Part shown: in pieces, positions 1 through 64,000 of the stretch
Layout: each line of letters begins with the position of its first letter
How positions within the stretch are numbered: position 1 is the first letter of the stretch
Source of the DNA: an uncultured Candidatus Binatia bacterium
GTDB lineage: Bacteria; Desulfobacterota; Binatia; UBA9968; JAJDTQ01
Direction of reading: 5' to 3'
DNA: 64,000 nucleotides
Assembly: GCA_965242525.1 (NCBI GenBank)
Contig: OZ251459.1
Location: 2,752,001 to 2,816,000, forward strand
The notes under the pieces: generated by a model
The model's input: only the letters and a program-made list of their open reading frames with translations
What the model was told of the DNA's origin: nothing
The model's database searches: none
Translations under genes and position numbers: made by a program

Positions 1-1605
1 GTGACCCAGGGACTGCCCCAGCCCCTCCACATCGGCGGCATCTCGGCCCAGGTGGGCGAGGTGATCCGGGTGTTCGGCGGCGCCATGGCGGAGGGCGACG
101 TGTTCATCGCGAACCACCCCTACTTCGCCTGCCAGAACCACGCCACGGACGTGACCGTGGTCTCTCCGGTGTTCGACCGGGGCCGGCTCGTTGCGTTCAT
201 CGCCAACACGGCCCACAAGCCGGACCTCGGCGGCAAGGTGCCGGGCACCAACTCGCCGGACGCCACCGACGTGATCCAGGAAGGGCTGCTGCTCCCGGCC
301 CTGAGGCTCTACCGGGAGGGACGGGTCAACGAGGACCTCAAGACCATCGTGATGGCCAACACCCGGACGCCGGAGACCACCTGGGGCGACGTGCAGGCCC
401 AGGCCCAGACCAACTTCTACGGGCTCGGGAAACTCGCGGAGCTCATGGACCACTACGGCTCCGACCAAGTGACCGCGTGCTGGCTGGAATGGATGGACAT
501 CTGCGAGGCGGAGGTCCGAAAGGCCATCGAGACCATCCCGGACGGGAGCTACGGCCCCTGCGTGGACTTCCTCGACGACGACGGGCTGGACCGGGACCGC
601 TCCTACCGCATCGAGGCGTCCCTGCGTGTGGCCGGCGACGAGATGCGCTTCTCGCTGGACTCCTCGGAGCAGGCCCGGGGCCCTGTCAACCTCCGGCCCT
701 GCGTCATCCGGAACTTCATCGAGTGCATGGTGGTGGCCGTGCTCTGTCCGGACCTGCCGGTCAACCAGGGGGTCTCCCGGCCCATCCACGTCTCCTTTCC
801 GCCCGAGGGGTCCATCCTCAACCCGCGTTATCCCGCGCCGGTGAACATGTACGTCCGTCCCAGCCAGATGGTCACCTCGGTGGTCCAGATGGTGCTGGCC
901 GTGGCCCTGCCCGAGCTCGTGCCCGCCCCGGACAGCGGCGCCGGAGGCTCGGTGTCCATCTCCGGGCAGGACGCCGAGCGCGGACGGTGGTTCTCGCTCT
1001 ACGACCTCAACTGCGGCGGCGCGGGCGCGCGTTCCGACGGCGACGGCCCGAGCGTGGTGAACTCGCTGGTGATCAACGTGATGAACACCCCGGTGGAGCC
1101 GTTGGAGACGGAGTTCCCCATCCGTATCGAGCGCTACGAGCTGTTCGAGGAATCGGGCGGCGCCGGCCGCTTCCGGGGCGGCCTGGGCATGGTCAGGGAC
1201 TGGACCATGCTCGCCGACGAGGCCTACGTGAACCTGCGCAGCGACCGCTTCAAGCACTCGGCTCCGGGCCTGCACGGCGCGCGCCATGCGCTGCCCTCGT
1301 CGGCCTGCCTCAACCCGGGCACGGAGCGGGAGCAGGATCTCCCGTCCAAAGTGAGCCGGCTGCGGTTGGGGAAGGGCGACGTCTTCCGCATCCGGTACGC
1401 CGGCGGGGGCGGCCGCGGGGATCCCTTCGACCGGGATCCGTCACGGGTCCTGGACGACGTCCGGGACGGCTACGTCAGCGCGGAGACCGCGCGGGAGGCT
1501 TACGGCGTTGCGGTGGCCGGACGGCCCCCCGAAGTCGATGAGGCCGAGACCGCTCGGCTGAGGCGCGCCGCCCGGCCCGCGGGCAACGGCCCGGAGCCGG
1601 AGTAG
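1..1605 (+). CDS. Hydantoinase B / 5-oxoprolinase subunit family protein (5' truncated by window edge)
   Basis: Motifs NHPY...HATD, AHKPDLGGKVPG, QEGLLLP, NTPVEPLETEFP, GAGRFRGGLG, GGGGRGDP. Confidence 0.9.
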   Translation: MTQGLPQPLHIGGISAQVGEVIRVFGGAMAEGDVFIANHPYFACQNHATDVTVVSPVFDRGRLVAFIANTAHKPDLGGKVPGTNSPDATDVIQEGLLLPALRLYREGRVNEDLKTIVMANTRTPETTWGDVQAQAQTNFYGLGKLAELMDHYGSDQVTACWLEWMDICEAEVRKAIETIPDGSYGPCVDFLDDDGLDRDRSYRIEASLRVAGDEMRFSLDSSEQARGPVNLRPCVIRNFIECMVVAVLCPDLPVNQGVSRPIHVSFPPEGSILNPRYPAPVNMYVRPSQMVTSVVQMVLAVALPELVPAPDSGAGGSVSISGQDAERGRWFSLYDLNCGGAGARSDGDGPSVVNSLVINVMNTPVEPLETEFPIRIERYELFEESGGAGRFRGGLGMVRDWTMLADEAYVNLRSDRFKHSAPGLHGARHALPSSACLNPGTEREQDLPSKVSRLRLGKGDVFRIRYAGGGGRGDPFDRDPSRVLDDVRDGYVSAETAREAYGVAVAGRPPEVDEAETARLRRAARPAGNGPEPE

Positions 1606-1612
1606 CCTCCCC

Positions 1613-2785
1613 GTGGAAGCGCAAGGCGGCGCGCCGGACGGTTGGGTCCGCAGCTTCCTGTTGACCAGCGGCGCCCGCTTCGGGGTCTTCTTCGCCCTGT
1701 TCCAGATCGAGCCGGTGTTCCCCCTCTACCTGGAGGGGATGGGGGCGAGCTCGTTCATGATCGGGCTGGTCATGGCCGCGTTCCCCTTCGGCGCCACGGT
1801 GGTGCGGCCGCTGGTGGGAGCCTACATCGACCGCCTGGGCAGCAAGGTCTTCCTGGTGGGAGGGCTGGTCATCTTCGTCACCGCGGCCGCGGGCTACGTC
1901 TGGACCGCCTCGGTGCTGGTGGCGCTGTGCCTGCGGACGTACCACGGCTTCGGCTGGTCGGGATGCACCACGTCGGTGGGCACCCTGGTGGCCGACATCG
2001 CCCCCGACCACCGGCGCGGCGCCCTCATCGCCTACTCCGGGGCGGTGAGCACCGTGGCCGGCGCGGTGGCCCCGGCCGCGGCCTTCTGGATGGTGGCGCA
2101 GCATGGTTTCCCGACGCTGTTCCTGTGCGCCGCGGCCGCGGCGGCCCTGGGCCTGGCCGCGGCCGTGTGGATACGCGAGCCGGAGCGGGTCCGCACCGAG
2201 ACCCCGCGGCGGCGCTGGTTCGAGACCTTCATCCTGCCCGAGTCCCTCATGCCCGCGGTGAGCATGGGCCTGCTGGGGGTCTCCCGCGGCAGCATCATCG
2301 CCTTCCTTTCGCTGTACGCCCTGGACGTGGGGCTGGAGAACCCGGGCCACTGGTTCGCCCTGTTCGCGGTGGCGGTGGTGGCCGGCCGCCCCATCTTCGG
2401 TCCCCTGTCCGACAGCAAGGGGCGGCCCTTCGTGATCATCCCCTGCTACCTCCTGGCTCTGGCGGGCATGGTGGTGCTGTCGCTGGCGGCCTCGCCCCCG
2501 ATGCTGCTGGTGTCCGCGGCCATGGTGGGACTCGGTTACGGCTCCGCCCATGCGGCCCTCATGACCATGGCGGTGGACTTGGCGCCGCGCCAACGGTGGG
2601 GCCTGAGCATGGCCCAGTACCACCTGTTCTACGACCTCGCCATCGGCGTGGGCGGGGTGGCGGCCGGCGTCATCCTCGACTTTACCGGCAACGACTATCC
2701 GGCTATGTTCCTCGCCACCACCGTGGTGGGCCTGGGCGGGTTCGTGCTGTTCATGATGCGGTACCGCGCCGCGGTGGCGCGCTGA
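1613..2785 (+). CDS. MFS transporter
   Basis: About 12 hydrophobic segments; motif A-like GAYIDRLGSK and GPLSDSKGR. Confidence 0.9.
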   Translation: MEAQGGAPDGWVRSFLLTSGARFGVFFALFQIEPVFPLYLEGMGASSFMIGLVMAAFPFGATVVRPLVGAYIDRLGSKVFLVGGLVIFVTAAAGYVWTASVLVALCLRTYHGFGWSGCTTSVGTLVADIAPDHRRGALIAYSGAVSTVAGAVAPAAAFWMVAQHGFPTLFLCAAAAAALGLAAAVWIREPERVRTETPRRRWFETFILPESLMPAVSMGLLGVSRGSIIAFLSLYALDVGLENPGHWFALFAVAVVAGRPIFGPLSDSKGRPFVIIPCYLLALAGMVVLSLAASPPMLLVSAAMVGLGYGSAHAALMTMAVDLAPRQRWGLSMAQYHLFYDLAIGVGGVAAGVILDFTGNDYPAMFLATTVVGLGGFVLFMMRYRAAVAR

Positions 2786-2823
2786 GGCGAGCGTCCCCGG
2801 GGCGTGCCCGGAACCGACCGGCA

Positions 2824-4872
2824 ATGAGACTCAGGATCGGCATCGACGTGGGCGGCACCTTCACGGACGTGACGGTCCTGGACGAGGACACGGGCCGTAT
2901 CCGCGAGGTGCGCAAGGTCCCGTCCAATCCCGCAGCCCCGCTGGAAGTGCTCGACGGGGTGCTGGCGGACATGCGCGCCCGGTGGGGTCCGGAGGCCCTC
3001 TCCTACCTGTTGCACGGCTCCACCCACGCCCTCAATACGGTGCTGGAGGAGAAGGGCAGCCGCACGGGTCTCCTCACCACCTGGGGGTTCCGGGACGTAT
3101 ATGAGATCGCACGCCAGTGGAAGGGCGAGGAGGTCTTCAACATCTTCTATCCCGGGGGCAAGCGTTTCGTCCCCCGGCGGCGGGTCGCGGAGGTCCCCGA
3201 GCGGCTCGACAAGTCCGGCCGGGTGCTGACGCCCCTGGACCTGGACCGTGTGGACGAGGCCGTGTCCGGGCTGGTGGAGCAGGGCATCGACGCCCTTGCC
3301 GTCGTGTTCCTGTTCTCCTACGTGAACCCGGTCCACGAGCGGTTGGCGGCCGAGCGCGTCCGCTCGCGCTACCCGGACCTGTTCGTGTCGGCGTCGTCGG
3401 AAGTGAACCCGGTGTGGCGCGAGTACGAGCGCACCGCCACCACGGTGCTGAACGCCTACCTGGGCCCGCGCATGGAACGGTACTTCGCCGGCATGGAGGA
3501 GACCGTGCTGCGCCGCTTCCCCGGGGCGCACCCCTTCCTGATGAAGTCCAACGGCGGCATCGGCGCGCCCCGGGCCATGGCGCGGTTCCCGGTGCAGACC
3601 CTCATGTCCGGTCCCGTGGCGGGGGTGGTGGCGGCCCACGAGCTGGGCGCCCGCGCCGGGGTCTCCCACCTCATCTCCCTGGACGTGGGCGGCACCAGCA
3701 GCGACATGTCGCTGATACCGGGAAAGCAGCTCTTCCGCACCGAATGGCGCATCGGGCGCCATCCCGTGCGCGTGGATTCGGTGGAGGTGGAGAGCCTGGG
3801 GGCGGGCGGCGGCAGCTTGGCCCGGGTGCGCTACGGCAAGGTGCTCCAGGTGGGGCCGCAGAGCGCCGGGGCGGTCCCGGGCCCGGCCTGTTACATGAGG
3901 GGCGGGGACCGGCCCACGTTGACCGACGCCCTGGTGCAACTGCGCCACCTGAACCCCCGGGCGCTGCTGCAAGGCGAGATGGCCATCGACCCGGAGTCGT
4001 CCGCCGCGGCCATCCGGCGCGCGGTGGCGGAGCCCCTGGGCATGTCGGAGGACGAGGCGGCCCTGGGCATCCTGCGCGTCCTGGCGGCCAACGTGGTCTC
4101 CTCCATGCGCACCATCACCATCGAGCGGGGCTTCGACCCCGCGGACTTCACCCTCGCCGCCTTCGGCGGCATGGGACCCACCCTGGCCACCGCGGTGGCC
4201 TCTTCCCTGGGCGTCGGCCGCATCCTGGTCCCCGCGGACCCGGGCAACTTCAGCGCCTTCGGCATGCTGCTGTCCGACCTGCGCTCGGACGCCGTCGCCA
4301 CCCGGGTGGCGGCCCTCACCCCGGATTCCCTGGAGGACGCGGCGACGGCCCTGCGCGGCCTCGAAGAGGAGGTCCGGCGCGAGCTCGCCTCCCAGGGGCC
4401 GTCCCCGGACCGGATACGTGTTGATTGGCTGCTGGACATGCGTTACCGTGAGCAGGCCTACGAGTTGACGGTGCCCATCGCCAAGGACCCCGCCAGGCTC
4501 AACGTGGACGAGATCCGCGACCGGTTCGGCGCGGCCCACGAACGGCGCTACGGCCACCGGGCGGACGACGAGGTGGTGGAGGTGGTCAACTTGCGGGCGT
4601 CCGCATACGCTTCGCTGGGCAAGCCGGAGTCGTCCCGGAGGGCGGCCGGCGGGGAGCCGCGGCCCGCTCCCGAGCGGCGCCGGGTGATCATGCTCGACGG
4701 TGCGCACGATACGCCGGTGTTCCGCCGGGACCACCTGGACCCGGGCGCGGCGTTCCGCGGGCCTGCGGTCATCGAGGAGAAGACTTCCACCACGTTGGTG
4801 GAGCCGGGCTGGGCCGTGCGCGTGGACCGGGAGGGCAACCTGGACCTCACACGGGTCCCGTCCGAAAGGTGA
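2824..4872 (+). CDS. Hydantoinase A / 5-oxoprolinase subunit family protein
   Basis: Start reassigned to ATG 2824 (MRLRIGIDVGGTFTD); REYERTATTVLNAY, SGPVAGV, DVGGTSSD, GPQSAGAVPGPACY. Confidence 0.92.
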   Translation: MRLRIGIDVGGTFTDVTVLDEDTGRIREVRKVPSNPAAPLEVLDGVLADMRARWGPEALSYLLHGSTHALNTVLEEKGSRTGLLTTWGFRDVYEIARQWKGEEVFNIFYPGGKRFVPRRRVAEVPERLDKSGRVLTPLDLDRVDEAVSGLVEQGIDALAVVFLFSYVNPVHERLAAERVRSRYPDLFVSASSEVNPVWREYERTATTVLNAYLGPRMERYFAGMEETVLRRFPGAHPFLMKSNGGIGAPRAMARFPVQTLMSGPVAGVVAAHELGARAGVSHLISLDVGGTSSDMSLIPGKQLFRTEWRIGRHPVRVDSVEVESLGAGGGSLARVRYGKVLQVGPQSAGAVPGPACYMRGGDRPTLTDALVQLRHLNPRALLQGEMAIDPESSAAAIRRAVAEPLGMSEDEAALGILRVLAANVVSSMRTITIERGFDPADFTLAAFGGMGPTLATAVASSLGVGRILVPADPGNFSAFGMLLSDLRSDAVATRVAALTPDSLEDAATALRGLEEEVRRELASQGPSPDRIRVDWLLDMRYREQAYELTVPIAKDPARLNVDEIRDRFGAAHERRYGHRADDEVVEVVNLRASAYASLGKPESSRRAAGGEPRPAPERRRVIMLDGAHDTPVFRRDHLDPGAAFRGPAVIEEKTSTTLVEPGWAVRVDREGNLDLTRVPSER

Positions 4873-4923
4873 CCGGGCAAGCGCTCGAGGAAGACCGGTC
4901 CGAAGCAGACACGGAGGCAACGC

Positions 4924-5889
4924 ATGAAGATCCTGATTACGGGCGGCATGGGGGTGAACGGCGCGGTGACCGCCAGGCGCTTGGTGGCCGCGGGCCAACG
5001 GCCGGTCCTGCTGGACAACCGCATGGACCTGTCGCTGATCTCGGACATCGAGAAGCGCGTGGACCGGGTGGTGGGGGACATCCTGGACCCGGACAGCCTG
5101 GACAAGGTGATCACGGACTTCGGGATCACCCACGTGGCCCACTTGGCGGCGTTGATGCCCGGTCCCGCGGAAGCGGACCCGGCCCTCGGCATCAAGGTCG
5201 GGGTGGACGGGACCCTGAACGTCCTGGAGGCCGCCCGTCACCGGAACCTCCAACGGGTGGTGTTCACCAGCTCCAAGGCGGTGTACGGCGAGATCACCGG
5301 ACGCCACGCCCATCCGGATTACGTGCCGATGGACGAGGACCACCCCCAGGACCCCGCGGACCTGTACGGGACCATCAAGGTGTGCTGCGAGACCCTGGGC
5401 GCGTATTACCGCAAGCGTTACGGCGTGGACTTCGTGGCCCTGCGGTTCGGCTCCATCTACGGCCCGGGCAAGGAGGTGCGCCACGGCGCCCTGTCGCTCT
5501 ACGGCCAGATGATCGAGAACGTCATGTCGGGCAAGGGCTTCTCCATGCCCAGCGGCGGGGACCAGGTCAACGAAGCGCTCTACGTGGGCGACGTGGCCCG
5601 GTCCATCATCCTGGCCCTGGAGGTGAAGGACCCGGCGGAGCGCGTGTTCAACATCGGCACCGGCCAGGGCGTCACGCTCCACGACTTCCAGCGCATACTC
5701 GGCGCGCTCTACCCGGACAGCAGGATCGAGGTCGGCCCGGGCCTGGATTTCCGCATGGGCGAGAAGAAGAGCTACTGCATCTTCGACATCGCCAGGGCCA
5801 GGGAGCACCTGGGCTTCACCCCGGCCTACGACCTGGAGGCCGGCATCAAGGACTACATCGACACCATCGAGCGGCTGCGTCCGCAGTAG
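4924..5889 (+). CDS. NAD-dependent epimerase/dehydratase (extended SDR)
   Basis: ITGGMGVNG Rossmann motif, FTSS, YGTIK (YxxxK), LRFGSIYGPG; GGAGG RBS upstream. Confidence 0.88.
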   Translation: MKILITGGMGVNGAVTARRLVAAGQRPVLLDNRMDLSLISDIEKRVDRVVGDILDPDSLDKVITDFGITHVAHLAALMPGPAEADPALGIKVGVDGTLNVLEAARHRNLQRVVFTSSKAVYGEITGRHAHPDYVPMDEDHPQDPADLYGTIKVCCETLGAYYRKRYGVDFVALRFGSIYGPGKEVRHGALSLYGQMIENVMSGKGFSMPSGGDQVNEALYVGDVARSIILALEVKDPAERVFNIGTGQGVTLHDFQRILGALYPDSRIEVGPGLDFRMGEKKSYCIFDIARAREHLGFTPAYDLEAGIKDYIDTIERLRPQ

Positions 5890-5925
5890 GGGGGCGGGGA
5901 CGGCGCGGTTGCCGGTCTCCGTTCA

Positions 5926-6022
5926 GGAACGTCTGAACAATACCGCCTTGAGTTCCCTCTCCCTCTGGGGAAGGGCCAGGGTGAGAGAATACCCCTCCAT
6001 ATCTCGATCGTTCAGCGTTTCC
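5926..6022. mobile_element. Degenerate MITE family A copy with a CCCTCTCCC...GGGTGAG REP-like core
   Basis: Ends GGAACGTCTGAACAAT / ATCGTTCAGCGTTTCC resemble the TIRs of the 17084 and 63653 copies. Confidence 0.6.
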
Positions 6023-6070
6023 CTTCCGTAGTAGTTGCTCTACGTAGCGGGCAAAGGGAAACTCCTGTCT

Positions 6071-6110
6071 CCGTTCGTCCTGAGCGTAGCGAAGCGGAGT
6101 CGAAGGGCGC
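6071..6110 (+). repeat. REP-like core CCGTTCGTCCTGAGCGTAGCGAAGCGGAGTCGAAGG
   Basis: Near-identical to about 10 other copies in the window. Confidence 0.85.
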
Positions 6111-6481
6111 CGTCCCGTTGCGTTGCCCCCAGCTTGGTGATCCGTCTCCCTAATCAGGTGGCGAGGGGCGAACTCAGATCCGCACCGTCGTCCTTGTATG
6201 CTTCCCAGAATACCTTGGGCCGGTTGACAGCGCCCCAACCGTTTGTCTATACAGTGCAGTTGCAACAGTCGGCGTAGGTATCCGCGTGTCGGGTCACCTG
6301 CCGAATACAAGAGCTTTTTGTGCGTGGCAAGGGGTAGCTCCCCGAGCCCTAGTGAATAAGCAGGACTCTCACTCTACCTACGTGTGACTGTTGCAATGGC
6401 CCGGCAATCCTGCCGGGCTGTGGAACTGATGGCGTAGGATGGGTTCACGGGACGTTTTCCCGTGACGAAAGGAGAGAGGGA

Positions 6482-7594
6482 ATGAAGCGCGGACGAAGAT
6501 GGACGATGGCTTGTGTGCTGGCGGGGTTGATGGTGCTGTCAGTGGGATGTTCCGGGGGCAAGGGCGGTGGTGGCTCAGTGGCGCCGATGTCGGCGCCGGT
6601 GGTGAACCCGACCACTCCAACGCAGAGAAACTATGAGCGGCTGGCACGGACGAATACGGCGGCGCAACCGGGGAGCGCCCGGGCGGCGGCCAATGCCTTG
6701 CCAGAGTTCGGAAGCATCGTGCAGTCCAGCAATAGGGACGCTTCGGGCACAACCACGGACACTGTACGGGTAACCTTTGAAGGCGACAACATGAGGGCGA
6801 TGCTTACTCGACAGGACGGGAGCACCCTGGTGATGGATACCGCGACGGATGCGATTGAAAGCAATCCAGCTTCTCGGTCTTTCGTCGAAGGAATTTCCGC
6901 CAAGGACTGGACACTCATCGATCTCAACGACCGCTATATTGCCGTCGTAGGCCGTGCTTGGGCAACGGCTTCTCCATCCCTATGGGCTGGTTATGGCTAC
7001 TGGCTTCACTTGCCGTCCGGCGGCAGCGCGGAGATGGGCAGCTTCATCGACAGCCCGGATCTTCGGCTGTCTGATCGGCCCACCATGCCGGCCAGCATGA
7101 ACGCAACATATCGGGCAGCGGCTGAGGGTGGTTATGTAAGGGAGTATGGGACATTTGCTCCCCGTGTTCCAGGGAGCACGGAGGTAGGACAGTGGACGGG
7201 GGATCTTGTTTTGAACGCAACGATAGGCGGCGGAACTAACAGGGTCTCCGGTTCGATCGACAACATCCAGAGCACAAGGGCTGTTGGTGCAACGCCATCT
7301 GGAATCGGGTTTGTCGGTGGTTTGACTCCGTACCCTGGCCTCCGTCTTGATCTTGGTTCGGCGCGCATTACTCCACGAGGAACCTTCCGGGCGAATAGTG
7401 TGAGATGGACCGACTCAGGTTCAGCGTATCGGATCACTTCCTCAAGCGGTTCCTGGGGCGGGATGTTCTCGAAGACGGTCGATAGTAGTGGCGTTCCGGT
7501 AGCAGCAGGGGGAACGGTCGGGGGTAGCGTGTCCTATGCCACAGGGGACAATGTCTCCTACATTGGCGCATGGGGCGGATTACGCACTCAGTGA
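6482..7594 (+). CDS. Lipoprotein of unknown function, beta-strand rich (possibly TbpB-like small barrel)
   Basis: Signal peptide with lipobox LSVGC, then Gly/Pro linker; GYGYW and SWGGMFS segments; purine-rich RBS. Confidence 0.7.
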   Translation: MKRGRRWTMACVLAGLMVLSVGCSGGKGGGGSVAPMSAPVVNPTTPTQRNYERLARTNTAAQPGSARAAANALPEFGSIVQSSNRDASGTTTDTVRVTFEGDNMRAMLTRQDGSTLVMDTATDAIESNPASRSFVEGISAKDWTLIDLNDRYIAVVGRAWATASPSLWAGYGYWLHLPSGGSAEMGSFIDSPDLRLSDRPTMPASMNATYRAAAEGGYVREYGTFAPRVPGSTEVGQWTGDLVLNATIGGGTNRVSGSIDNIQSTRAVGATPSGIGFVGGLTPYPGLRLDLGSARITPRGTFRANSVRWTDSGSAYRITSSSGSWGGMFSKTVDSSGVPVAAGGTVGGSVSYATGDNVSYIGAWGGLRTQ

Positions 7595-7604
7595 ATGCTA
7601 TTTT

Positions 7605-7775
7605 TGGCTCTTCCGATTTTTGTGTGGGTAGGGTCTCACTGCCTAGCGTTCCCTCCCCCTCAAGGGGGAGGGAACGGAGTTCTCCGCAATACCGAACCGA
7701 GGACGGCAAAGTCGGAATCAGATCTCGCCGCGTGTATAGGGAGTGTGGCAACCCACACGCAATCCTGAAATGCCC
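7605..7775. mobile_element. MITE family B copy (imperfect 25-bp TIRs)
   Basis: Left TGGCTCTTCCGATTTTTGTGTGGGT (7605-7629), right revcomp GGGCATTTCAGGATTGCGTGTGGGT (7751-7775); internal CCGAGGACGGCA segment shared with the copies at 40161 and 58568. Confidence 0.65.
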
Positions 7776-10700
7776 TATCTTTCTTCCAGAACGATCGGCA
7801 CATCGAATCCCCCTTCGACGCCAATCACGAAATCCAGCGACTTGAGCCCCCGGGCCTGCTTGGCGGCATCCGCACTGAAATCATGTTTCGGCGCGCCTTG
7901 CACGCGCCAAGCTCCAAAGCCTTGGTCAAGCAGAATGGTTATACTCCGGCCATCTCCAAGACGAAGTGCAAAGCTTCGGGCGTGGGGTAATTCCGATTTC
8001 CCGCGGATGTCGATCTGCGCATTCGGCAACAGTGCCTGGAGCACAGCATGGCGCATAGCGTCATCGGCAAAGGTATGGAAAATAGTCCATCCTTGTCGTT
8101 CAGGACTGAATATCCGCGCCGTCGATACGAACAGGTCCGTCTCTTCTGAGCCAGGCATCCTCCGAACTACCTCGAACATAAGTCGCAGAGCAAGAGGCGT
8201 CAGAAGGTAACGATCCGTGTAGGTCAGGGTTTGGATCTTGTATGTGCGGATCGCCGCAACCGTCAATGGGGACTCCTCGGCCAAGAGTTTCCAGAAGGTG
8301 CGACCGAATGAAGCAACTCGACCGTCGAGTCGTATGCCAAGCCGAATCAAGCGCGCATTTCCGCTGGAAAGTTCTACAAGCCGGCTGCTTGCCAAGGTTT
8401 TCGGTGCAGGTAGATCGGGTGAGGGTCCCTGAACTAGTGCTACCTCGGTGCCGCGGCCCCATTGAAGGCCTGGAATTGCATCCTTGTCATCGTGTGCAGC
8501 GATGGCGGTGTTTCCATTCGCGTTCTTGACTACAGCCACTATTGGGAAATCGTTCGCTCTCGGCAGATCAGGGACTTCGCCTAGAGTTGCATGGGTCGCC
8601 AACCGATGCAAATCGAGCCGTTGCGCCAAATCCATCGACCTGTTGACCAAGATGCGACTTTCTATTACGAGTTCAAGCTCTATCCCAGATTCTTTCAGCC
8701 GGGCGAAATGCTCAACGACCGGCCAAGCGGCAAGCTCCCATTCCGATGGGGAACCGTGCAGGTAGAGTCTGACTGCGGCAAGCGTCCCTGTCCATCTTCG
8801 TCGATCAAGCCATTCGATGAGCGGCAGGCCCAGAATAGTTGTATCTGGGCCGAATACTCGCATGGCCTCTGGAAGTTGGAGCCGGTCTCGAAGGGCTTGC
8901 ACGACATCCCTTCCGCCTGGCCGGTCGAGTAGTTCCTTTTCAAAGCTGAGGTCGGGACGCAGAACACAGGCCGGGCAACCATGTGTGCAATCCTCCGGAC
9001 AGGAAAGTCTTTCGAGAGCTTGTTCCAGACAAGCATTGAACCATTCCTGCTCTGACAATCGCAAAACGAGCCCCGCGCCCCCAGATGCACGGTCATAAAG
9101 GAAGGCGGATACCCGGTTCTCGCCACTTGGACCGGCCGAAAGACCAACGGCGACGCCGATCTCACGAGCCTCGGCCCCGAGCCGTCCGGCAAGTGCCTCG
9201 CGCAGTGCGGCGGCAAGCGCGAGTCCCTGATCCCGGCGAGTGCCGTTTGGTAGTTGAAGCTCGAATACATCGGTACGGGAGTCGTGAACGAGGCGAAGAT
9301 TTCGTTGGATCCGTTGCGGCTCGGTGTATCCTCCTGGACAGTAGCCGTGTGCCAATTTCATCTCTCGAGCTTCGGCCAGCGGAAAATGTTTTTGGATCTG
9401 GGATGGAAGTTGGGACCCCGGTCCCTCCTCGGTCTCGGCCTCGGCTCGTCCACAGGAAAGACACAGCGCATAGCCCTTACCCTTGAGTCCCGAGCCGAGT
9501 GTGATTACTTGTCCATCTGGGTCTGCACGTATCCGCCCTGCCTCGGGATCCGGCAATGCCCGCCACGGGGAGCCTGCTGCCGAGAGCCGAGGCATTTCAT
9601 AGATCGCGGGGCCAAGATTCTCGTATCCGGTGTGAGGAGCACGGCGACCAAGGAAACCCGCGGGCCGCAGGCAACGCTTCCAACCCCTTGCCGGTGTGTC
9701 GCATTGCGGGCAGACCGCAGGAACAGCACGCGCCAAGTCGAAGTAGCGGCAAGACGGACACTCCCAGAAGTCTTGCAGGTCTTCCAGGTTCGAGGTATCG
9801 GTCCTTGCTCCCCAAGCGGGGAAGACGCCCTCGGAGCGATGTACGAGACCATCCACTACGATCTCCGCTCCCGGTGCATACTCGCGGATCGCCACGTCGA
9901 GCGTACGGGAGGCACCCCCCCGGTACTCGCCGAAGGCGATTACACCGGCCGCCTCATCACGATGGTGGCCTGAGAGATGATCGAAGGCCACAACATCGAC
10001 CGGAAAGCCGTAGGACGGCGTAAACCCACGCCGGGCGAGTTCCCCCAGAAGAAACTCGCCTTTCATGCGGCGTGCCCGCATCTGAAAAGCCTTCTTCACC
10101 TCTGTCTCTCTTGCCGCTTCACGCCGGGCAAGAAGCTCTGAGTACTCGCTACGCCAGCGGCCCAGAATCCTTTCGAAAGCCTCAGCCGTCTCGGCCACGA
10201 GGTACGCAGAGGCTTTGCCTTCCAGTGCCGTACTGCGCGTCAGATGAGCGAGATTGGCTGCGAGTACATCGTTCCGGCCCCAGTCCCCTCGCAGGGCGTC
10301 CAGAAAATCGTTGGCCACAGATGCTGACGCCACAGGTGTGTCGGCTTCCTCTGTCGCTCCGAAGCAAGCGCCGGCCGACGCCTTCAGGTCAAAGCCGTCA
10401 GGTTGTTCCCGAAGGAACGCGGCGAGCAGCGCGGCATGGACATGACGAGCAACAAGCCGGGCGCTATCGAATCTTACGGCCGGCGCCGTGACAGGCGCTG
10501 AGAGGAGTCGCGTGGGTTTGTCGAAAACAATCTGGTCGAGCGGAAGATCCCGGCAGAACGTAACACCAAAAGTCCAAGGCTCTCTCCGTCGTCCGGCTCG
10601 GCCTGTCCGTTGCCGATAGTTGGACACCGAAGGCGGCACGTTGGCATTGACCACTATTTGGACATTCGGGATGTCCACCCCCATCTCCATCGTGGTAGAG

Positions 10701-13700
10701 CAGTTGAGCAGATTGATTCGCCCTTCTTTGAACCGTGTCTCGTAGTCGGCAAGCACGAGACGTTGGATCTGCGCCGAGTGTTCTTGTGCGCGAAGGAACG
10801 GTGCATAGATGGCGACGCGATCGTGAAGATCAGTCCAGAGACCCGCTTGGCGCAGACCTGCGATGACGGCATCGGTCTCGCACCAGCGCATCACCTCGTC
10901 TCGGTGGACGGGATCCAACCCGCCCGCATTGGCTGCGGGTGGGCGTGGCAGTTCGATGGGTGAAAGCAACCGGTTTGGATCGTAGGGTGACCGTCCCGCA
11001 GGTGAATACCCAAAGATCCGCCGAGTGATCGGACAGAGCCAACCCTGGTCGAGCCGCTCCACGGCTGCGTTCTTGAAATCGAGTTGAAAGACACCGCCGC
11101 CAACATCGTTGGCGGCCGTCGAGGCGATGAGGGACCAGAGAGATGCGAGTACCTCACCCGCTAGGTCCTGATCCGTCTTGTTGTCCCAATCCCCTCCAAT
11201 TAGCGCATAAATCAGACGATGTACTCGGGATGGGCGCCCGTGTCTTGGATTCGGGACAGGCCATGGCCGGCCGCCTACGGGGAGATCGGCCTGGTCGAGT
11301 CCGGGAGGATAGATGGAATTGAGATGCTGTCCTGAGCGTGGGCTTACAAACCGGATCATCCAGTCTGGCATGATCCGGGTTGCAAGCTGGGCGCGGAATA
11401 CGAAATCCACCGCGGCCAATGCGAGTCCGATCCATCCGTCGGCGTCGACTCCCACGTCATCGAGAATACGGGGTAATCGTGTGCGGGCTGTGTCTTCGAG
11501 CTTGGGGAATGACAGGCGCACGAGCCCCATCGTCTCGGCGTTGTTCTGCACCTTGGGACGTCGGAAGAGCTCACGGTAGAGGAACATTGTCGCGAGCTTG
11601 TCCGGCTCGTTGGCCATCTCGCGCCCGCCGAGTGCCCGTTCGCGCCAGACATCGGTGGCGAACTCGCGCAGCTCGGACTGCTGTGCGAATCGCTCTACCA
11701 ATTCAGTCCAGGGGATGGGTTTAGCATTGCCGGCAAGTTGCGCTTCGATATTTCGGATGTCTTCGGCGAATTCCGGATCGTTGAATTTGCGAAACTTCGC
11801 GAGCTTCCTTTCAAGGTTGGCACGGTCTGCGCCCTCTGGGCCGCGATTCTCTTGTGCGGCGTGGTAAAGGAATGCCCGTGTCAGGTTTCGTTCCGCATCC
11901 TGCTGAAGCTTTGCCGCCAATCTCGCGGTTCCCTGACGACTGTCGGAGAACGTGATCGCACGCCGCCCACCCATTGGCAGGCCAGCTTGGTCCAGCCGCT
12001 GGGCCAGAGATTCGATAAATGCCGGGACTGCTGTACCCATGAAGAAAGGCGGGCCGTACCGCTGCGGGACGAGCCTCGCGCGAGTCGATTCGGGACAGCA
12101 AGTGCGCGCCGATTCGTCCTCCTCCAGCGCAAGGCGCACCGAGCGCGCATCCTGTGGGGGCGCGTTGTCGAACACCGTCCCGTCATCGAGCTTGAGAAAG
12201 CGGTCATCGGAGTTGTTTCGTGCAGGAGACAGAACGACAGTGTCGCTCGCGATCGGGCCTTCATCCTCGATCTCTGTGTCAGGCTCGGCATCCACCGCAA
12301 AATCGTCCGTCCCGATGGTGCGTAGCGGCACGAGCCGTGCGGAGGCTCCGGCTTCGAGTCCGGCGAGTAGGTGTGGTGTGCCACATTCGTTGCAGGCGAA
12401 GAGCTCGAAGACCGGAGCGCCACACTCGCAGGTGTCGCGTTGCTTGAGCCAGACTGCGCCGAATCCCCAACCCGAACCATCGGCAGACAGTTCGGGATCT
12501 CGGTGCTGACAGGTTGTATCGACACAGACCCAGATCCCGCCTTGTGAACGGTGAAAGATGTGTGCCCGCCACGGCAGAAGCCGGGTCTTGGTCGTCGCGC
12601 ATTTCGCTCGGGCCGCCGCATCGAGCAAGGCTTGGGCTTCTGCTTTGCGTCTGACATCGGCAGAACCGAACAAGATCTTGGCCACTTCGGTGAGGGTAGC
12701 GCTCTGCTCCGATAATGCCTGTTTGAGGGTCCGAATACGTGGATGAGGCGCCAGAATCTCCCAGAGGGCAGTAGAATCGAGTTCTTCCATACCTCCCGGT
12801 TCAAGCGGTGTATCTTCCTGTGTCGGAGGCAGGTCGGGTTCCACCGTGCGCCCTTCGATCACCCGTACATGTCTCTCATCCAGACCGGCGAGGTCGGAGG
12901 TAAAACGCCTTAGCTTTCCTTCGGTTCCTTCACCCTCGCTGATCGTCGCCGAGGTTGCCATCAGCCGCACTTGGTCCGGCGCGACACCGAAGGCGGCACG
13001 TACCCGGCGGAGTAGAAGCGCCATCTCGGCTGCTTGCGCGCCGATGTAGCTATGCGCCTCGTCCAGCACGATCCAGCGCAAGAGTCCTTGCGACCGTTCC
13101 AGAATTGTGCGGTCTTGGGTACGCAAGAGCAGGTATTCCAGCATCGTGACGTTCGTAACAAGAATTGCAGGCGGGGTATCGCGGATCTCCCGCCGGTTGC
13201 CGACTTCGGCGGCGGCGAGCCTGCTGCGATCCGTCTCGCGGGGAGTCTCGGGTGTAAGACCATTGTAGAGTGCAAAGCTCATCCGGTTTTGCAACGTCTC
13301 CGTCCAGGCTGCGAGGCGCTCTCGCTGGCTCTCGATCAAGGCGTTGAGTGGATAGATCAAGATCGCGCGCACCCCAGTGAGCTTGCCCCTTGCGGAGTCG
13401 CGCAGCAGGTCATCCAGTATCGGGACCATGAAGCACTCGGTCTTGCCCGAGCCGGTGCCGGAGCTGACAAGACAGGACAGACCCTCCCGGGTTGCTTCCC
13501 AGGCGGCAAGCTGATGTGACCAAGGGCTACGGTCACGAGGCATCCGTTCCGTCCTTGCTCCATCCAGGGCTGTGACCAGATCGGGGTGCAGTAATCCCCC
13601 CGAAAGATCATCGAGACTGCAATCGGCAGATTCCCAAACGCGGGATGCCTCGAAGACCGGATCGGCCAGAAGTGAATCTTTCAGTCCCGGCTCGCTGGAA

Positions 13701-13819
13701 AGGCGACGCAACAGAGCCGCGTTCAGCGCGGGAGACGCGAGCCTGCCTCGCGCGATAACTGACGACGCCGCACGGGCGGATATACGGGAGAGCGTCTCGC
13801 CAAGATGTGAAGCGGTCAT
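7775..13819 (-). CDS. druE: Large DEAD/DEAH-box helicase with DUF1998-like Zn domain; probable Druantia type III DruE
   Basis: 2014 aa; SGTGSGKTE, YPLNALIESQ, TNVTMLEYLL, DEAH, ATSAT, FSDSRQ, QEHSAQ, STTMEMGVDI, YRQRTGRAGRR, LYDRASGGAG, CPEDCTHGCPAC; coupled to a DruH-like gene. Confidence 0.82.
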   Translation of the reverse strand: MTASHLGETLSRISARAASSVIARGRLASPALNAALLRRLSSEPGLKDSLLADPVFEASRVWESADCSLDDLSGGLLHPDLVTALDGARTERMPRDRSPWSHQLAAWEATREGLSCLVSSGTGSGKTECFMVPILDDLLRDSARGKLTGVRAILIYPLNALIESQRERLAAWTETLQNRMSFALYNGLTPETPRETDRSRLAAAEVGNRREIRDTPPAILVTNVTMLEYLLLRTQDRTILERSQGLLRWIVLDEAHSYIGAQAAEMALLLRRVRAAFGVAPDQVRLMATSATISEGEGTEGKLRRFTSDLAGLDERHVRVIEGRTVEPDLPPTQEDTPLEPGGMEELDSTALWEILAPHPRIRTLKQALSEQSATLTEVAKILFGSADVRRKAEAQALLDAAARAKCATTKTRLLPWRAHIFHRSQGGIWVCVDTTCQHRDPELSADGSGWGFGAVWLKQRDTCECGAPVFELFACNECGTPHLLAGLEAGASARLVPLRTIGTDDFAVDAEPDTEIEDEGPIASDTVVLSPARNNSDDRFLKLDDGTVFDNAPPQDARSVRLALEEDESARTCCPESTRARLVPQRYGPPFFMGTAVPAFIESLAQRLDQAGLPMGGRRAITFSDSRQGTARLAAKLQQDAERNLTRAFLYHAAQENRGPEGADRANLERKLAKFRKFNDPEFAEDIRNIEAQLAGNAKPIPWTELVERFAQQSELREFATDVWRERALGGREMANEPDKLATMFLYRELFRRPKVQNNAETMGLVRLSFPKLEDTARTRLPRILDDVGVDADGWIGLALAAVDFVFRAQLATRIMPDWMIRFVSPRSGQHLNSIYPPGLDQADLPVGGRPWPVPNPRHGRPSRVHRLIYALIGGDWDNKTDQDLAGEVLASLWSLIASTAANDVGGGVFQLDFKNAAVERLDQGWLCPITRRIFGYSPAGRSPYDPNRLLSPIELPRPPAANAGGLDPVHRDEVMRWCETDAVIAGLRQAGLWTDLHDRVAIYAPFLRAQEHSAQIQRLVLADYETRFKEGRINLLNCSTTMEMGVDIPNVQIVVNANVPPSVSNYRQRTGRAGRRREPWTFGVTFCRDLPLDQIVFDKPTRLLSAPVTAPAVRFDSARLVARHVHAALLAAFLREQPDGFDLKASAGACFGATEEADTPVASASVANDFLDALRGDWGRNDVLAANLAHLTRSTALEGKASAYLVAETAEAFERILGRWRSEYSELLARREAARETEVKKAFQMRARRMKGEFLLGELARRGFTPSYGFPVDVVAFDHLSGHHRDEAAGVIAFGEYRGGASRTLDVAIREYAPGAEIVVDGLVHRSEGVFPAWGARTDTSNLEDLQDFWECPSCRYFDLARAVPAVCPQCDTPARGWKRCLRPAGFLGRRAPHTGYENLGPAIYEMPRLSAAGSPWRALPDPEAGRIRADPDGQVITLGSGLKGKGYALCLSCGRAEAETEEGPGSQLPSQIQKHFPLAEAREMKLAHGYCPGGYTEPQRIQRNLRLVHDSRTDVFELQLPNGTRRDQGLALAAALREALAGRLGAEAREIGVAVGLSAGPSGENRVSAFLYDRASGGAGLVLRLSEQEWFNACLEQALERLSCPEDCTHGCPACVLRPDLSFEKELLDRPGGRDVVQALRDRLQLPEAMRVFGPDTTILGLPLIEWLDRRRWTGTLAAVRLYLHGSPSEWELAAWPVVEHFARLKESGIELELVIESRILVNRSMDLAQRLDLHRLATHATLGEVPDLPRANDFPIVAVVKNANGNTAIAAHDDKDAIPGLQWGRGTEVALVQGPSPDLPAPKTLASSRLVELSSGNARLIRLGIRLDGRVASFGRTFWKLLAEESPLTVAAIRTYKIQTLTYTDRYLLTPLALRLMFEVVRRMPGSEETDLFVSTARIFSPERQGWTIFHTFADDAMRHAVLQALLPNAQIDIRGKSELPHARSFALRLGDGRSITILLDQGFGAWRVQGAPKHDFSADAAKQARGLKSLDFVIGVEGGFDVPIVLEER

Positions 13820-16800
13820 GCATGAGCCTCCTTCGCAAAGAGAAGATGAAGAGCCGCGGGTAAGGCAGTGTCGAAATAGATGGGATCAACGAGGCGCAAG
13901 TTGATAAGGATCAACTTTTCCGGGACGCTCGGAGCGGCCCTTCTGCCTGCCGCCATCTCGGCGGCCACGAGAGGGGCATCGATCACCGATTGGGCGTAGG
14001 GATTGAAGCAGAGCTTCGCGGGGCGGTGGAGCGCTTCAAGACCCTGTACACCGGACGGCAAGCGGTCGAAGCGTCGAACCGCATCCTGCGCGCTTTCAGT
14101 CAGACGATCTCCGGGGTTGGGGAGCAATAGCGGCTTCAGCATTTCCTGTAGCTCGGGGGAAAGAATGAACCGGTAGAACAGATCGGCCTCCATCAGTGCC
14201 CACACAAAATGCCCGGACAACTCTGGCATGATTGTCGATATCTGACCGATCCGTTTGACGAGGCCACGATCCGCCTCGTCTTCCAATTCCTGTGCCTCGA
14301 AGAACGGTGATAGCTTTGCCAGTATGCGTTTGCGATCAGCCTGCACTGCTTCGGTAAAATCGGTTACCGGCACCGTTGGCCAGAAGATTGGAGCAGCCGT
14401 GTCCAGAGCTCGGATCTCCCACAGGTTAGAATAAGGGTGAATGCGTAAAGCCATAGAAATCGCAGCTTTCGGTACTTGGGCTAACGCCTGTACTTCATCG
14501 AGTACTCCGGCATCACCTCTCTGCCCCGCGGCCGTGATTAGATGCGATAACCGCTCCCATTCAGGATCCTCCGGGGTAGAGACCAGTCGACGCCATTCCT
14601 CCGCGTAGATCTCGATCCGTTCGTCACGGGATATTTGTGGTGTCGGACGCGGACTCCAGACGACGGCACGCTGAACCCGTCCTTCGAGACATGGTTGGAT
14701 CAGCCAAGGTCCACCTGTATCGCCAAGTAGCGAATGGAGGGAGGCAGGTGAGGACCCGGAATCGTCACGCAACCTTCCGGGGGCGCCCATATCGACTGCA
14801 TGGAACGTAAAGGTCTGGCTTTTGCACAGTTGACTTGCCAAGGTCGTTTCAGGTGTGATCGAAGCATCTCGACCAAGACCAACGCGCAAGAATCCGTCTT
14901 CGATCACTGTCCGCTCGTGATAACGTCGGACCTCTAATCGCCTGCTTTCGTCGCCGCTGACTACCAGGGACAGATTCACCTGTGCGTCGGGTCCGCCTTG
15001 AGCCAACATCGCTTCGATCAAGGGGCGATGGGCGGTAAGCGATCCTTCCCCCGCGACCGGTAGAGCAATTGCACGCCGTCCCTTTAGCTGTAGCTGGAGA
15101 TCGCCACGCGATGTTTCCGGCACGACCACCCGCCATCCATAAAGCCCCTCGACAGATATCGGCCGATTGTCGAGAAGCCGTTCCCCCTCCGGGTCAAGGA
15201 TCATACCGCTTCGAGCCGGCCAAGGAGTCTGAAGATTGAGCGCGGCGCCGGTCACCGGTTCGGACAGCCTGAGGTCGATCAGGCCCGGAGCCATACCTTG
15301 CGTTTTCAGAGACAATTTCACAGCGCCGCCGACAACGTCATCTCTTGTTTCGACTCCACCAGCCCGCATGGCGACGCGCCACTCGCTTTCGAGTCCTTCA
15401 GCTTCGAGGGTAACTTGCCCTGGACTTGCCTCTCGCAGTTCGAAATGTGTGTCTTCGGGAATTCGGAAAAGCTGAAAACTTGCCAAGGTAGCGCCTTGTC
15501 GCACCCATTCGACGATTTCGCTGAAGAGAAGCTGCCCGCGCGTTCGTTGAAGTTCGTGCTCTGGAATTCGGTATAACCCGGATGCGCCGATCTGTCCGAA
15601 GAAGACTATTTTGCCTCGGTAAAGTGGCGCGTCTCTCTCAAGACGCCATCCACGCAGGATCTTGCCAGATACCGTAAACCGTGCTTCAGGTGCTTCGTCC
15701 TCGGAGTCTGTCTCGATCCGATAGTGCCTTTTGCCAAGTTCGAGGCTGCCTTTTCCTGAGATACGCCAGAGAAACCCACCAGGCGCGATTTCAGGTTCTT
15801 CAAGCCTCAGGCCGGTATCAGTCTCGGGATCGACATCCGGAGACGTCAAGAGCCAAAGGCAAGCCGCCCGTGTCTTCCCACCACTCGACAGGGACGTCAA
15901 CCGCTGGGCTGCGGTGCCTTCGGTCCGATCTACGCTTCTCCAAAAGCTTGGCGCTTCCTCCGGAGCGGGAACTCCCGGGTCTATCACAGCCTCTCCTTTC
16001 ATCCGGCCGTCGGCGAAGGCTGTCAGTGTGAATGGTTCCTGTGGATGAAATGGAAACGGCACCCCTCCAGGTGCCCCAAAGCGGCGGAGCCGCCAGCCCC
16101 TACCCTCAGGTGCGGCACTGTAGGTGAGTCCGTCGATTGACTTTGTCCCTGTGGGCAGCAGTCGAAGTCTGAGTTCCTCGGCATCCGGGAACAACGACGC
16201 GGGCAGCCACCCGTCGTCATTGAGAGCCAAGTAACCATGCCAAGCCCCCGTTTCGTCACGCCGTAGTTCACGCTTGCACAATGGTCCCGGCACAGCAGAG
16301 GGAGATTCACGTTCGGCGCGAAGCGCGGGATGTATGAGGGTTTCGGCGATTTTCGGTGTCATGCGCAGGGGAAGGCATGATATCCAGCCGTCCCTGTGCT
16401 TGTTCAGCCAACATTCGGTCGCCGCCTCCGGCAGATCGGCGGGCAAATCCGCGCGAAGCGCAGCGAGAGAAAGTGCGAGCCCGGCCAGAAGTCGAGCGAT
16501 ATCAGGGTATTGGAAGGTTTGAGGCAGTCGCACGACCCAGCGTGCTGCGATCCGATCCGACCACGACTCTGCAGCCACCCCACCTTCAGCCTCGATCTCC
16601 TTCAGAAGTCCCAACACAACATCGCGATAGAGTCCCGGGCTGCTTAGAAGCGCCTCCGGAATTCCGCCTTCGGCCATGAGGCTGTAGAGAAACATACGGG
16701 TACCCGCATCTGATACCCGGATCTCACGGTCCCACCATGCGAGACCTTTTTCGGTAAGTTGTCTGCCAAAACCCTGATCCTCGGGGCAGTCAATGGCACT

Positions 16801-17034
16801 GAAGACAAACTCCCAGGTCAGCGGGCCACCGGAGAATTTCGCTCGTATGTGCTCGGCGGCCCAGAATACGAACCCTGCAGCCACGAAGTCTCTTCCCGAA
16901 CCAGCGCCGACGTTGGACCTCAGAGCCTCTGCCAGCTCGGCGAAGTTTTCCGGCGAACAGTCATAAGCGTGGAGAGGCCGGCCATCGGGTTCCGTCAATC
17001 CGCACTGGTTGATGATTTTGGATACCGCTTCCAT
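13816..17034 (-). CDS. druH: STY4851/ECs_5259-family protein; probable Druantia type III DruH
   Basis: 1072 aa; N-terminal GLTEPDGRPLHAY and FLYSLMAEGGIP motifs as I recall for this family; 4-bp stop/start overlap with the helicase. Confidence 0.75.
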   Translation of the reverse strand: MEAVSKIINQCGLTEPDGRPLHAYDCSPENFAELAEALRSNVGAGSGRDFVAAGFVFWAAEHIRAKFSGGPLTWEFVFSAIDCPEDQGFGRQLTEKGLAWWDREIRVSDAGTRMFLYSLMAEGGIPEALLSSPGLYRDVVLGLLKEIEAEGGVAAESWSDRIAARWVVRLPQTFQYPDIARLLAGLALSLAALRADLPADLPEAATECWLNKHRDGWISCLPLRMTPKIAETLIHPALRAERESPSAVPGPLCKRELRRDETGAWHGYLALNDDGWLPASLFPDAEELRLRLLPTGTKSIDGLTYSAAPEGRGWRLRRFGAPGGVPFPFHPQEPFTLTAFADGRMKGEAVIDPGVPAPEEAPSFWRSVDRTEGTAAQRLTSLSSGGKTRAACLWLLTSPDVDPETDTGLRLEEPEIAPGGFLWRISGKGSLELGKRHYRIETDSEDEAPEARFTVSGKILRGWRLERDAPLYRGKIVFFGQIGASGLYRIPEHELQRTRGQLLFSEIVEWVRQGATLASFQLFRIPEDTHFELREASPGQVTLEAEGLESEWRVAMRAGGVETRDDVVGGAVKLSLKTQGMAPGLIDLRLSEPVTGAALNLQTPWPARSGMILDPEGERLLDNRPISVEGLYGWRVVVPETSRGDLQLQLKGRRAIALPVAGEGSLTAHRPLIEAMLAQGGPDAQVNLSLVVSGDESRRLEVRRYHERTVIEDGFLRVGLGRDASITPETTLASQLCKSQTFTFHAVDMGAPGRLRDDSGSSPASLHSLLGDTGGPWLIQPCLEGRVQRAVVWSPRPTPQISRDERIEIYAEEWRRLVSTPEDPEWERLSHLITAAGQRGDAGVLDEVQALAQVPKAAISMALRIHPYSNLWEIRALDTAAPIFWPTVPVTDFTEAVQADRKRILAKLSPFFEAQELEDEADRGLVKRIGQISTIMPELSGHFVWALMEADLFYRFILSPELQEMLKPLLLPNPGDRLTESAQDAVRRFDRLPSGVQGLEALHRPAKLCFNPYAQSVIDAPLVAAEMAAGRRAAPSVPEKLILINLRLVDPIYFDTALPAALHLLFAKEAHA

Positions 17035-17083
17035 GTGCCGGTCACCATTCAGAAACCGTCAGTGGTTTCGGGGATTCATCTAT

Positions 17084-17192
17084 GGAAACCCTGAACAATT
17101 CCGGCTTGAACTCCATCTCCCTGTGGGAAAGCGCGTCCTTCGACTTCGCTTCGCTACGCTCAGGACGAACGGGGTAATTGTTCAGGGTTTCC
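17084..17192. mobile_element. MITE family A copy with perfect 17-bp TIRs
   Basis: GGAAACCCTGAACAATT (17084-17100) and AATTGTTCAGGGTTTCC (17176-17192) enclose the REP-like core in reverse orientation. Confidence 0.85.
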
Positions 17193-17300
17193 TTTACTCG
17201 ATTCTTCCAGGAAGATCCGTTTTGCAAATGCCTGAAGCTCGACCTTGGACCGTCGCAAGGGTGGGAAGATGGTGTAGGCTCGAAGGATTCCGGTCAACCG

Positions 17301-17528
17301 TCATCGGTCGAGATAGCTGGCCTTTGGTCCGGGTTCGGGTTCGCTGTCCTGGGGATCGGCGACCGGATGGCGATCTTCGTAGGGGAGGCCAAGCCGGTAT
17401 CCCGGTTTCCTGGCTCGCGGTAGATTGGCAAGCATTGCCTGGTTTTTCTCGAAGATCTCCTTCACGTGCGGGTTTGTTTCTAGAAGTGCATCGATGTCCA
17501 GCTTCTTCTTTGCCACTTTTACCCCCAT
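17301..17528 (-). CDS. Small hypothetical protein (75 aa)
   Basis: Plausible composition; start overlaps the 3' end of the protease gene by 10 bp. Confidence 0.55.
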   Translation of the reverse strand: MGVKVAKKKLDIDALLETNPHVKEIFEKNQAMLANLPRARKPGYRLGLPYEDRHPVADPQDSEPEPGPKASYLDR

Positions 17529-18400
17529 TTTCGCCCGTCGAAGATTTTGCGGGTTTGAACCACACTCTGAAATTGCCTCTTGGTAGAGTAGTCCAGTGCA
17601 AGCTCGTGATAATTACGGACGGCGACTCTTAACGGACGGCTTTTTCCGAAGTCATCGATATGCAGTTTCAGTTCGCGCCGGAGGCGTTGCATATTGATTC
17701 CAATCCCGTGCGAATTCCATTTACGTGTATCGTTCAGCTTGTTTGCGATTTCGTTGGCCCGTTCTTTTCTCATCTGTTCCGTCACGGGCAACTTTCGCGT
17801 TTCTGTTTCCGTCCAATTCCTGAATTTGTATCTCGCCAACCACTCCTCCAGGAGTGCTACGGACAAGTCCCGGGCCTGACCATACGCGTACAACTCGCCT
17901 TGGTCGAAACTGAGCAATATCTGCAACTCCGCCGCGCCTGCCTGGCCGCGGTTGGCTTTATCCATGAGGTCTTCGTACCTCACGAGGTATCCAAGTGCGG
18001 GTACAAGCTGCCGCCCATCTTGACTGGGGACTTGTGGATCGACAGGGCCGAGCACCGAGTAGTAATCCATCCATATCGCATTTCCGGACAAGGCAAGGAT
18101 GGTCCCGGCAGACATGGCATGACTGGGTATGAGGAAATCGACTTCGCGATAGTGATGCCTCAGGGCGTCTGAAATGCGGCGAGCATCCTCGGCAAAACCA
18201 CCGGAAGTCTCGAGCACGAAAATGAGCTTCCTGCGCCGCTTGTCAAAATTTTCCACGGCATCTCGAATCCGGTCGTCGGCGCCAAACGCAATTTGCCCGC
18301 GATAGAAGAGGCAATCCGCGCCCATCTCGGTTTCGATTTTTACGAGCAAATCGGCCAAGTGCGCCTCTATGAGGAGATTGGCGTTCGCTGGAGGCGTCAT
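17519..18400 (-). CDS. SDH-family Clp-fold serine proteinase
   Basis: Start reassigned to ATG 18400; LETSGG, AMSAGTILALSG, SVLGPVDPQ, WNSHG motifs. Confidence 0.82.
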   Translation of the reverse strand: MTPPANANLLIEAHLADLLVKIETEMGADCLFYRGQIAFGADDRIRDAVENFDKRRRKLIFVLETSGGFAEDARRISDALRHHYREVDFLIPSHAMSAGTILALSGNAIWMDYYSVLGPVDPQVPSQDGRQLVPALGYLVRYEDLMDKANRGQAGAAELQILLSFDQGELYAYGQARDLSVALLEEWLARYKFRNWTETETRKLPVTEQMRKERANEIANKLNDTRKWNSHGIGINMQRLRRELKLHIDDFGKSRPLRVAVRNYHELALDYSTKRQFQSVVQTRKIFDGRKWG

Positions 18401-18447
18401 TTTGCGACCGGTGTGGGAACAACGCGCCGGTGGTCCCGAAGCGCCAG

Positions 18448-19548
18448 CTACGCGGCCCCCCGTCTTTCCAGGATGTGGGCCATGTCCACCTTGGCGCCGG
18501 AGCGTCCGCAGGCGTCCACGAACAGGTCGATGACGTCGTCGTCCTCGTCTTCGTGCTCGATCTGCCAGCCGCCCTGGTTGAGGGGCACGTCGGACTGGAT
18601 CTTGCCCGGCGCCAGCTTGAACATGCGGCTGAGCATCTTGAGGGCGAGGTAGCGGGCGGGTTGGGGGCCGGAGTTGAAGTGCTGGTGGAACCAGCCTTCC
18701 GGAGGCACCACCAGGGAACCGGGCTTCCAGACGAACTGCCGCTTCTCCTCGCCTTCCGGCCACATGAGCGAATAGCCTTCGCCGGAAAGGATCATCACGT
18801 GGGCGCCGGGTCCGTGGCGGTGCGCCTTCTTGTACCGTCCCACCGGGAACTCCGAGACGTGCGCTCCCATGTGGCTCGCCACCAGCTCGAAGAAGACCGT
18901 GCGGCTTCCCTTGCCCCGCTCCTCCCATGCGATGGGCTCGATGTGGGCCACGTCGGGGATGAAATTGGTCTCCAGCACCCGGTCGTTGTACAGGCGCGCG
19001 TGGCCGCGGAAGTCCCGGTGGTCGTCGAAGCGGTCCCTGAAGGCGTAGGGGTTGTTCATGACGAAGTCTTCGTTGTGGAAGATGTTGTGGACCAGCGGCG
19101 CGTTGGTGACCCCCAGGAGCTTGGCCTCCCGGTCGCCCTGGCCGTTGAAGTGCTGGTAGGTGGCGTTGACGGGGATGGCGAACAGGCTTCCCTCCTGCCA
19201 CTCGAAGCTCTGGCCCTTGCCGCCGCCCTGCCACAGGGTGGTGGCGCCCCGGCCCGAGAGCACATAGACCAGCTCCTCGTACAGGTGCTTCTCCGGGTTG
19301 AGGCCCTTGCCCGGCGGGATGGACACCACGAAGGCGTCGTCCAGGTAGCCGGCCCCTTCCAGGTTGATATAGACGCCGTGGCCGCCCTTGCGGTCCCACC
19401 ACTTCATCGGCGCCTCCTTGAGGTCTTCGACGAAGTAGCCCCGGACGACGTCCACCCCCTGGGCCTCCACCCAGCGGTCGTAGGGCGTGTCCATCACTTC
19501 GGCGTTCCGGTCCACGCGCTCGAAGTTGCCGAGACTTTCGATCTTCAT
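18448..19548 (-). CDS. Bicupin domain protein (gentisate dioxygenase-like fold)
   Basis: EKHLYEELVYVLSGRG, HRHGPGAH, WFHQHFN cupin motifs. Confidence 0.8.
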   Translation of the reverse strand: MKIESLGNFERVDRNAEVMDTPYDRWVEAQGVDVVRGYFVEDLKEAPMKWWDRKGGHGVYINLEGAGYLDDAFVVSIPPGKGLNPEKHLYEELVYVLSGRGATTLWQGGGKGQSFEWQEGSLFAIPVNATYQHFNGQGDREAKLLGVTNAPLVHNIFHNEDFVMNNPYAFRDRFDDHRDFRGHARLYNDRVLETNFIPDVAHIEPIAWEERGKGSRTVFFELVASHMGAHVSEFPVGRYKKAHRHGPGAHVMILSGEGYSLMWPEGEEKRQFVWKPGSLVVPPEGWFHQHFNSGPQPARYLALKMLSRMFKLAPGKIQSDVPLNQGGWQIEHEDEDDDVIDLFVDACGRSGAKVDMAHILERRGAA

Positions 19549-19588
19549 TCCGTCCCTCCGCAGACCGGCCGCCGCCCGGCTCTTCCGC

Positions 19589-20542
19589 TCACGGGTTGGC
19601 GTCCATGGACTCCGCGTCCATGGGCTTCGCGTCGGCGGTCCCGCCGGCAGCCATGGCGTCTTGCGGCGGGTCCATTTGCGAGCTGCCCAGGTGGCGGAAC
19701 AGCCGCGAACCTTCCGACAGGATGGCGGTGCTCTTCTCCGGCAGGAACTTCTCGTAGGCTTCGAGACTGCGGACGAAGCTGTAGAAGTCGGGGTCCTGTC
19801 CGTAGGATGCGGCGTAGATGGCCGTGGCCTCGCCGTCGCCCTCGCCGCGGAGCTTCTGGCTCGTCCGATAGGCCTCCGCCAGCAGTATGGTCTTTTCCTT
19901 GTTGGTCCGGGCGCGGATCTTCTTCGACTCCTCCTCGCCCTCCGAGCGGTAGCGCTTGGCGATGCGCTCGCGCTCCGCCCGCATGCGCTCGAACACGCTC
20001 GCCTGCACCTCGGAAGGGAGGTCCGCCCGCTTGACGCGGACGTCCACCACCACCACGCCGTACTCGCTCTTGGCCTTCTCGGCCGAACGTTTGGCCACCG
20101 CCTCCATGGCCGCTTCCCGCTGGGCCGCGATGATTTCGGCGAAGTTCCGCGAGGCCAGTTCCTGGCGCAACTCGGAGAACACGATGTCGTCCAGCAGCAA
20201 CCGGCCGCGCTGCTCGGTGAGGGCGGTCTTGAAGAACTGCAAGGGGTCGTCGATGCGCCACCGGGTCACGTGGTCCACCACCACGCGCTTCTTGTCCAGG
20301 GTCAGGTAGTCCCTGGGCTGGGCGTCGCTGGCGAGGATGCGCCGCTCATAGGTGGTGATGTCTTCCACCAGCGGCGTCTTCCAGTGGAGCCCGGGCTCGC
20401 GCACCGCGCGCTTGAACCTGCCGAACTGGGTGACGATGGCCTGTTGCCATTCGCCCACCACGAAGAACGGGCGGACGGGCGGGAACAGCAGGACCACCAC
20501 GACCGCGCCGACCAGGATTCCGACGATGTAGGACCGGTTCAT
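19589..20542 (-). CDS. hflC: FtsH protease modulator HflC
   Basis: SPFH domain, PGLHWKTP, ERMRAERER, DPDFYSFVRSLEAY. Confidence 0.93.
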   Translation of the reverse strand: MNRSYIVGILVGAVVVVLLFPPVRPFFVVGEWQQAIVTQFGRFKRAVREPGLHWKTPLVEDITTYERRILASDAQPRDYLTLDKKRVVVDHVTRWRIDDPLQFFKTALTEQRGRLLLDDIVFSELRQELASRNFAEIIAAQREAAMEAVAKRSAEKAKSEYGVVVVDVRVKRADLPSEVQASVFERMRAERERIAKRYRSEGEEESKKIRARTNKEKTILLAEAYRTSQKLRGEGDGEATAIYAASYGQDPDFYSFVRSLEAYEKFLPEKSTAILSEGSRLFRHLGSSQMDPPQDAMAAGGTADAKPMDAESMDANP

Positions 20543-21576
20543 CAGTTGCCTCCCGTTCCCGGAAACCCCGCCATGCCCTTCAACGGCAGCAGCGGCACCA
20601 CGTTCTGCGCCCCCTGCGAATCGACGATGACCTTGTCCACGTTGGGGAGCACCCGCTCGATGGCTTCCAGGTGCATCCTCTCCCGCGTCACCCGGGGCGC
20701 CTTGCGGTATTCTTCCAGCACCGCGTTGAACCGGGCCCCGTCGCCCTTGGCCCTCAACGTGCGCTCCTGCTTGTAGGCCTCGGCCCCCTGGACGATCTCC
20801 TGGACCTCGCCCCGGGCCTTGGGGATGAGGTCTTCCCGGTAGCCGCGGGCCTGGTTGATGAGCTTCTCCCGGTCCTCACGCGCCCGCACCACCTCGTCGA
20901 AGGCGTCCTTCACCTGGCTCGGGGCCTCCACCGTCTGCAACTTGACCTCGGTGATCTGGATGCCCGACTGGTAGGTGTCCATGAGCTGCTGCAGGAACTC
21001 CTGGGTCTCGTTCTGCACCCGGTCCCGCCCCACCGTGAGCACCTCCTCGATGGTGGTGTTGCCGACCCGGCTGCGCAGCGCCACCTCGGTGGCCGCCTGG
21101 AGCGTGTTCACCGGGTCCCGCAACTGGAACAGGAACTTCTCGGGGTTCCTGACGCGGTATTGCACCGTGAGCTGCGCGCTGACGATGTTCTCGTCCCCTG
21201 TGAGCATCAGGGACTCCGCGGGAATGAGCCGCACCAGGTTCGGCCGCAGCGGGTTGCTGCGGAACCCCACCTCCAACCGGCGGATCTCCGCCACGTTGAC
21301 CTTCCGCAACTCCTCGATGGGCCAGGGGATGCGGTAGTTGAGGCCCGCGGTGGAGATGCGCGCGACCTTGCCGAACCGCGTCACCACCCCTTCCTCGCCG
21401 GGCTGGATGGTATAGACCCCGCTGGCCAGCCAGATGACGACGATGGCCCCGGCGATGAGGAAAGGCACCCCCGACTTCAGGAAACCGGGCAACTCCGGCA
21501 ACCGGGAGAGGATGTCGTCCCAATCCGGTCCGCTCTGCCGCCGTCGCCCCCAAGGCCCCTCGGATCCGCTTTGCAT
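20542..21576 (-). CDS. hflK: FtsH protease modulator HflK
   Basis: GVVTRFGK, MLTGDENIV, VKDAFDEV, EYRKAPRVTRERM; directly upstream of hflC. Confidence 0.93.
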   Translation of the reverse strand: MQSGSEGPWGRRRQSGPDWDDILSRLPELPGFLKSGVPFLIAGAIVVIWLASGVYTIQPGEEGVVTRFGKVARISTAGLNYRIPWPIEELRKVNVAEIRRLEVGFRSNPLRPNLVRLIPAESLMLTGDENIVSAQLTVQYRVRNPEKFLFQLRDPVNTLQAATEVALRSRVGNTTIEEVLTVGRDRVQNETQEFLQQLMDTYQSGIQITEVKLQTVEAPSQVKDAFDEVVRAREDREKLINQARGYREDLIPKARGEVQEIVQGAEAYKQERTLRAKGDGARFNAVLEEYRKAPRVTRERMHLEAIERVLPNVDKVIVDSQGAQNVVPLLPLKGMAGFPGTGGN

Positions 21577-21623
21577 GAAAAGCTCCTTTGTCTGCCGGCC
21601 GCGGCCGGTCGTTTCCTCTCAGG

Positions 21624-21651
21624 ACTCTACCATTGCCCGCCGGGGTGTCAA
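21624..21651 (-). promoter_or_regulatory. Putative sigma70 promoter for hflKC
   Basis: Minus strand TTGACA-N16-TAGAGT with extended -10 TG. Confidence 0.45.
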
Positions 21652-22583
21652 GCAACGCCCCTGGGAGGGGGAGCTTCGTCCCGCGGCGGTATCCTCGCGG
21701 TGAGCCAGTACCACTGGTCGGGATAGCGGCGAACCAGGTCTTCCAGACGCTCCATGAAGCGGTCCGTGTTGACCTGGACATCCCGGCGCAGGTCGCCGGT
21801 GCGGACCATCTCCATCTCTTCCTCGACCACGAGCTCCAGTCCGCCGTCATAGCCCCGGACGAGGTACACAGGAAGCACCGCGGCCCCGGAGCGGATGGCT
21901 AGGCTTGCGGCGCCGCGGGACGACCGCACCGGCCGGCCGAACAGCCGGGTTTCGAGCTCGCCGCGTTTGAGGCTGTCCCCGAGGATCAGCACCACCTCGT
22001 TGCCCCTGAGCACGGCCAGGATCTTCCTCACTGCGTCCCGGGCGGGTATGGACGGGATGAGGCCGGCAAAGAACCGTCGGCTGTGGTCCAGCACCAGTTC
22101 CATGAACCTTTCGTCCTCCAGGAAACGGAACAGGCAGTGCACCGTGTAACCCCGGAGTCCCAGGGCGGCGCCCAGGAGCAGGAAGTTGCCGAAGTGGAAC
22201 CCCAGGGCGACCACGCCCCGGCCCCGGCGGAGGGCCGCGTCCAGATGCTCGAGTCCACGGACGCGAACCATGCCGCGCAGCCGTTCCGGGTGTCCCACAT
22301 GGACGAGGCAATCGACGATGCCGTCCGCGCATTGCCGTTGCGCCCCCTTGGCCAGCCCCCGCTTGGTTGCCGGAGCGCAGGATTCGCCGAACGCGGCGTC
22401 CATGACCGCGGTCATGCGCCTGCGGGAGACGGCAAGGGAGACGAAGGTCCTGACCACCGGCCGGGCCAGGCGTCCGAACCGTTCCGCGGACATCCTTCGC
22501 AGGAGCCGGAGCAGCACGCGGGCGAGGCCCGCGCAGACGCGGAAGAACAGGGCGCGCGGGCGGTGGCGCGTGGGTGGCGGCAT
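21648..22583 (-). CDS. Lipid A lauroyl / lysophospholipid acyltransferase family protein (start uncertain)
   Basis: GLEHL...GRGVVALGFHFGNF, LFGRP, RRYPDQWYW; upstream part of the listed ORF runs through REP repeats. Confidence 0.78.
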   Translation of the reverse strand: MPPPTRHRPRALFFRVCAGLARVLLRLLRRMSAERFGRLARPVVRTFVSLAVSRRRMTAVMDAAFGESCAPATKRGLAKGAQRQCADGIVDCLVHVGHPERLRGMVRVRGLEHLDAALRRGRGVVALGFHFGNFLLLGAALGLRGYTVHCLFRFLEDERFMELVLDHSRRFFAGLIPSIPARDAVRKILAVLRGNEVVLILGDSLKRGELETRLFGRPVRSSRGAASLAIRSGAAVLPVYLVRGYDGGLELVVEEEMEMVRTGDLRRDVQVNTDRFMERLEDLVRRYPDQWYWLTARIPPRDEAPPPRGVA

Positions 22584-22590
22584 GGCAAAA

Positions 22591-22692
22591 CGTTCGTCCC
22601 GCGTAGCGAAGCCTCCCCGTTCCGTTCGTCCCGAGCGAAGCGAAGCCTCCCCGTTCGTCCTGAGCGTAGCGAAGCGAAGTCGAAGGACGCCC
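22591..22692 (+). repeat. Three tandem partial/full REP-like cores (CGTTCGTCC...AGCGAAGC)
   Basis: Units at about 22591, 22623 and 22651; the last is complete. Confidence 0.8.
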
Positions 22693-22881
22693 TTTCCCAA
22701 GGGAGAGCCGGCATCGAGCGGACGTTCCTCAAGTTGACACACGAGAAGGGAGACGGCAACGCCTCCGGCCGCCGCGGGCGCCCCACAGGTCTCGCCGAGG
22801 AGTCGGAGGACCGCGTGCAACCCGCGGCGCGGCCCGTCGCTGCCAGCCGCCGCCGCGAGCCTCGACCCGCGCTGCACCACG

Positions 22882-22911
22882 TTGACAGGCCGCGGCGCCG
22901 TGTGATAGCTT
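22882..22911 (+). promoter_or_regulatory. Putative sigma70 promoter
   Basis: TTGACA-N18-TAGCTT with extended -10 TG, about 55 bp upstream of ATG 22966. Confidence 0.45.
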
Positions 22912-22965
22912 GGCGGTTCCTCTGCCAAGGTGTTCCAATAACTCTAGCGTTTTCGGGAGGTTGAC

Positions 22966-23943
22966 ATGATACACCGGTATGTCTTCGCGGTGCTTGGGGT
23001 CATGTTCCTGGTCTTGGCCGCGGCGTCTGGCGCCTTGGCGGCCAAGGACGACAAGTTTCCCAGCAAGACCATCACGTGGCTCATCAACGCCAGCCCGGGA
23101 GGCGGGTTCGACCTGCACAGCCGTGCGGTGGCCCGGGTCATGAGGAAGGAGCTCGGGGTCAACATCATCATCAAGAACGTGCCGGGCGCGGGAGGCGTGA
23201 TCTCCTGGAACCTGCTGAGCGCGGCCAAGCCGGACGGCTACACCATCGGCATCGTCAACCTGCCCGGGGCCATCATCAGCGAGCTGTTCCGCGAGACGCA
23301 ATACAAACTCAAGGAGTTCAGTTGGATCGGCCGCATCTCCGCGGCGCCGTACATCTGGGCCGCGGGAAAACAGTACGGGCTCCGCACCCTGGACGACTTC
23401 CGGAAGGCCAAGGAAGTGCTCATCACCGAGTCGGGGGTGGGCACCACCGGCTGGGTCAACGCGGCGCTCACGGCCGCCACCCTGAAGTTCAACCCCAAGT
23501 TCATCATGGGCTACGGCGGCGCGCCCGCGGCCAACATGGCCATCGTGCGCGGCGAGGGGCACGCCCGGGCCTTGGGGCTGGACTCCCCGGGCCAGATGGC
23601 CTTCATCAAGGACGGTTCCATGGTCCCCACGTGGGTCTATCTCAAGAAGCGCGACCTCCGGCATCCGGACGTGCCCACCGTGGGCGAGCTGGGCTATCCG
23701 CAACTGAGCGTGCTGGCGGCCAACCGCGTGGTGGCCGCTCCCCCGGGAATGCCCAAGGACCGCATGGCGACCCTCATCGCGGCGTTCCGCGCGTCCATCG
23801 AGAGCCCCGAGACCCAGGAGGCCTTCAAGGGCATGAGAGCCAAGACCGCGCCTATCTACGGGGACGACTGGCTGCCCGAGATGCAGACCATGTTCGACTT
23901 GATCGAGGCCAACGCAGACGTGTTCCGGAAGGCCTTGAAGTAG
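22966..23943 (+). CDS. Tripartite tricarboxylate transporter substrate-binding protein (Bug/TctC family)
   Basis: Signal peptide; FPSKTIT, SPGGGFD, NVPGAGG, AKPDGYTI, PDVPTVGELG. Confidence 0.9.
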   Translation: MIHRYVFAVLGVMFLVLAAASGALAAKDDKFPSKTITWLINASPGGGFDLHSRAVARVMRKELGVNIIIKNVPGAGGVISWNLLSAAKPDGYTIGIVNLPGAIISELFRETQYKLKEFSWIGRISAAPYIWAAGKQYGLRTLDDFRKAKEVLITESGVGTTGWVNAALTAATLKFNPKFIMGYGGAPAANMAIVRGEGHARALGLDSPGQMAFIKDGSMVPTWVYLKKRDLRHPDVPTVGELGYPQLSVLAANRVVAAPPGMPKDRMATLIAAFRASIESPETQEAFKGMRAKTAPIYGDDWLPEMQTMFDLIEANADVFRKALK

Positions 23944-24092
23944 GCTGTCCTCGGGGTTCCTCCCCGTCCATGGCGGAAAGGGGCAAGTCCGATGGGGGCC
24001 TGCCCCTTTTCGCTGCCGGCGGCAATGCTGCTAACATACCGCCGTTCGACCACAGGGTGTCGTTCGACCACGAGGTTCCGAAGGAGGAGTTC

Positions 24093-24527
24093 ATGAAGAT
24101 CGAGGGGAGTCATCAGTTCAACGCGCCGCGCGAACGCATCTGGGAGATCCTGCAAGATCCCCAGGTCATGGCCCAGTGCATGCCCGGGTGCGAGAGCATG
24201 GAGGAGATCGGCCCGGACCAGTACGAGGCCACGGTCAAGGTGGGCATCGCGGCCGTCAAGGGCAGTTACAAGGCCAAGGTGGCCATCAAGGACAAGCAGG
24301 CTCCCAGCCACTACGTGCTGAGCGGCCAGGGCTCCGGCGGCCCGGGCTTCATGCAGGGCGACCTGGTCATCGACCTGGAGGAGAACGGCGACTCCGGCAC
24401 CACTCTGCGCTACAGCACGGACGCCAAGATCGGCGGGTTGATCGCCGGCGTGGGCCAGCGAATGCTGGGCGGTGTGGGCAAGATGATGGTGGACCAGTTC
24501 TTCAAGAAGATGGAAGGGTTCGTCTAG
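24093..24527 (+). CDS. CoxG-like SRPBCC family protein
   Basis: AGGAGG RBS then MKIEGSHQF; CMPGCES, GGLIAGVGQRML. Confidence 0.85.
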   Translation: MKIEGSHQFNAPRERIWEILQDPQVMAQCMPGCESMEEIGPDQYEATVKVGIAAVKGSYKAKVAIKDKQAPSHYVLSGQGSGGPGFMQGDLVIDLEENGDSGTTLRYSTDAKIGGLIAGVGQRMLGGVGKMMVDQFFKKMEGFV

Positions 24528-24747
24528 CGGCCGCGTCATGGGCGTCCTTTCACCGGATGTTCGTAATCCCCGCCGAACCCATTGCGGCGCTCATGGAGAG
24601 GGAAGATGGGCAGGCGTATCGGTCTGACACGGTCATCGAATCTGGACCGGCTGCTTGACTGCCGACCCGTCCGGGGGAATAATCATGAAACGCGAGCGGG
24701 CGCCGCGCCGTCGAGGCGGGGCGCGCTCGTCCAGGGAGGATCCGCCT

Positions 24748-25464
24748 ATGCCCGTCTGGGACGACATCCTGACCGACCGTGACAAGGAAGTGTTCGCCCT
24801 TTCCGGTTACGGCCAGCACGCGGGGTTCGGCCAGCGTCCGGCCGTGCTCGTCATCGACGTGAACTACAACTTCGTCGGCGACCGGCGGGAGCCGATCCTC
24901 GAATCCGTCAAACGCTTCCGCAACAGTTGCGGCGAGGAGGGATGGGTCGGGGTCGATCACACGGTGGAGCTCCTGGCGGAGGCCCGGAAGAAGCGGCTGC
25001 CGATCTTCTATACCACCGGCCACGGCGAGGAAGAGTCCGTCGCCTTCGGCCGCTGGCACGGCAAGAACCGGCGGGGCGCCGAGGACTTTTCCGAGCTGGC
25101 CCGGAAGGGCAACGAGATCGTCGCGGAGATCGCCCCCCGGCAGGGCGACGTGGTGGTGCGCAAGCAGAAGCCCAGCGCCTTCTTCGGCACCGCGCTCATG
25201 AGCATGTTGAACGAGTTGCACGCGGACAGCGTGCTGGTGACCGGGACCACCACCAGCGGCTGTGTCCGGGCCACGGTCATCGACGCGTTCTCCTACAACT
25301 TCGGCGTCAGCGTGGTGGAGGAATGCACCTTCGACCGGGGCCAAGCCTCCCACAAGATCAACCTCTTCGACATGAACATGAAGTACGCGGACGTGGTGTC
25401 GCTGGAGGAGACCGTGGATTACATCCGGGGCCTGCCCGACAACCTCTTCGCTCCGCCGCTCTGA
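24748..25464 (+). CDS. Isochorismatase / cysteine hydrolase family protein
   Basis: PAVLVID, KQKPSAFFGT, GTTTSGCVRATVIDA. Confidence 0.9.
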   Translation: MPVWDDILTDRDKEVFALSGYGQHAGFGQRPAVLVIDVNYNFVGDRREPILESVKRFRNSCGEEGWVGVDHTVELLAEARKKRLPIFYTTGHGEEESVAFGRWHGKNRRGAEDFSELARKGNEIVAEIAPRQGDVVVRKQKPSAFFGTALMSMLNELHADSVLVTGTTTSGCVRATVIDAFSYNFGVSVVEECTFDRGQASHKINLFDMNMKYADVVSLEETVDYIRGLPDNLFAPPL

Positions 25465-25478
25465 GCGCCGCGCGCAGC

Positions 25479-26390
25479 ATGAGCGGGGTCGCACGCCAGA
25501 TCGAGGGGTTCGGGGACTACCTGCGCGACGGAGCGCGGTTCTCCCCCCACTCGGTCAAGGGCTACCTGACCGACCTGGAGGGGTTCCGCCAGCACCTGGA
25601 GCGGGACGGCCCCGAAGAGGACGGGGCCGCGGCCTTGCGAGCGGTGGACGCGCGTTGCATCCGGGGCTACCTGAAGACCCTCTACGAAAGCCGCAAGAAG
25701 AGCACCATCGGGCGCAAGCTGGCCGCCCTCAAGGGCTTCTTTCGCTACCTCCTGCGCGAGGGGGTCATCCACAGGGACCCGCTGGTGGGTTTCGCCACTC
25801 CCAAGCAGGAGGCCCCGCTGGTGAAGTTCCTGTCCGTGGACGAGGCTTTCCGGGTCCTGGGCTGCATGCCGGAAGAGGGGGTCCTCCCGGCCCGGGACCG
25901 CGCGGTCATGGAGGTGCTGTACTCGTCCGGCGTCCGGGTCAGCGAGCTCGTGGGCCTCGACTGGCGCGACGTGGACTTCCCGCTGGGCGTGGTCAAGGTC
26001 CTGGGCAAGGGGTCCAGGGAGCGCATCGTGCCCGTCGGCGAAGCGGCCCTGGCGGCCCTGCGGGACTACGCGGACCACCAGCGCACCCGGTGGCGCCGCA
26101 CGGCCCGGGGGGAAGAGCCGGTGTTCCTGAACCGTTCGGGCAACCGGATCACCACCCGGAGCGTGGCCCGCATCGTGGAGAAGTACCTGACCCTGGCCGG
26201 CGTCCCCGTGCGCATGGGACCCCACGGCCTGCGCCACACCTTCGCCACCCACCTGCTCAACGCCGGCGCAGACCTGCGCTCCATCCAGGAACTCTTGGGC
26301 CACGCGAGCCTCTCCACCACCCAGCGCTACACCCACGTCAACCTCGACCAGCTCACCGCGGTGTACGACCGCGCCCACCCCAGGGCGTGA
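25479..26390 (+). CDS. xerC: Tyrosine recombinase XerC
   Basis: RDRAVMEVLYSSGVRVSEL, GKGSRERIVP, PHGLRHTFATHLL, QELLGHASLSTTQRYTH; upstream of hslVU. Confidence 0.9.
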   Translation: MSGVARQIEGFGDYLRDGARFSPHSVKGYLTDLEGFRQHLERDGPEEDGAAALRAVDARCIRGYLKTLYESRKKSTIGRKLAALKGFFRYLLREGVIHRDPLVGFATPKQEAPLVKFLSVDEAFRVLGCMPEEGVLPARDRAVMEVLYSSGVRVSELVGLDWRDVDFPLGVVKVLGKGSRERIVPVGEAALAALRDYADHQRTRWRRTARGEEPVFLNRSGNRITTRSVARIVEKYLTLAGVPVRMGPHGLRHTFATHLLNAGADLRSIQELLGHASLSTTQRYTHVNLDQLTAVYDRAHPRA

Positions 26391-26595
26391 GGCCGTGAGA
26401 AGCCGCCGCAAGGCCGCGTAGTCTTCTTTCCCCGCCATCTTCGGCCTTTCACGCCGGCGCTTGGCTTTCCTTGCCGGGAAATATGGGCTATCCGTAGATT
26501 GATCTGTGCCGCCTGCCCTACGTAACCAAGCAGGTGCATGGAGTCGGGCGGGTTCCGCGAAATCGCGTGGGGTACACAGTCCTGACAGGCAACTC

Positions 26596-27480
26596 ATGGC
26601 AAGAGCAAAAGCGAAACTAGGCCCGGTGGTAGCGACACTCAACCTCAAGGGCGGAGTCGGCAAGACTACGGTGAGCGCTCACGTCTTTCGAGTCTTCTGG
26701 GAGAAATTCAGAATCGCTACCCTGCTCGTGGACTTTGATCCACAGTTCAATCTCACCCAGACTCTCTTCGACCAGCGACGCTATGAGCGAGAACTCAAAG
26801 CGAAGCGCACCGTCATGGCGGTAATGGAGGCGCCTCGGTCCACAAGCCTGTTCCAAGTCAACACTGCAAGCGCTCCGCCTCCGGACCCTATCGACGTCAG
26901 TACACGGTTCTGGTACATGACGAACAACCATGACATCGACCTCCGTGTGGTCCCGGGCGATTTCGAACTCGTGAAGTACAGCTTGATGGACGACAACAAG
27001 CAACTGACCAAGGTGCAGAACAGGTTTCTGAAATTCATCAAGAAATGTCGCCAGGGCGGGCGACTCACGGTCATCGACTGCAACCCGAGCAGTTCGTTCC
27101 TGACCATGTGTGCCCTTCAGGCGTGTACTCATTTGCTCGTGCCGGTAAGACCGGACCGTTATTCCATTCTTGGCCTGAATATACTGGAACAGTTCATCGC
27201 AAGGATTCTTTCCGTCGGATCCGTCCCGAAGAAAATGATACTGCTGAACGGCGTGCCTCGGCAGCGTTACGATCGCACCATAGAGAACGAGCTGCGCTCG
27301 CATCCCGAGTTGGGAGCGGCGACGCTCAAGTCTCGGCTTCATCAATCGAACCTATTGCTGGCCAAGCCTGGATTTACGGGTTTTGCCACCGACAAGCAAG
27401 TGCCTTACAAGTATCGCTTGAAGAACGAAATTTCGGCAGTCGCTACGGAATTGGCTGAATTGATGGGCGTTGCGTCATGA
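26596..27480 (+). CDS. ParA/MinD-family ATPase (not a typical chromosomal ParA)
   Basis: Deviant Walker A NLKGGVGKTT, DFDPQFNLT, IDCNPS. Confidence 0.85.
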   Translation: MARAKAKLGPVVATLNLKGGVGKTTVSAHVFRVFWEKFRIATLLVDFDPQFNLTQTLFDQRRYERELKAKRTVMAVMEAPRSTSLFQVNTASAPPPDPIDVSTRFWYMTNNHDIDLRVVPGDFELVKYSLMDDNKQLTKVQNRFLKFIKKCRQGGRLTVIDCNPSSSFLTMCALQACTHLLVPVRPDRYSILGLNILEQFIARILSVGSVPKKMILLNGVPRQRYDRTIENELRSHPELGAATLKSRLHQSNLLLAKPGFTGFATDKQVPYKYRLKNEISAVATELAELMGVAS

Positions 27481-27995
27481 AAAACAATACAAAGCGTTGG
27501 CTCTACCTCCTTGCCGGATCGGGCCTTTCCGCAAACGAGATCCGTGACCTTTGCAGTTGGCTTGCGACGGACGCAGCCGATGACATCGTAGTTTCGGTTC
27601 TCGAATTGCGTAAACGAGAGTTGCATATGGTAGCTCTAGGAGAACACGTTCCCGGCATGTCCGGTGAAGGCGCACGGCGAGCAGGCACGGGCAAGAGCGG
27701 CAACGACGTTGCGGACGAAATCGATCTGATCCTGAGAAAGGAAGCCAAGCTGTCGGCGCGAGCCGCCGCGGAACATCTTGCACACGAGCTGGAGAAGGAG
27801 CTTCGCACGTCATCCCCCGCGACCTCGGACATCCCGAATATACCTCTTTACTCGAAGGAAGCGTTCAAAACCTATCTGTCCAAGCTGCTTCGACTTACGT
27901 CGCCTCGGATGTTGCTGCATCTGGCCCACCGTATCCGCGATCATGTGGCTCCAAGACCAGCGATGGCATGGCCCCTGCATGTCAGGGACAAGTGA
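27477..27995 (+). CDS. Hypothetical protein (172 aa)
   Basis: ATGA overlap with the ParA stop and TGATG overlap with the next gene. Confidence 0.7.
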   Translation: MKNNTKRWLYLLAGSGLSANEIRDLCSWLATDAADDIVVSVLELRKRELHMVALGEHVPGMSGEGARRAGTGKSGNDVADEIDLILRKEAKLSARAAAEHLAHELEKELRTSSPATSDIPNIPLYSKEAFKTYLSKLLRLTSPRMLLHLAHRIRDHVAPRPAMAWPLHVRDK

Positions 27996-28708
27996 TGCCT
28001 GACGACTTCCAGCACCAAGTCGACGACCTTGCGGCGTCGGTAGCGGCCCACGTCAAGGCAAACCGCGATGAGTTCTGCCGGCGCGTTTCCGAGGAGGCGA
28101 ATTGTCTGCTCGCCTGGTTGGAGTACCTGCGGACGTCGGAGGCAACCGGCGTAGCCGATGCGCTGTTGCATGGAGTTCAAGGCGCCATCATCGAAGCGGC
28201 CGGTTGTCTCACGCTTGGTCTCGTCAGGCCGGCGCTGTCGTCTCTCAGGTTGCAAGTGGACATGACGCTAAGTTGGATCTACTTCAAGGACCACGAGGTG
28301 GAGTGGGACCATCTTCGGGATACCGGGAAAGGATTTCAATCGAAGAGCGGCGTGTGGAAGTACGTTTCAGAGCATCATCCGCGGTTCGAAACGAGATTCG
28401 GACTGCTGGAGCAGGTCAAGTCGCGCAGGGAAGCGGACCCTTACCGGCTTCTGTCGGCCCACATACACGGACAGACCGACTTTACCGCGCCGACGATTGG
28501 CCCGTTGAGCGGGCTCGTCGCGGAAAGACGCCTCTGTGACGAGTGTGTGGAACTCCAAGGGGAAGTCTCGGAATATCTGAGTGATTTCCTGCTGTCGGCA
28601 TACGGCGACAAATGGGCGTCTCTTCCTCCGTGTGCGCGGGACGAGCTTGAAAGCAGGCTTGGACTCGACCAAAGGGCTGCGTTCTTCGCGTCCTCGCATG
28701 GCAGGTAG
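27995..28708 (+). CDS. Hypothetical helical protein, possible HEPN-superfamily domain
   Basis: [21 protein letters not shown] and [10 protein letters not shown] (R-x6-H) patterns; coupled start at ATG 27995. Confidence 0.6.
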
Positions 28709-28720
28709 TCAACCCGGGGC

Positions 28721-28749
28721 CTGCCAAGTCCGCGGTTTCGTGTTACAGT
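28721..28749 (+). promoter_or_regulatory. Putative promoter for hslVU
   Basis: CTGCCA-N17-TACAGT with extended -10 TG. Confidence 0.35.
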
Positions 28750-28830
28750 GGCGGATCGTCCCGGTTGGCCGCGGACGGTCCCCTGACGGGGAGCGGCAGT
28801 GGCGGGGGCCTTGGGAAGCGGGTTCGGACC

Positions 28831-29361
28831 ATGTTTCATGCAACCACCATCCTTGCGGTGCGGCACGGGGGCCGGGTCGTGGTCGCGGGGGACGGCCAGG
28901 TGAGCCTCGGCGACACCGCGCTGAAGCACACGGCCCACAAGGTGCGGAAGCTCTACGGCGACCGTGTGATCGCCGGGTTCGCAGGCGCCACCGCGGACGC
29001 GTTCACGCTGTTCGAGAAGTTCGAGGGCAAGCTCGAACAGCACGGCGGGGTCTTCAAGCGGGCCGCGGTGGAGTTGGCCAAGGATTGGCGCACGGACCGG
29101 GTGCTGCGGCGGTTGGAGGCCCTCATGATCGTGGCCGACGCGGAGAACTCGCTGGTGGTGTCGGGCAACGGCGACGTGGTGGAGCCGGACGACGGCGTCA
29201 TCGCCATCGGCTCGGGCGGCAACTATGCGCTTGCGGCGGCGCGGGCTTTGGTCCATCATAGCCCGCTCGACGCCCGGGCCATCGCCGAAGAGTCCATGAA
29301 GGTGGCCGCGGCCATCTGCGTCTATACGAACGACAACCTGACCATCGAGGAGTTGCCCTGA
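28831..29361 (+). CDS. hslV: ATP-dependent protease subunit HslV
   Basis: [47 protein letters not shown]. Confidence 0.97.
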
Positions 29362-29403
29362 CCCCGGCGTCCGCGCGCGCCGCGGCGTCTCGAACCGGAG
29401 CCG

Positions 29404-30804
<1,401 letters not shown>

Positions 30805-30821
30805 GAACCCCCGCAGGAACC

Positions 30822-31703
30822 GTGGACGACTTCATCGGCAAGGCGGAAGTGCTGCTGGAGGCGCTCCCGTTCATCAAGCGCTTCTACGGCAAGACCTTCG
30901 TGGTCAAGTACGGCGGCGCGGCCATGGTGGACGAGGAGCTCAAGCAGAGCTTCGCCCAGGACGTGGTCCTGCTGAAGTACGTGGGCATCAACGTGGTGGT
31001 GGTGCACGGCGGCGGCCCCCAGATCGACCGGACGCTGGACCGGATGGGGATCCGGAGCCGTTACGTGCGGGGCATGCGGGTGACGGACCCGGAGACCATC
31101 GACGTCATCGAGATGGTCCTGGTGGGCAAGGTGAACAAGGAGATCGTCGGGCTCGTCAACCACCACGGCGGGGCCGCGGTGGGCCTCAGCGGCAAGGACG
31201 GCCAACTGGTCCTGGCCCGCAAGATGAACATGGCCGTGCCGGGCGACGGGGAGAGCACCGAGATCATCGACATCGGGATGGTGGGGGAGATCGTGCGGGT
31301 GGACCCCACGGTGATACGCTCCCTGGACGGCAACCGCTTCATCCCGGTCATCGCTCCGGTGGGCGTGGGCGAGAAGGGGGAGACCTACAACATCAACGCG
31401 GACCTGGTGGCCGGGCGCGTGGCGTCCGCCCTCGCCGCGGAGAAGCTCATCCTCCTCACCGACGTCGAAGGCGTCCGGGACCGGGAGGGGGGGTTGATGA
31501 GCACCCTCACCATGGCCCAGTGCACGGACCTCATCGAGAGGGGGGTGGTCTCGTCGGGCATGATCCCCAAGGTCGAGTGCTGCATGGACGCCCTGGACGG
31601 GGGGGTGGTCAAGACCCACATCATCGACGGGCGGGACCGCCACGCGGTGCTGCTGGAGATCTTCACCAACCGGGGCGTCGGCACCGAGGTGGTCCGGGGT
31701 TGA
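30822..31703 (+). CDS. argB: Acetylglutamate kinase
   Basis: [33 protein letters not shown]. Confidence 0.96.
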
Positions 31704-31716
31704 GGGGTCGCGCGCC

Positions 31717-32934
31717 ATGTCGAACCGCGAAGTACGACAGTTGACCGACGGGTACGTGATGCAGACGTACGCGCGCTTTCCCATCGCCCTGGTGAAGGGG
31801 AAGGGGGTCCGCGTATGGGACGCGGACGGGAAGGAGTACCTGGACTTCGCGGCGGGCATCGCGGTGAACAGCCTCGGCCACTGCCACCCGGCCGTGGCCC
31901 GGGCCGTGGCGGACCAGGTGGACACCCTGCTCCACGTCTCGAACCTCTACCATATCGAGCCCCAGGCGCGCCTCGCAAAGGCCCTGTGCGAGCATTCCTT
32001 CGCCGACCGGGTGTTCTTCTGCAACAGCGGCGCCGAGGCCAACGAGGCCGCCATCAAGCTGGCCCGGCGTTACGGCTCGGAGCAGGCCCGGGGGAGGAAC
32101 GAGGTCATCACCGCCTTCAACTCGTTCCACGGGCGCACCCTGGCCACCATGACGGCCACGGGCCAGGAGAAGATCCGGCTCGGCTACGACCCGCTGCCCG
32201 CGGGGTTCCGCCACGTCCCGTTCGACGACCTGGAGGCCGCGGAGGCCGCGGTGGACCGCCGCACCGCGGCCATACTGGTGGAGCCCATCCAGGGCGAGGG
32301 CGGGGTGGTGGCGCCGGACCCCTCCTACGTGCGCGGCCTGCGCCGGCTCTGCGACGACCGGGGGCTGCTGCTGATGTTCGACGAGGTCCAGGTGGGCATG
32401 GGGCGCACCGGCAAGCTCTTCGCCTACGAGCACTTCGGCGTCGAGCCCGACGTCATGACCCTTGCCAAGGCCCTGGGCGGCGGCCTTCCGCTGGGCGCCA
32501 TGCTCGCCCGGGAGCGCGTGGCCGAGAGCTTCCCTCCGGGGTCCCACGCCTCGACCTTCGGCGGCAACCCGGTGGTGTGCCGGGCCGGGCTGGCGGTGCT
32601 GGAGACGCTGCTGGAGGACGGACTGGTGGAGCGTTGCGAGGCCATGGGGAACCTGCTCCGGGAGGGCCTGGAGGGCTTGGCCGGGCGGTTCGCCTTCGTC
32701 CGCGAGGTCCGGGGCAAGGGGCTCCTCCTGGGCATGGAGCTGGACCTCGATTGCGCCCCGGTGATCCGGGAATGCATGGGGGAAGGGTTGCTGGTGGCCG
32801 GCGCGGGGGCCAACGTGCTGCGCATGGCGCCGCCCCTGACCATCGGGGAAGAGGACGTGGCCGAGGCCCTGTCCGTCCTGGAGCGGGTGCTGGCGAGACT
32901 CGAGGGCGGTCGGGGCGGAAGCGGGACGGGATGA
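31717..32934 (+). CDS. argD: Acetylornithine aminotransferase
   Basis: FFCNSGAEANEAAIK, SFHGRT, DEVQVGMGRTG, AKALGGG, STFGGNP. Confidence 0.94.
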   Translation: MSNREVRQLTDGYVMQTYARFPIALVKGKGVRVWDADGKEYLDFAAGIAVNSLGHCHPAVARAVADQVDTLLHVSNLYHIEPQARLAKALCEHSFADRVFFCNSGAEANEAAIKLARRYGSEQARGRNEVITAFNSFHGRTLATMTATGQEKIRLGYDPLPAGFRHVPFDDLEAAEAAVDRRTAAILVEPIQGEGGVVAPDPSYVRGLRRLCDDRGLLLMFDEVQVGMGRTGKLFAYEHFGVEPDVMTLAKALGGGLPLGAMLARERVAESFPPGSHASTFGGNPVVCRAGLAVLETLLEDGLVERCEAMGNLLREGLEGLAGRFAFVREVRGKGLLLGMELDLDCAPVIRECMGEGLLVAGAGANVLRMAPPLTIGEEDVAEALSVLERVLARLEGGRGGSGTG

Positions 32935-33851
32935 GGAAGCGGGACCTGTTGACGCTGCGGGACCTGGCCCGGGCCGACCTGGAGGAGATCCTGGCCCTGG
33001 CCGCGGCCCTCAAGCAGGAGCGCAGGGAAGGGCGGCAGCGGCTCCCCCTGGCCCGCAAGAAACTCGCGCTGGTGTTCCAGAAGCCCAGTCTCCGGACCCG
33101 GGCCACCTTCGACGTGGGCATGACCGAGCTGGGCGGCAGCGTGCTGTTCCTGGGGCCGGAGGACGTCCATCTCGGCGTCAGGGAGACCCCGGCCGACTGC
33201 GCCCGGGTGTTGAGCCGCCTAGTGGACGTCATCGCGGTGCGGACCTTCGCGCAGGAGACCGTCGAGGAGATGGCCCGCTCCGGTTCCGTGCCGGTGATCA
33301 ACGCGTTGTCGGACCTCTACCACCCGTGCCAGGCGCTGGCGGACCTCCTCACCCTGCAGGAGCGCAAGGGGAGGATCGAGGGGCTCCGCGTGGCCTTCGT
33401 CGGGGACGGCAACAACGTGGTCCATTCCTGGCTGCTGGCCGCGGAGAAGCTGCCGTTCCGGTTCACGCTGGCGTGCCCCGAGGGTTTCGAGCCCCGCGGG
33501 GAGATCCTCGACGCGGTGTTGTCCCGGGGGGGCGACGTGGCCGTCACCCGGGACCCGGCCGAGGCGGTGAGCGGCGCCGACGCCATCTACACCGACGTGT
33601 GGACGAGCATGGGCCAGGAGGCGGAAGCCGACGCCCGGCAGCGCGCGTTCGCTCCCTACCAGGTGAACGAAGCCCTGGTGGCCCGGGCCGGGGACCACGC
33701 GGTGGTGATGCACTGCCTGCCGGCCCATCGCGGCGAGGAGATCACCCACGACGTCATCGAAGGGCCGCGTTCGGTGGTGTTCGACCAGGCCGAGAACCGG
33801 CTCCACGCCCAGAAGGCGCTGCTGGTGTGGTGCCTCGCCGGCCGGGCCTAG
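32931..33851 (+). CDS. argF: Ornithine carbamoyltransferase
   Basis: [33 protein letters not shown]. Confidence 0.96.
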
Positions 33852-33870
33852 CGGTCATGTGAGGAGGGCC

Positions 33871-35070
33871 ATGAAACCGAACAAGGTGGTGCTTGCCTAC
33901 TCGGGCGGTCTCGACACGTCCGTCTGCCTGCGTTGGGTCAAGGAGCGTTACGACTGCGAGGTCATCGCCTACTGCGCCGACGTGGGCCAGGAAGAGGACC
34001 TGGAGGAGGTCCGCCGCAAGGCGCTGGCCACCGGCGCCAGCAAGGTGGTGGTGGACGACCTCCGGGAAGAGTTCGTCCGCGACTACGTGTTCCCCATGCT
34101 TCGCGGCAACGCGGTGTACGAGGGGTCCTACCTCCTGGGCACCTCCATCGCCCGCCCGCTCATCGCCCGGCGCCAGATCGAGACGGCCGCGGCGGAGGAC
34201 GCCGAGGCCGTCTCCCACGGCGCCACGGGCAAGGGCAACGACCAGGTCCGTTTCGAGCTCACCTACTACGCCTTGAAGCCCGATGTCCGGGTCATCGCCC
34301 CCTGGCGCGAGTGGGACCTCGACTCGCGCACCGCGCTCATCGACTACGCGCGGCGCCACGGCATCCCCGTGCCCGTGACCCGGGACAAGCCCTACAGCAT
34401 GGACCGCAACCTGTTCCACATCAGCTACGAGGGAGGCGTGCTGGAGGACCCCTGGCAAGAGCCCCCCGCGGACATGTACCAGTGGACCGCGGCCCCGGAA
34501 GACGCCCCGGACCGGCCGGAGTACGTGGAGGTGGAGTTCGCTTCCGGCGACCCAGTGGCCATCGACGGCCGGCGGCTGGGGCCCGCGGAGACCCTGGCGG
34601 CGCTCAACGCGATCGGGGCCCGGCACGGAGTCGGGCGCGTGGACATGGTGGAGAACCGCTACGCCGGCATGAAGTCCCGGGGCGTGTACGAGACCCCCGG
34701 GGGGACCATCCTGCACGCGGCGCGCCGGGCGGTGGAGCACCTCACGCTGGACCGGGAGGTGATGCAGTTGCGGGACTCGCTGGCGCCCCGGTACGCCCAG
34801 ATGATCTACAACGGCTACTGGTTCGCGCCGGAGCGGGAGATCCTCCAGCAGGCCCTGGACGCAGCCCAGGCCCGGGTCGACGGGACCGTGCGCCTGAAGC
34901 TGTACAAGGGTTCGGTGTCCGTGGCCGGGCGCAAGTCGCCGGTGTCCCTCTACGACCCGCAGACGGCCACCTTCGAGGCCGACGCCGGCTACGACCAGGC
35001 GGACGCGGACGGGTTCATCAAGTTGAACGCGCTGCGGCTCAAGATGGCCCGGCGGGCGGGGGGCGCGTAA
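33871..35070 (+). CDS. argG: Argininosuccinate synthase
   Basis: [34 protein letters not shown]. Confidence 0.97.
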
Positions 35071-35075
35071 CCGGC

Positions 35076-36449
35076 ATGGCGGGGAAGAAGCGGTTATGGG
35101 GCGGTCGGTTCGGCGATTCCACCGCGGACTCGGTGGTGGCTTTCACCGCGTCCATCCACGTGGACCGGCGCCTCTACCGGCACGACATCGCCGGCAGCGT
35201 GGCCCATGCCCGCATGCTCGGCCGGCAGCGCATCATACCCCCCGGCGACGCCCGCAAGATCATCGCCGGGCTGCGGGCCGTCCAGAAGGAGATCGAGAGC
35301 GGCGCGTTCCCCTTCAGCGCCGCGGACGAAGACATCCACATGAACGTCGAGCGGCGGCTGACCGAGAAGATCGGCAGCGTGGGCGAGAAGCTGCACACCG
35401 CCCGGAGCCGCAACGACCAGGTGAGCCTGGACATGCGGCTGTACCTGCGGGAGGCCCTCGACCGGGTCCTGCAGGAGCTCGGTTCCCTGCGGCAGGCGCT
35501 GGCGGGCGCGGCCCGGAGGCACGAGGACGTCCTCATGCCCGGCTACACCCACCTCCAGCGGGCCCAGCCCGTGCTCTTCGCGCACCACCTGCTGGCCTAC
35601 GTGGAGATGCTGGAGCGGGACGAGAGCCGCTATCGCCACTGCCGGGAGCAGACCAACGTCATGCCGCTGGGCTCCGGCGCCCTGGCCGGCACCGGCTTCC
35701 CCATCGACCGGGCCTACGTGGCCGAGCTGCTGGGCTTCCCGCGGCTGTCGCAGAACAGCATCGACGCGGTGAGCGACCGGGACTTCGTGCTGGAGTTCCT
35801 GTCCGCCTCCGCCATCCTCTTCGTCCACCTGAGCCGTCTCGCCGACGAGCTCATCCTGTGGTCCAGCGAGGAGTTCGGGTTCGTCGAGTTGCCGGACGCC
35901 TACTGCACCGGCAGCTCCATGATGCCGCAGAAGAAGAACCCGGACGTGGCCGAGTTGATCCGGGGCAAGACCGGCCGGGTCTATGGGAACCTGCATGCGC
36001 TCCTGAGCGTCATGAAGGGGCTGCCGCTGGCCTACAACCGCGACCTCCAGGAGGACAAGGAGCCCCTGTTCGACACGGTGGACACGGTCACCGCGTGCCT
36101 GGTCATGGCGCGGGAGCTGCTGGACGGGCTGGATGTGCGGGGCGGGAGGATGCGCGCCGCGGCCGAGGACGGCTTCATGAACGCCACCGACCTGGCGGAC
36201 TATCTCGTGGGCCGGGGCTTGAGCTTCCGCGCCGCCCACGACGTGGTGGGACGGGTGGTGCGCCACTGCATCGAAACGGAGCGCAAGCTGCAGGAGCTTT
36301 CCCTGGAGGAGTTCCGGGCGTTCTGCCCGGCCGTCGACGCCGGGGTCCACGAGGTCCTGTCGCTCCGGGCCGGCGTGGAGCGCCGGCGCGCCCCTGGAGG
36401 GACCGCCCCGGTGAACGTCCGCCGCCGGCTCAGGAAGCTGGGAGCATGA
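35076..36449 (+). CDS. argH: Argininosuccinate lyase
   Basis: LWGGRF, RSRNDQ, GYTHLQRAQP, GSSMMPQKKNPD. Confidence 0.97.
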   Translation: MAGKKRLWGGRFGDSTADSVVAFTASIHVDRRLYRHDIAGSVAHARMLGRQRIIPPGDARKIIAGLRAVQKEIESGAFPFSAADEDIHMNVERRLTEKIGSVGEKLHTARSRNDQVSLDMRLYLREALDRVLQELGSLRQALAGAARRHEDVLMPGYTHLQRAQPVLFAHHLLAYVEMLERDESRYRHCREQTNVMPLGSGALAGTGFPIDRAYVAELLGFPRLSQNSIDAVSDRDFVLEFLSASAILFVHLSRLADELILWSSEEFGFVELPDAYCTGSSMMPQKKNPDVAELIRGKTGRVYGNLHALLSVMKGLPLAYNRDLQEDKEPLFDTVDTVTACLVMARELLDGLDVRGGRMRAAAEDGFMNATDLADYLVGRGLSFRAAHDVVGRVVRHCIETERKLQELSLEEFRAFCPAVDAGVHEVLSLRAGVERRRAPGGTAPVNVRRRLRKLGA

Positions 36450-36476
36450 CCGGAGGGCTGGGGGCATGACCGGAGG
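36437..36476 (+). repeat. 20-bp tandem duplication at the argH / lipoprotein junction
   Basis: GCTGGGAGCATGACCGGAGG followed by GCTGGGGGCATGACCGGAGG (1 mismatch). Confidence 0.85.
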
Positions 36477-36984
36477 CGCCCCGGGCCGCCCGGACGCGGG
36501 CGCCGCGGACCGGGGCGCCGTGTGCGCGGCGCGCTCCCGGAGGCGCCGGGCGGGGGTCCTGTGGCTGGTATTGCTGCTCGCCCTGGCGGCCGGTTGCGGC
36601 AGGAAGGGACCGCCGCGGGCCCCCGGGCTCGCGGCGCCCGAGGCCGTCGCCGACCTGACCGCCCGGGTGGAGGGCCGCGGCGTCCGGCTGGGATGGTCGC
36701 GTCCGCGGCGGACCCTCGACGGGCGCGCCCTGGACCACCTCGGGGCCTTCGTGCTGTACCGCAGGAGCGTGCGGGCGGATTGCCGGGACTGCCGGGCCGC
36801 GTACCGGGAGCGCGCGGTCATCCGCGTGGAGGACGAGGGGAAGTTCTTCCGGCGGTCCCGGTACGGGTTCACGGACCGGGAGCTCCGCCCCGGCACGGTT
36901 TACGGGTATCGGGTCCTGGTCCGACTGCCGGACGGTTCCGCGAGCGGGCCGTCCAACGAGGTGAGCGTCGAATGGCGACCGTGA
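36466..36984 (+). CDS. Lipoprotein with LptM/YifL-like N-terminal motif and fibronectin type III-like domain
   Basis: Lipobox AAGC followed by GRKGPP; CRDC; FTDREL.PGTVYGYRV...SGPSNEV. Confidence 0.72.
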   Translation: MTGGAPGRPDAGAADRGAVCAARSRRRRAGVLWLVLLLALAAGCGRKGPPRAPGLAAPEAVADLTARVEGRGVRLGWSRPRRTLDGRALDHLGAFVLYRRSVRADCRDCRAAYRERAVIRVEDEGKFFRRSRYGFTDRELRPGTVYGYRVLVRLPDGSASGPSNEVSVEWRP

Positions 36985-38237
36985 AGGATGGTTTCACCCA
37001 CAGGAACGACGAGATGTACTGCGAGGACGTGCCCGTCCGGGACATCGTGGACGCGGTGGGTACGCCGGTGTACGTCTATAGCCTTGCCCGGCTGCGCGGC
37101 GCCTTCCGGGCCTTCGACGACGCGTTCGCCGGCGCCCGGCGCCTGGTGTGCTTCTCGGTGAAGGCCAACTCCAACCTCGCGGTGCTGCGCTCCTTCGTCA
37201 ACGAGGGGTCGGGCTTCGACATCGTTTCCGGGGGCGAGCTCTTCCGCGTGCTCAAGGCCGGAGCGGACCCGGGCAAGGTGGTCTTCTCGGGGGTGGGCAA
37301 GACCCGGGAGGAGATGGAGTACGCGCTCCGGTCCGGCATCCTCATGTTCAACGTGGAGTCGGAGCAGGAGATGGAGGCCCTGAACCAAGTCGCCGAAGGC
37401 ATGGGCGCGGTGGCGCCGGTGAGCTTCCGCATCAACCCCGACGTGGACCCGAAGACCCATCCCTACATCGCCACCGGCATGAAGCAGAGCAAGTTCGGCA
37501 TCGGCGTGGGGCCCGCGGCCGAGGCGTACCGGCGGGCGCTTTCCCTGCCCCACGTGGAGGTGGTGGGAGTCGATTGCCACATCGGCTCGCAGCTCACCTC
37601 GACGCTGCCGTTCTCCGACGCCGCGGCGCGGGTCCGGGCGTTCATCGACGCGCTGCGGCGGGAGGGGGCCCACATCCGCTACGTGGACCTCGGCGGCGGC
37701 CTCGGCATCCGCTACGACGCCGAGGAGCCGCCGGAGCCGGGGGAGTACGCCAGGGCCCTGATGGACGGCGTGCGCGGCCTGGACGCGACCCTGGTGCTGG
37801 AGCCGGGCCGCTCGCTGGTGGGCAACGCCGGGGTGCTGGTGACCCGGGTGCTCTACCTCAAGCGGACCGAGGCCAGGAACTTCGTGGTGGTGGACGGCGC
37901 CATGAACGACCTGGTGCGCCCGGCCCTCTACGGCGCGTTCCAGGGCATCCGCCCGGTGTTCCGACGGGAAGCCGAGTCCATGACCGCGGACGTGGTGGGA
38001 CCCATCTGCGAGAGCGGCGACTTCCTGGCCCGGGACCGGAGCATCCAGACCCCGGTCCAGGGGGACCTCCTGGCGGTCATGAGCGCCGGGGCCTACGGCT
38101 TCACCATGGCGTCCAACTACAACACGCGGCCGCGGGCCCCGGAGGTGCTGGTGGACCGCGGGGAGTTCGCGGTGGTCCGCGAAAGGGAGACCCTGGAGGA
38201 CCTCGTTGCCTGCGAGAAAATCCCGGCAACGCTGTGA
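36972..38237 (+). CDS. lysA: Diaminopimelate decarboxylase
   Basis: GTPVYVYS, VKANSN, CHIGSQ, DLGGGLG, EPGRS, GPICESGD, SNYNTRPR. Confidence 0.96.
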   Translation: MATVKDGFTHRNDEMYCEDVPVRDIVDAVGTPVYVYSLARLRGAFRAFDDAFAGARRLVCFSVKANSNLAVLRSFVNEGSGFDIVSGGELFRVLKAGADPGKVVFSGVGKTREEMEYALRSGILMFNVESEQEMEALNQVAEGMGAVAPVSFRINPDVDPKTHPYIATGMKQSKFGIGVGPAAEAYRRALSLPHVEVVGVDCHIGSQLTSTLPFSDAAARVRAFIDALRREGAHIRYVDLGGGLGIRYDAEEPPEPGEYARALMDGVRGLDATLVLEPGRSLVGNAGVLVTRVLYLKRTEARNFVVVDGAMNDLVRPALYGAFQGIRPVFRREAESMTADVVGPICESGDFLARDRSIQTPVQGDLLAVMSAGAYGFTMASNYNTRPRAPEVLVDRGEFAVVRERETLEDLVACEKIPATL

Positions 38238-38258
38238 GGCGAGGACCCGGAGGAACCC

Positions 38259-39080
38259 ATGGCGGAGATCGCGTTCACCAAGATGCACGGCTGCGGCAAC
38301 GATTTCGTGGTGCTGGACTGCATGGAGCGGCAGCCCGCGGGCCTGGCCGAGATCGCCCGGAGCCTGTGCCACCGCCGGTTCGGCGTGGGCGCGGACCAGT
38401 TGCTCACCATCAAGCCGTCCGAGTCCGCGGACTTCCGGATGGAGATCTACAACGCCGACGGCAGCGAGGTGGAGATGTGCGGCAACGGCATCCGTTGCTT
38501 CGCCAGGTACGTTTACGAGCACGGCCTGACCCGGAAGCGGGAGATCGAGGTGGAGACCCTGGCGGGCCTCATCCGGCCCCGGCTCGATGGCGAGAGGGTG
38601 GAGGTGGACATGGGCCGGCCCGTGCTGGACGGCCGGGCCATCCCGGTGGACGCCGACGGCCGCATCGTCAACCGTCCGCTCACCGTGGATGGCGGCGAGT
38701 ACGCGGTCACCTGCGTGTCCATGGGCAACCCCCACTGCGTGCTCTACGTGGACGACGCGGACGCCCTGGACCTGCCGCGCCTGGGTCCCTCCTTCGAGCG
38801 CCACGCCTTCTTCCCCAACCGCGTCAACACGGAGTTCGTCCAGGTGTTGGGGCGGGACCGGGTCCGCGTGCGCGTCTGGGAACGCGGGGCCGGCGAGACC
38901 TGGGCCTGCGGCACCGGCGCCAGCGCGGTGGCGGTGGCCGGAGTCCTGACCGGCAGGACGGACAGGCGGGTGACCGTCCACCTGATGGGCGGCGACCTGG
39001 AGATCCGCTGGGCGGACGACGACCGGGTCTATATGACCGGGCCGGCGCAGGAGGTGTTCCGGGGCAGCGTCCGGGTGTGA
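38259..39080 (+). CDS. dapF: Diaminopimelate epimerase
   Basis: KMHGCGNDF, NADGSEVEMCGNG, SMGNPH, WERGAGETWACGTG. Confidence 0.97.
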   Translation: MAEIAFTKMHGCGNDFVVLDCMERQPAGLAEIARSLCHRRFGVGADQLLTIKPSESADFRMEIYNADGSEVEMCGNGIRCFARYVYEHGLTRKREIEVETLAGLIRPRLDGERVEVDMGRPVLDGRAIPVDADGRIVNRPLTVDGGEYAVTCVSMGNPHCVLYVDDADALDLPRLGPSFERHAFFPNRVNTEFVQVLGRDRVRVRVWERGAGETWACGTGASAVAVAGVLTGRTDRRVTVHLMGGDLEIRWADDDRVYMTGPAQEVFRGSVRV

Positions 39081-39113
39081 CCCCGGGACGCACGAGCGGG
39101 ACGCAGGGGAGCC

Positions 39114-39992
39114 ATGACGATGTTCACCGGATCGATGACGGCCCTGGTCACGCCGTTCGAGGACGGCAGGGTCGATTTCGCTGCGCTCGAAGCCCTGGTG
39201 GAGTTCCAGGTGGAGCAGGGAAGCCACGCGGTGGTCCCGTGCGGCTCCACCGGGGAATCGGCTACACTGGACCACGGCGAGCACGACGCGGTGGTCCGGG
39301 CGGTGGTCCGGGCCGCCCGGCGGCGGGTCCCGGTCATCGCCGGCGCCGGCTCCAACTCCACCCGCGAGGCCATGGACCTCACCCGCAGGGCGGAGGAGTC
39401 CGGGGCCGACGGCGCGCTGCTGATCTCCCCCTACTACAACAAGCCGACCCAGGAGGGCATCTACCGGCACTACCGGGCGGTGGCCGAGCACGTGGGCATC
39501 CCGCTCATCGTCTATAACATCCCCGGACGAACCGCCTCGAAGATCGAGCCGGAGACCCTGGCCCGGCTCGCGGAGGTCGGCAACGTCGCGGGCGTGAAGG
39601 AAGCCACCGGGTCGGTGGACCAGGCACTGGACGTCGTCCGCCTGTGCGGCGACGCCCTGGCCGTCTATTCCGGCGAGGACTCGCTGACCTACTCGCTCAT
39701 GGCCCTGGGCGGCAAGGGCGTCATCACCACCACCGGCAACGTGGCCCCCCGGGCCATGGCGGACCTTGCGGAAGCCTGCCTCCGGGAGGACTGGGCCGCG
39801 GGCCGCCGGCTCCAGTTCGAGCTGCTGCCGCTCATCCGCAGCCTCTTCACCGAGACCAACCCCATCCCGGTAAAGACCGCCCTGGCCCTCATGGGCAAAT
39901 GCGGGCCGGAGCTCCGCCTCCCGCTGACCCCCATGGCCGAGCCGAACCGGGAGCGCCTGGAGGCAACCATGAGGCAATGCGGACTGATTTAG
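39114..39992 (+). CDS. dapA: 4-hydroxy-tetrahydrodipicolinate synthase
   Basis: TALVTPF, GSTGE, PYYNKPTQEG, YNIPGRT, ETNPIPVK. Confidence 0.96.
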   Translation: MTMFTGSMTALVTPFEDGRVDFAALEALVEFQVEQGSHAVVPCGSTGESATLDHGEHDAVVRAVVRAARRRVPVIAGAGSNSTREAMDLTRRAEESGADGALLISPYYNKPTQEGIYRHYRAVAEHVGIPLIVYNIPGRTASKIEPETLARLAEVGNVAGVKEATGSVDQALDVVRLCGDALAVYSGEDSLTYSLMALGGKGVITTTGNVAPRAMADLAEACLREDWAAGRRLQFELLPLIRSLFTETNPIPVKTALALMGKCGPELRLPLTPMAEPNRERLEATMRQCGLI

Positions 39993-40131
39993 GGAACCTC
40001 GGAACAATCAGGCAGAGGGTATGAGAGCGTCCTTCGACTTCGCTTCGCTACGCTCAGGACGAACGGGGATAGGGGCGTCAGGGTGAGGGAATCGGGAATC
40101 CATCCCGGATGTCTCGATTGTTCAGAGGTCC
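39993..40131. mobile_element. MITE family A copy with 4-bp target duplication TTAG
   Basis: TTAG (39989-92) | GGAACCTCGGAACAATC ... GATTGTTCAGAGGTCC | TTAG (40132-35). Confidence 0.8.
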
Positions 40132-40160
40132 TTAGTGTGAGATGTCCTCGAAAGAACTTG

Positions 40161-40349
40161 AGGCGCTTCAGGAATTCGTGTGGGTCGTGACACTCCCACC
40201 CACGCGATGATGTCCGCTTCCTTCCCATTACGACCGTGCCGTCCTCGGTTTGGCGTCGCGGATGCCCTACTCCGTCATTCCCGCAGCCGCCCGCCCCGTC
40301 ATTCCCGCGGACGCCCACTCCCCGTCATTCCCGCGAAAGCGGGAATCCA
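40161..40349. mobile_element. Partial MITE family B copy ending in GTCATTCCCGC REP units
   Basis: AGGCGCTTCAGGAATTCGTGTGGGT TIR; similar to the reverse complement of 58755-58894. Confidence 0.7.
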
Positions 40350-40522
40350 TCCGTTCTTATGAAAGGAACATCTGAACAGTCGAGACATCCGGGATGGATT
40401 CCCTCACCCTGACCCTCCTATCCCCGTTCGTCCTGAGCGTAGCGAAGCGAAGTCGAAGGACGCGCTCATACTCCCCCGATTGTTCCGAGATTCCTCTGGA
40501 TTCCCGCTTTCGCGGGAATGAC
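40324..40522. repeat. Inverted REP pair GTCATTCCCGCGAAAGCGGGAATCCA enclosing a MITE-A copy (40365-40494)
   Basis: 40324-40349 and 40497-40522 are exact reverse complements; extra partial units flank both sides. Confidence 0.85.
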
Positions 40523-40759
40523 GGGAGGTGGGCGGCTGCGGGAATGACGAGACAGGTGTACGCGGGAATGACGGGGTGGACCTCCACAGGAATGACGAGG
40601 CGGGCGTCCGCGACGCCGTCCCAGGCCTACTGTCTCCCGGAGAAGGACCGTGGAAGCGGAGGAATGACAGGCATTCGTCTGATGTGGAGGGGATGGGAAC
40701 GGAAGCCTGCCCGCAGCGTCATGGCGGGGAACCGGGTTGCAAACCGAGACCCGATCCAT

Positions 40760-40825
40760 TATCCCCGTTCGTCCTGAGCGTAGCGAAGCGAAGTCGAAGG
40801 ACGCGCTTTTCCACAGGGAGATGGG
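40760..40825 (+). repeat. REP-like core / partial MITE A
   Basis: CCCCGTTCGTCCTGAGCGTAGCGAAGCGAAGTCGAAGGACGCGCTTTTCCACAGGGAGATGG matches the reverse complement of the 17084 copy. Confidence 0.8.
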
Positions 40826-40866
40826 GTGCAAGCGGGAACCGTCCAGTTGTTCCTTGGGAAACCGGC

Positions 40867-41688
40867 ATGAAGTCGAACGCGTTGGGCTTGGTCGTGTGCG
40901 GCGTGGGGGGGAGGATGGGCGGGGTCCTGGTGCGGCTGGTCCGGGAGACCTCGGGGGTCGCGCTGGCGGGGGCGGTGGACCGGCCCGGCGGCAGACGGGT
41001 GGGGCGGGACGCGGGCGAGGCGGCGGGGGCGGGGCGCATGGGCGTGGCCGTCGGGGACCGCATCGAGGCGTTGCTTGGGCCGGGGCGGGTGATCGTGGAC
41101 TTCACCGCGCCGGAGGCGTCCGTGGTCCACATGGAGGCCGCGGCCGAGACCGGGACCCCCATCGTCATCGGGACCACCGGCTTCGACGCGGGACAGCTTC
41201 GGCGGATCCGCAGGCTTGCGGCGCGGACCCCCACCGTCCTCGCCCCCAACATGAGCCTCGGGGCGAACCTGCTGCTGGGCTTGGTGGGACAGGCGGCCCG
41301 CAGCCTGGGCGACGCGTACGACGTGGAGATCGTGGAGGCGCACCACCGTTTCAAGAAGGACGCCCCGAGCGGCACCGCCCTGGCCCTGGCCGGGGCCGTG
41401 GGCGAGGCCCTGGGGCGGAGGGCCGAGCGCGTGGGGGTGGCGGGGCGCAGCGGGTTTTCCAGGAGGCGGAAAACCGACATCGGCCTGCTCTCCGTGCGCG
41501 CGGGAGACATCGCCGGCGAGCACACGGTCCTGTTCGGCGGCATCGGCGAGCGCGTGGAGATGACCCACCGGGCCCACACCCCGGAGGCGTTCGGGCGCGG
41601 GGCCATCCGGGCGGCCCGATGGGTTGCGGTCCGGGAAAACGGCCTCTATACCATGCAGGACGTGCTGGGGTTGGCGTCCCGTGGTTGA
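40867..41688 (+). CDS. dapB: 4-hydroxy-tetrahydrodipicolinate reductase
   Basis: GVGGRMG, DFTAP, IGTTG, APNMSLG, EAHHRFKKDAPSGTA. Confidence 0.95.
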   Translation: MKSNALGLVVCGVGGRMGGVLVRLVRETSGVALAGAVDRPGGRRVGRDAGEAAGAGRMGVAVGDRIEALLGPGRVIVDFTAPEASVVHMEAAAETGTPIVIGTTGFDAGQLRRIRRLAARTPTVLAPNMSLGANLLLGLVGQAARSLGDAYDVEIVEAHHRFKKDAPSGTALALAGAVGEALGRRAERVGVAGRSGFSRRRKTDIGLLSVRAGDIAGEHTVLFGGIGERVEMTHRAHTPEAFGRGAIRAARWVAVRENGLYTMQDVLGLASRG

Positions 41689-41728
41689 CATGGGGAGCCT
41701 TCTATACTAATCAGGGTCTCTACTCTCA

Positions 41729-42079
41729 GTGGCTTCGGAACCTTCAAAATCGGACCATGAGTCTGCGGAAGAAGAGGTGGAGCGGCTCGCCGAGCGGATC
41801 GGCAGGCTGATCCGTTCCGTCGAACCCGAGATGCGGGAGGACCTGAAGGAACTGGCCTTCTCGCTGGTGCGCGAGGAGTTGATCCGGGGCGAGGAGCCGC
41901 AGACGGGCGAGGGCGGTTCCGCGGCGCCGGCGCCGATGAACCCCCTGGGCGCCGGGGTGCTGTTCCTGCTGTTGGGGGCAGGCCTTTCTTTCGTGTTCGG
42001 GCCGGTGGGTCTGGCGCTGATGGCCGGAGGCCTGTTCTTCATCGTCTGGGGGGCCGCCATAAGCTGGCTGAAGAAGTAG
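41729..42079 (+). CDS. Small membrane protein, hypothetical
   Basis: Acidic N-terminus and two C-terminal TM helices; ends 7 bp before the Rieske gene. Confidence 0.65.
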   Translation: MASEPSKSDHESAEEEVERLAERIGRLIRSVEPEMREDLKELAFSLVREELIRGEEPQTGEGGSAAPAPMNPLGAGVLFLLLGAGLSFVFGPVGLALMAGGLFFIVWGAAISWLKK

Positions 42080-42086
42080 GGGCGCG

Positions 42087-42611
42087 ATGGCTGCGAACGA
42101 GAAAAGGGAAATCAAGAGGGGCATCTGGAGTCGTCGGGACTTCTTCGGTCGGCTTGGCTGGTGCGGTTTCGGGGTGTTCTCCCTGGTCAGCCTCTTCGGC
42201 TTCCTCCGGTCTGCGTTTCCGCGGGTGCTGTTCAAGCCCCCCTCCACGTTCAAGGCCGGTTTCCCTTCCGACTACACGGTCGGCGAGGTGAGCGAGAAGT
42301 TCAAGAAGGATTACCGGGTGTGGATCGTGCGCGAGGAGGCGGGCTTCTACGCGGTCTTCGCCAAGTGCACCCACCTGGGCTGCACCCCGCGCTGGCTCGC
42401 GGCCGAGGCCAAGTTCAAGTGTCCCTGCCACGGCAGCGGCTTCTTCAAGTCGGGGCTGAACTTCGAAGGGCCGGCGCCCCGGCCCCTGGACCGGTTCGAG
42501 ATCGCGCTGGCGGAAGACGGCCAGCTCATCGTGGACAAGGCGAAGGAGTACCGGATGGCCCCGGGCGCGGAGCCGGACGAGCAGCACCCCAACAGCATCC
42601 TCAAGGCTTGA
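42087..42611 (+). CDS. Rieske 2Fe-2S subunit of a Rieske/cytochrome b complex
   Basis: Tat motif SRRDFF, CTHLGC, CPCHGS, GPAPRPL. Confidence 0.93.
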   Translation: MAANEKREIKRGIWSRRDFFGRLGWCGFGVFSLVSLFGFLRSAFPRVLFKPPSTFKAGFPSDYTVGEVSEKFKKDYRVWIVREEAGFYAVFAKCTHLGCTPRWLAAEAKFKCPCHGSGFFKSGLNFEGPAPRPLDRFEIALAEDGQLIVDKAKEYRMAPGAEPDEQHPNSILKA

Positions 42612-42619
42612 GACGGACC

Positions 42620-43390
42620 ATGATCAACCTGGAACAGATCAAGAAGGACATCGTGGAGAGCCATGTCTGGAAGTCCATCTTCCGGCACGGCTACGAGGAC
42701 ACGCCCAGGAACCGCGTGCTCATGGTCACGGGCAACGTGTGGATGCACCTGCACCCCGCCAAGGTCCGCAAGCACGCCGTGCGCATGCGCTTCACCTGGT
42801 GCATGGGGGGGCTCACCTTCCTCATGTTCCTGCTCACGGTGGTGACCGGCATCTACCTCATGTTCTACTACCGTCCGGTGCCCCAGTACGCCTACGCGGA
42901 CATGAAGTACCTGGAGTTCGACATGCCCTTCGGCATGCTCATGCGCAACATGCACCGGTGGGCCGCCCACGCCATGGTCATATTCGTGTGGCTGCACATG
43001 TTCCGGGTCTTCCTCACCGGCTCCTACAAGCCGCCGCGGGAGTTCAACTGGATCGTCGGCGTGCTGCTGCTGGTGCTGACCCTGCTGCTGAGCTTCACGG
43101 GCTACCTGCTGCCGTGGGACCAGCTCGCCATCTGGGCCGTGACCGTGGGCTCCAACATGGCGCGGGCCACGCCGCTCCTGGGGCACGAAGGCCCCTTCGC
43201 CGAGCTGGTGGGGGCCAACCCGGTGTACGATGCGCGCGCGTTCCTGTTCGGCGGCGGCGAGATCGGTCCGCACACGCTGCTGCGTTTCTACATACTCCAC
43301 TGCATCTTCATCCCGCTGGTGGCCAGCCTGCTCATGGCGGTGCACTTCTGGCGCATCCGCAGGGACGGCTTTTCCGGCCCTCCGCTATAA
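42620..43390 (+). CDS. Cytochrome b6-like N-terminal subunit
   Basis: WCMGG (heme ci Cys), RNMHRWAAH, HMFRVF, FTGYLLPWDQ, RFYILH. Confidence 0.92.
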   Translation: MINLEQIKKDIVESHVWKSIFRHGYEDTPRNRVLMVTGNVWMHLHPAKVRKHAVRMRFTWCMGGLTFLMFLLTVVTGIYLMFYYRPVPQYAYADMKYLEFDMPFGMLMRNMHRWAAHAMVIFVWLHMFRVFLTGSYKPPREFNWIVGVLLLVLTLLLSFTGYLLPWDQLAIWAVTVGSNMARATPLLGHEGPFAELVGANPVYDARAFLFGGGEIGPHTLLRFYILHCIFIPLVASLLMAVHFWRIRRDGFSGPPL

Positions 43391-43433
43391 GAGTCCACGG
43401 GGTTCGTCGTTCCAGGGGAAAGGTAGCGAGGGC

Positions 43434-44204
43434 ATGGCTCAGGCCGAGGAAAGAAGCCGGGCGATCATCGTGGACGACAAGATCCACACGTGGCCGCACC
43501 TGGTCCGGGGCGAGTTCCTGGTGACCATATTCGTGCTGGTGGCCATGGCGTTGTGGTCGCTGCTGGTGGACGCGCCGCTGGAGGAGCCCGCCAACCCCGC
43601 CCGCACCCCCAACCCGTCCAAGGCCCCCTGGTACTTCCTCGGCCTGCAGGAGATGCTGGTCTATTTCGACCCGTGGTACGCGGGGGTGGTGCTGCCCACG
43701 TTCATCATCATCGGCCTGATGGTGGTCCCCTTCATCGACATCAACCCCAAGGGCAACGGCTACTACGCCTTCAAGGACCGCAAGTGGGAGATCCTCACCT
43801 TCTACCTGGGGTTCCACGTCCTGTGGGTGGTCACCATCATCATCGGCACGTTCTTCCGTGGCCCCGGGTGGAACCTGTTCTGGCCGTGGCAGCGCTGGGA
43901 CCCCCACAAGGTGGTGGCGCTCACCAACGTGGACCTGCCGTACCTGGTGGGCCTGCGGGACTACTGGGCCATGGCCGCCTTCGGGTTCGTCCTGGTGCTG
44001 CTCTACTTCGTGGTCTCGGTGTGGCTGTTCTACAAGTGGGTCATCTGGATCAAGGGCAGGGAGTTCATGGTCCGGTGGGGCGCCGTCCGGTTCGCCATAA
44101 CGGCCTTCCTCTTCGTGACGATGATGGGGCTCCCGGTCAAGATGTTCTTGCGGCTGGTCTTCAACATCAAGTACATCATGGTTACCCCCTGGCTCAACAT
44201 CTGA
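43434..44204 (+). CDS. Cytochrome b C-terminal subunit (subunit IV-like, extended)
   Basis: APLEEPANP..TPNPSKAPWYF (PEWY variant); additional TM helices. Confidence 0.85.
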   Translation: MAQAEERSRAIIVDDKIHTWPHLVRGEFLVTIFVLVAMALWSLLVDAPLEEPANPARTPNPSKAPWYFLGLQEMLVYFDPWYAGVVLPTFIIIGLMVVPFIDINPKGNGYYAFKDRKWEILTFYLGFHVLWVVTIIIGTFFRGPGWNLFWPWQRWDPHKVVALTNVDLPYLVGLRDYWAMAAFGFVLVLLYFVVSVWLFYKWVIWIKGREFMVRWGAVRFAITAFLFVTMMGLPVKMFLRLVFNIKYIMVTPWLNI

Positions 44205-44371
44205 TGTTCTACGTGGCAAAGCTCCTCCAGGCCCTGGGCATTGCAGACGTGGGTTACGCGGTGTTCGTGGGCGTCTTCCAGGGCATCGCAATGGCCGAGG
44301 AGATCGTCCTGACCCTCATCGGCGTGGCGGTGTTCTCGCTGGGGCGCCTGTTGGAGAGCAAGGCGGCCTGA
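44204..44371 (+). CDS. Small hydrophobic protein (55 aa)
   Basis: TGATG coupling to the upstream gene; two hydrophobic segments (MFYVAKLLQALG...). Confidence 0.6.
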   Translation: MFYVAKLLQALGIADVGYAVFVGVFQGIAMAEEIVLTLIGVAVFSLGRLLESKAA

Positions 44372-44426
44372 GTCCGCCGCAAGACGGCGGCAGGCCGGAT
44401 CCTCTGCGTGCGGCAAGGGAGAGTGA

Positions 44427-47150
44427 ATGGCGGTTCGCGGCGTCGATCCCGACGAAGAAAAGAAATCCTACGGGACGGCCTTTTTCGTAGGCTCCATCCT
44501 CCTGGTGGTGGTGTCCCTGTGGGCGGTCTTCGACGACAACTTCACGAGACGGGTGTGGAAGGTCCACCAGTCGGAGTTCTTCCGCACGGATTACGAGCGC
44601 GCCGCGGCGGCGTTGGCCGGGGAACAGGAGCGCCTGGACGCGGACCCCGAGTACCAGGAGCTGGTGCGGAAGCGGGACGCCGAAGCCCGGAGCCTGGAGA
44701 GCGGCGAGAAGGGCGCCCGGCTGGCCGCGCTCAGGGAGCGCCTCGCCCAGGTGGAGGTGGAGTTCTTCGACGCCGACCAGAACGTCAAGTTCGTCAAGAG
44801 CGAGCTCGAAGAGGCCTGGTACGAGTTCGACCACGCGGTCCAGCAGGGGCGCGACGGCAGTCCCTACAGGAAGCACATCGCCGAGCTGGACGAGGTCCGG
44901 CACTCGCTGGAGCCGGCCCTGGAAGCCGCGCGCAAGGAGCGCGTGGACCTGAAGGCCGAGATCAAGGCGCTGGAGAGCGGGGTCAAGGAGATCGAGGAAG
45001 AGATCTACGGGCTGGAAGGCGAGAAACGGAAGTGGCGGCGCCAGATGGACAACGCCACCGTCACCGTCGGCCCGGAGGGTCTCCCGCAGTTCACGCTGTA
45101 CAAGGTCCCCAAGATCGAACAGGTGGTGCTCAAGGACTTCGACCGCAACAACTTCGACCAGATGGTGGACCGGGTGGACCGCTGCCAGACGTGCCACATC
45201 GCCGTCAACCGGGAGGGTTTCGACGACCTCCCGCATCCCCTCAGGACCCATCCCAAGCGGAGGCTGTTCCTGGGCGACGCGGCGCACCCGCCGAGGATCT
45301 ACGGCTGCACCACCTGCCACGACGGACAGGGCGAAGCGGTGAACAGCCTGGCCCAGGCCCACGGCCATGTGAAGTTCTGGGAGCATCCGCTGCACGAGGG
45401 CGACGACGTCCAGGCCAACTGCGTCACCTGCCACCTGAACGTCCAGGGCCTGGAGGGCGCGGAAGTCGTGGGACGGGGGCAGCGCATATTCGAGCAGGTG
45501 GGTTGCACGGGTTGCCACCTGGTGGAAGGCTACGACGACATCCCCAAGGTGGGTCCGAGCCTCCGGCGGGTCCGCGCCAAGCTGGATCCCGGCTGGATGG
45601 TCCGGTGGATCCTGGACCCCCGGGCGTACCGGCCCCATACCCGGATGCCCCACTTCTATTTCGACGAGGACCAGGCGCTGGCCGCGGCCTCCTACCTGTG
45701 GTCCGCGTCCAGGAAGGATGCGGAGGCATGGCTGGCTGAGCACCCCATGCCCGAGGGTTACCGGCCCGACCACCCGGCCACGGTCGAAAAGGGCGCGGAG
45801 CTCGCCCGTTCGCTTGGGTGCCAGGGGTGCCACGGCTTGGCCGAGGGCGAGTTCGCCACCCGCATCGCGGGCAAGGACTTGGTCCCCAACCTCAAGGACA
45901 TCGCCGCCAAGGTAGGGCCTCGATGGACCTACAACTGGCTGCGGAACCCCGAGAGCTACAACCCCGACACGCGGATGCCGAGCCTGCGCCTGACCGACGA
46001 CGAGGCCTTGGCCCTCACCGCCTACCTCATGACGCTGGGAACGAAACCGGAACCCGCCCCCGAGTTGGCCGCGCGCCTCGATGACCCGGCCAACGTGGCC
46101 GAGGGCGAGAAGCTGGTGCGGAAATACGGCTGCGCCGGTTGCCACGACATCCCCGGGATGGAGAATGAGTCCCGCATCGGCGTCGAGTTGACGGTCTTCG
46201 GCTCCAAGCCCCTGGAAGAGCTGTTCTTCGGCAACGAGACGGAGGTCCCGCATACCTGGAGCGACTGGACCTACCACAAGGTCCTCAACCCCCGCGTGTA
46301 CGCCACCGAGCGCGTGGAGCAGTTGATGCCCCATTTCGACCTCCCCGGCGAGGACATCGAGGCGCTGCGGGTGCTGCTGCGCGGTTTCGTAGAGCGCAAG
46401 GTGCCCGAGGCGTTCCGGGCGGACCGTTCCGAGCGCGCCGCGCAGATATCCAGGGGCCGCCGCAAGATCCAGGAATACAACTGCGTGGGCTGCCACGTGG
46501 TGGACGGGGACGGCGGGTACGTTCGCAAGTATTACGAGGAGAGTCCGACCCTGGCGCCACCGGTGCTCGACGGCGAAGGCGAGAAGGTCCAGCCCAACTG
46601 GTTGTTCGGCTTCCTGCAGAACCCGCAGCCGGGCATCCGGCCGTGGCTCAGGATCCGCATGCCCAGCTTCGGTTTCGACGCCCCGCAGGCCGACGTCTTC
46701 GTGGACTATTTCGCCGCCCGGTCCGACGTGGAGATCCCCTACGTCCACTTCGACGAAGCGCAGGCCCCCGCGGGTTACCTGGAAGCCGGCCGCAAGCTGT
46801 TCTCCGACGACTACTTCGAGTGCGGCAACTGCCACCAGCAGGGGGACAAGAAGCCGGAGGGCCCGGTGGAGGACTGGGCGCCGGACCTGAACCTGGCCTA
46901 CCGGAGGTTGAACCCGGACTGGATCGAGAAGTGGATCCTCGACCCGCAGAAGCTGGAGCCGGGGACCAGGATGCCCTCCTTCTATCCGGGCGGACCCGAG
47001 GACATCCTCGACGGGGACGAGAAGAAGCAGATCGAGGCGCTGACCGACTACATCATGAGTCTGGGCCTCGGGCCGGCCAAGGCCGCCAGGGCGCGAGGCG
47101 CGTCCGCCGCGGCCGGGACCGGTGTTGCGGAAACGAACAAACGGGGCTAG
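44427..47150 (+). CDS. Membrane-anchored octaheme cytochrome c with coiled-coil stalk
   Basis: N-terminal TM, charged helical region, 8 CxxCH motifs (CQTCH, CTTCH, CVTCH, CTGCH, CQGCH, CAGCH, CVGCH, CGNCH), repeated TRMP motifs. Confidence 0.9.
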   Translation: MAVRGVDPDEEKKSYGTAFFVGSILLVVVSLWAVFDDNFTRRVWKVHQSEFFRTDYERAAAALAGEQERLDADPEYQELVRKRDAEARSLESGEKGARLAALRERLAQVEVEFFDADQNVKFVKSELEEAWYEFDHAVQQGRDGSPYRKHIAELDEVRHSLEPALEAARKERVDLKAEIKALESGVKEIEEEIYGLEGEKRKWRRQMDNATVTVGPEGLPQFTLYKVPKIEQVVLKDFDRNNFDQMVDRVDRCQTCHIAVNREGFDDLPHPLRTHPKRRLFLGDAAHPPRIYGCTTCHDGQGEAVNSLAQAHGHVKFWEHPLHEGDDVQANCVTCHLNVQGLEGAEVVGRGQRIFEQVGCTGCHLVEGYDDIPKVGPSLRRVRAKLDPGWMVRWILDPRAYRPHTRMPHFYFDEDQALAAASYLWSASRKDAEAWLAEHPMPEGYRPDHPATVEKGAELARSLGCQGCHGLAEGEFATRIAGKDLVPNLKDIAAKVGPRWTYNWLRNPESYNPDTRMPSLRLTDDEALALTAYLMTLGTKPEPAPELAARLDDPANVAEGEKLVRKYGCAGCHDIPGMENESRIGVELTVFGSKPLEELFFGNETEVPHTWSDWTYHKVLNPRVYATERVEQLMPHFDLPGEDIEALRVLLRGFVERKVPEAFRADRSERAAQISRGRRKIQEYNCVGCHVVDGDGGYVRKYYEESPTLAPPVLDGEGEKVQPNWLFGFLQNPQPGIRPWLRIRMPSFGFDAPQADVFVDYFAARSDVEIPYVHFDEAQAPAGYLEAGRKLFSDDYFECGNCHQQGDKKPEGPVEDWAPDLNLAYRRLNPDWIEKWILDPQKLEPGTRMPSFYPGGPEDILDGDEKKQIEALTDYIMSLGLGPAKAARARGASAAAGTGVAETNKRG

Positions 47151-47185
47151 GCTGGAGAAGAGACGCCTCAGAAGGAGAGACAGAC

Positions 47186-47896
47186 ATGAACCGCAGTTTC
47201 GCAACCCTCGCCGTGCTGTTCCTTTCGATGACGGTTCCGCCTGCCCTGGGCGCTTACGTGGGAGGCGACGTCTCCAACGGCGGATCGATCTCGGGCGCCG
47301 TGCTGTTCGAGGGGACCGTGCCCAAGCCCAAGAAGCTCAAGGTCACCAAGGACAAGAAGCGGTGCGACCAGTCGCCCAAGTTCGACCAGTCCCTGGTGGC
47401 CAAGGACGGCAAGCTGGTGAACGCGGTGGTCTATATCCGCGAGATCGAGAAGGGCAAGAAGATGGACATGTCGGGGGTCACCCTCGACCAGAACGGTTGC
47501 GAGTACCAGCCGCACGTCCTCGCCGTTCCCGCGGGCGCGGACGTCACCATCCTGAACCCGGACAAGGTGCTCCACAACATCCACACCTACAGCAAGGTCA
47601 ACAAGCCCATGAACCGGGCCCAGCCGAAGTTCAAGAAGAAGCTCAAGGTGAAGTTCGACAAGCCGGAGATCATGGAGGTCAAGTGCGACGTCCACGGCTG
47701 GATGGGCGGCTGGATCTTCGTGGCCGGCAACCCCTACTACAGCGTCACCGGGGAGGACGGCGCGTTCAGCCTCACCGACGTGCCCGCGGGCAGTTACAAG
47801 GTCGAGCTCTGGCACGAGACCCTGGGCACGCAGTCCGTGGAAGTCGAAGTGAAGGCCGGAGAGACCGCCAGGGTCGATTTCAAGTTCGCCGGCTGA
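47186..47896 (+). CDS. Secreted cupredoxin-like protein with carboxypeptidase-regulatory-like domain
   Basis: Signal peptide; LDQNGCEYQPHV, HNIH, CDVHGWM; AGGAG RBS. Confidence 0.8.
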   Translation: MNRSFATLAVLFLSMTVPPALGAYVGGDVSNGGSISGAVLFEGTVPKPKKLKVTKDKKRCDQSPKFDQSLVAKDGKLVNAVVYIREIEKGKKMDMSGVTLDQNGCEYQPHVLAVPAGADVTILNPDKVLHNIHTYSKVNKPMNRAQPKFKKKLKVKFDKPEIMEVKCDVHGWMGGWIFVAGNPYYSVTGEDGAFSLTDVPAGSYKVELWHETLGTQSVEVEVKAGETARVDFKFAG

Positions 47897-47948
47897 GCCG
47901 CCCCGTCCGCACTCGCCGCGGCGCCGGTCATCGCGCGCCGCGGCGCGA

Positions 47949-48632
47949 CTACATCCCCACACGGTTCCTGAAGAAGTTCCAGGCGCGTTCCATGTCCGGG
48001 GGCGGGAGGGCCTCCCTCTGCCGCGGGCCCGCGGCCTCCCGGGGAAGGAACCGCGGCTTGCCCACCTGCATGGCGCCGTAGAGCACCTGCGCCGCTTCCT
48101 CCAGGTAGATGGCCATCATCACCGCTTCCGGGACGGTCCTGCCCACGGTCACCTGCCCGTTCCCCTGGAGCAGCACCGCGGGCCCGTCGGACAGGGCCGC
48201 GGCCGCGCCCTCGCCCAGGGCGCGGGTGGAGACGAGGTCGATGGTCCTGAAGACCGGCACCCCGCCGCTGAAGAAGCTGCCGTGGTTGTGCACCGCGTCC
48301 AGAGGCGTGTCCGTCACCGAGAAGACGTTGGCGGTCCGGGCGTGGATGCGCGTGACCGCGTTCACGTCCGGCCGGGCGTTGAAGACCGCGGTGTGGAGCG
48401 CGGTCTCGAACGGCGGCGGCGCCGGCGCTTCCAGCACCTGCCCTTGCAGGTTCAGGACCACGAGCTGGCTTGCCTCCACCAACTCCAGGCTGACCCGCGG
48501 GGTGATCACGAACAGGTCCGAGTCCGGGATCCGGGCGCTCACGTGGCCGAAACCCTGCACCAGGCCCTCACGGCTCAAGATCCGCGCCGCGGCGATGACG
48601 TCCTCGTTGAGTTGCTCGACTCCGTCCGGCAT
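47949..48632 (-). CDS. Class II aldolase/adducin family protein
   Basis: GFGHVSAR, ETALHTAVFNARPDV, VLLQGNG, YLEEAA. Confidence 0.85.
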   Translation of the reverse strand: MPDGVEQLNEDVIAAARILSREGLVQGFGHVSARIPDSDLFVITPRVSLELVEASQLVVLNLQGQVLEAPAPPPFETALHTAVFNARPDVNAVTRIHARTANVFSVTDTPLDAVHNHGSFFSGGVPVFRTIDLVSTRALGEGAAAALSDGPAVLLQGNGQVTVGRTVPEAVMMAIYLEEAAQVLYGAMQVGKPRFLPREAAGPRQREALPPPDMERAWNFFRNRVGM

Positions 48633-48732
48633 CCTTCGTCTCCCACTTCGGCTTCGAGGATAACTCCGGTCCCCTCCCCCCGAACTCCGATTACTACCAC
48701 ACGTACCGGCGTGCTGACCAGCCAGGCATCGA

Positions 48733-48939
48733 GGAACATCTGGACGATCGGGACATGCAGGATGGATTCCCTCGCCCCGACCCTCCTATCCCCGTTCGCC
48801 CCGAACGTAGCGAAGCGGAGTCCCTCCGTTCATGCCGAGCGTAGCGAAAAGCGGAAGCCCCCTTCCGTTCGTCCTGAGCGTAGCGAAGCGGAGTCGAAGG
48901 ACGCGCTCATGCCCCCTGTCCCGATTGTTCAGAGGTTCC
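48733..48939. mobile_element. MITE family A copy with triplicated REP core
   Basis: GGAACATCTGGACGATCG ... CGATTGTTCAGAGGTTCC; flanks TCGA / TTGA. Confidence 0.75.
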
Positions 48940-49243
48940 TTGATTTCGGGGCGTTTGCGAGCGACGTAGTTGTCGGCGGTCATAGGGCCGCCGACCGGGC
49001 GGCTCAAGGATCCCCTCGTTCCTTACGCGAGGGAGAGGTTGCAACCTGTTGAAATTACGGGCAAAATGTAACTTGTCATTGCAAGATGGCACGTTGCCGA
49101 GCCTGCTGGGGGAGTGCGGACATGCTCATCAAGCTCTGGAAGAGGCGAACCCGAAGCCCATTACCATTCCGAACAAGCCGGGCTACCGTGACCCCGATGC
49201 AATCCCTAGCGGAACGTGGGAGACGTTCGAGCGTATCCCGGGA

Positions 49244-49277
49244 CCGTCCTGAGCGAAGCGAAATCGAAGGACGCGCT
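49244..49277 (+). repeat. Degenerate REP-like core
   Basis: CCGTCCTGAGCGAAGCGAAATCGAAGGACGCGC. Confidence 0.65.
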
Positions 49278-49321
49278 TTCACGGAAACGCCGCCTATACC
49301 CTCCATGCAGGGAAGAAGCCC

Positions 49322-50434
49322 ATGATGAAGAACAGGCTCGATTCCATAACCCTCAAGGGCTTCAAGACCATTCAATCCCTGGATGACTTCAAGCCCGGTT
49401 CGTTGACGGTGCTCATTGGCCCCAACGGAGTGGGCAAGTCTAACTTCATCTCGTTCTTCCGCATGATGAGATGGGCGCTGGGGGATGAGGGCGGCCTCCC
49501 GGAATACGTGGCGCGGCAAGGAGGCGCAAGCGCGCTCCTGCACGACGGTTCCGATCGCAGCCGCGAGATCGAAGCCGAACTGACGATCCGAACCGTTCGC
49601 GGCGAGAACCAATATGGTTTCCGTCTGATCCATGCGGCCGGAGACACACTGATATTCACCGTCGAACGCTACCGTTTCTCCAGCGAAAGCCGCGACGATA
49701 CGGCCCCCTGGCAGGGCGAGGACGAGGCCGGCCACCGCACTCCGAGCCTCACTCGACACGCCGACACCCACCGGACGGCTCTCGTCATTCGGAACCTCCT
49801 GCGCAGGATCATCGTGCACCAGTTTCACGACACCTCTGCGACCGCCCGTATCCGGAACAAATGGAACGTGCAAGACGCCCGTTATCTCAAGGAAGACGCA
49901 GCCAACCTCGTGCCGGTGCTGAATCGTCTGCAACAGCACGAACCCGATTACTACCGGCGGATCGTGGACACCATTCGCCTGATCCTGCCCTTCTTCTCGG
50001 ATTTCGAGTTGGTTCCCGACCATGGATACCTGCTGCTCGCCTGGCGTGAACGGGACAGTGACCGGGTGTTCGATGCGTCACAGGCATCGGACGGGATGCT
50101 CCGAGTCATGGCCCTCGTTACGCTCCTGCTTCAACCGAAAGACGACCTGCCTGACGTCCTGATCCTAGACGAACCGGAGCTTGGACTTCACCCCTACGCC
50201 ATCAACGTGATAGGCGGGCTGATACGCGCCGTGTCCACGAAAGTACAGGTCATTGCCGCTACCCAGTCCACGGCCTTCGTGGACAGCTTCGATCCCGAGC
50301 AAATAGTCGTCGTGGAGCGCGACGGACGCAGGTCCGTATTCCGACGGCTGGATTCCGACGGCCTGGCGGAGTGGCTCGGAGACTATTCGCTGTCCGAGCT
50401 ATGGGAGAAGAACGTGCTCGGCGGACGACCCTGA
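49322..50434 (+). CDS. ABC/AAA_21-type ATPase; no partner gene downstream
   Basis: LIGPNGVGKSN, ASDGMLR, ILDEPELGLHP, ATQS, YSLSELWEKNVLGGRP. Confidence 0.88.
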   Translation: MMKNRLDSITLKGFKTIQSLDDFKPGSLTVLIGPNGVGKSNFISFFRMMRWALGDEGGLPEYVARQGGASALLHDGSDRSREIEAELTIRTVRGENQYGFRLIHAAGDTLIFTVERYRFSSESRDDTAPWQGEDEAGHRTPSLTRHADTHRTALVIRNLLRRIIVHQFHDTSATARIRNKWNVQDARYLKEDAANLVPVLNRLQQHEPDYYRRIVDTIRLILPFFSDFELVPDHGYLLLAWRERDSDRVFDASQASDGMLRVMALVTLLLQPKDDLPDVLILDEPELGLHPYAINVIGGLIRAVSTKVQVIAATQSTAFVDSFDPEQIVVVERDGRRSVFRRLDSDGLAEWLGDYSLSELWEKNVLGGRP

Positions 50435-50505
50435 TTTCGGAGAATGGCTCAACCGCTTGGAAAGTATCGAGTAAGGATGACGCCGCGATGGGGAAGATTG
50501 ATCCC

Positions 50506-50607
50506 ATGACGTATTCTGAACTGCTATCGTGTATCACCGCACGCCCCGATGTCTTCAGCAAGGAGGACCGCAACATCGCCGCCTTCGAGATGGAGCGCGC
50601 AGTATAG
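50506..50607 (+). pseudogene. Possible N-terminal remnant of a DUF433-like antitoxin
   Basis: MTYSELLSCITARPDVF resembles the LLxRITxxPxVxGGKP start of DUF433 proteins, then diverges and stops. Confidence 0.35.
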
Positions 50608-50701
50608 GTCTGTCGCAGGGCCGACGCCGTCCTGTCCCGCTCCAACAGGCATCCATGGATGCAGGTTGAAGCCCTGACGACCCATACCAGGAGATTGACA
50701 C

Positions 50702-51886
50702 ATGCTCATCAAAAGCATCCGGCTGACCAACCTGCTCTCCTTCGGACCGGACACGGAGGAGTTGGAGCTCGCGCCCCTGAACGTCTTGATAGGACCCAAC
50801 GGATCGGGGAAGTCGAACTTCATCGAAGCGCTGGGCCTGTTGAAGGCCATACCCAGGGACCTCACGGCTCCCATCGTGGCGAGCGGAGGCATCTACAACT
50901 GGATCTGGCGAGGCGAACCCGAAGCGTCCCTTGCCTGTATCGAGACGGTTATCGACTATCCCCAAGCCAATTATCCCCAGGCTCGGACACTCAAGTATCG
51001 TCTCGGGTTCACCGAAAAGGGTCAAAGGTTCGGATTGACGGAGGAATGGATCGGGAATGAATCTGCAATCGAAGACCATCGTAAACCGTATTTTTACTAC
51101 GAGTTGCAGGGCACCCGTGCGGTGCTGAACTACAAGGATGGCGAAGAACGTCAGTTGCGACCCGAGGAGTTCGATCCCGAGCAGTCCATCCTCGCCCAGC
51201 GCAAGGACCCGGACCATTACCCGGAATTGACTTGGCTCGGCCAAGAGTTCGCCCGTATGCGAATCTATCGGGAGTGGTCCTTCGGTCGGCAGACGCCGCC
51301 ACGTGTGCCACAGGATGCGGCACTGCCCAATGACTTCCTGAGCGAAAACGGGAACAACCTCGGCCTGGTGCTGAACAAGCTGCGAAGGACACCGAGCACC
51401 AAACAGCAAATGCAGGAAGCGTTATGCCAACTCTACGACAGCGTTAAAGACTTCGACGTGGTCATAGAAGGCGGAACCGTTCAAGTCTTCATGGAGGAAG
51501 ACGACATAACCAGGACGATGCCGGCCACACGCCTGTCGGACGGGACCTTGCGCTACCTCTCCCTGCTGACCATACTGTGCCATCCCAATCCGCCGCCGCT
51601 GGTCTGCATCGAGGAGCCGGAACTGGGTCTGCATCCCGACATCCTGCCCGGTCTCGCCGACCTCATCCGGGACGCCTCCGAACGGTGCCAATTGGTCGTG
51701 ACCACCCATTCGGACGTACTCGTGGACAAGCTCACCGACACCCCCGAAAGCGTCGTCGTTTGCGACAAACACGACGGCAAGACGGAAATGCAACGCCTGG
51801 ACAAGGACAAGCTCTCCGATTGGCTCAAGAAATACAGTCTGGGAGACCTATGGACGAAAGGCGGGTTGGGAGGGACGCGCTGGTGA
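50702..51886 (+). CDS. ABC/AAA_21-type ATPase
   Basis: LIGPNGSGKSN, LSDGTLR, CIEEPELGLHP, TTHS, YSLGDLW..GGLGGTRW. Confidence 0.9.
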   Translation: MLIKSIRLTNLLSFGPDTEELELAPLNVLIGPNGSGKSNFIEALGLLKAIPRDLTAPIVASGGIYNWIWRGEPEASLACIETVIDYPQANYPQARTLKYRLGFTEKGQRFGLTEEWIGNESAIEDHRKPYFYYELQGTRAVLNYKDGEERQLRPEEFDPEQSILAQRKDPDHYPELTWLGQEFARMRIYREWSFGRQTPPRVPQDAALPNDFLSENGNNLGLVLNKLRRTPSTKQQMQEALCQLYDSVKDFDVVIEGGTVQVFMEEDDITRTMPATRLSDGTLRYLSLLTILCHPNPPPLVCIEEPELGLHPDILPGLADLIRDASERCQLVVTTHSDVLVDKLTDTPESVVVCDKHDGKTEMQRLDKDKLSDWLKKYSLGDLWTKGGLGGTRW

Positions 51887-52503
51887 AAACCATAATATAC
51901 GTCGAAGGCGGTGGAGACACCAAGGTTAACAGAACCGCATGTCGGAAGGCGTTTAACAGGTTTTTCGACAAGGCAGGGCTGAAGGGTCGTATGCCCCGGA
52001 TTTTCGCCAGTGGCGGCCGGGAGCAGGCTTACAGGGATTTCTGCAACGACTTCGAGAAAGCCAGCAGCAGCGAATTCATTGTCCTGTTGGTGGACAGCGA
52101 GACACCGGTGGACAAGGACTCTGATGCCTGGTCGCACTTGAAGGCCCGCCCCGGCGACAACTGGGGCAAACCTGCGGGAGCAGACGCTGACAACGTGCAT
52201 CTCATGGTCCAGTGCATGGAAGCCTGGTTCCTGGCGGACAAGGAGGCACTGAGCGAGTTCTTCGGCCAGGGATTCAACCGAAACGCCTTGCCAGCGCACG
52301 TAGAGATCGAAGACATCCGGAAGGAGGACATCTATCAAGGCCTAGAGAGGGCCACGCGCCAGTCTGTCCGAAAGAAAACGTACCACAAGGGACGCCATTC
52401 GTTCGACATTCTTGCCGAACTGGATCCTGCCAAGGTGGTAAATGCGTCGCCGCACGCGGAGCGACTCGTCCGCACGCTGCTGGACAAGGCGTCGGGAAGT
52501 TGA
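51883..52503 (+). CDS. DUF4276-family TOPRIM-like protein
   Basis: GTGA overlap; IYVEGGG, LLVDSE, MVQCMEAWFLAD, YHKGRHS. Confidence 0.82.
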   Translation: MKTIIYVEGGGDTKVNRTACRKAFNRFFDKAGLKGRMPRIFASGGREQAYRDFCNDFEKASSSEFIVLLVDSETPVDKDSDAWSHLKARPGDNWGKPAGADADNVHLMVQCMEAWFLADKEALSEFFGQGFNRNALPAHVEIEDIRKEDIYQGLERATRQSVRKKTYHKGRHSFDILAELDPAKVVNASPHAERLVRTLLDKASGS

Positions 52504-52633
52504 AGTTGCCGTCAAGTCTTGCCGGTCGAGGTTCGGGGAATCTCCCTGTTTCACGGATATCCTTCGATGCTTCCCGTATCGCGCTTCCGGGAGGCTGGCT
52601 TGCAAGTTTCGGCGGGGTTTCCGAGGGAATGCG

Positions 52634-53842
52634 ATGCAGGTTGCCTTCGTGATCGAGAATCTTCATGGGGGCGGCGCTCAACGGGTGGTGCTGGGTGTGG
52701 CGGGAGGATTGGCCGACCTTGGCCACACGGTGGACCTCGTGCTGTTCGAGCCGATCATTCGCCAGACGGTTCCGGACGGAGTGCGGCTGTTCGCCATAAA
52801 AGACACGCCGGACAAGCCCACGGAAGAACGATTCGGTCAGGCGCTGGCGAGAGTGGCGCAACTCTCCGTCACTTCCGGCATTCCGGACTGGATACGAGTG
52901 GCAGGCGCTTTCCGCTGGGATCCGTTCTGTCTTCCGAGCAGACGCAGGGTTCATATGGCTCGCGGCATGACACATTACGCGGCCCGTGAGCAGCCGGACT
53001 GCATCCTGCCGTCGCTGCACCGTTCGATCGTGGCCACCCTCCTGGCTCGCGGTTTGTCCACCCGCCATCCACCCGTCATACCCATCGTCCATTCCTCCCT
53101 GGAAGCCGGTCAGAACCTACGGACCAGAGGCAGGTACCGGCGCCTGTTCGCGGCCGCGACACATTTCGTTGGCGTCTCCCGGGGCGTCTCCGACAGTCTG
53201 GAAACGGTCGCCAGGGTGCCGAGAGACAGGATCAGGACCATCTACAATCCGGTGGTCACCCCGGACCTTCATGACAAGGCCGCAGAGCAACCGGACCATC
53301 CGTGGCTTCGGGACGACGGCGCGCCGGTGGTCCTCGCCGCAGGTAGATTGACACGGGAGAAGGACTATCCGACTCTCATCAAGGCCTTCGCCCGGCTCGC
53401 AACTCGGCGCCCGTGCCATCTGGTCATCCTTGGCGAAGGAAGCAAGAGGAAGGAGATCGAAGGACTGGTCGAAGAATCTCGGCTGATCGACCGGGTCTCG
53501 TTGCCTGGATGGGTGGAGAATCCCTTTGCCTTCATGGCTCGCGCCTCCCTGTTCGTGCTGTCATCCCGATGGGAAGGGTTGCCGACGGTCTTGGTGGAGG
53601 CGCTGGCCTGCGGCTGCCCCTGTGTCAGCACGGACTGTCCTTCCGGTCCGGCAGAGATACTTCGGAATGGAGAGATCGGGCCGCTCGTTCCCGTCGGCGA
53701 CGACGTAGCTTTGGCGGAGGCGATGGATCGGGTGTTGGACCGTCCGCCGGAACGTCATGTGCTGCAACGGCGGGCTGCCGACTTCTCCGCAGACCGGGCG
53801 GTCACCGCTTACGAGAAACTGCTCTCGGAACTCGTTCGTTGA
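52634..53842 (+). CDS. Glycosyltransferase family 4 (GT-B)
   Basis: GGGAQRV, IYNP, AGRLTREKD, SSRWEGLPTVLVEALACG, DCPSGPAEIL. Confidence 0.92.
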   Translation: MQVAFVIENLHGGGAQRVVLGVAGGLADLGHTVDLVLFEPIIRQTVPDGVRLFAIKDTPDKPTEERFGQALARVAQLSVTSGIPDWIRVAGAFRWDPFCLPSRRRVHMARGMTHYAAREQPDCILPSLHRSIVATLLARGLSTRHPPVIPIVHSSLEAGQNLRTRGRYRRLFAAATHFVGVSRGVSDSLETVARVPRDRIRTIYNPVVTPDLHDKAAEQPDHPWLRDDGAPVVLAAGRLTREKDYPTLIKAFARLATRRPCHLVILGEGSKRKEIEGLVEESRLIDRVSLPGWVENPFAFMARASLFVLSSRWEGLPTVLVEALACGCPCVSTDCPSGPAEILRNGEIGPLVPVGDDVALAEAMDRVLDRPPERHVLQRRAADFSADRAVTAYEKLLSELVR

Positions 53843-53898
53843 TTCGGTTCCGATCCGGTCACGTGGGGTCAACGTCAGGAATCCCGGGGAAACATTAC

Positions 53899-55164
53899 GT
53901 GCACGTTGCCTTCGTGATCGACCACCTTGGGGGCTACGGCGCCGAGCAGGTCGTGTACAGGTTGGTCCACGGTCTGAGCGAGCGCGGCCACAAGGTGGAC
54001 GTCATACTGCTTCAGCCGATCATCCACCGTCGCCTTCCTCGAAACGTCCGGGTGTTCTTGCAAGGAGGGAAACCGGACCGGCTCACGGAAGAACGGTCCG
54101 CGTACGTGCTTGAGCGGACCATCTGGCTCCGTCCACGGTCTCGAACCCTCGAATGGGCGCATCGAGCCTTCGAATGGGCGTGCGCGGCAAACGTCCTGCA
54201 CCGGGATCGTCGTGTTCTGCCGAGCAAGCGCTTGCTTGACCAAGCGCGTGCACTGGCCTCGTACTTGAATGTTGAGGGACCGGACTGCGTGCTGCCACAA
54301 CTCCCACGTGCACTGTGGGCGACGCTTCTGGGATGTCGCATAACAGGTGGACACCCACCCGTCATAGCCGCGATTCACGGCAACGTTCATCATCTAAGCC
54401 GCCGTTCCAAGCTAAAGTTCCACCGCCTGTTTTCCGAGGTGACACATTTCGTGGGAGTATCTCATGGCGTTTCCGACAGTCTAATGACCGCATTCGAAGT
54501 CCCGAGAGAACGCATCACCACGATCTACAATCCAGTGGTCATGCCGGATCTTCACGTCAAGGCTCTGGAACAGCCGCACCATCCGTGGTTCCTGGACCGC
54601 GATGCGCCATTACTTCTTGCCGTCGGACGACTGGAGGAAAGGCAAAAGGATTGGCCAACTCTGATCAAGGCTTTCACCCGTCTCGCAACGCAGCGTCCGT
54701 GTCGCCTGATCATTTTGGGCGAAGGACCGCTCAGGAAGCAGATCGAAGGACTGGTCGAAGAATCCAAGCTGACCGACCGGGTCTCGTTGCCGGGATGGGT
54801 GGAGAATCCCTTCGCCTTCATGGCCCGGGCCTCCCTGTTCGTGCTGTCCTCCCGATGGGAAGGGTTGCCGACGGTCCTGGTGGAGGCGCTGGCCTGCGGC
54901 TGCCCTTGCGTCAGCACCGACTGTCCTTCCGGTCCGGCAGAGATACTGTTGAACGGCGACCTCGGGCCGCTCGTGCCCGTCGGCGACGACGCAGCGTTGG
55001 CGGAAGCAATGAAGCGAGTACTGGACCGGCCGCCCGACAAACGGGTGTTGCGGCAGCGGGCTATGGACTTCTCGGCTGAAAGAGCCCTTGACGACTACGA
55101 GCAGTTGATCGAGAGCCTGCTCGTCTCGCACGGCAAGACGTCCGAAGACGCGCGTCTTGCCTGA
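53899..55164 (+). CDS. Glycosyltransferase family 4 (GT-B)
   Basis: GTG start (VHVAFVID); GYGAEQV, VGRLEERQKD, SSRWEGLPTVLVEALACG. Confidence 0.9.
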   Translation: MHVAFVIDHLGGYGAEQVVYRLVHGLSERGHKVDVILLQPIIHRRLPRNVRVFLQGGKPDRLTEERSAYVLERTIWLRPRSRTLEWAHRAFEWACAANVLHRDRRVLPSKRLLDQARALASYLNVEGPDCVLPQLPRALWATLLGCRITGGHPPVIAAIHGNVHHLSRRSKLKFHRLFSEVTHFVGVSHGVSDSLMTAFEVPRERITTIYNPVVMPDLHVKALEQPHHPWFLDRDAPLLLAVGRLEERQKDWPTLIKAFTRLATQRPCRLIILGEGPLRKQIEGLVEESKLTDRVSLPGWVENPFAFMARASLFVLSSRWEGLPTVLVEALACGCPCVSTDCPSGPAEILLNGDLGPLVPVGDDAALAEAMKRVLDRPPDKRVLRQRAMDFSAERALDDYEQLIESLLVSHGKTSEDARLA

Positions 55165-55183
55165 ACCAGTGAAGAAAAGCCGC

Positions 55184-56425
55184 ATGCATATCGCTTTCGT
55201 CATCCATGATCTTGGCAGAGGCGGCGCCGAGCGAACGGTGCTCCAACTCGCGTCAGGGTTGAGCTTGGCGGGACACAGGGTTGACGTGGTTCTGTTGACG
55301 GGAGAAATTGGTTATCCCGAGGAGGTCCCGGACGAGGCAGGCCTCTTCGTCTTGCAGAAGGCCCTCGACAGACGTACGGAGGACGGTGCAGCAGATGCGT
55401 TGCGGCGTGCGGTCGAGCTTCGCGGGTCGCCGCAGGTTCTCGATTGGTTCCGTCTGGCAAGCGCCTTGAACTGGGACCCGCTCTGCCTGCCTCACAGGGG
55501 ATTGGTGCGTCAGGCTCGCGCCATCGCGTCCTACATGGAGCGTGAGAAGCCGGACTGCGTGCTGCCAAGCCTCCCCCGTGCGGACGCAATTACCCTGTTG
55601 GCCTCTCGCCTCCTGAAAGAACCTCCGCCAATCATCCCGACGCTTCACAACGTCAGTAAGAGTAACCGACCCATCGACGATCGTCGATACCGTCGTTTAT
55701 TCCCCTACGCGTCGCACGTCGTCGCGGTATCCCAAGGCGTCGCAGACGATCTGGCCGTAACCGCGGACGTACCGAGAGACAGGATCACCACCATATACAA
55801 TCCGACGATCACGCCGAACCTGCATGCCAAGGCCGCAGAGCAGCCGGATCATCCTTGGCTCCTCGACCGTGGCGCGCCCGTGATCCTCGCCGCCGGGCGA
55901 CTTACGGAACAAAAGGACTATCCCACCCTCATCGAGGCTTTTGGCCGTCTCGTGGCGCGGCGCCCGTGTCGCCTGGTTATTCTGGGTGAAGGCCCCCTGC
56001 AGCAGGAACTCGAAGGACTCGCCGGGAAGCTCGACCTTACCGACCGAATCTCGTTCGCCGGGTGGAGCGACAATCCCTTCGCCTTCATGTCCCGCGCCTC
56101 CCTGTTCGTGCTGTCCTCCCGATGGGAAGGTTTTGGGATGGTTCTTGCGGAGGCGCTGGCCTGCGGCCTCCCCTGCGTCAGCACGGACTGTCCTTCCGGT
56201 CCGGCAGAGATACTGCTGAACGGAGAGATCGGGCCGCTCGTTCCCGTCGGCGACGACGCAGCGTTGGCGGAGGCAATGGGACGAGTCCTCGACGACCCGC
56301 CCGACCGGCGCCTGTTGCAACAACGGGCAGCGTATTTCTCCGCAGACAGGGCCGTGGCCGCATACGAGGAATTGATCACATCCGTAGTCCGGCGTTCCGG
56401 GGGACCCCCATGCGTATCGTCCTGA
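55184..56425 (+). CDS. Glycosyltransferase family 4 (GT-B)
   Basis: GGAERT, AGRLTEQKD, SSRWEGFGMVLAEALACG. Confidence 0.92.
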   Translation: MHIAFVIHDLGRGGAERTVLQLASGLSLAGHRVDVVLLTGEIGYPEEVPDEAGLFVLQKALDRRTEDGAADALRRAVELRGSPQVLDWFRLASALNWDPLCLPHRGLVRQARAIASYMEREKPDCVLPSLPRADAITLLASRLLKEPPPIIPTLHNVSKSNRPIDDRRYRRLFPYASHVVAVSQGVADDLAVTADVPRDRITTIYNPTITPNLHAKAAEQPDHPWLLDRGAPVILAAGRLTEQKDYPTLIEAFGRLVARRPCRLVILGEGPLQQELEGLAGKLDLTDRISFAGWSDNPFAFMSRASLFVLSSRWEGFGMVLAEALACGLPCVSTDCPSGPAEILLNGEIGPLVPVGDDAALAEAMGRVLDDPPDRRLLQQRAAYFSADRAVAAYEELITSVVRRSGGPPCVSS

Positions 56426-57189
56426 TCAGCCTGGAGCGCGCGGCGCACCGGCGAGCGGAAATGGCGCGCGAGTTCGACGCCGCCGGCTTGCGGTACGAGA
56501 TCAAGACGGCCATCGACGGCCGCCGCCTTTCGCCGGACCATCTCGTCCAGGTCGATTGGGAGGGGCGGCGGCGTCTCGGCCTCCGTCCCCACGACAACGG
56601 CTCCATTGCCTGTTGGCTGACGCATCGAGAGGTCATGCGCGACCTCGTAGCGAACGGACCCGACATGACGGCGGTGTTCGAGGACGACGCCCGGTTCACC
56701 CCCGAGCTCCCCGATGTTCTCAAGGCGCTGGAAACCAGGCCCTTTGCCTTCGACCTCGTGGCACTCTACCGGGGACATCCCCGACGGCCCTTCGTCCCGT
56801 GCGTCTCGCTGGCGGACGGCCACTCCGCGGGCCGGGTGCGGTACTCCGACACCGGCTCCGTGGGATACGTCATCACTCGACCCGCTGCCCGCCATTTTCT
56901 CGAGACGACGCCCAGGATGGTCCTGGCCCTGGACCACGCCCTGCTGCGCTTCTGGGTCAGCGGACTCAACACGTTCTACGTGGACCCGCCGGTGGTCCGT
57001 CACGGCGGCGCGCACGACTCCGAGATCGACGACCACCGCGGCACAGCGCGGGCCGAACGAGACGCGACCGATGCACCGGCCGCGATCCTCTGGCGGCGCA
57101 CGGTTGCCGGCGCACGGCGAGCGGTCAAGAAGCGTCTCGCCTTCCGCAGGCTCCTGCGGGGAGAGATCGGAGTGACGCGATGGCTTTAG
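56410..57189 (+). CDS. Glycosyltransferase family 25
   Basis: ISLERAAHRR, AIDG, ACWLTH, VFEDDA, GYVITRPAA. Confidence 0.88.
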   Translation: MRIVLISLERAAHRRAEMAREFDAAGLRYEIKTAIDGRRLSPDHLVQVDWEGRRRLGLRPHDNGSIACWLTHREVMRDLVANGPDMTAVFEDDARFTPELPDVLKALETRPFAFDLVALYRGHPRRPFVPCVSLADGHSAGRVRYSDTGSVGYVITRPAARHFLETTPRMVLALDHALLRFWVSGLNTFYVDPPVVRHGGAHDSEIDDHRGTARAERDATDAPAAILWRRTVAGARRAVKKRLAFRRLLRGEIGVTRWL

Positions 57190-57398
57190 GGCCCTGCTCC
57201 GCGTGAGCCGGACAGCCGAACGATCGGGTACTGCGGATACCTCCGAGCTACCTGATACCTCTTGGCAGGGTCCGAACCGAAGTCCACGACTTCCCCGGGA
57301 TGCCATACTCCTTGACGGAAAGGACCCTTGTACGATAGGAAAACAGGCACGTTAGAGAAGCTATTCTACCTTGCAGTCCCGGATCGAAGGGAAGGCCG

Positions 57399-58519
57399 AT
57401 GCTGCAAAGACTATACGTCGACAACTACAAGTGCCTGGTCAATTTCGACCTGCGCCTTCAGCATCTCTCGCTACTGCTCGGACCCAACGGCGTGGGAAAG
57501 ACCTCCGTCCTCGACGTCGTGTTCGCACTACGCCGGCTTCTCGACGGGAGCGCCAGGATCACCGACGCCGACGCGTTTCACGCCCGCACGTTGACCTGCT
57601 GGCAAAAAGGGCAACTTCAAGTCTTCGAGATCGAGGTCCTGCTGGACCCGGATCGTTTTACGTATCGGCTCGAGGTGGAGCATGATCGGTCGGCCCGGCG
57701 CGCTCGTATCCAACTTGAGAAACTGGTTCACCAGGATGACCGGGGTAAAGGACCCCTGTTCGAGTTCGAGAATGGCGAGGTGCGGCTCTATCGTGACGAC
57801 TACTCGCCTGGTCCCAAGTACACTTACGATTGGTCGGAGTCCGCGCTGGCCCGAATCATGCTCGGGAAGGACAACCAACGCCTTGCGCGCTTTCTGGATT
57901 TCGTCAGAAAGATCATGGTGTGCAGCCTCTACCCACCCGTCTTCAGCACAGAATCGAGGAGCGAGGCCCCGCTCCTTCAGCGAGACTCCCGGAACTTCGC
58001 GGCTGGTATCGGCACGTGGTCCAGGAACGTCCGGACCTGTTGTCGGAGTTCACGAATACGTTGCAAGAAATCATCCACGGCTATCGCAGCATCCGGCTGG
58101 AAAAAGTCGGCCAGGAGACACGCGCCCTCATGGTCGCATTCGCCGAGGGCCGCGAACGATACGAGTTGTCGTTCGATGAGCTTTCGGATGGACAGCGGGC
58201 GCTCATCGCGCTGTATGCCATGGTTCACCTGACCGCAGACCAGGGCTACACGCTTTTCCTCGACGAGCCCGACAACTATGTCGCGCTTCCGGAGATTCAA
58301 CCCTGGCTCCAGGAGATCGAAGACGCCTGCGGAGAGACGGTGCCACAAGCCGTAATCAGCTCTCATCACCCGGAATTGATCGACTATCTGGGCTCCGAAA
58401 ACAGCTACATGCTTCAGCAGGAGAAGTCAGGGGTCGTGACAGTGCACAAACCGGAGGCCAATCCGGCCGAGCCCGGGCTCAAGCTTTCCGAGTTGATCGC
58501 CAGGGGATGGGATACGTGA
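57399..58519 (+). pseudogene. ABC/AAA_21-type ATPase split by a frameshift near 58003
   Basis: Walker A GPNGVGKT in ORF 57399-58232; ELSDGQR, LFLDEPDN and SSHHPE in overlapping ORF 57830-58519. Confidence 0.82.
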
Positions 58520-58599
58520 GCAGGGAAGCGCACATCGTCCTGTTGTGCGAAGACAAGCAGCATCAAAGGGATCTTCCGGCTTTTGTGTGGGTAAGGTAG
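58516..58599 (+). pseudogene. Truncated partner gene of the ATPase (TOPRIM-like N-terminus)
   Basis: GTGA overlap; VSREAHIVLLCEDKQHQ then enters the MITE TIR at 58568 and stops. Confidence 0.6.
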
Positions 58600-58894
58600 A
58601 AGGGAAGGATGAGGGAAAGGGGTCACGCCGTCATTGCTCCGCAGACGCCTGCCCCGTCATTCCCGCGAAAGCGGGAATCCAGTTTCATTGTTCTCATGCA
58701 GGGCGCCATGGGGTTGGGTCGGAAGGATGGAAGCACGAGGAGTTTTCACAAGGATGGATTCCCGCTTTCGCGGGAATGACGGGATGGGGCGTCCACGCCG
58801 CCAAACCGAGGACGGCATGGTCGGAATGGGAGAGAAGCGGATTTCGTCGCGTGCGTGGGGAGTGTCTCAACCCACACGAATTCCTGAAGAGCCC
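58568..58894. mobile_element. MITE family B copy containing an inverted REP pair
   Basis: TIRs GGGATCTTCCGGCTTTTGTGTGGGT / revcomp GGGCTCTTCAGGAATTCGTGTGGGT (20/25); REPs at 58656-58681 and 58755-58780. Confidence 0.78.
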
Positions 58895-59164
58895 GTAGAG
58901 AAAGGAATCCCGATACTTGTATTTGAGGTCTTCGTCGATTTGGCCTTTCTTGAACCGCTGGAGATAGGCGCCGCCCTCCGGATCGGACCCGGCCGGGTTT
59001 TGCGGATCCTTGAACTCGATGTACAGGTAATGGTCAGGAAGCTCCACGATGAAGTCCACGGCCTTCATGCAATGGCTGAGTCCGTGGTCGAGTCCGTCGA
59101 ACTTTCGCGCAGACACGACGTTCGTGAAGGTGATTTGCAGGTCGTCTTCGGTGAAGGTGCTCAC
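58895..59164 (-). pseudogene. Truncated ATPase partner with PD-(D/E)xK-like motif
   Basis: KAVDFIVE...YIEFKDP; after RDSFLY the frame reads into MITE sequence. Confidence 0.65.
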
Positions 59165-60195
59165 TTCAGCGACCCTCCCAAGCTGCGCTCGATCTTCCGG
59201 TCGTAGAGGCTGTCGAACGTTTCTGCAATCGCATTGGGATCGATTTCAAGGTAACTGTTCGCAGTGTTGCACGCTATGTCCACCTCCCCTTCCCCTTTCA
59301 ATTGGTACAGGGAGTGAAAAGCCACCTCGTCCGTCTTCTCCTTTCGGAGATCGATCTCCTCCAGGATGACGTAATCGTGCGTCGCAAGGAATACCTGGAC
59401 TTCCCTGCGTTGGAGTTCGAGCAGGATGGCCGTCAGTGGGCCGAACAGTTTCGGGTTCAGGTTGGCCTCGGGCTCGTCCCAGAACAGTACGGAGCCGGCC
59501 CCGAGGGAGCCGTTCTGTACCAACAACCACAACAGCGCGAGCTTGCGCATCCCTTCCGCGAGCAACGTGAACTCGAGGTTGCCCTGTGAGTTGTGCAGGA
59601 AGAACTCCTCGTTGCGGACGGTGACCTTGCCATCCATGGCTTTCTCGAGTTCGCGGAGCAGGCTCTTGCGTTGTTGGTCCGCGGGGCCGCGCAGCACCGG
59701 GAGGTAGGCGCGGCGCAGGATGTCCGCATAGACTTCCTCGAAGTGGATTTCGCGGCTCTCGTAAAGGGACCGGAACCCCGGGGCGTTGGAAAGCATTTCC
59801 TTTACCGGGATGTACACGCTCTCGACGGGTTCTCGAGTCCAATCCGGAACGCCGGTGACGCGGACCTTGTCGGAAGTCGCTTTCGTGACCAAGGTAGAGA
59901 ACGAGGCGGTCAACTTGCGATGGCCGCGGCACACTTCCACGACTGCTCCTGCGCGCCCCTGCTGCCGCTTCACCAGCCGACCCGGCCCCCGGCCTGACGG
60001 CAGAAACACCCGGATCATCTTCTCCACGAAATGTACGTCAGGCCTGGATGCCTCGCACGCCGCATAGCAGACCTTCATCAAGTGGGTCTTGCCCGTGCCG
60101 TTGGCTCCCACGAGGACGTTGATGCCGGGGGAGAAGTCGAGGCTGAAATCCGAAAACGCCGTAAAGCGTTTCAGTCGTACTCTGGTCAGGGCCAT
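59161..60195 (-). CDS. ABC/AAA_15/21-type ATPase
   Basis: VGANGTGKT, LAEGMRKL, LFWDEPEANLNP, LATHDY. Confidence 0.88.
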   Translation of the reverse strand: MALTRVRLKRFTAFSDFSLDFSPGINVLVGANGTGKTHLMKVCYAACEASRPDVHFVEKMIRVFLPSGRGPGRLVKRQQGRAGAVVEVCRGHRKLTASFSTLVTKATSDKVRVTGVPDWTREPVESVYIPVKEMLSNAPGFRSLYESREIHFEEVYADILRRAYLPVLRGPADQQRKSLLRELEKAMDGKVTVRNEEFFLHNSQGNLEFTLLAEGMRKLALLWLLVQNGSLGAGSVLFWDEPEANLNPKLFGPLTAILLELQRREVQVFLATHDYVILEEIDLRKEKTDEVAFHSLYQLKGEGEVDIACNTANSYLEIDPNAIAETFDSLYDRKIERSLGGSLK

Positions 60196-60211
60196 GCCTT
60201 GGCACCCTCCT

Positions 60212-60364
60212 TCAGCGGCTCTCCCGTTTCCTTGTGGCGTCCCACTCCACGCCGGTGCTCAGCAAGTCGCCGTTGATCCTGACCTGGCCCTTCAGGCGCC
60301 CGATGAACTGCGCAAAGCCCGGTTCATCTTCGGTCCGGTCGTCCTTCGTTGCTTTCGGTTCCAT
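60212..60364 (-). CDS. Small protein resembling the C-terminal part of a type II antitoxin
   Basis: FIGRLKGQVRINGDLLSTGVEWDA pattern; co-oriented upstream of the ATPase. Confidence 0.35.
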   Translation of the reverse strand: MEPKATKDDRTEDEPGFAQFIGRLKGQVRINGDLLSTGVEWDATRKRESR

Positions 60365-60503
60365 CTCTCGTTCGCTTCCATCTTTCACCAAGGTATTCCT
60401 CTGGCATGGACCGGTTGACATGAATCTGGTATCGCACACCGGGACGGACATTTCCACCCGGCTGTGCTTTGACCCTTCCTTGGCAAGGGGTTATGGTGTC
60501 TCC

Positions 60504-60638
60504 ATGAGCCTTCCCGGCACCGCTTGGCGCAAGCTGCCCATCGGCGTCCAGGCCTTCCGCAAGGTCCGCGAAGAGGGCCGCTACTACGTGGGCAAGACCC
60601 CCTGGATCGAGCGGTTGGTGGACGAGGGAAACCAATGA
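60504..60638 (+). pseudogene. N-terminal remnant of an AAA-ATPase-like (PF09820-type) protein
   Basis: RKLPIGVQAFRKVREEGRYYVGKT matches the typical start of this family; stops after 44 aa. Confidence 0.65.
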
Positions 60639-60982
60639 CGGACGCGAACGAACAGGTCACCTTCGAGGAGTTCCGGCGGATACGGATCCATGCCGGCACC
60701 GTCGTGGAGGCGGCGCCCAATCCCAAGGCGCGGACGCCGGCCTACGTGCTGCGCATCGACTTCGGGCCGCTGGGGATGCGCACGAGTTCCGCCCAGGTCA
60801 CCCGGAACCATACACCGGAGCAGTTGGTGGGCCGGCAGGTGGTGGCGGTGCTGAACTTCCCGCCCAAGCGGGTGGCGGGAGTCAAGTCCGAGGTCCTGGT
60901 GCTCGGGGCGGTGGACGAAGCGGACGGCGTAGTGCTGCTCCAGCCGACGTTCCCGGTGGCCAACGGCTCCCCCGTGGCCTGA
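60635..60982 (+). CDS. csaA: CsaA-like tRNA-binding / export chaperone
   Basis: TFEEF, IDFGPLG..SSAQVT, NFPPKRVAGVKSEVLVLG. Confidence 0.88.
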   Translation: MTDANEQVTFEEFRRIRIHAGTVVEAAPNPKARTPAYVLRIDFGPLGMRTSSAQVTRNHTPEQLVGRQVVAVLNFPPKRVAGVKSEVLVLGAVDEADGVVLLQPTFPVANGSPVA

Positions 60983-60989
60983 GTACGGA

Positions 60990-61072
60990 CTCCCTCCCCC
61001 TGTGGGAAAGCGTGTCCTTCGACTTCGCTGCGCTACGCTCAGGACGAACGGAGACGATCGTTCCGGGTTTCC
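60990..61072 (-). repeat. Partial MITE A / REP core between convergent genes
   Basis: CCTTCGACTTCGCTGCGCTACGCTCAGGACGAACGG followed by degenerate TIR ATCGTTCCGGGTTTCC. Confidence 0.75.
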
Positions 61073-61095
61073 TGCACCGCCCTTGCGCGCACGCC

Positions 61096-63375
<2,280 letters not shown>

Positions 63376-63482
63376 AGCAGGAGCCTTTCCCTAGCCGGAA
63401 TGACGTTCGGACGGCCCCTCTTGCAGCGCTGCAACTCGGAGGCCCCGCTTCGGCGCTCATGGACGAGTCCGAACGGAAGGAG

Positions 63483-63559
63483 TGGTCGGGGCGACTGGAT
63501 TTGAACCAGCGACTTCACGGACCCGAACCGTGCGCTCTACCAGGCTGAGCCACGCCCCG
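63483..63559 (-). tRNA. tRNA-Pro (anticodon CGG)
   Basis: CGGGGCGTGGCTCAGCCTGGTAGAGCGCACGGTTCGGGTCCGTGAAGTCGCTGGTTCAAATCCAGTCGCCCCGACCA; 77 nt cloverleaf with encoded CCA. Confidence 0.96.
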
Positions 63560-63652
63560 ACTCCCGGTCCGACTGGACCTTGGGTTGAGAAATATCTAGC
63601 ACACGAGCAGCGCAAGGTAAAATCATGCAGCCCGCCGGGGAGGCACGACTTG

Positions 63653-63793
63653 GGAAACCCTGAACAATCGGGACAGAGAGCATGAGAGCGTCCTTCGACT
63701 TCGCTTCGCTACGCTCAGGACGAACGGAAATAGGGACGTCAGGGTGAAGGAATCGGGAATCCATCCTGGATGCCTCGATTGTTCAGATGTTCC
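63653..63793. mobile_element. MITE family A copy
   Basis: GGAAACCCTGAACAATCG ... CGATTGTTCAGATGTTCC; closely similar to the 39993 copy. Confidence 0.82.
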
Positions 63794-63797
63794 TTAT

Positions 63798-63893
63798 GGA
63801 AACCCTGAACAATTATCCCCGTTCGTCCTGAGCGTAGCGAAGCGAAGTCGAAGGACGCGCCTTCCCACAGGGAGAGGGAGTTCAAGCCGGAAT
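63798..63893. mobile_element. MITE family A copy, right TIR missing or degenerate
   Basis: GGAAACCCTGAACAATT, then the reverse complement of the 17084 copy; separated from the previous copy by TTAT. Confidence 0.72.
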
Positions 63894-64000
63894 TCAGGGA
63901 AAGTCGAAAGAGGCGCTCCACGAGGTCGGCAAAGACCGCGAAAAGGGGCGTGCGGACGCCGCAAGCGGCAACGAACTATTGCTGAGGCTGGGGACTACTT

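Follow-up and report, generated by a model that had tools for sequence, protein, structure and literature searches.

Does the roughly 2.3 kb of foreign, low-GC DNA that fills the gap between xerC and hslV in this uncultured Candidatus Binatia bacterium represent a displaced partition system, an addiction module or an immune cassette? The window analyzed here is a 64,000-nucleotide stretch of one contig, and all positions are counted from its first letter. GC content is 0.52-0.61 over positions 26250-28750, compared with 0.66-0.72 on either side, which bears out the compositional contrast with the flanks already described from the sequence alone. DNA alignments of the flanks with 25 same-genus genomes end at approximately 26390-26395 and restart at 28717, and alignment to the empty site of genome G014 places the right junction at about 28711/28712. 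Based on these flank matches, the empty-site alignment and the GC dip, the inserted segment was delimited to 26396-28711 (no strand assigned).

The left flank, outside the insert, is a housekeeping gene for a XerC-type tyrosine recombinase (25419-26390, + strand; Pfam Phage_integrase, E 2.5e-46; Phage_int_SAM_1, E 1.4e-13), the DNA of which is 84-94% identical across all 25 same-genus genomes. The right edge is marked by a conserved element upstream of hslV (28712-28745, + strand; empty-site alignment), and a block of 33-44 nt starting at 28716/28717 is recovered as a separate match, with 86-91% identity, in 6 of the 25 genomes. Beyond it lies an open reading frame (28765-29361) with an in-frame ATG at 28831, which we take to be hslV (28831-29361, + strand), adopting the name given in the sequence-only reading and a translation read by eye; DNA of the hslV-side flank is conserved in 25 of 25 genomes. 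An integrative element driven by the adjacent xerC was considered and rejected, since every one of the 25 same-genus genomes has a conserved, syntenic xerC.

In 23 of these 25 genomes hardly anything lies between xerC and hslV, the site spanning just 16-426 nt; in the closest relative (G023) the gap is occupied by an N6_N4 methylase and a fragment of an SfiI-like restriction enzyme. The gap emerges from this comparison as a variable hotspot for defence cargo in the genus. The genes inserted in the window are single-copy in their source genome, and a search of 40 relatives, 24 of which belong to the same genus, did not find them.

The insert encodes three overlapping genes on the + strand, designated here g1, g2 and g3. 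The translational coupling reported previously was found as described, with ATGA at 27477-27480 joining g1 to g2 and TGATG at 27993-27997 joining g2 to g3. The genes are preceded by a non-coding leader (26396-26595, + strand) in which reading of the sequence locates a weak hairpin (26453-26465) and a candidate promoter (TTGCCG-N18-TAGATT, 26471-26500). The letters of this promoter, proposed earlier as the trio's own, are indeed present, but they match the consensus at only 8 of 12 positions, below the scan threshold, and a promoter consensus scan of 26300-28900 returned 0 sites where 0.7 ± 0.9 were expected in shuffled sequences; the promoter was therefore not accepted as evidence. No terminator-like site was found after g3.

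The first gene, g1 (26596-27480, + strand), was classified through Pfam, PHROG and solved relatives as a deviant Walker A ATPase of the ParA/MinD type. Its reading frame opens with a GTG at 26506, and the ATG at 26596, yielding a protein of 294 aa, fits the N-termini of aligned orthologues. Pfam matches were restricted to the ParA/MinD type (AAA_31, E 3e-20; CbiA, E 1.9e-10), with no other family; the match to the PHROG ParA-like family reached E 1e-24, and Soj/ParA proteins are the best solved relatives (E 1e-17). The KGGVGKT, D-x-DPQFN and IDCNPS motifs are invariant among 16 orthologues. Judged by its sequence, g1 is a genuine ATPase of the ParA/Soj type in which every motif is preserved.

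The middle gene, g2 (27477-27995, + strand), encodes a fast-evolving protein of 172 aa, identified from its reading frame and an AlphaFold2 (AF2) model (pLDDT 83). The model predicts three N-terminal helices, a disordered linker (residues 56-72) and a four-helix C-terminal domain. The protein matches no family in Pfam, NCBIfam, PHROGs or PADLOC; 39 relatives were found, and an open reading frame of 153-189 aa occupies the equivalent position in the 15 loci that hold a complete trio and in locus L010. Fold searches with g2 returned middling Z scores only, including a single uninformative ParB row (Z 4.3), and an atlas search yielded an equally uninformative DUF3038 score of 0.93, with recognition below the mark. 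A complex prediction for g1 and g3 with g2 as partner scored 0.00, which is informative neither way.

An intact ParA-type ATPase invites the reading of the trio as a partition or cargo-positioning module, possibly the remnant of a plasmid, phage-plasmid or island, in which g1 would be the motor, g2 an adaptor and g3 the cargo or a DNA-binding partner. The g2 model, with its short N-terminal helix, linker and C-terminal domain, has a layout known from ParA partners, and g1 shares its fold and motifs with the ATPases of ParABS and other ParA/MinD positioning systems. At one related viral locus (L065), moreover, the opposite strand bears a ParB-like gene at a distance of 1.7 kb. Against this, ParB, HTH and RHH families were not found in g2 or g3, and no centromere-like repeat array lies in or beside the insert, the interval 26300-28900 holding short chance repeats only. 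The sequence-only reading had noted the absence of ParB, parS and an integrase, and the trio indeed has none of these of its own. Unlike ParABS, the trio thus comes without ParB or centromere, and its partner genes are unrelated to those of ParABS. A tblastn search of 72,556 records of plasmids and 50,697 of phages detected no relative of g3; the known loci are chromosomal or prophage cargo, the cassette stands alone in chromosomes at many unrelated sites, and g3 bears enzyme-like invariant residues. A partition or positioning role was accordingly judged very improbable.

The earlier reading proposed looking for co-occurrence of the three genes elsewhere, and they do travel together: the trio is found in 15 of 17 genome loci, with g1 directly upstream of g3 in the same 15, across at least three phyla. 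Of the two loci without this order, L001 holds a fragment of g3 and L010 lies at the end of a contig. Because the same trio recurs in 15 of 17 loci of other genomes, the gene cluster goes beyond chance. As in the window, the trio has lower GC content than its flanks at most loci. Genuine defence genes also lie nearby: PADLOC places them no more than 4.5 kb away at 8 of the 17 loci, a raw count. The neighbours at these 8 loci include Wadjet JetA/JetC, PDC-M68B, type I and type II restriction-modification genes, an Old/AriA-like ATPase, a DpnII-type restriction endonuclease and a CBASS cyclase with PDC-S67. The remaining 9 loci have no recognized defence neighbour, and the flanks nameable with Pfam are housekeeping genes at no fewer than six of them. 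Four loci lie within prophages, beside a P2-type portal and terminase, lysis genes or tail fibres. These data support the trio as a real, co-inherited and horizontally moved module that keeps company with defence genes. This part of the original interpretation stood. The HEPN assignment of g3 and the lack of a named counterpart were not supported, and the idea of a ParA-type sensor governing an RNase via the middle protein stays conjecture.

The third gene, g3 (27995-28708, + strand), starts at the ATG inside the TGATG overlap and encodes a protein of 237 aa, all-helical in its AF2 model (pLDDT 90.8), which is the presumed effector. Its family comprises 329 relatives. No match to g3 was found in Pfam, and Foldseek searches against PDB and BFVD returned none at E ≤ 1e-3 (best probability 0.77, E 0.67); a PDB profile search with the g3 family gave a single chance row (E 0.16), and other fold searches produced middling Z scores only. 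Within the family, R85, H100, E103 and H158 are kept in all 58 representatives, and E67, R78, Y150 and S154 are near-invariant.

This pattern bears directly on the suggestion that g3 is a canonical HEPN RNase acting through R151-x4-H156 (or R151-x6-H158). The R-x4-H string is present in the window's g3 and the motif recurs in 17 of 20 close relatives. Many of the weak fold matches are to HEPN domains, at least 12 of 50 rows (Z 4.9-6.7), and the sacsin HEPN domain (Z 6.8) tops a second fold search. The helical core of g3 is thus weakly similar to that of HEPN toxins such as HEPN-MNT, LsoA, the AbiA C-terminal domain and HepS (Z 4.9-6.8). These scores, however, are level with those of unrelated helical bundles from gp41 and vinculin. 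Across the family, moreover, the defining R-x4-6-H motif is not conserved, R151 being kept in 22 and H156 in 32 of the 58 representatives, as opposed to 58 of 58 for the four invariant residues; proteins resembling DS-15C, the third protein of the DS-15 system considered below, likewise keep only the R, E and H at the other positions. No sequence-profile link between HEPN toxins and the g3 family was found, and HEPN Pfam models matched none of the 20 close and 22 distant family members scanned. We therefore regard a canonical HEPN RNase as improbable.

What is conserved in g3 is instead a signature, R-x3-[DE] followed by Y-x3-S-x3-H, that is common to DS-15C and to the Pfam families DUF5677 and DUF6988. 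Like members of these two families, g3 is helical and of similar size, with R-x3-E and Y-x3-S-x3-H in colinear helices. Comparison by hhalign of the g3 family with DUF5677 (E 3.4e-4, 38% probability) and DUF6988 (E 2.4e-3, 12% probability) places R85, E/D89 and H158 of g3 on the conserved R, E and H of both, and the language-model neighbours of g3 carry DUF5677/DUF6988. The window's g3 and 20 close relatives reach neither Pfam model, whereas 7 of 22 distant relatives show colinear, sub-threshold DUF5677 matches (best E 6.4e-4). Membership of DUF6988 does not by itself mark the trio: canonical DUF6988 genes, detected in 12 of 400 gammaproteobacterial genomes, have no match to g1 (ParA) within approximately 1.5 kb on either side. 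Among published defence candidates, DUF5677 is found in DitA of the Aditi system (PMC13092281, Table S5), on which a literature search returned nothing relevant, and, as a point against a defence role, a lone DUF5677 reading frame tested in Enterococcus was outside the group of 5, out of 9 candidates, that gave protection (PMC12632615).

The search for a named counterpart gave a mixed outcome. As anticipated, PADLOC-DB v2.0.0 contains no family matching g1, g2 or g3 at E ≤ 0.1, and a literature search found no paper on a ParA-like ATPase anti-phage defence system. The claim that no named system has this trio nevertheless had to be abandoned, since the trio shares its architecture and remote homology with DS-15 (lab code AAA1), an anti-phage system of E. 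coli reported with DefensePredictor (Science 2026; PMC13092281). DS-15 consists of a MinD-type ATPase of 281 aa, a 132 aa protein and a DUF6988-like protein of 221 aa, and in its presence plaquing fell by about 2.7 log for Bas1 and by about 1.7 log for Bas3 (PMC13092281, Tables S6-S8). DS-15 appears there in tables and is not taken up in the main text; searching the readable tables for motifs of the g3 family turned up no member of it (PMC13092281). The DS-15 locus was recovered in our set as L147, the third protein of which is, on visual comparison, identical to the printed one.

Both cassettes consist of three overlapping same-strand genes in identical order, led by a MinD/ParA-type ATPase with KGGVGKT and DPQFN, with a small family-less protein in the middle and a helical third protein of about 220-240 aa carrying R-x3-E and Y-x3-[SC]-x3-H; both are accessory cargo, DS-15 itself residing on an IMG/VR prophage contig. 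The ATPases are directly alignable, g1 and the L147 copy of DS-15A sharing 30% identity over 200 aa (BLASTP E 6e-20). In contrast, g3 has no direct pairwise similarity to DS-15C (BLASTP E 18) and carries two additional invariant residues, H100 and E103, that set it apart from the DS-15C group. The middle proteins differ in length (172 versus 132 aa) with no detectable relatedness: hhalign assigned 0.3% to the alignment of g2 with the DS-15 middle proteins, and the g2-family profile found nothing at E ≤ 1e-3 in 80 viral loci. The g3 branch also differs in provenance, coming from high-GC soil and water bacteria and being mostly chromosomal.

The connection between the third proteins was approached through profiles and intermediates. 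A g3 profile did not match the single DS-15C sequence, and hhalign of the g3 family against the DS-15C-like family gave 13.5% probability (E 2e-3), with the invariant R, E and H aligned and R-x3-[DE] and Y-x3-[SC]-x3-H common to both families. An iterative search started from g3 reached DS-15C in round 3 (E 1.9e-8) and recruited no decoys. In 80 viral loci picked by ParA similarity alone, a reading frame of the g3/DS-15C superfamily was third in 64, and none of 1,120 decoy reading frames was recruited in the same search. The third protein of locus L074 forms a bridge: one and the same region of it matches the g3 profile at E 7e-15 and that of the DS-15C-like proteins at E 2e-17. Iterating in the opposite direction, starting from DS-15C-like proteins, misses the core g3 family, with the window's g3 at rank 753 of 1,163. 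On this sequence evidence, g3 appears joined to the DS-15C family through bridging sequences and not by direct comparison.

The trio is thus a probable divergent variant of the DS-15 kind of anti-phage system, and its resemblance to this distant cousin makes the insert a good candidate immune module and not a plasmid partition remnant. Taken as a whole, we consider it reasonably likely that the insert is a horizontally acquired, DS-15-type three-gene anti-phage cassette placed in the variable xerC-hslV hotspot.

The organization of the trio would also suit a tripartite toxin-antitoxin or addiction module with no real part in phage defence, in which g2 would be a labile antitoxin to the g3 toxin, g1 would serve as a regulator or as a chaperone-like ATPase, and the whole would stabilize itself or neighbouring islands. 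In the trio, compactly arranged and coupled in translation, a small gene that evolves fast immediately precedes a conserved, enzyme-like one; at several loci the cassette stands as a solitary, seemingly selfish insert amid housekeeping genes, and decayed copies occur, namely the fragment at L001 and a split g3 at L014. On the other hand, family and fold searches recognized no DNA-binding antitoxin fold in g2, and a ParA-type ATPase such as g1 is not known as a usual toxin-antitoxin component. The nearest characterized relative, DS-15, was scored as a defence system by plaque assays (PMC13092281). We therefore deem an addiction module unlikely as the sole explanation, bearing in mind that defence and toxin-antitoxin roles are not mutually exclusive.

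For the favoured DS-15-type immune cassette, we infer a mechanism in which g1 would switch between nucleoid-bound dimers carrying ATP and a free form, and g2 would act as a lineage-specific adaptor whose N-terminal helices contact the ATPase and whose C-terminal domain contacts g3. The latter would be the effector, a helical enzyme most likely using its conserved Arg/acid/His/Tyr/Ser cluster to cut nucleic acid, RNA being a first guess for the substrate. Infection could disturb the ATPase cycle of g1, for instance via foreign DNA, a phage protein or nucleoid damage, whereupon g3 would be released or activated and phage growth would stop, possibly at the expense of the cell.

A broader proposal, which we advance only tentatively, is that ParA/MinD ATPases with the DPQFN motif stand at the head of a large, previously unrecognized superfamily of immune cassettes, each of three genes and housed in prophages and chromosomal hotspots, combining a nucleoid-riding ATPase as infection sensor, a freely swappable adaptor (maybe death-fold-like in the g3 branch) and a DUF5677/DUF6988-type effector as in Aditi. 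The window's cassette would then found a subtype with its own adaptor and an active site extended by H100 and E103. If true, a classic positioning machine, the ParA/MinD ATPase, would have a new use in immune sensing. The analysis relates the trio's third gene to the DUF5677/DUF6988 fold of Aditi, naming candidate key residues, and places DS-15, a validated yet unexplained system, within a far wider set of ParA-led trios, the breadth of which is given by the ParA-selected viral loci and, for the g3 branch alone, by at least 266 clusters at 50% identity.

The three genes of the trio occupy the forward strand between xerC and hslV, according to the ORF listing and sequence of the window, in the order g1, the predicted ATPase gene (26596-27480, 294 aa), g2, for the middle protein (27477-27995, 172 aa), and g3, for the helical third protein (27995-28708, 237 aa). 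The open reading frame of g1 opens at GTG 26506, and the ATG start at 26596 agrees with the N-termini of 15 aligned orthologues. The gene overlaps described by the sequence-only reading, ATGA (27477-27480) and TGATG (27993-27997), were confirmed in the sequence, as was a more A/T-rich composition than that of the flanks, with a GC content of 0.52-0.61 inside the segment and 0.66-0.72 outside. The letters of the promoter proposed for the segment are present but agree with the consensus at only 8 of 12 positions. A promoter scan of 26300-28900 called no site, and this candidate was dropped as evidence.

The DNA of both flanks is present in all 25 same-genus genomes searched, and the flank matches, about 2,321 nt apart in the window, lie 16-426 nt apart in 23 of them. 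Alignment with an empty site (G014) places the right junction at approximately 28711/28712, directly before an element of about 34 nt upstream of hslV (28712-28745) that is kept across the genus, delimits the insert on the right and may be an hslVU regulatory site. Other cargo was found at the site in two of the 25 genomes. In the closest relative, G023, with flanks 92-94% identical, it measures 1.6 kb and encodes an N6_N4 DNA methylase (E 2e-39) together with a fragment of an SfiI-like restriction enzyme (E 4.9e-12); in G006 it measures 4.6 kb and encodes a transposase (DUF772) and an oxidoreductase (DAO). The xerC-hslV gap (window 26391-28830; loci L062, L063 and L064) is a cargo hotspot of the genus. 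The third gene is single-copy in the window's genome and was not found in the genomes of 40 relatives, 24 of them of the same genus.

Judged by its family matches (AAA_31, E 3e-20; CbiA; PHROG ParA-like, E 1e-24), g1 is a ParA/MinD-type ATPase, with Soj/ParA as its best solved relatives (E 1e-17). It should be catalytically active, since KGGVGKT (both lysines included), D-x-DPQFN and IDCNPS do not vary among 16 orthologues. The middle protein matched no family in the four libraries searched, and its predicted model (pLDDT 83) comprises three N-terminal helices, a disordered linker (residues 56-72) and a four-helix C-terminal domain. Fold matches were weak (Z 4.3-6.3) and many were death-fold domains; for the C-terminal domain (residues 74-157; window 27696-27947) they include pyrin, CARD and a bacterial death-like domain, a likeness of the model that is too weak to claim and is kept as a lead only.

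Relatives of g3 numbered 329 at E ≤ 1e-3 in a word-indexed search and formed 266 clusters at 50% identity in an exhaustive search; none of the best 150 listed exceeds 255 aa, so fused forms are absent among them. A scan of species-representative genomes yielded 17 g3 loci in Alpha-, Beta- and Gammaproteobacteria, Polyangia, a Vicinamibacterales MAG and other hosts. The genes co-occur elsewhere: g1 lies directly upstream of g3 in 15 of these loci, the exceptions being L001 and L010, the latter with a sequence that ends 618 nt upstream. The middle gene g2 was picked up by tblastn in 10 of the 17 loci; all 15 complete loci, and L010 too, have an ORF of 153-189 aa between g1 and g3 or in the corresponding place. 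Orthologues of g1 and g3 are 39-64% identical to those of the window, and those of g2, where tblastn detects them, only 24-31% in nine loci and 54% in the tenth, L014; in most loci the GC content of the trio is clearly below that of its flanks. The trio of intact ParA-type ATPase, two-domain middle protein with a linker and enzyme-like helical protein is inherited as a unit and is horizontally mobile, at defence and prophage cargo sites. The g3 orthologue of the Vicinamibacterales MAG (L014:6001-6683) is split between two overlapping pieces, by either a frameshift or an assembly error, and L001:6001-6609 holds a g3 fragment only (residues 35-235), without g1 or g2 and adjoining Wadjet JetA/JetC, which is probably a decayed copy.

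PADLOC and Pfam were run on 145 ORFs that flank the 17 loci at distances of up to about 4.5 kb, and PADLOC rows for plain ABC transporters, sigma-54 activators and UvrB were set aside. Genuine defence genes were present in 8 of the 17 loci, as a raw count without a matched control: JetA/JetC of Wadjet (L001), PDC-M68B of ABC-3C type abutting g1 (L003), a Methylase-Mrr fusion (L007), an Old/AriA-like ATPase (L008), a Type II methylase (L009), a DpnII-type REase (L013), Type I RM genes surrounding the trio together with PDC-M24B and HEC-04 (L014), and a methylase, PDC-S67 and a CBASS cyclase (L016). The PDC-M68B gene (L003:2807-5411; DUF2326 and CTD10) terminates 8 nt into the g1 orthologue, and the two systems may be co-transcribed. 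A transposase adjoins L004, a P2-type portal and terminase adjoin L009, and at least six of the 17 loci are solitary inserts amid housekeeping genes. On three IMG/VR contigs the trio was found as well, with genes for a methylase and an HNH protein as neighbors in L065, for endolysin, holin and tail proteins in L066, and for spanin and tail fibres in L067. On the 67 kb contig of L065 a ParB-like gene (8354-9445) occurs 1.7 kb downstream of the trio, encoded on the other strand; no such gene was seen in the scanned flanks of the 17 genome loci and of L066 and L067. A tblastn search of 72,556 plasmid records and 50,697 deposited phage genomes found no g3 relative. A ParA-type ATPase might suggest a partition or positioning remnant, but the trio was not found on plasmids, has neither a ParB nor a centromere and is scattered over chromosomes, all of which speaks against that reading.

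The cassette went unrecognised by PADLOC v2, as anticipated, yet the view that no named system has such a trio did not hold, for the trio resembles a validated anti-phage system of E. coli. In the accessible part of the DefensePredictor study (PMC13092281), DS-15 (lab code AAA1) is a validated E. coli operon of three overlapping genes, encoding a 281 aa 'MinD ATPase', a 132 aa unannotated protein and a 221 aa protein that HHpred matches to DUF6988 (0.94). In the plaque table of the study, protection amounts to about 2.7 log for Bas1 and 1.7 log for Bas3, and the system goes undiscussed in the main text. An IMG/VR scan with the g1 alignment gave 80 loci, chosen by ParA similarity alone and including several near-duplicates. 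One of them, L147, is DS-15, as its ParA N-terminus and 281/132/221 aa lengths agree with the available tables and its third protein is, by eye, identical along its whole length to the printed DS-15C; its middle protein differs from the printed one at two positions (PMC13092281). The ATPases g1 and DS-15A share 30% identity over 200 aa (E 6e-20). Same-strand ParA, 113-184 aa and 112-260 aa ORFs were present in 63 of the 78 loci with a called ParA ORF, the third being at least 200 aa in 59 of the 63. An iterative profile search seeded by the g3 family over the 1,120 six-frame ORFs of the 80 loci converged on 65 ORFs in 64 loci, every one in third position, and recruited no decoy ORF; DS-15C joined at round 3 (E 1.9e-8), and 4 of the 16 loci without a third-gene match run into a contig end. 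In viral locus L074, the third protein is matched by two profiles, that of g3 (E 7e-15, residues 57-196) and one of DS-15C-like proteins from which it had been left out (E 2e-17, residues 8-226). The g3 and DS-15C-like profiles align colinearly over 204 columns, with an hhalign probability of only 13.5%, and the residues that DS-15C-like proteins keep at the places matching those of g3 are exactly R, E and H. Direct comparison of g3 with DS-15C gave no match, the reverse iteration from DS-15C-like proteins halts short of the core g3 family, and no relationship was found between g2 and its DS-15 counterpart. We read the kinship of g1, and probably that of g3, with the DS-15 genes as remote but real, with a middle component that has been replaced or evolves very fast.

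Language-model search with g3 pointed to clusters with DUF6988 and DUF5677, and 7 of 22 distant g3 relatives gave colinear sub-threshold DUF5677 matches (best E 6.4e-4). Alignments of canonical DUF6988 and DUF5677, built from gammaproteobacterial genomes with one unpublished genome excluded, match each other by hhalign (97%, E 2e-10), and the two Pfam families clearly behave as one superfamily; some genes match both models (L022/L053, L032/L051). The g3 family matches DUF5677 and DUF6988 weakly (E 3.4e-4, 38%; E 2.4e-3, 12%), with R85, E/D89 and H158 falling on their conserved R, E and H and a common signature of R-x3-E and Y-x3-S-x3-H. Aditi DitA is listed with a DUF5677 domain in the accessible DefensePredictor tables, where g3-family members were not found (PMC13092281).

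The predicted model of g3 is all-helical and confident (pLDDT 90.8). Among 58 family representatives, R85, H100, E103, H158 and D/E at position 89 are kept in all, Y150 and S154 in 57, and E67 and R78 in 54. The sequence-only reading had proposed g3 as a HEPN-like RNase effector with R151 and H156 as its motif; these residues occur in 22 and 32 representatives, respectively, counts that argue against a canonical HEPN effector. HEPN is not supported for g3, because the many HEPN domains in its fold searches score at only Z 4.9-6.8, level with gp41 and vinculin bundles, and Foldseek gave no match at E ≤ 1e-3; a distant resemblance is possible. A constellation of Arg, Glu, His, Tyr and Ser is characteristic of RNases that work without a metal (barnase/T1, RelE chemistry), which makes RNA cleavage a first guess, of low confidence, for the activity of g3. 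The ATPase would cycle on the nucleoid and act as a sensor or switch, with g2 as the putative adaptor and g3 as the putative effector. The trio may also be read as an addiction-type toxin-antitoxin module, which is not exclusive with defence.

Since DS-15 exists and is validated, the window cassette is not categorically new; it is nevertheless a distinct, widespread branch, set apart from DS-15 by an unrelated middle protein and by the extended set of invariant residues in g3. In most of the sampled prophage loci, ParA ATPases of DPQFN type lead three-gene cassettes with a DUF5677/DUF6988-like third gene, a picture that may be more useful than the window cassette by itself. A subgroup of eight viral loci has a ParA without DPQFN (L075, L077, L083, L093, L119, L123, L130 and L142). 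In seven of them the third gene is built differently, encoding 144 aa in L093 and 227-240 aa in the others, without Y-x3-[SC]-x3-H, and L075 has neither a middle nor a third ORF under the length and strand rule; these loci may represent another cassette variant.
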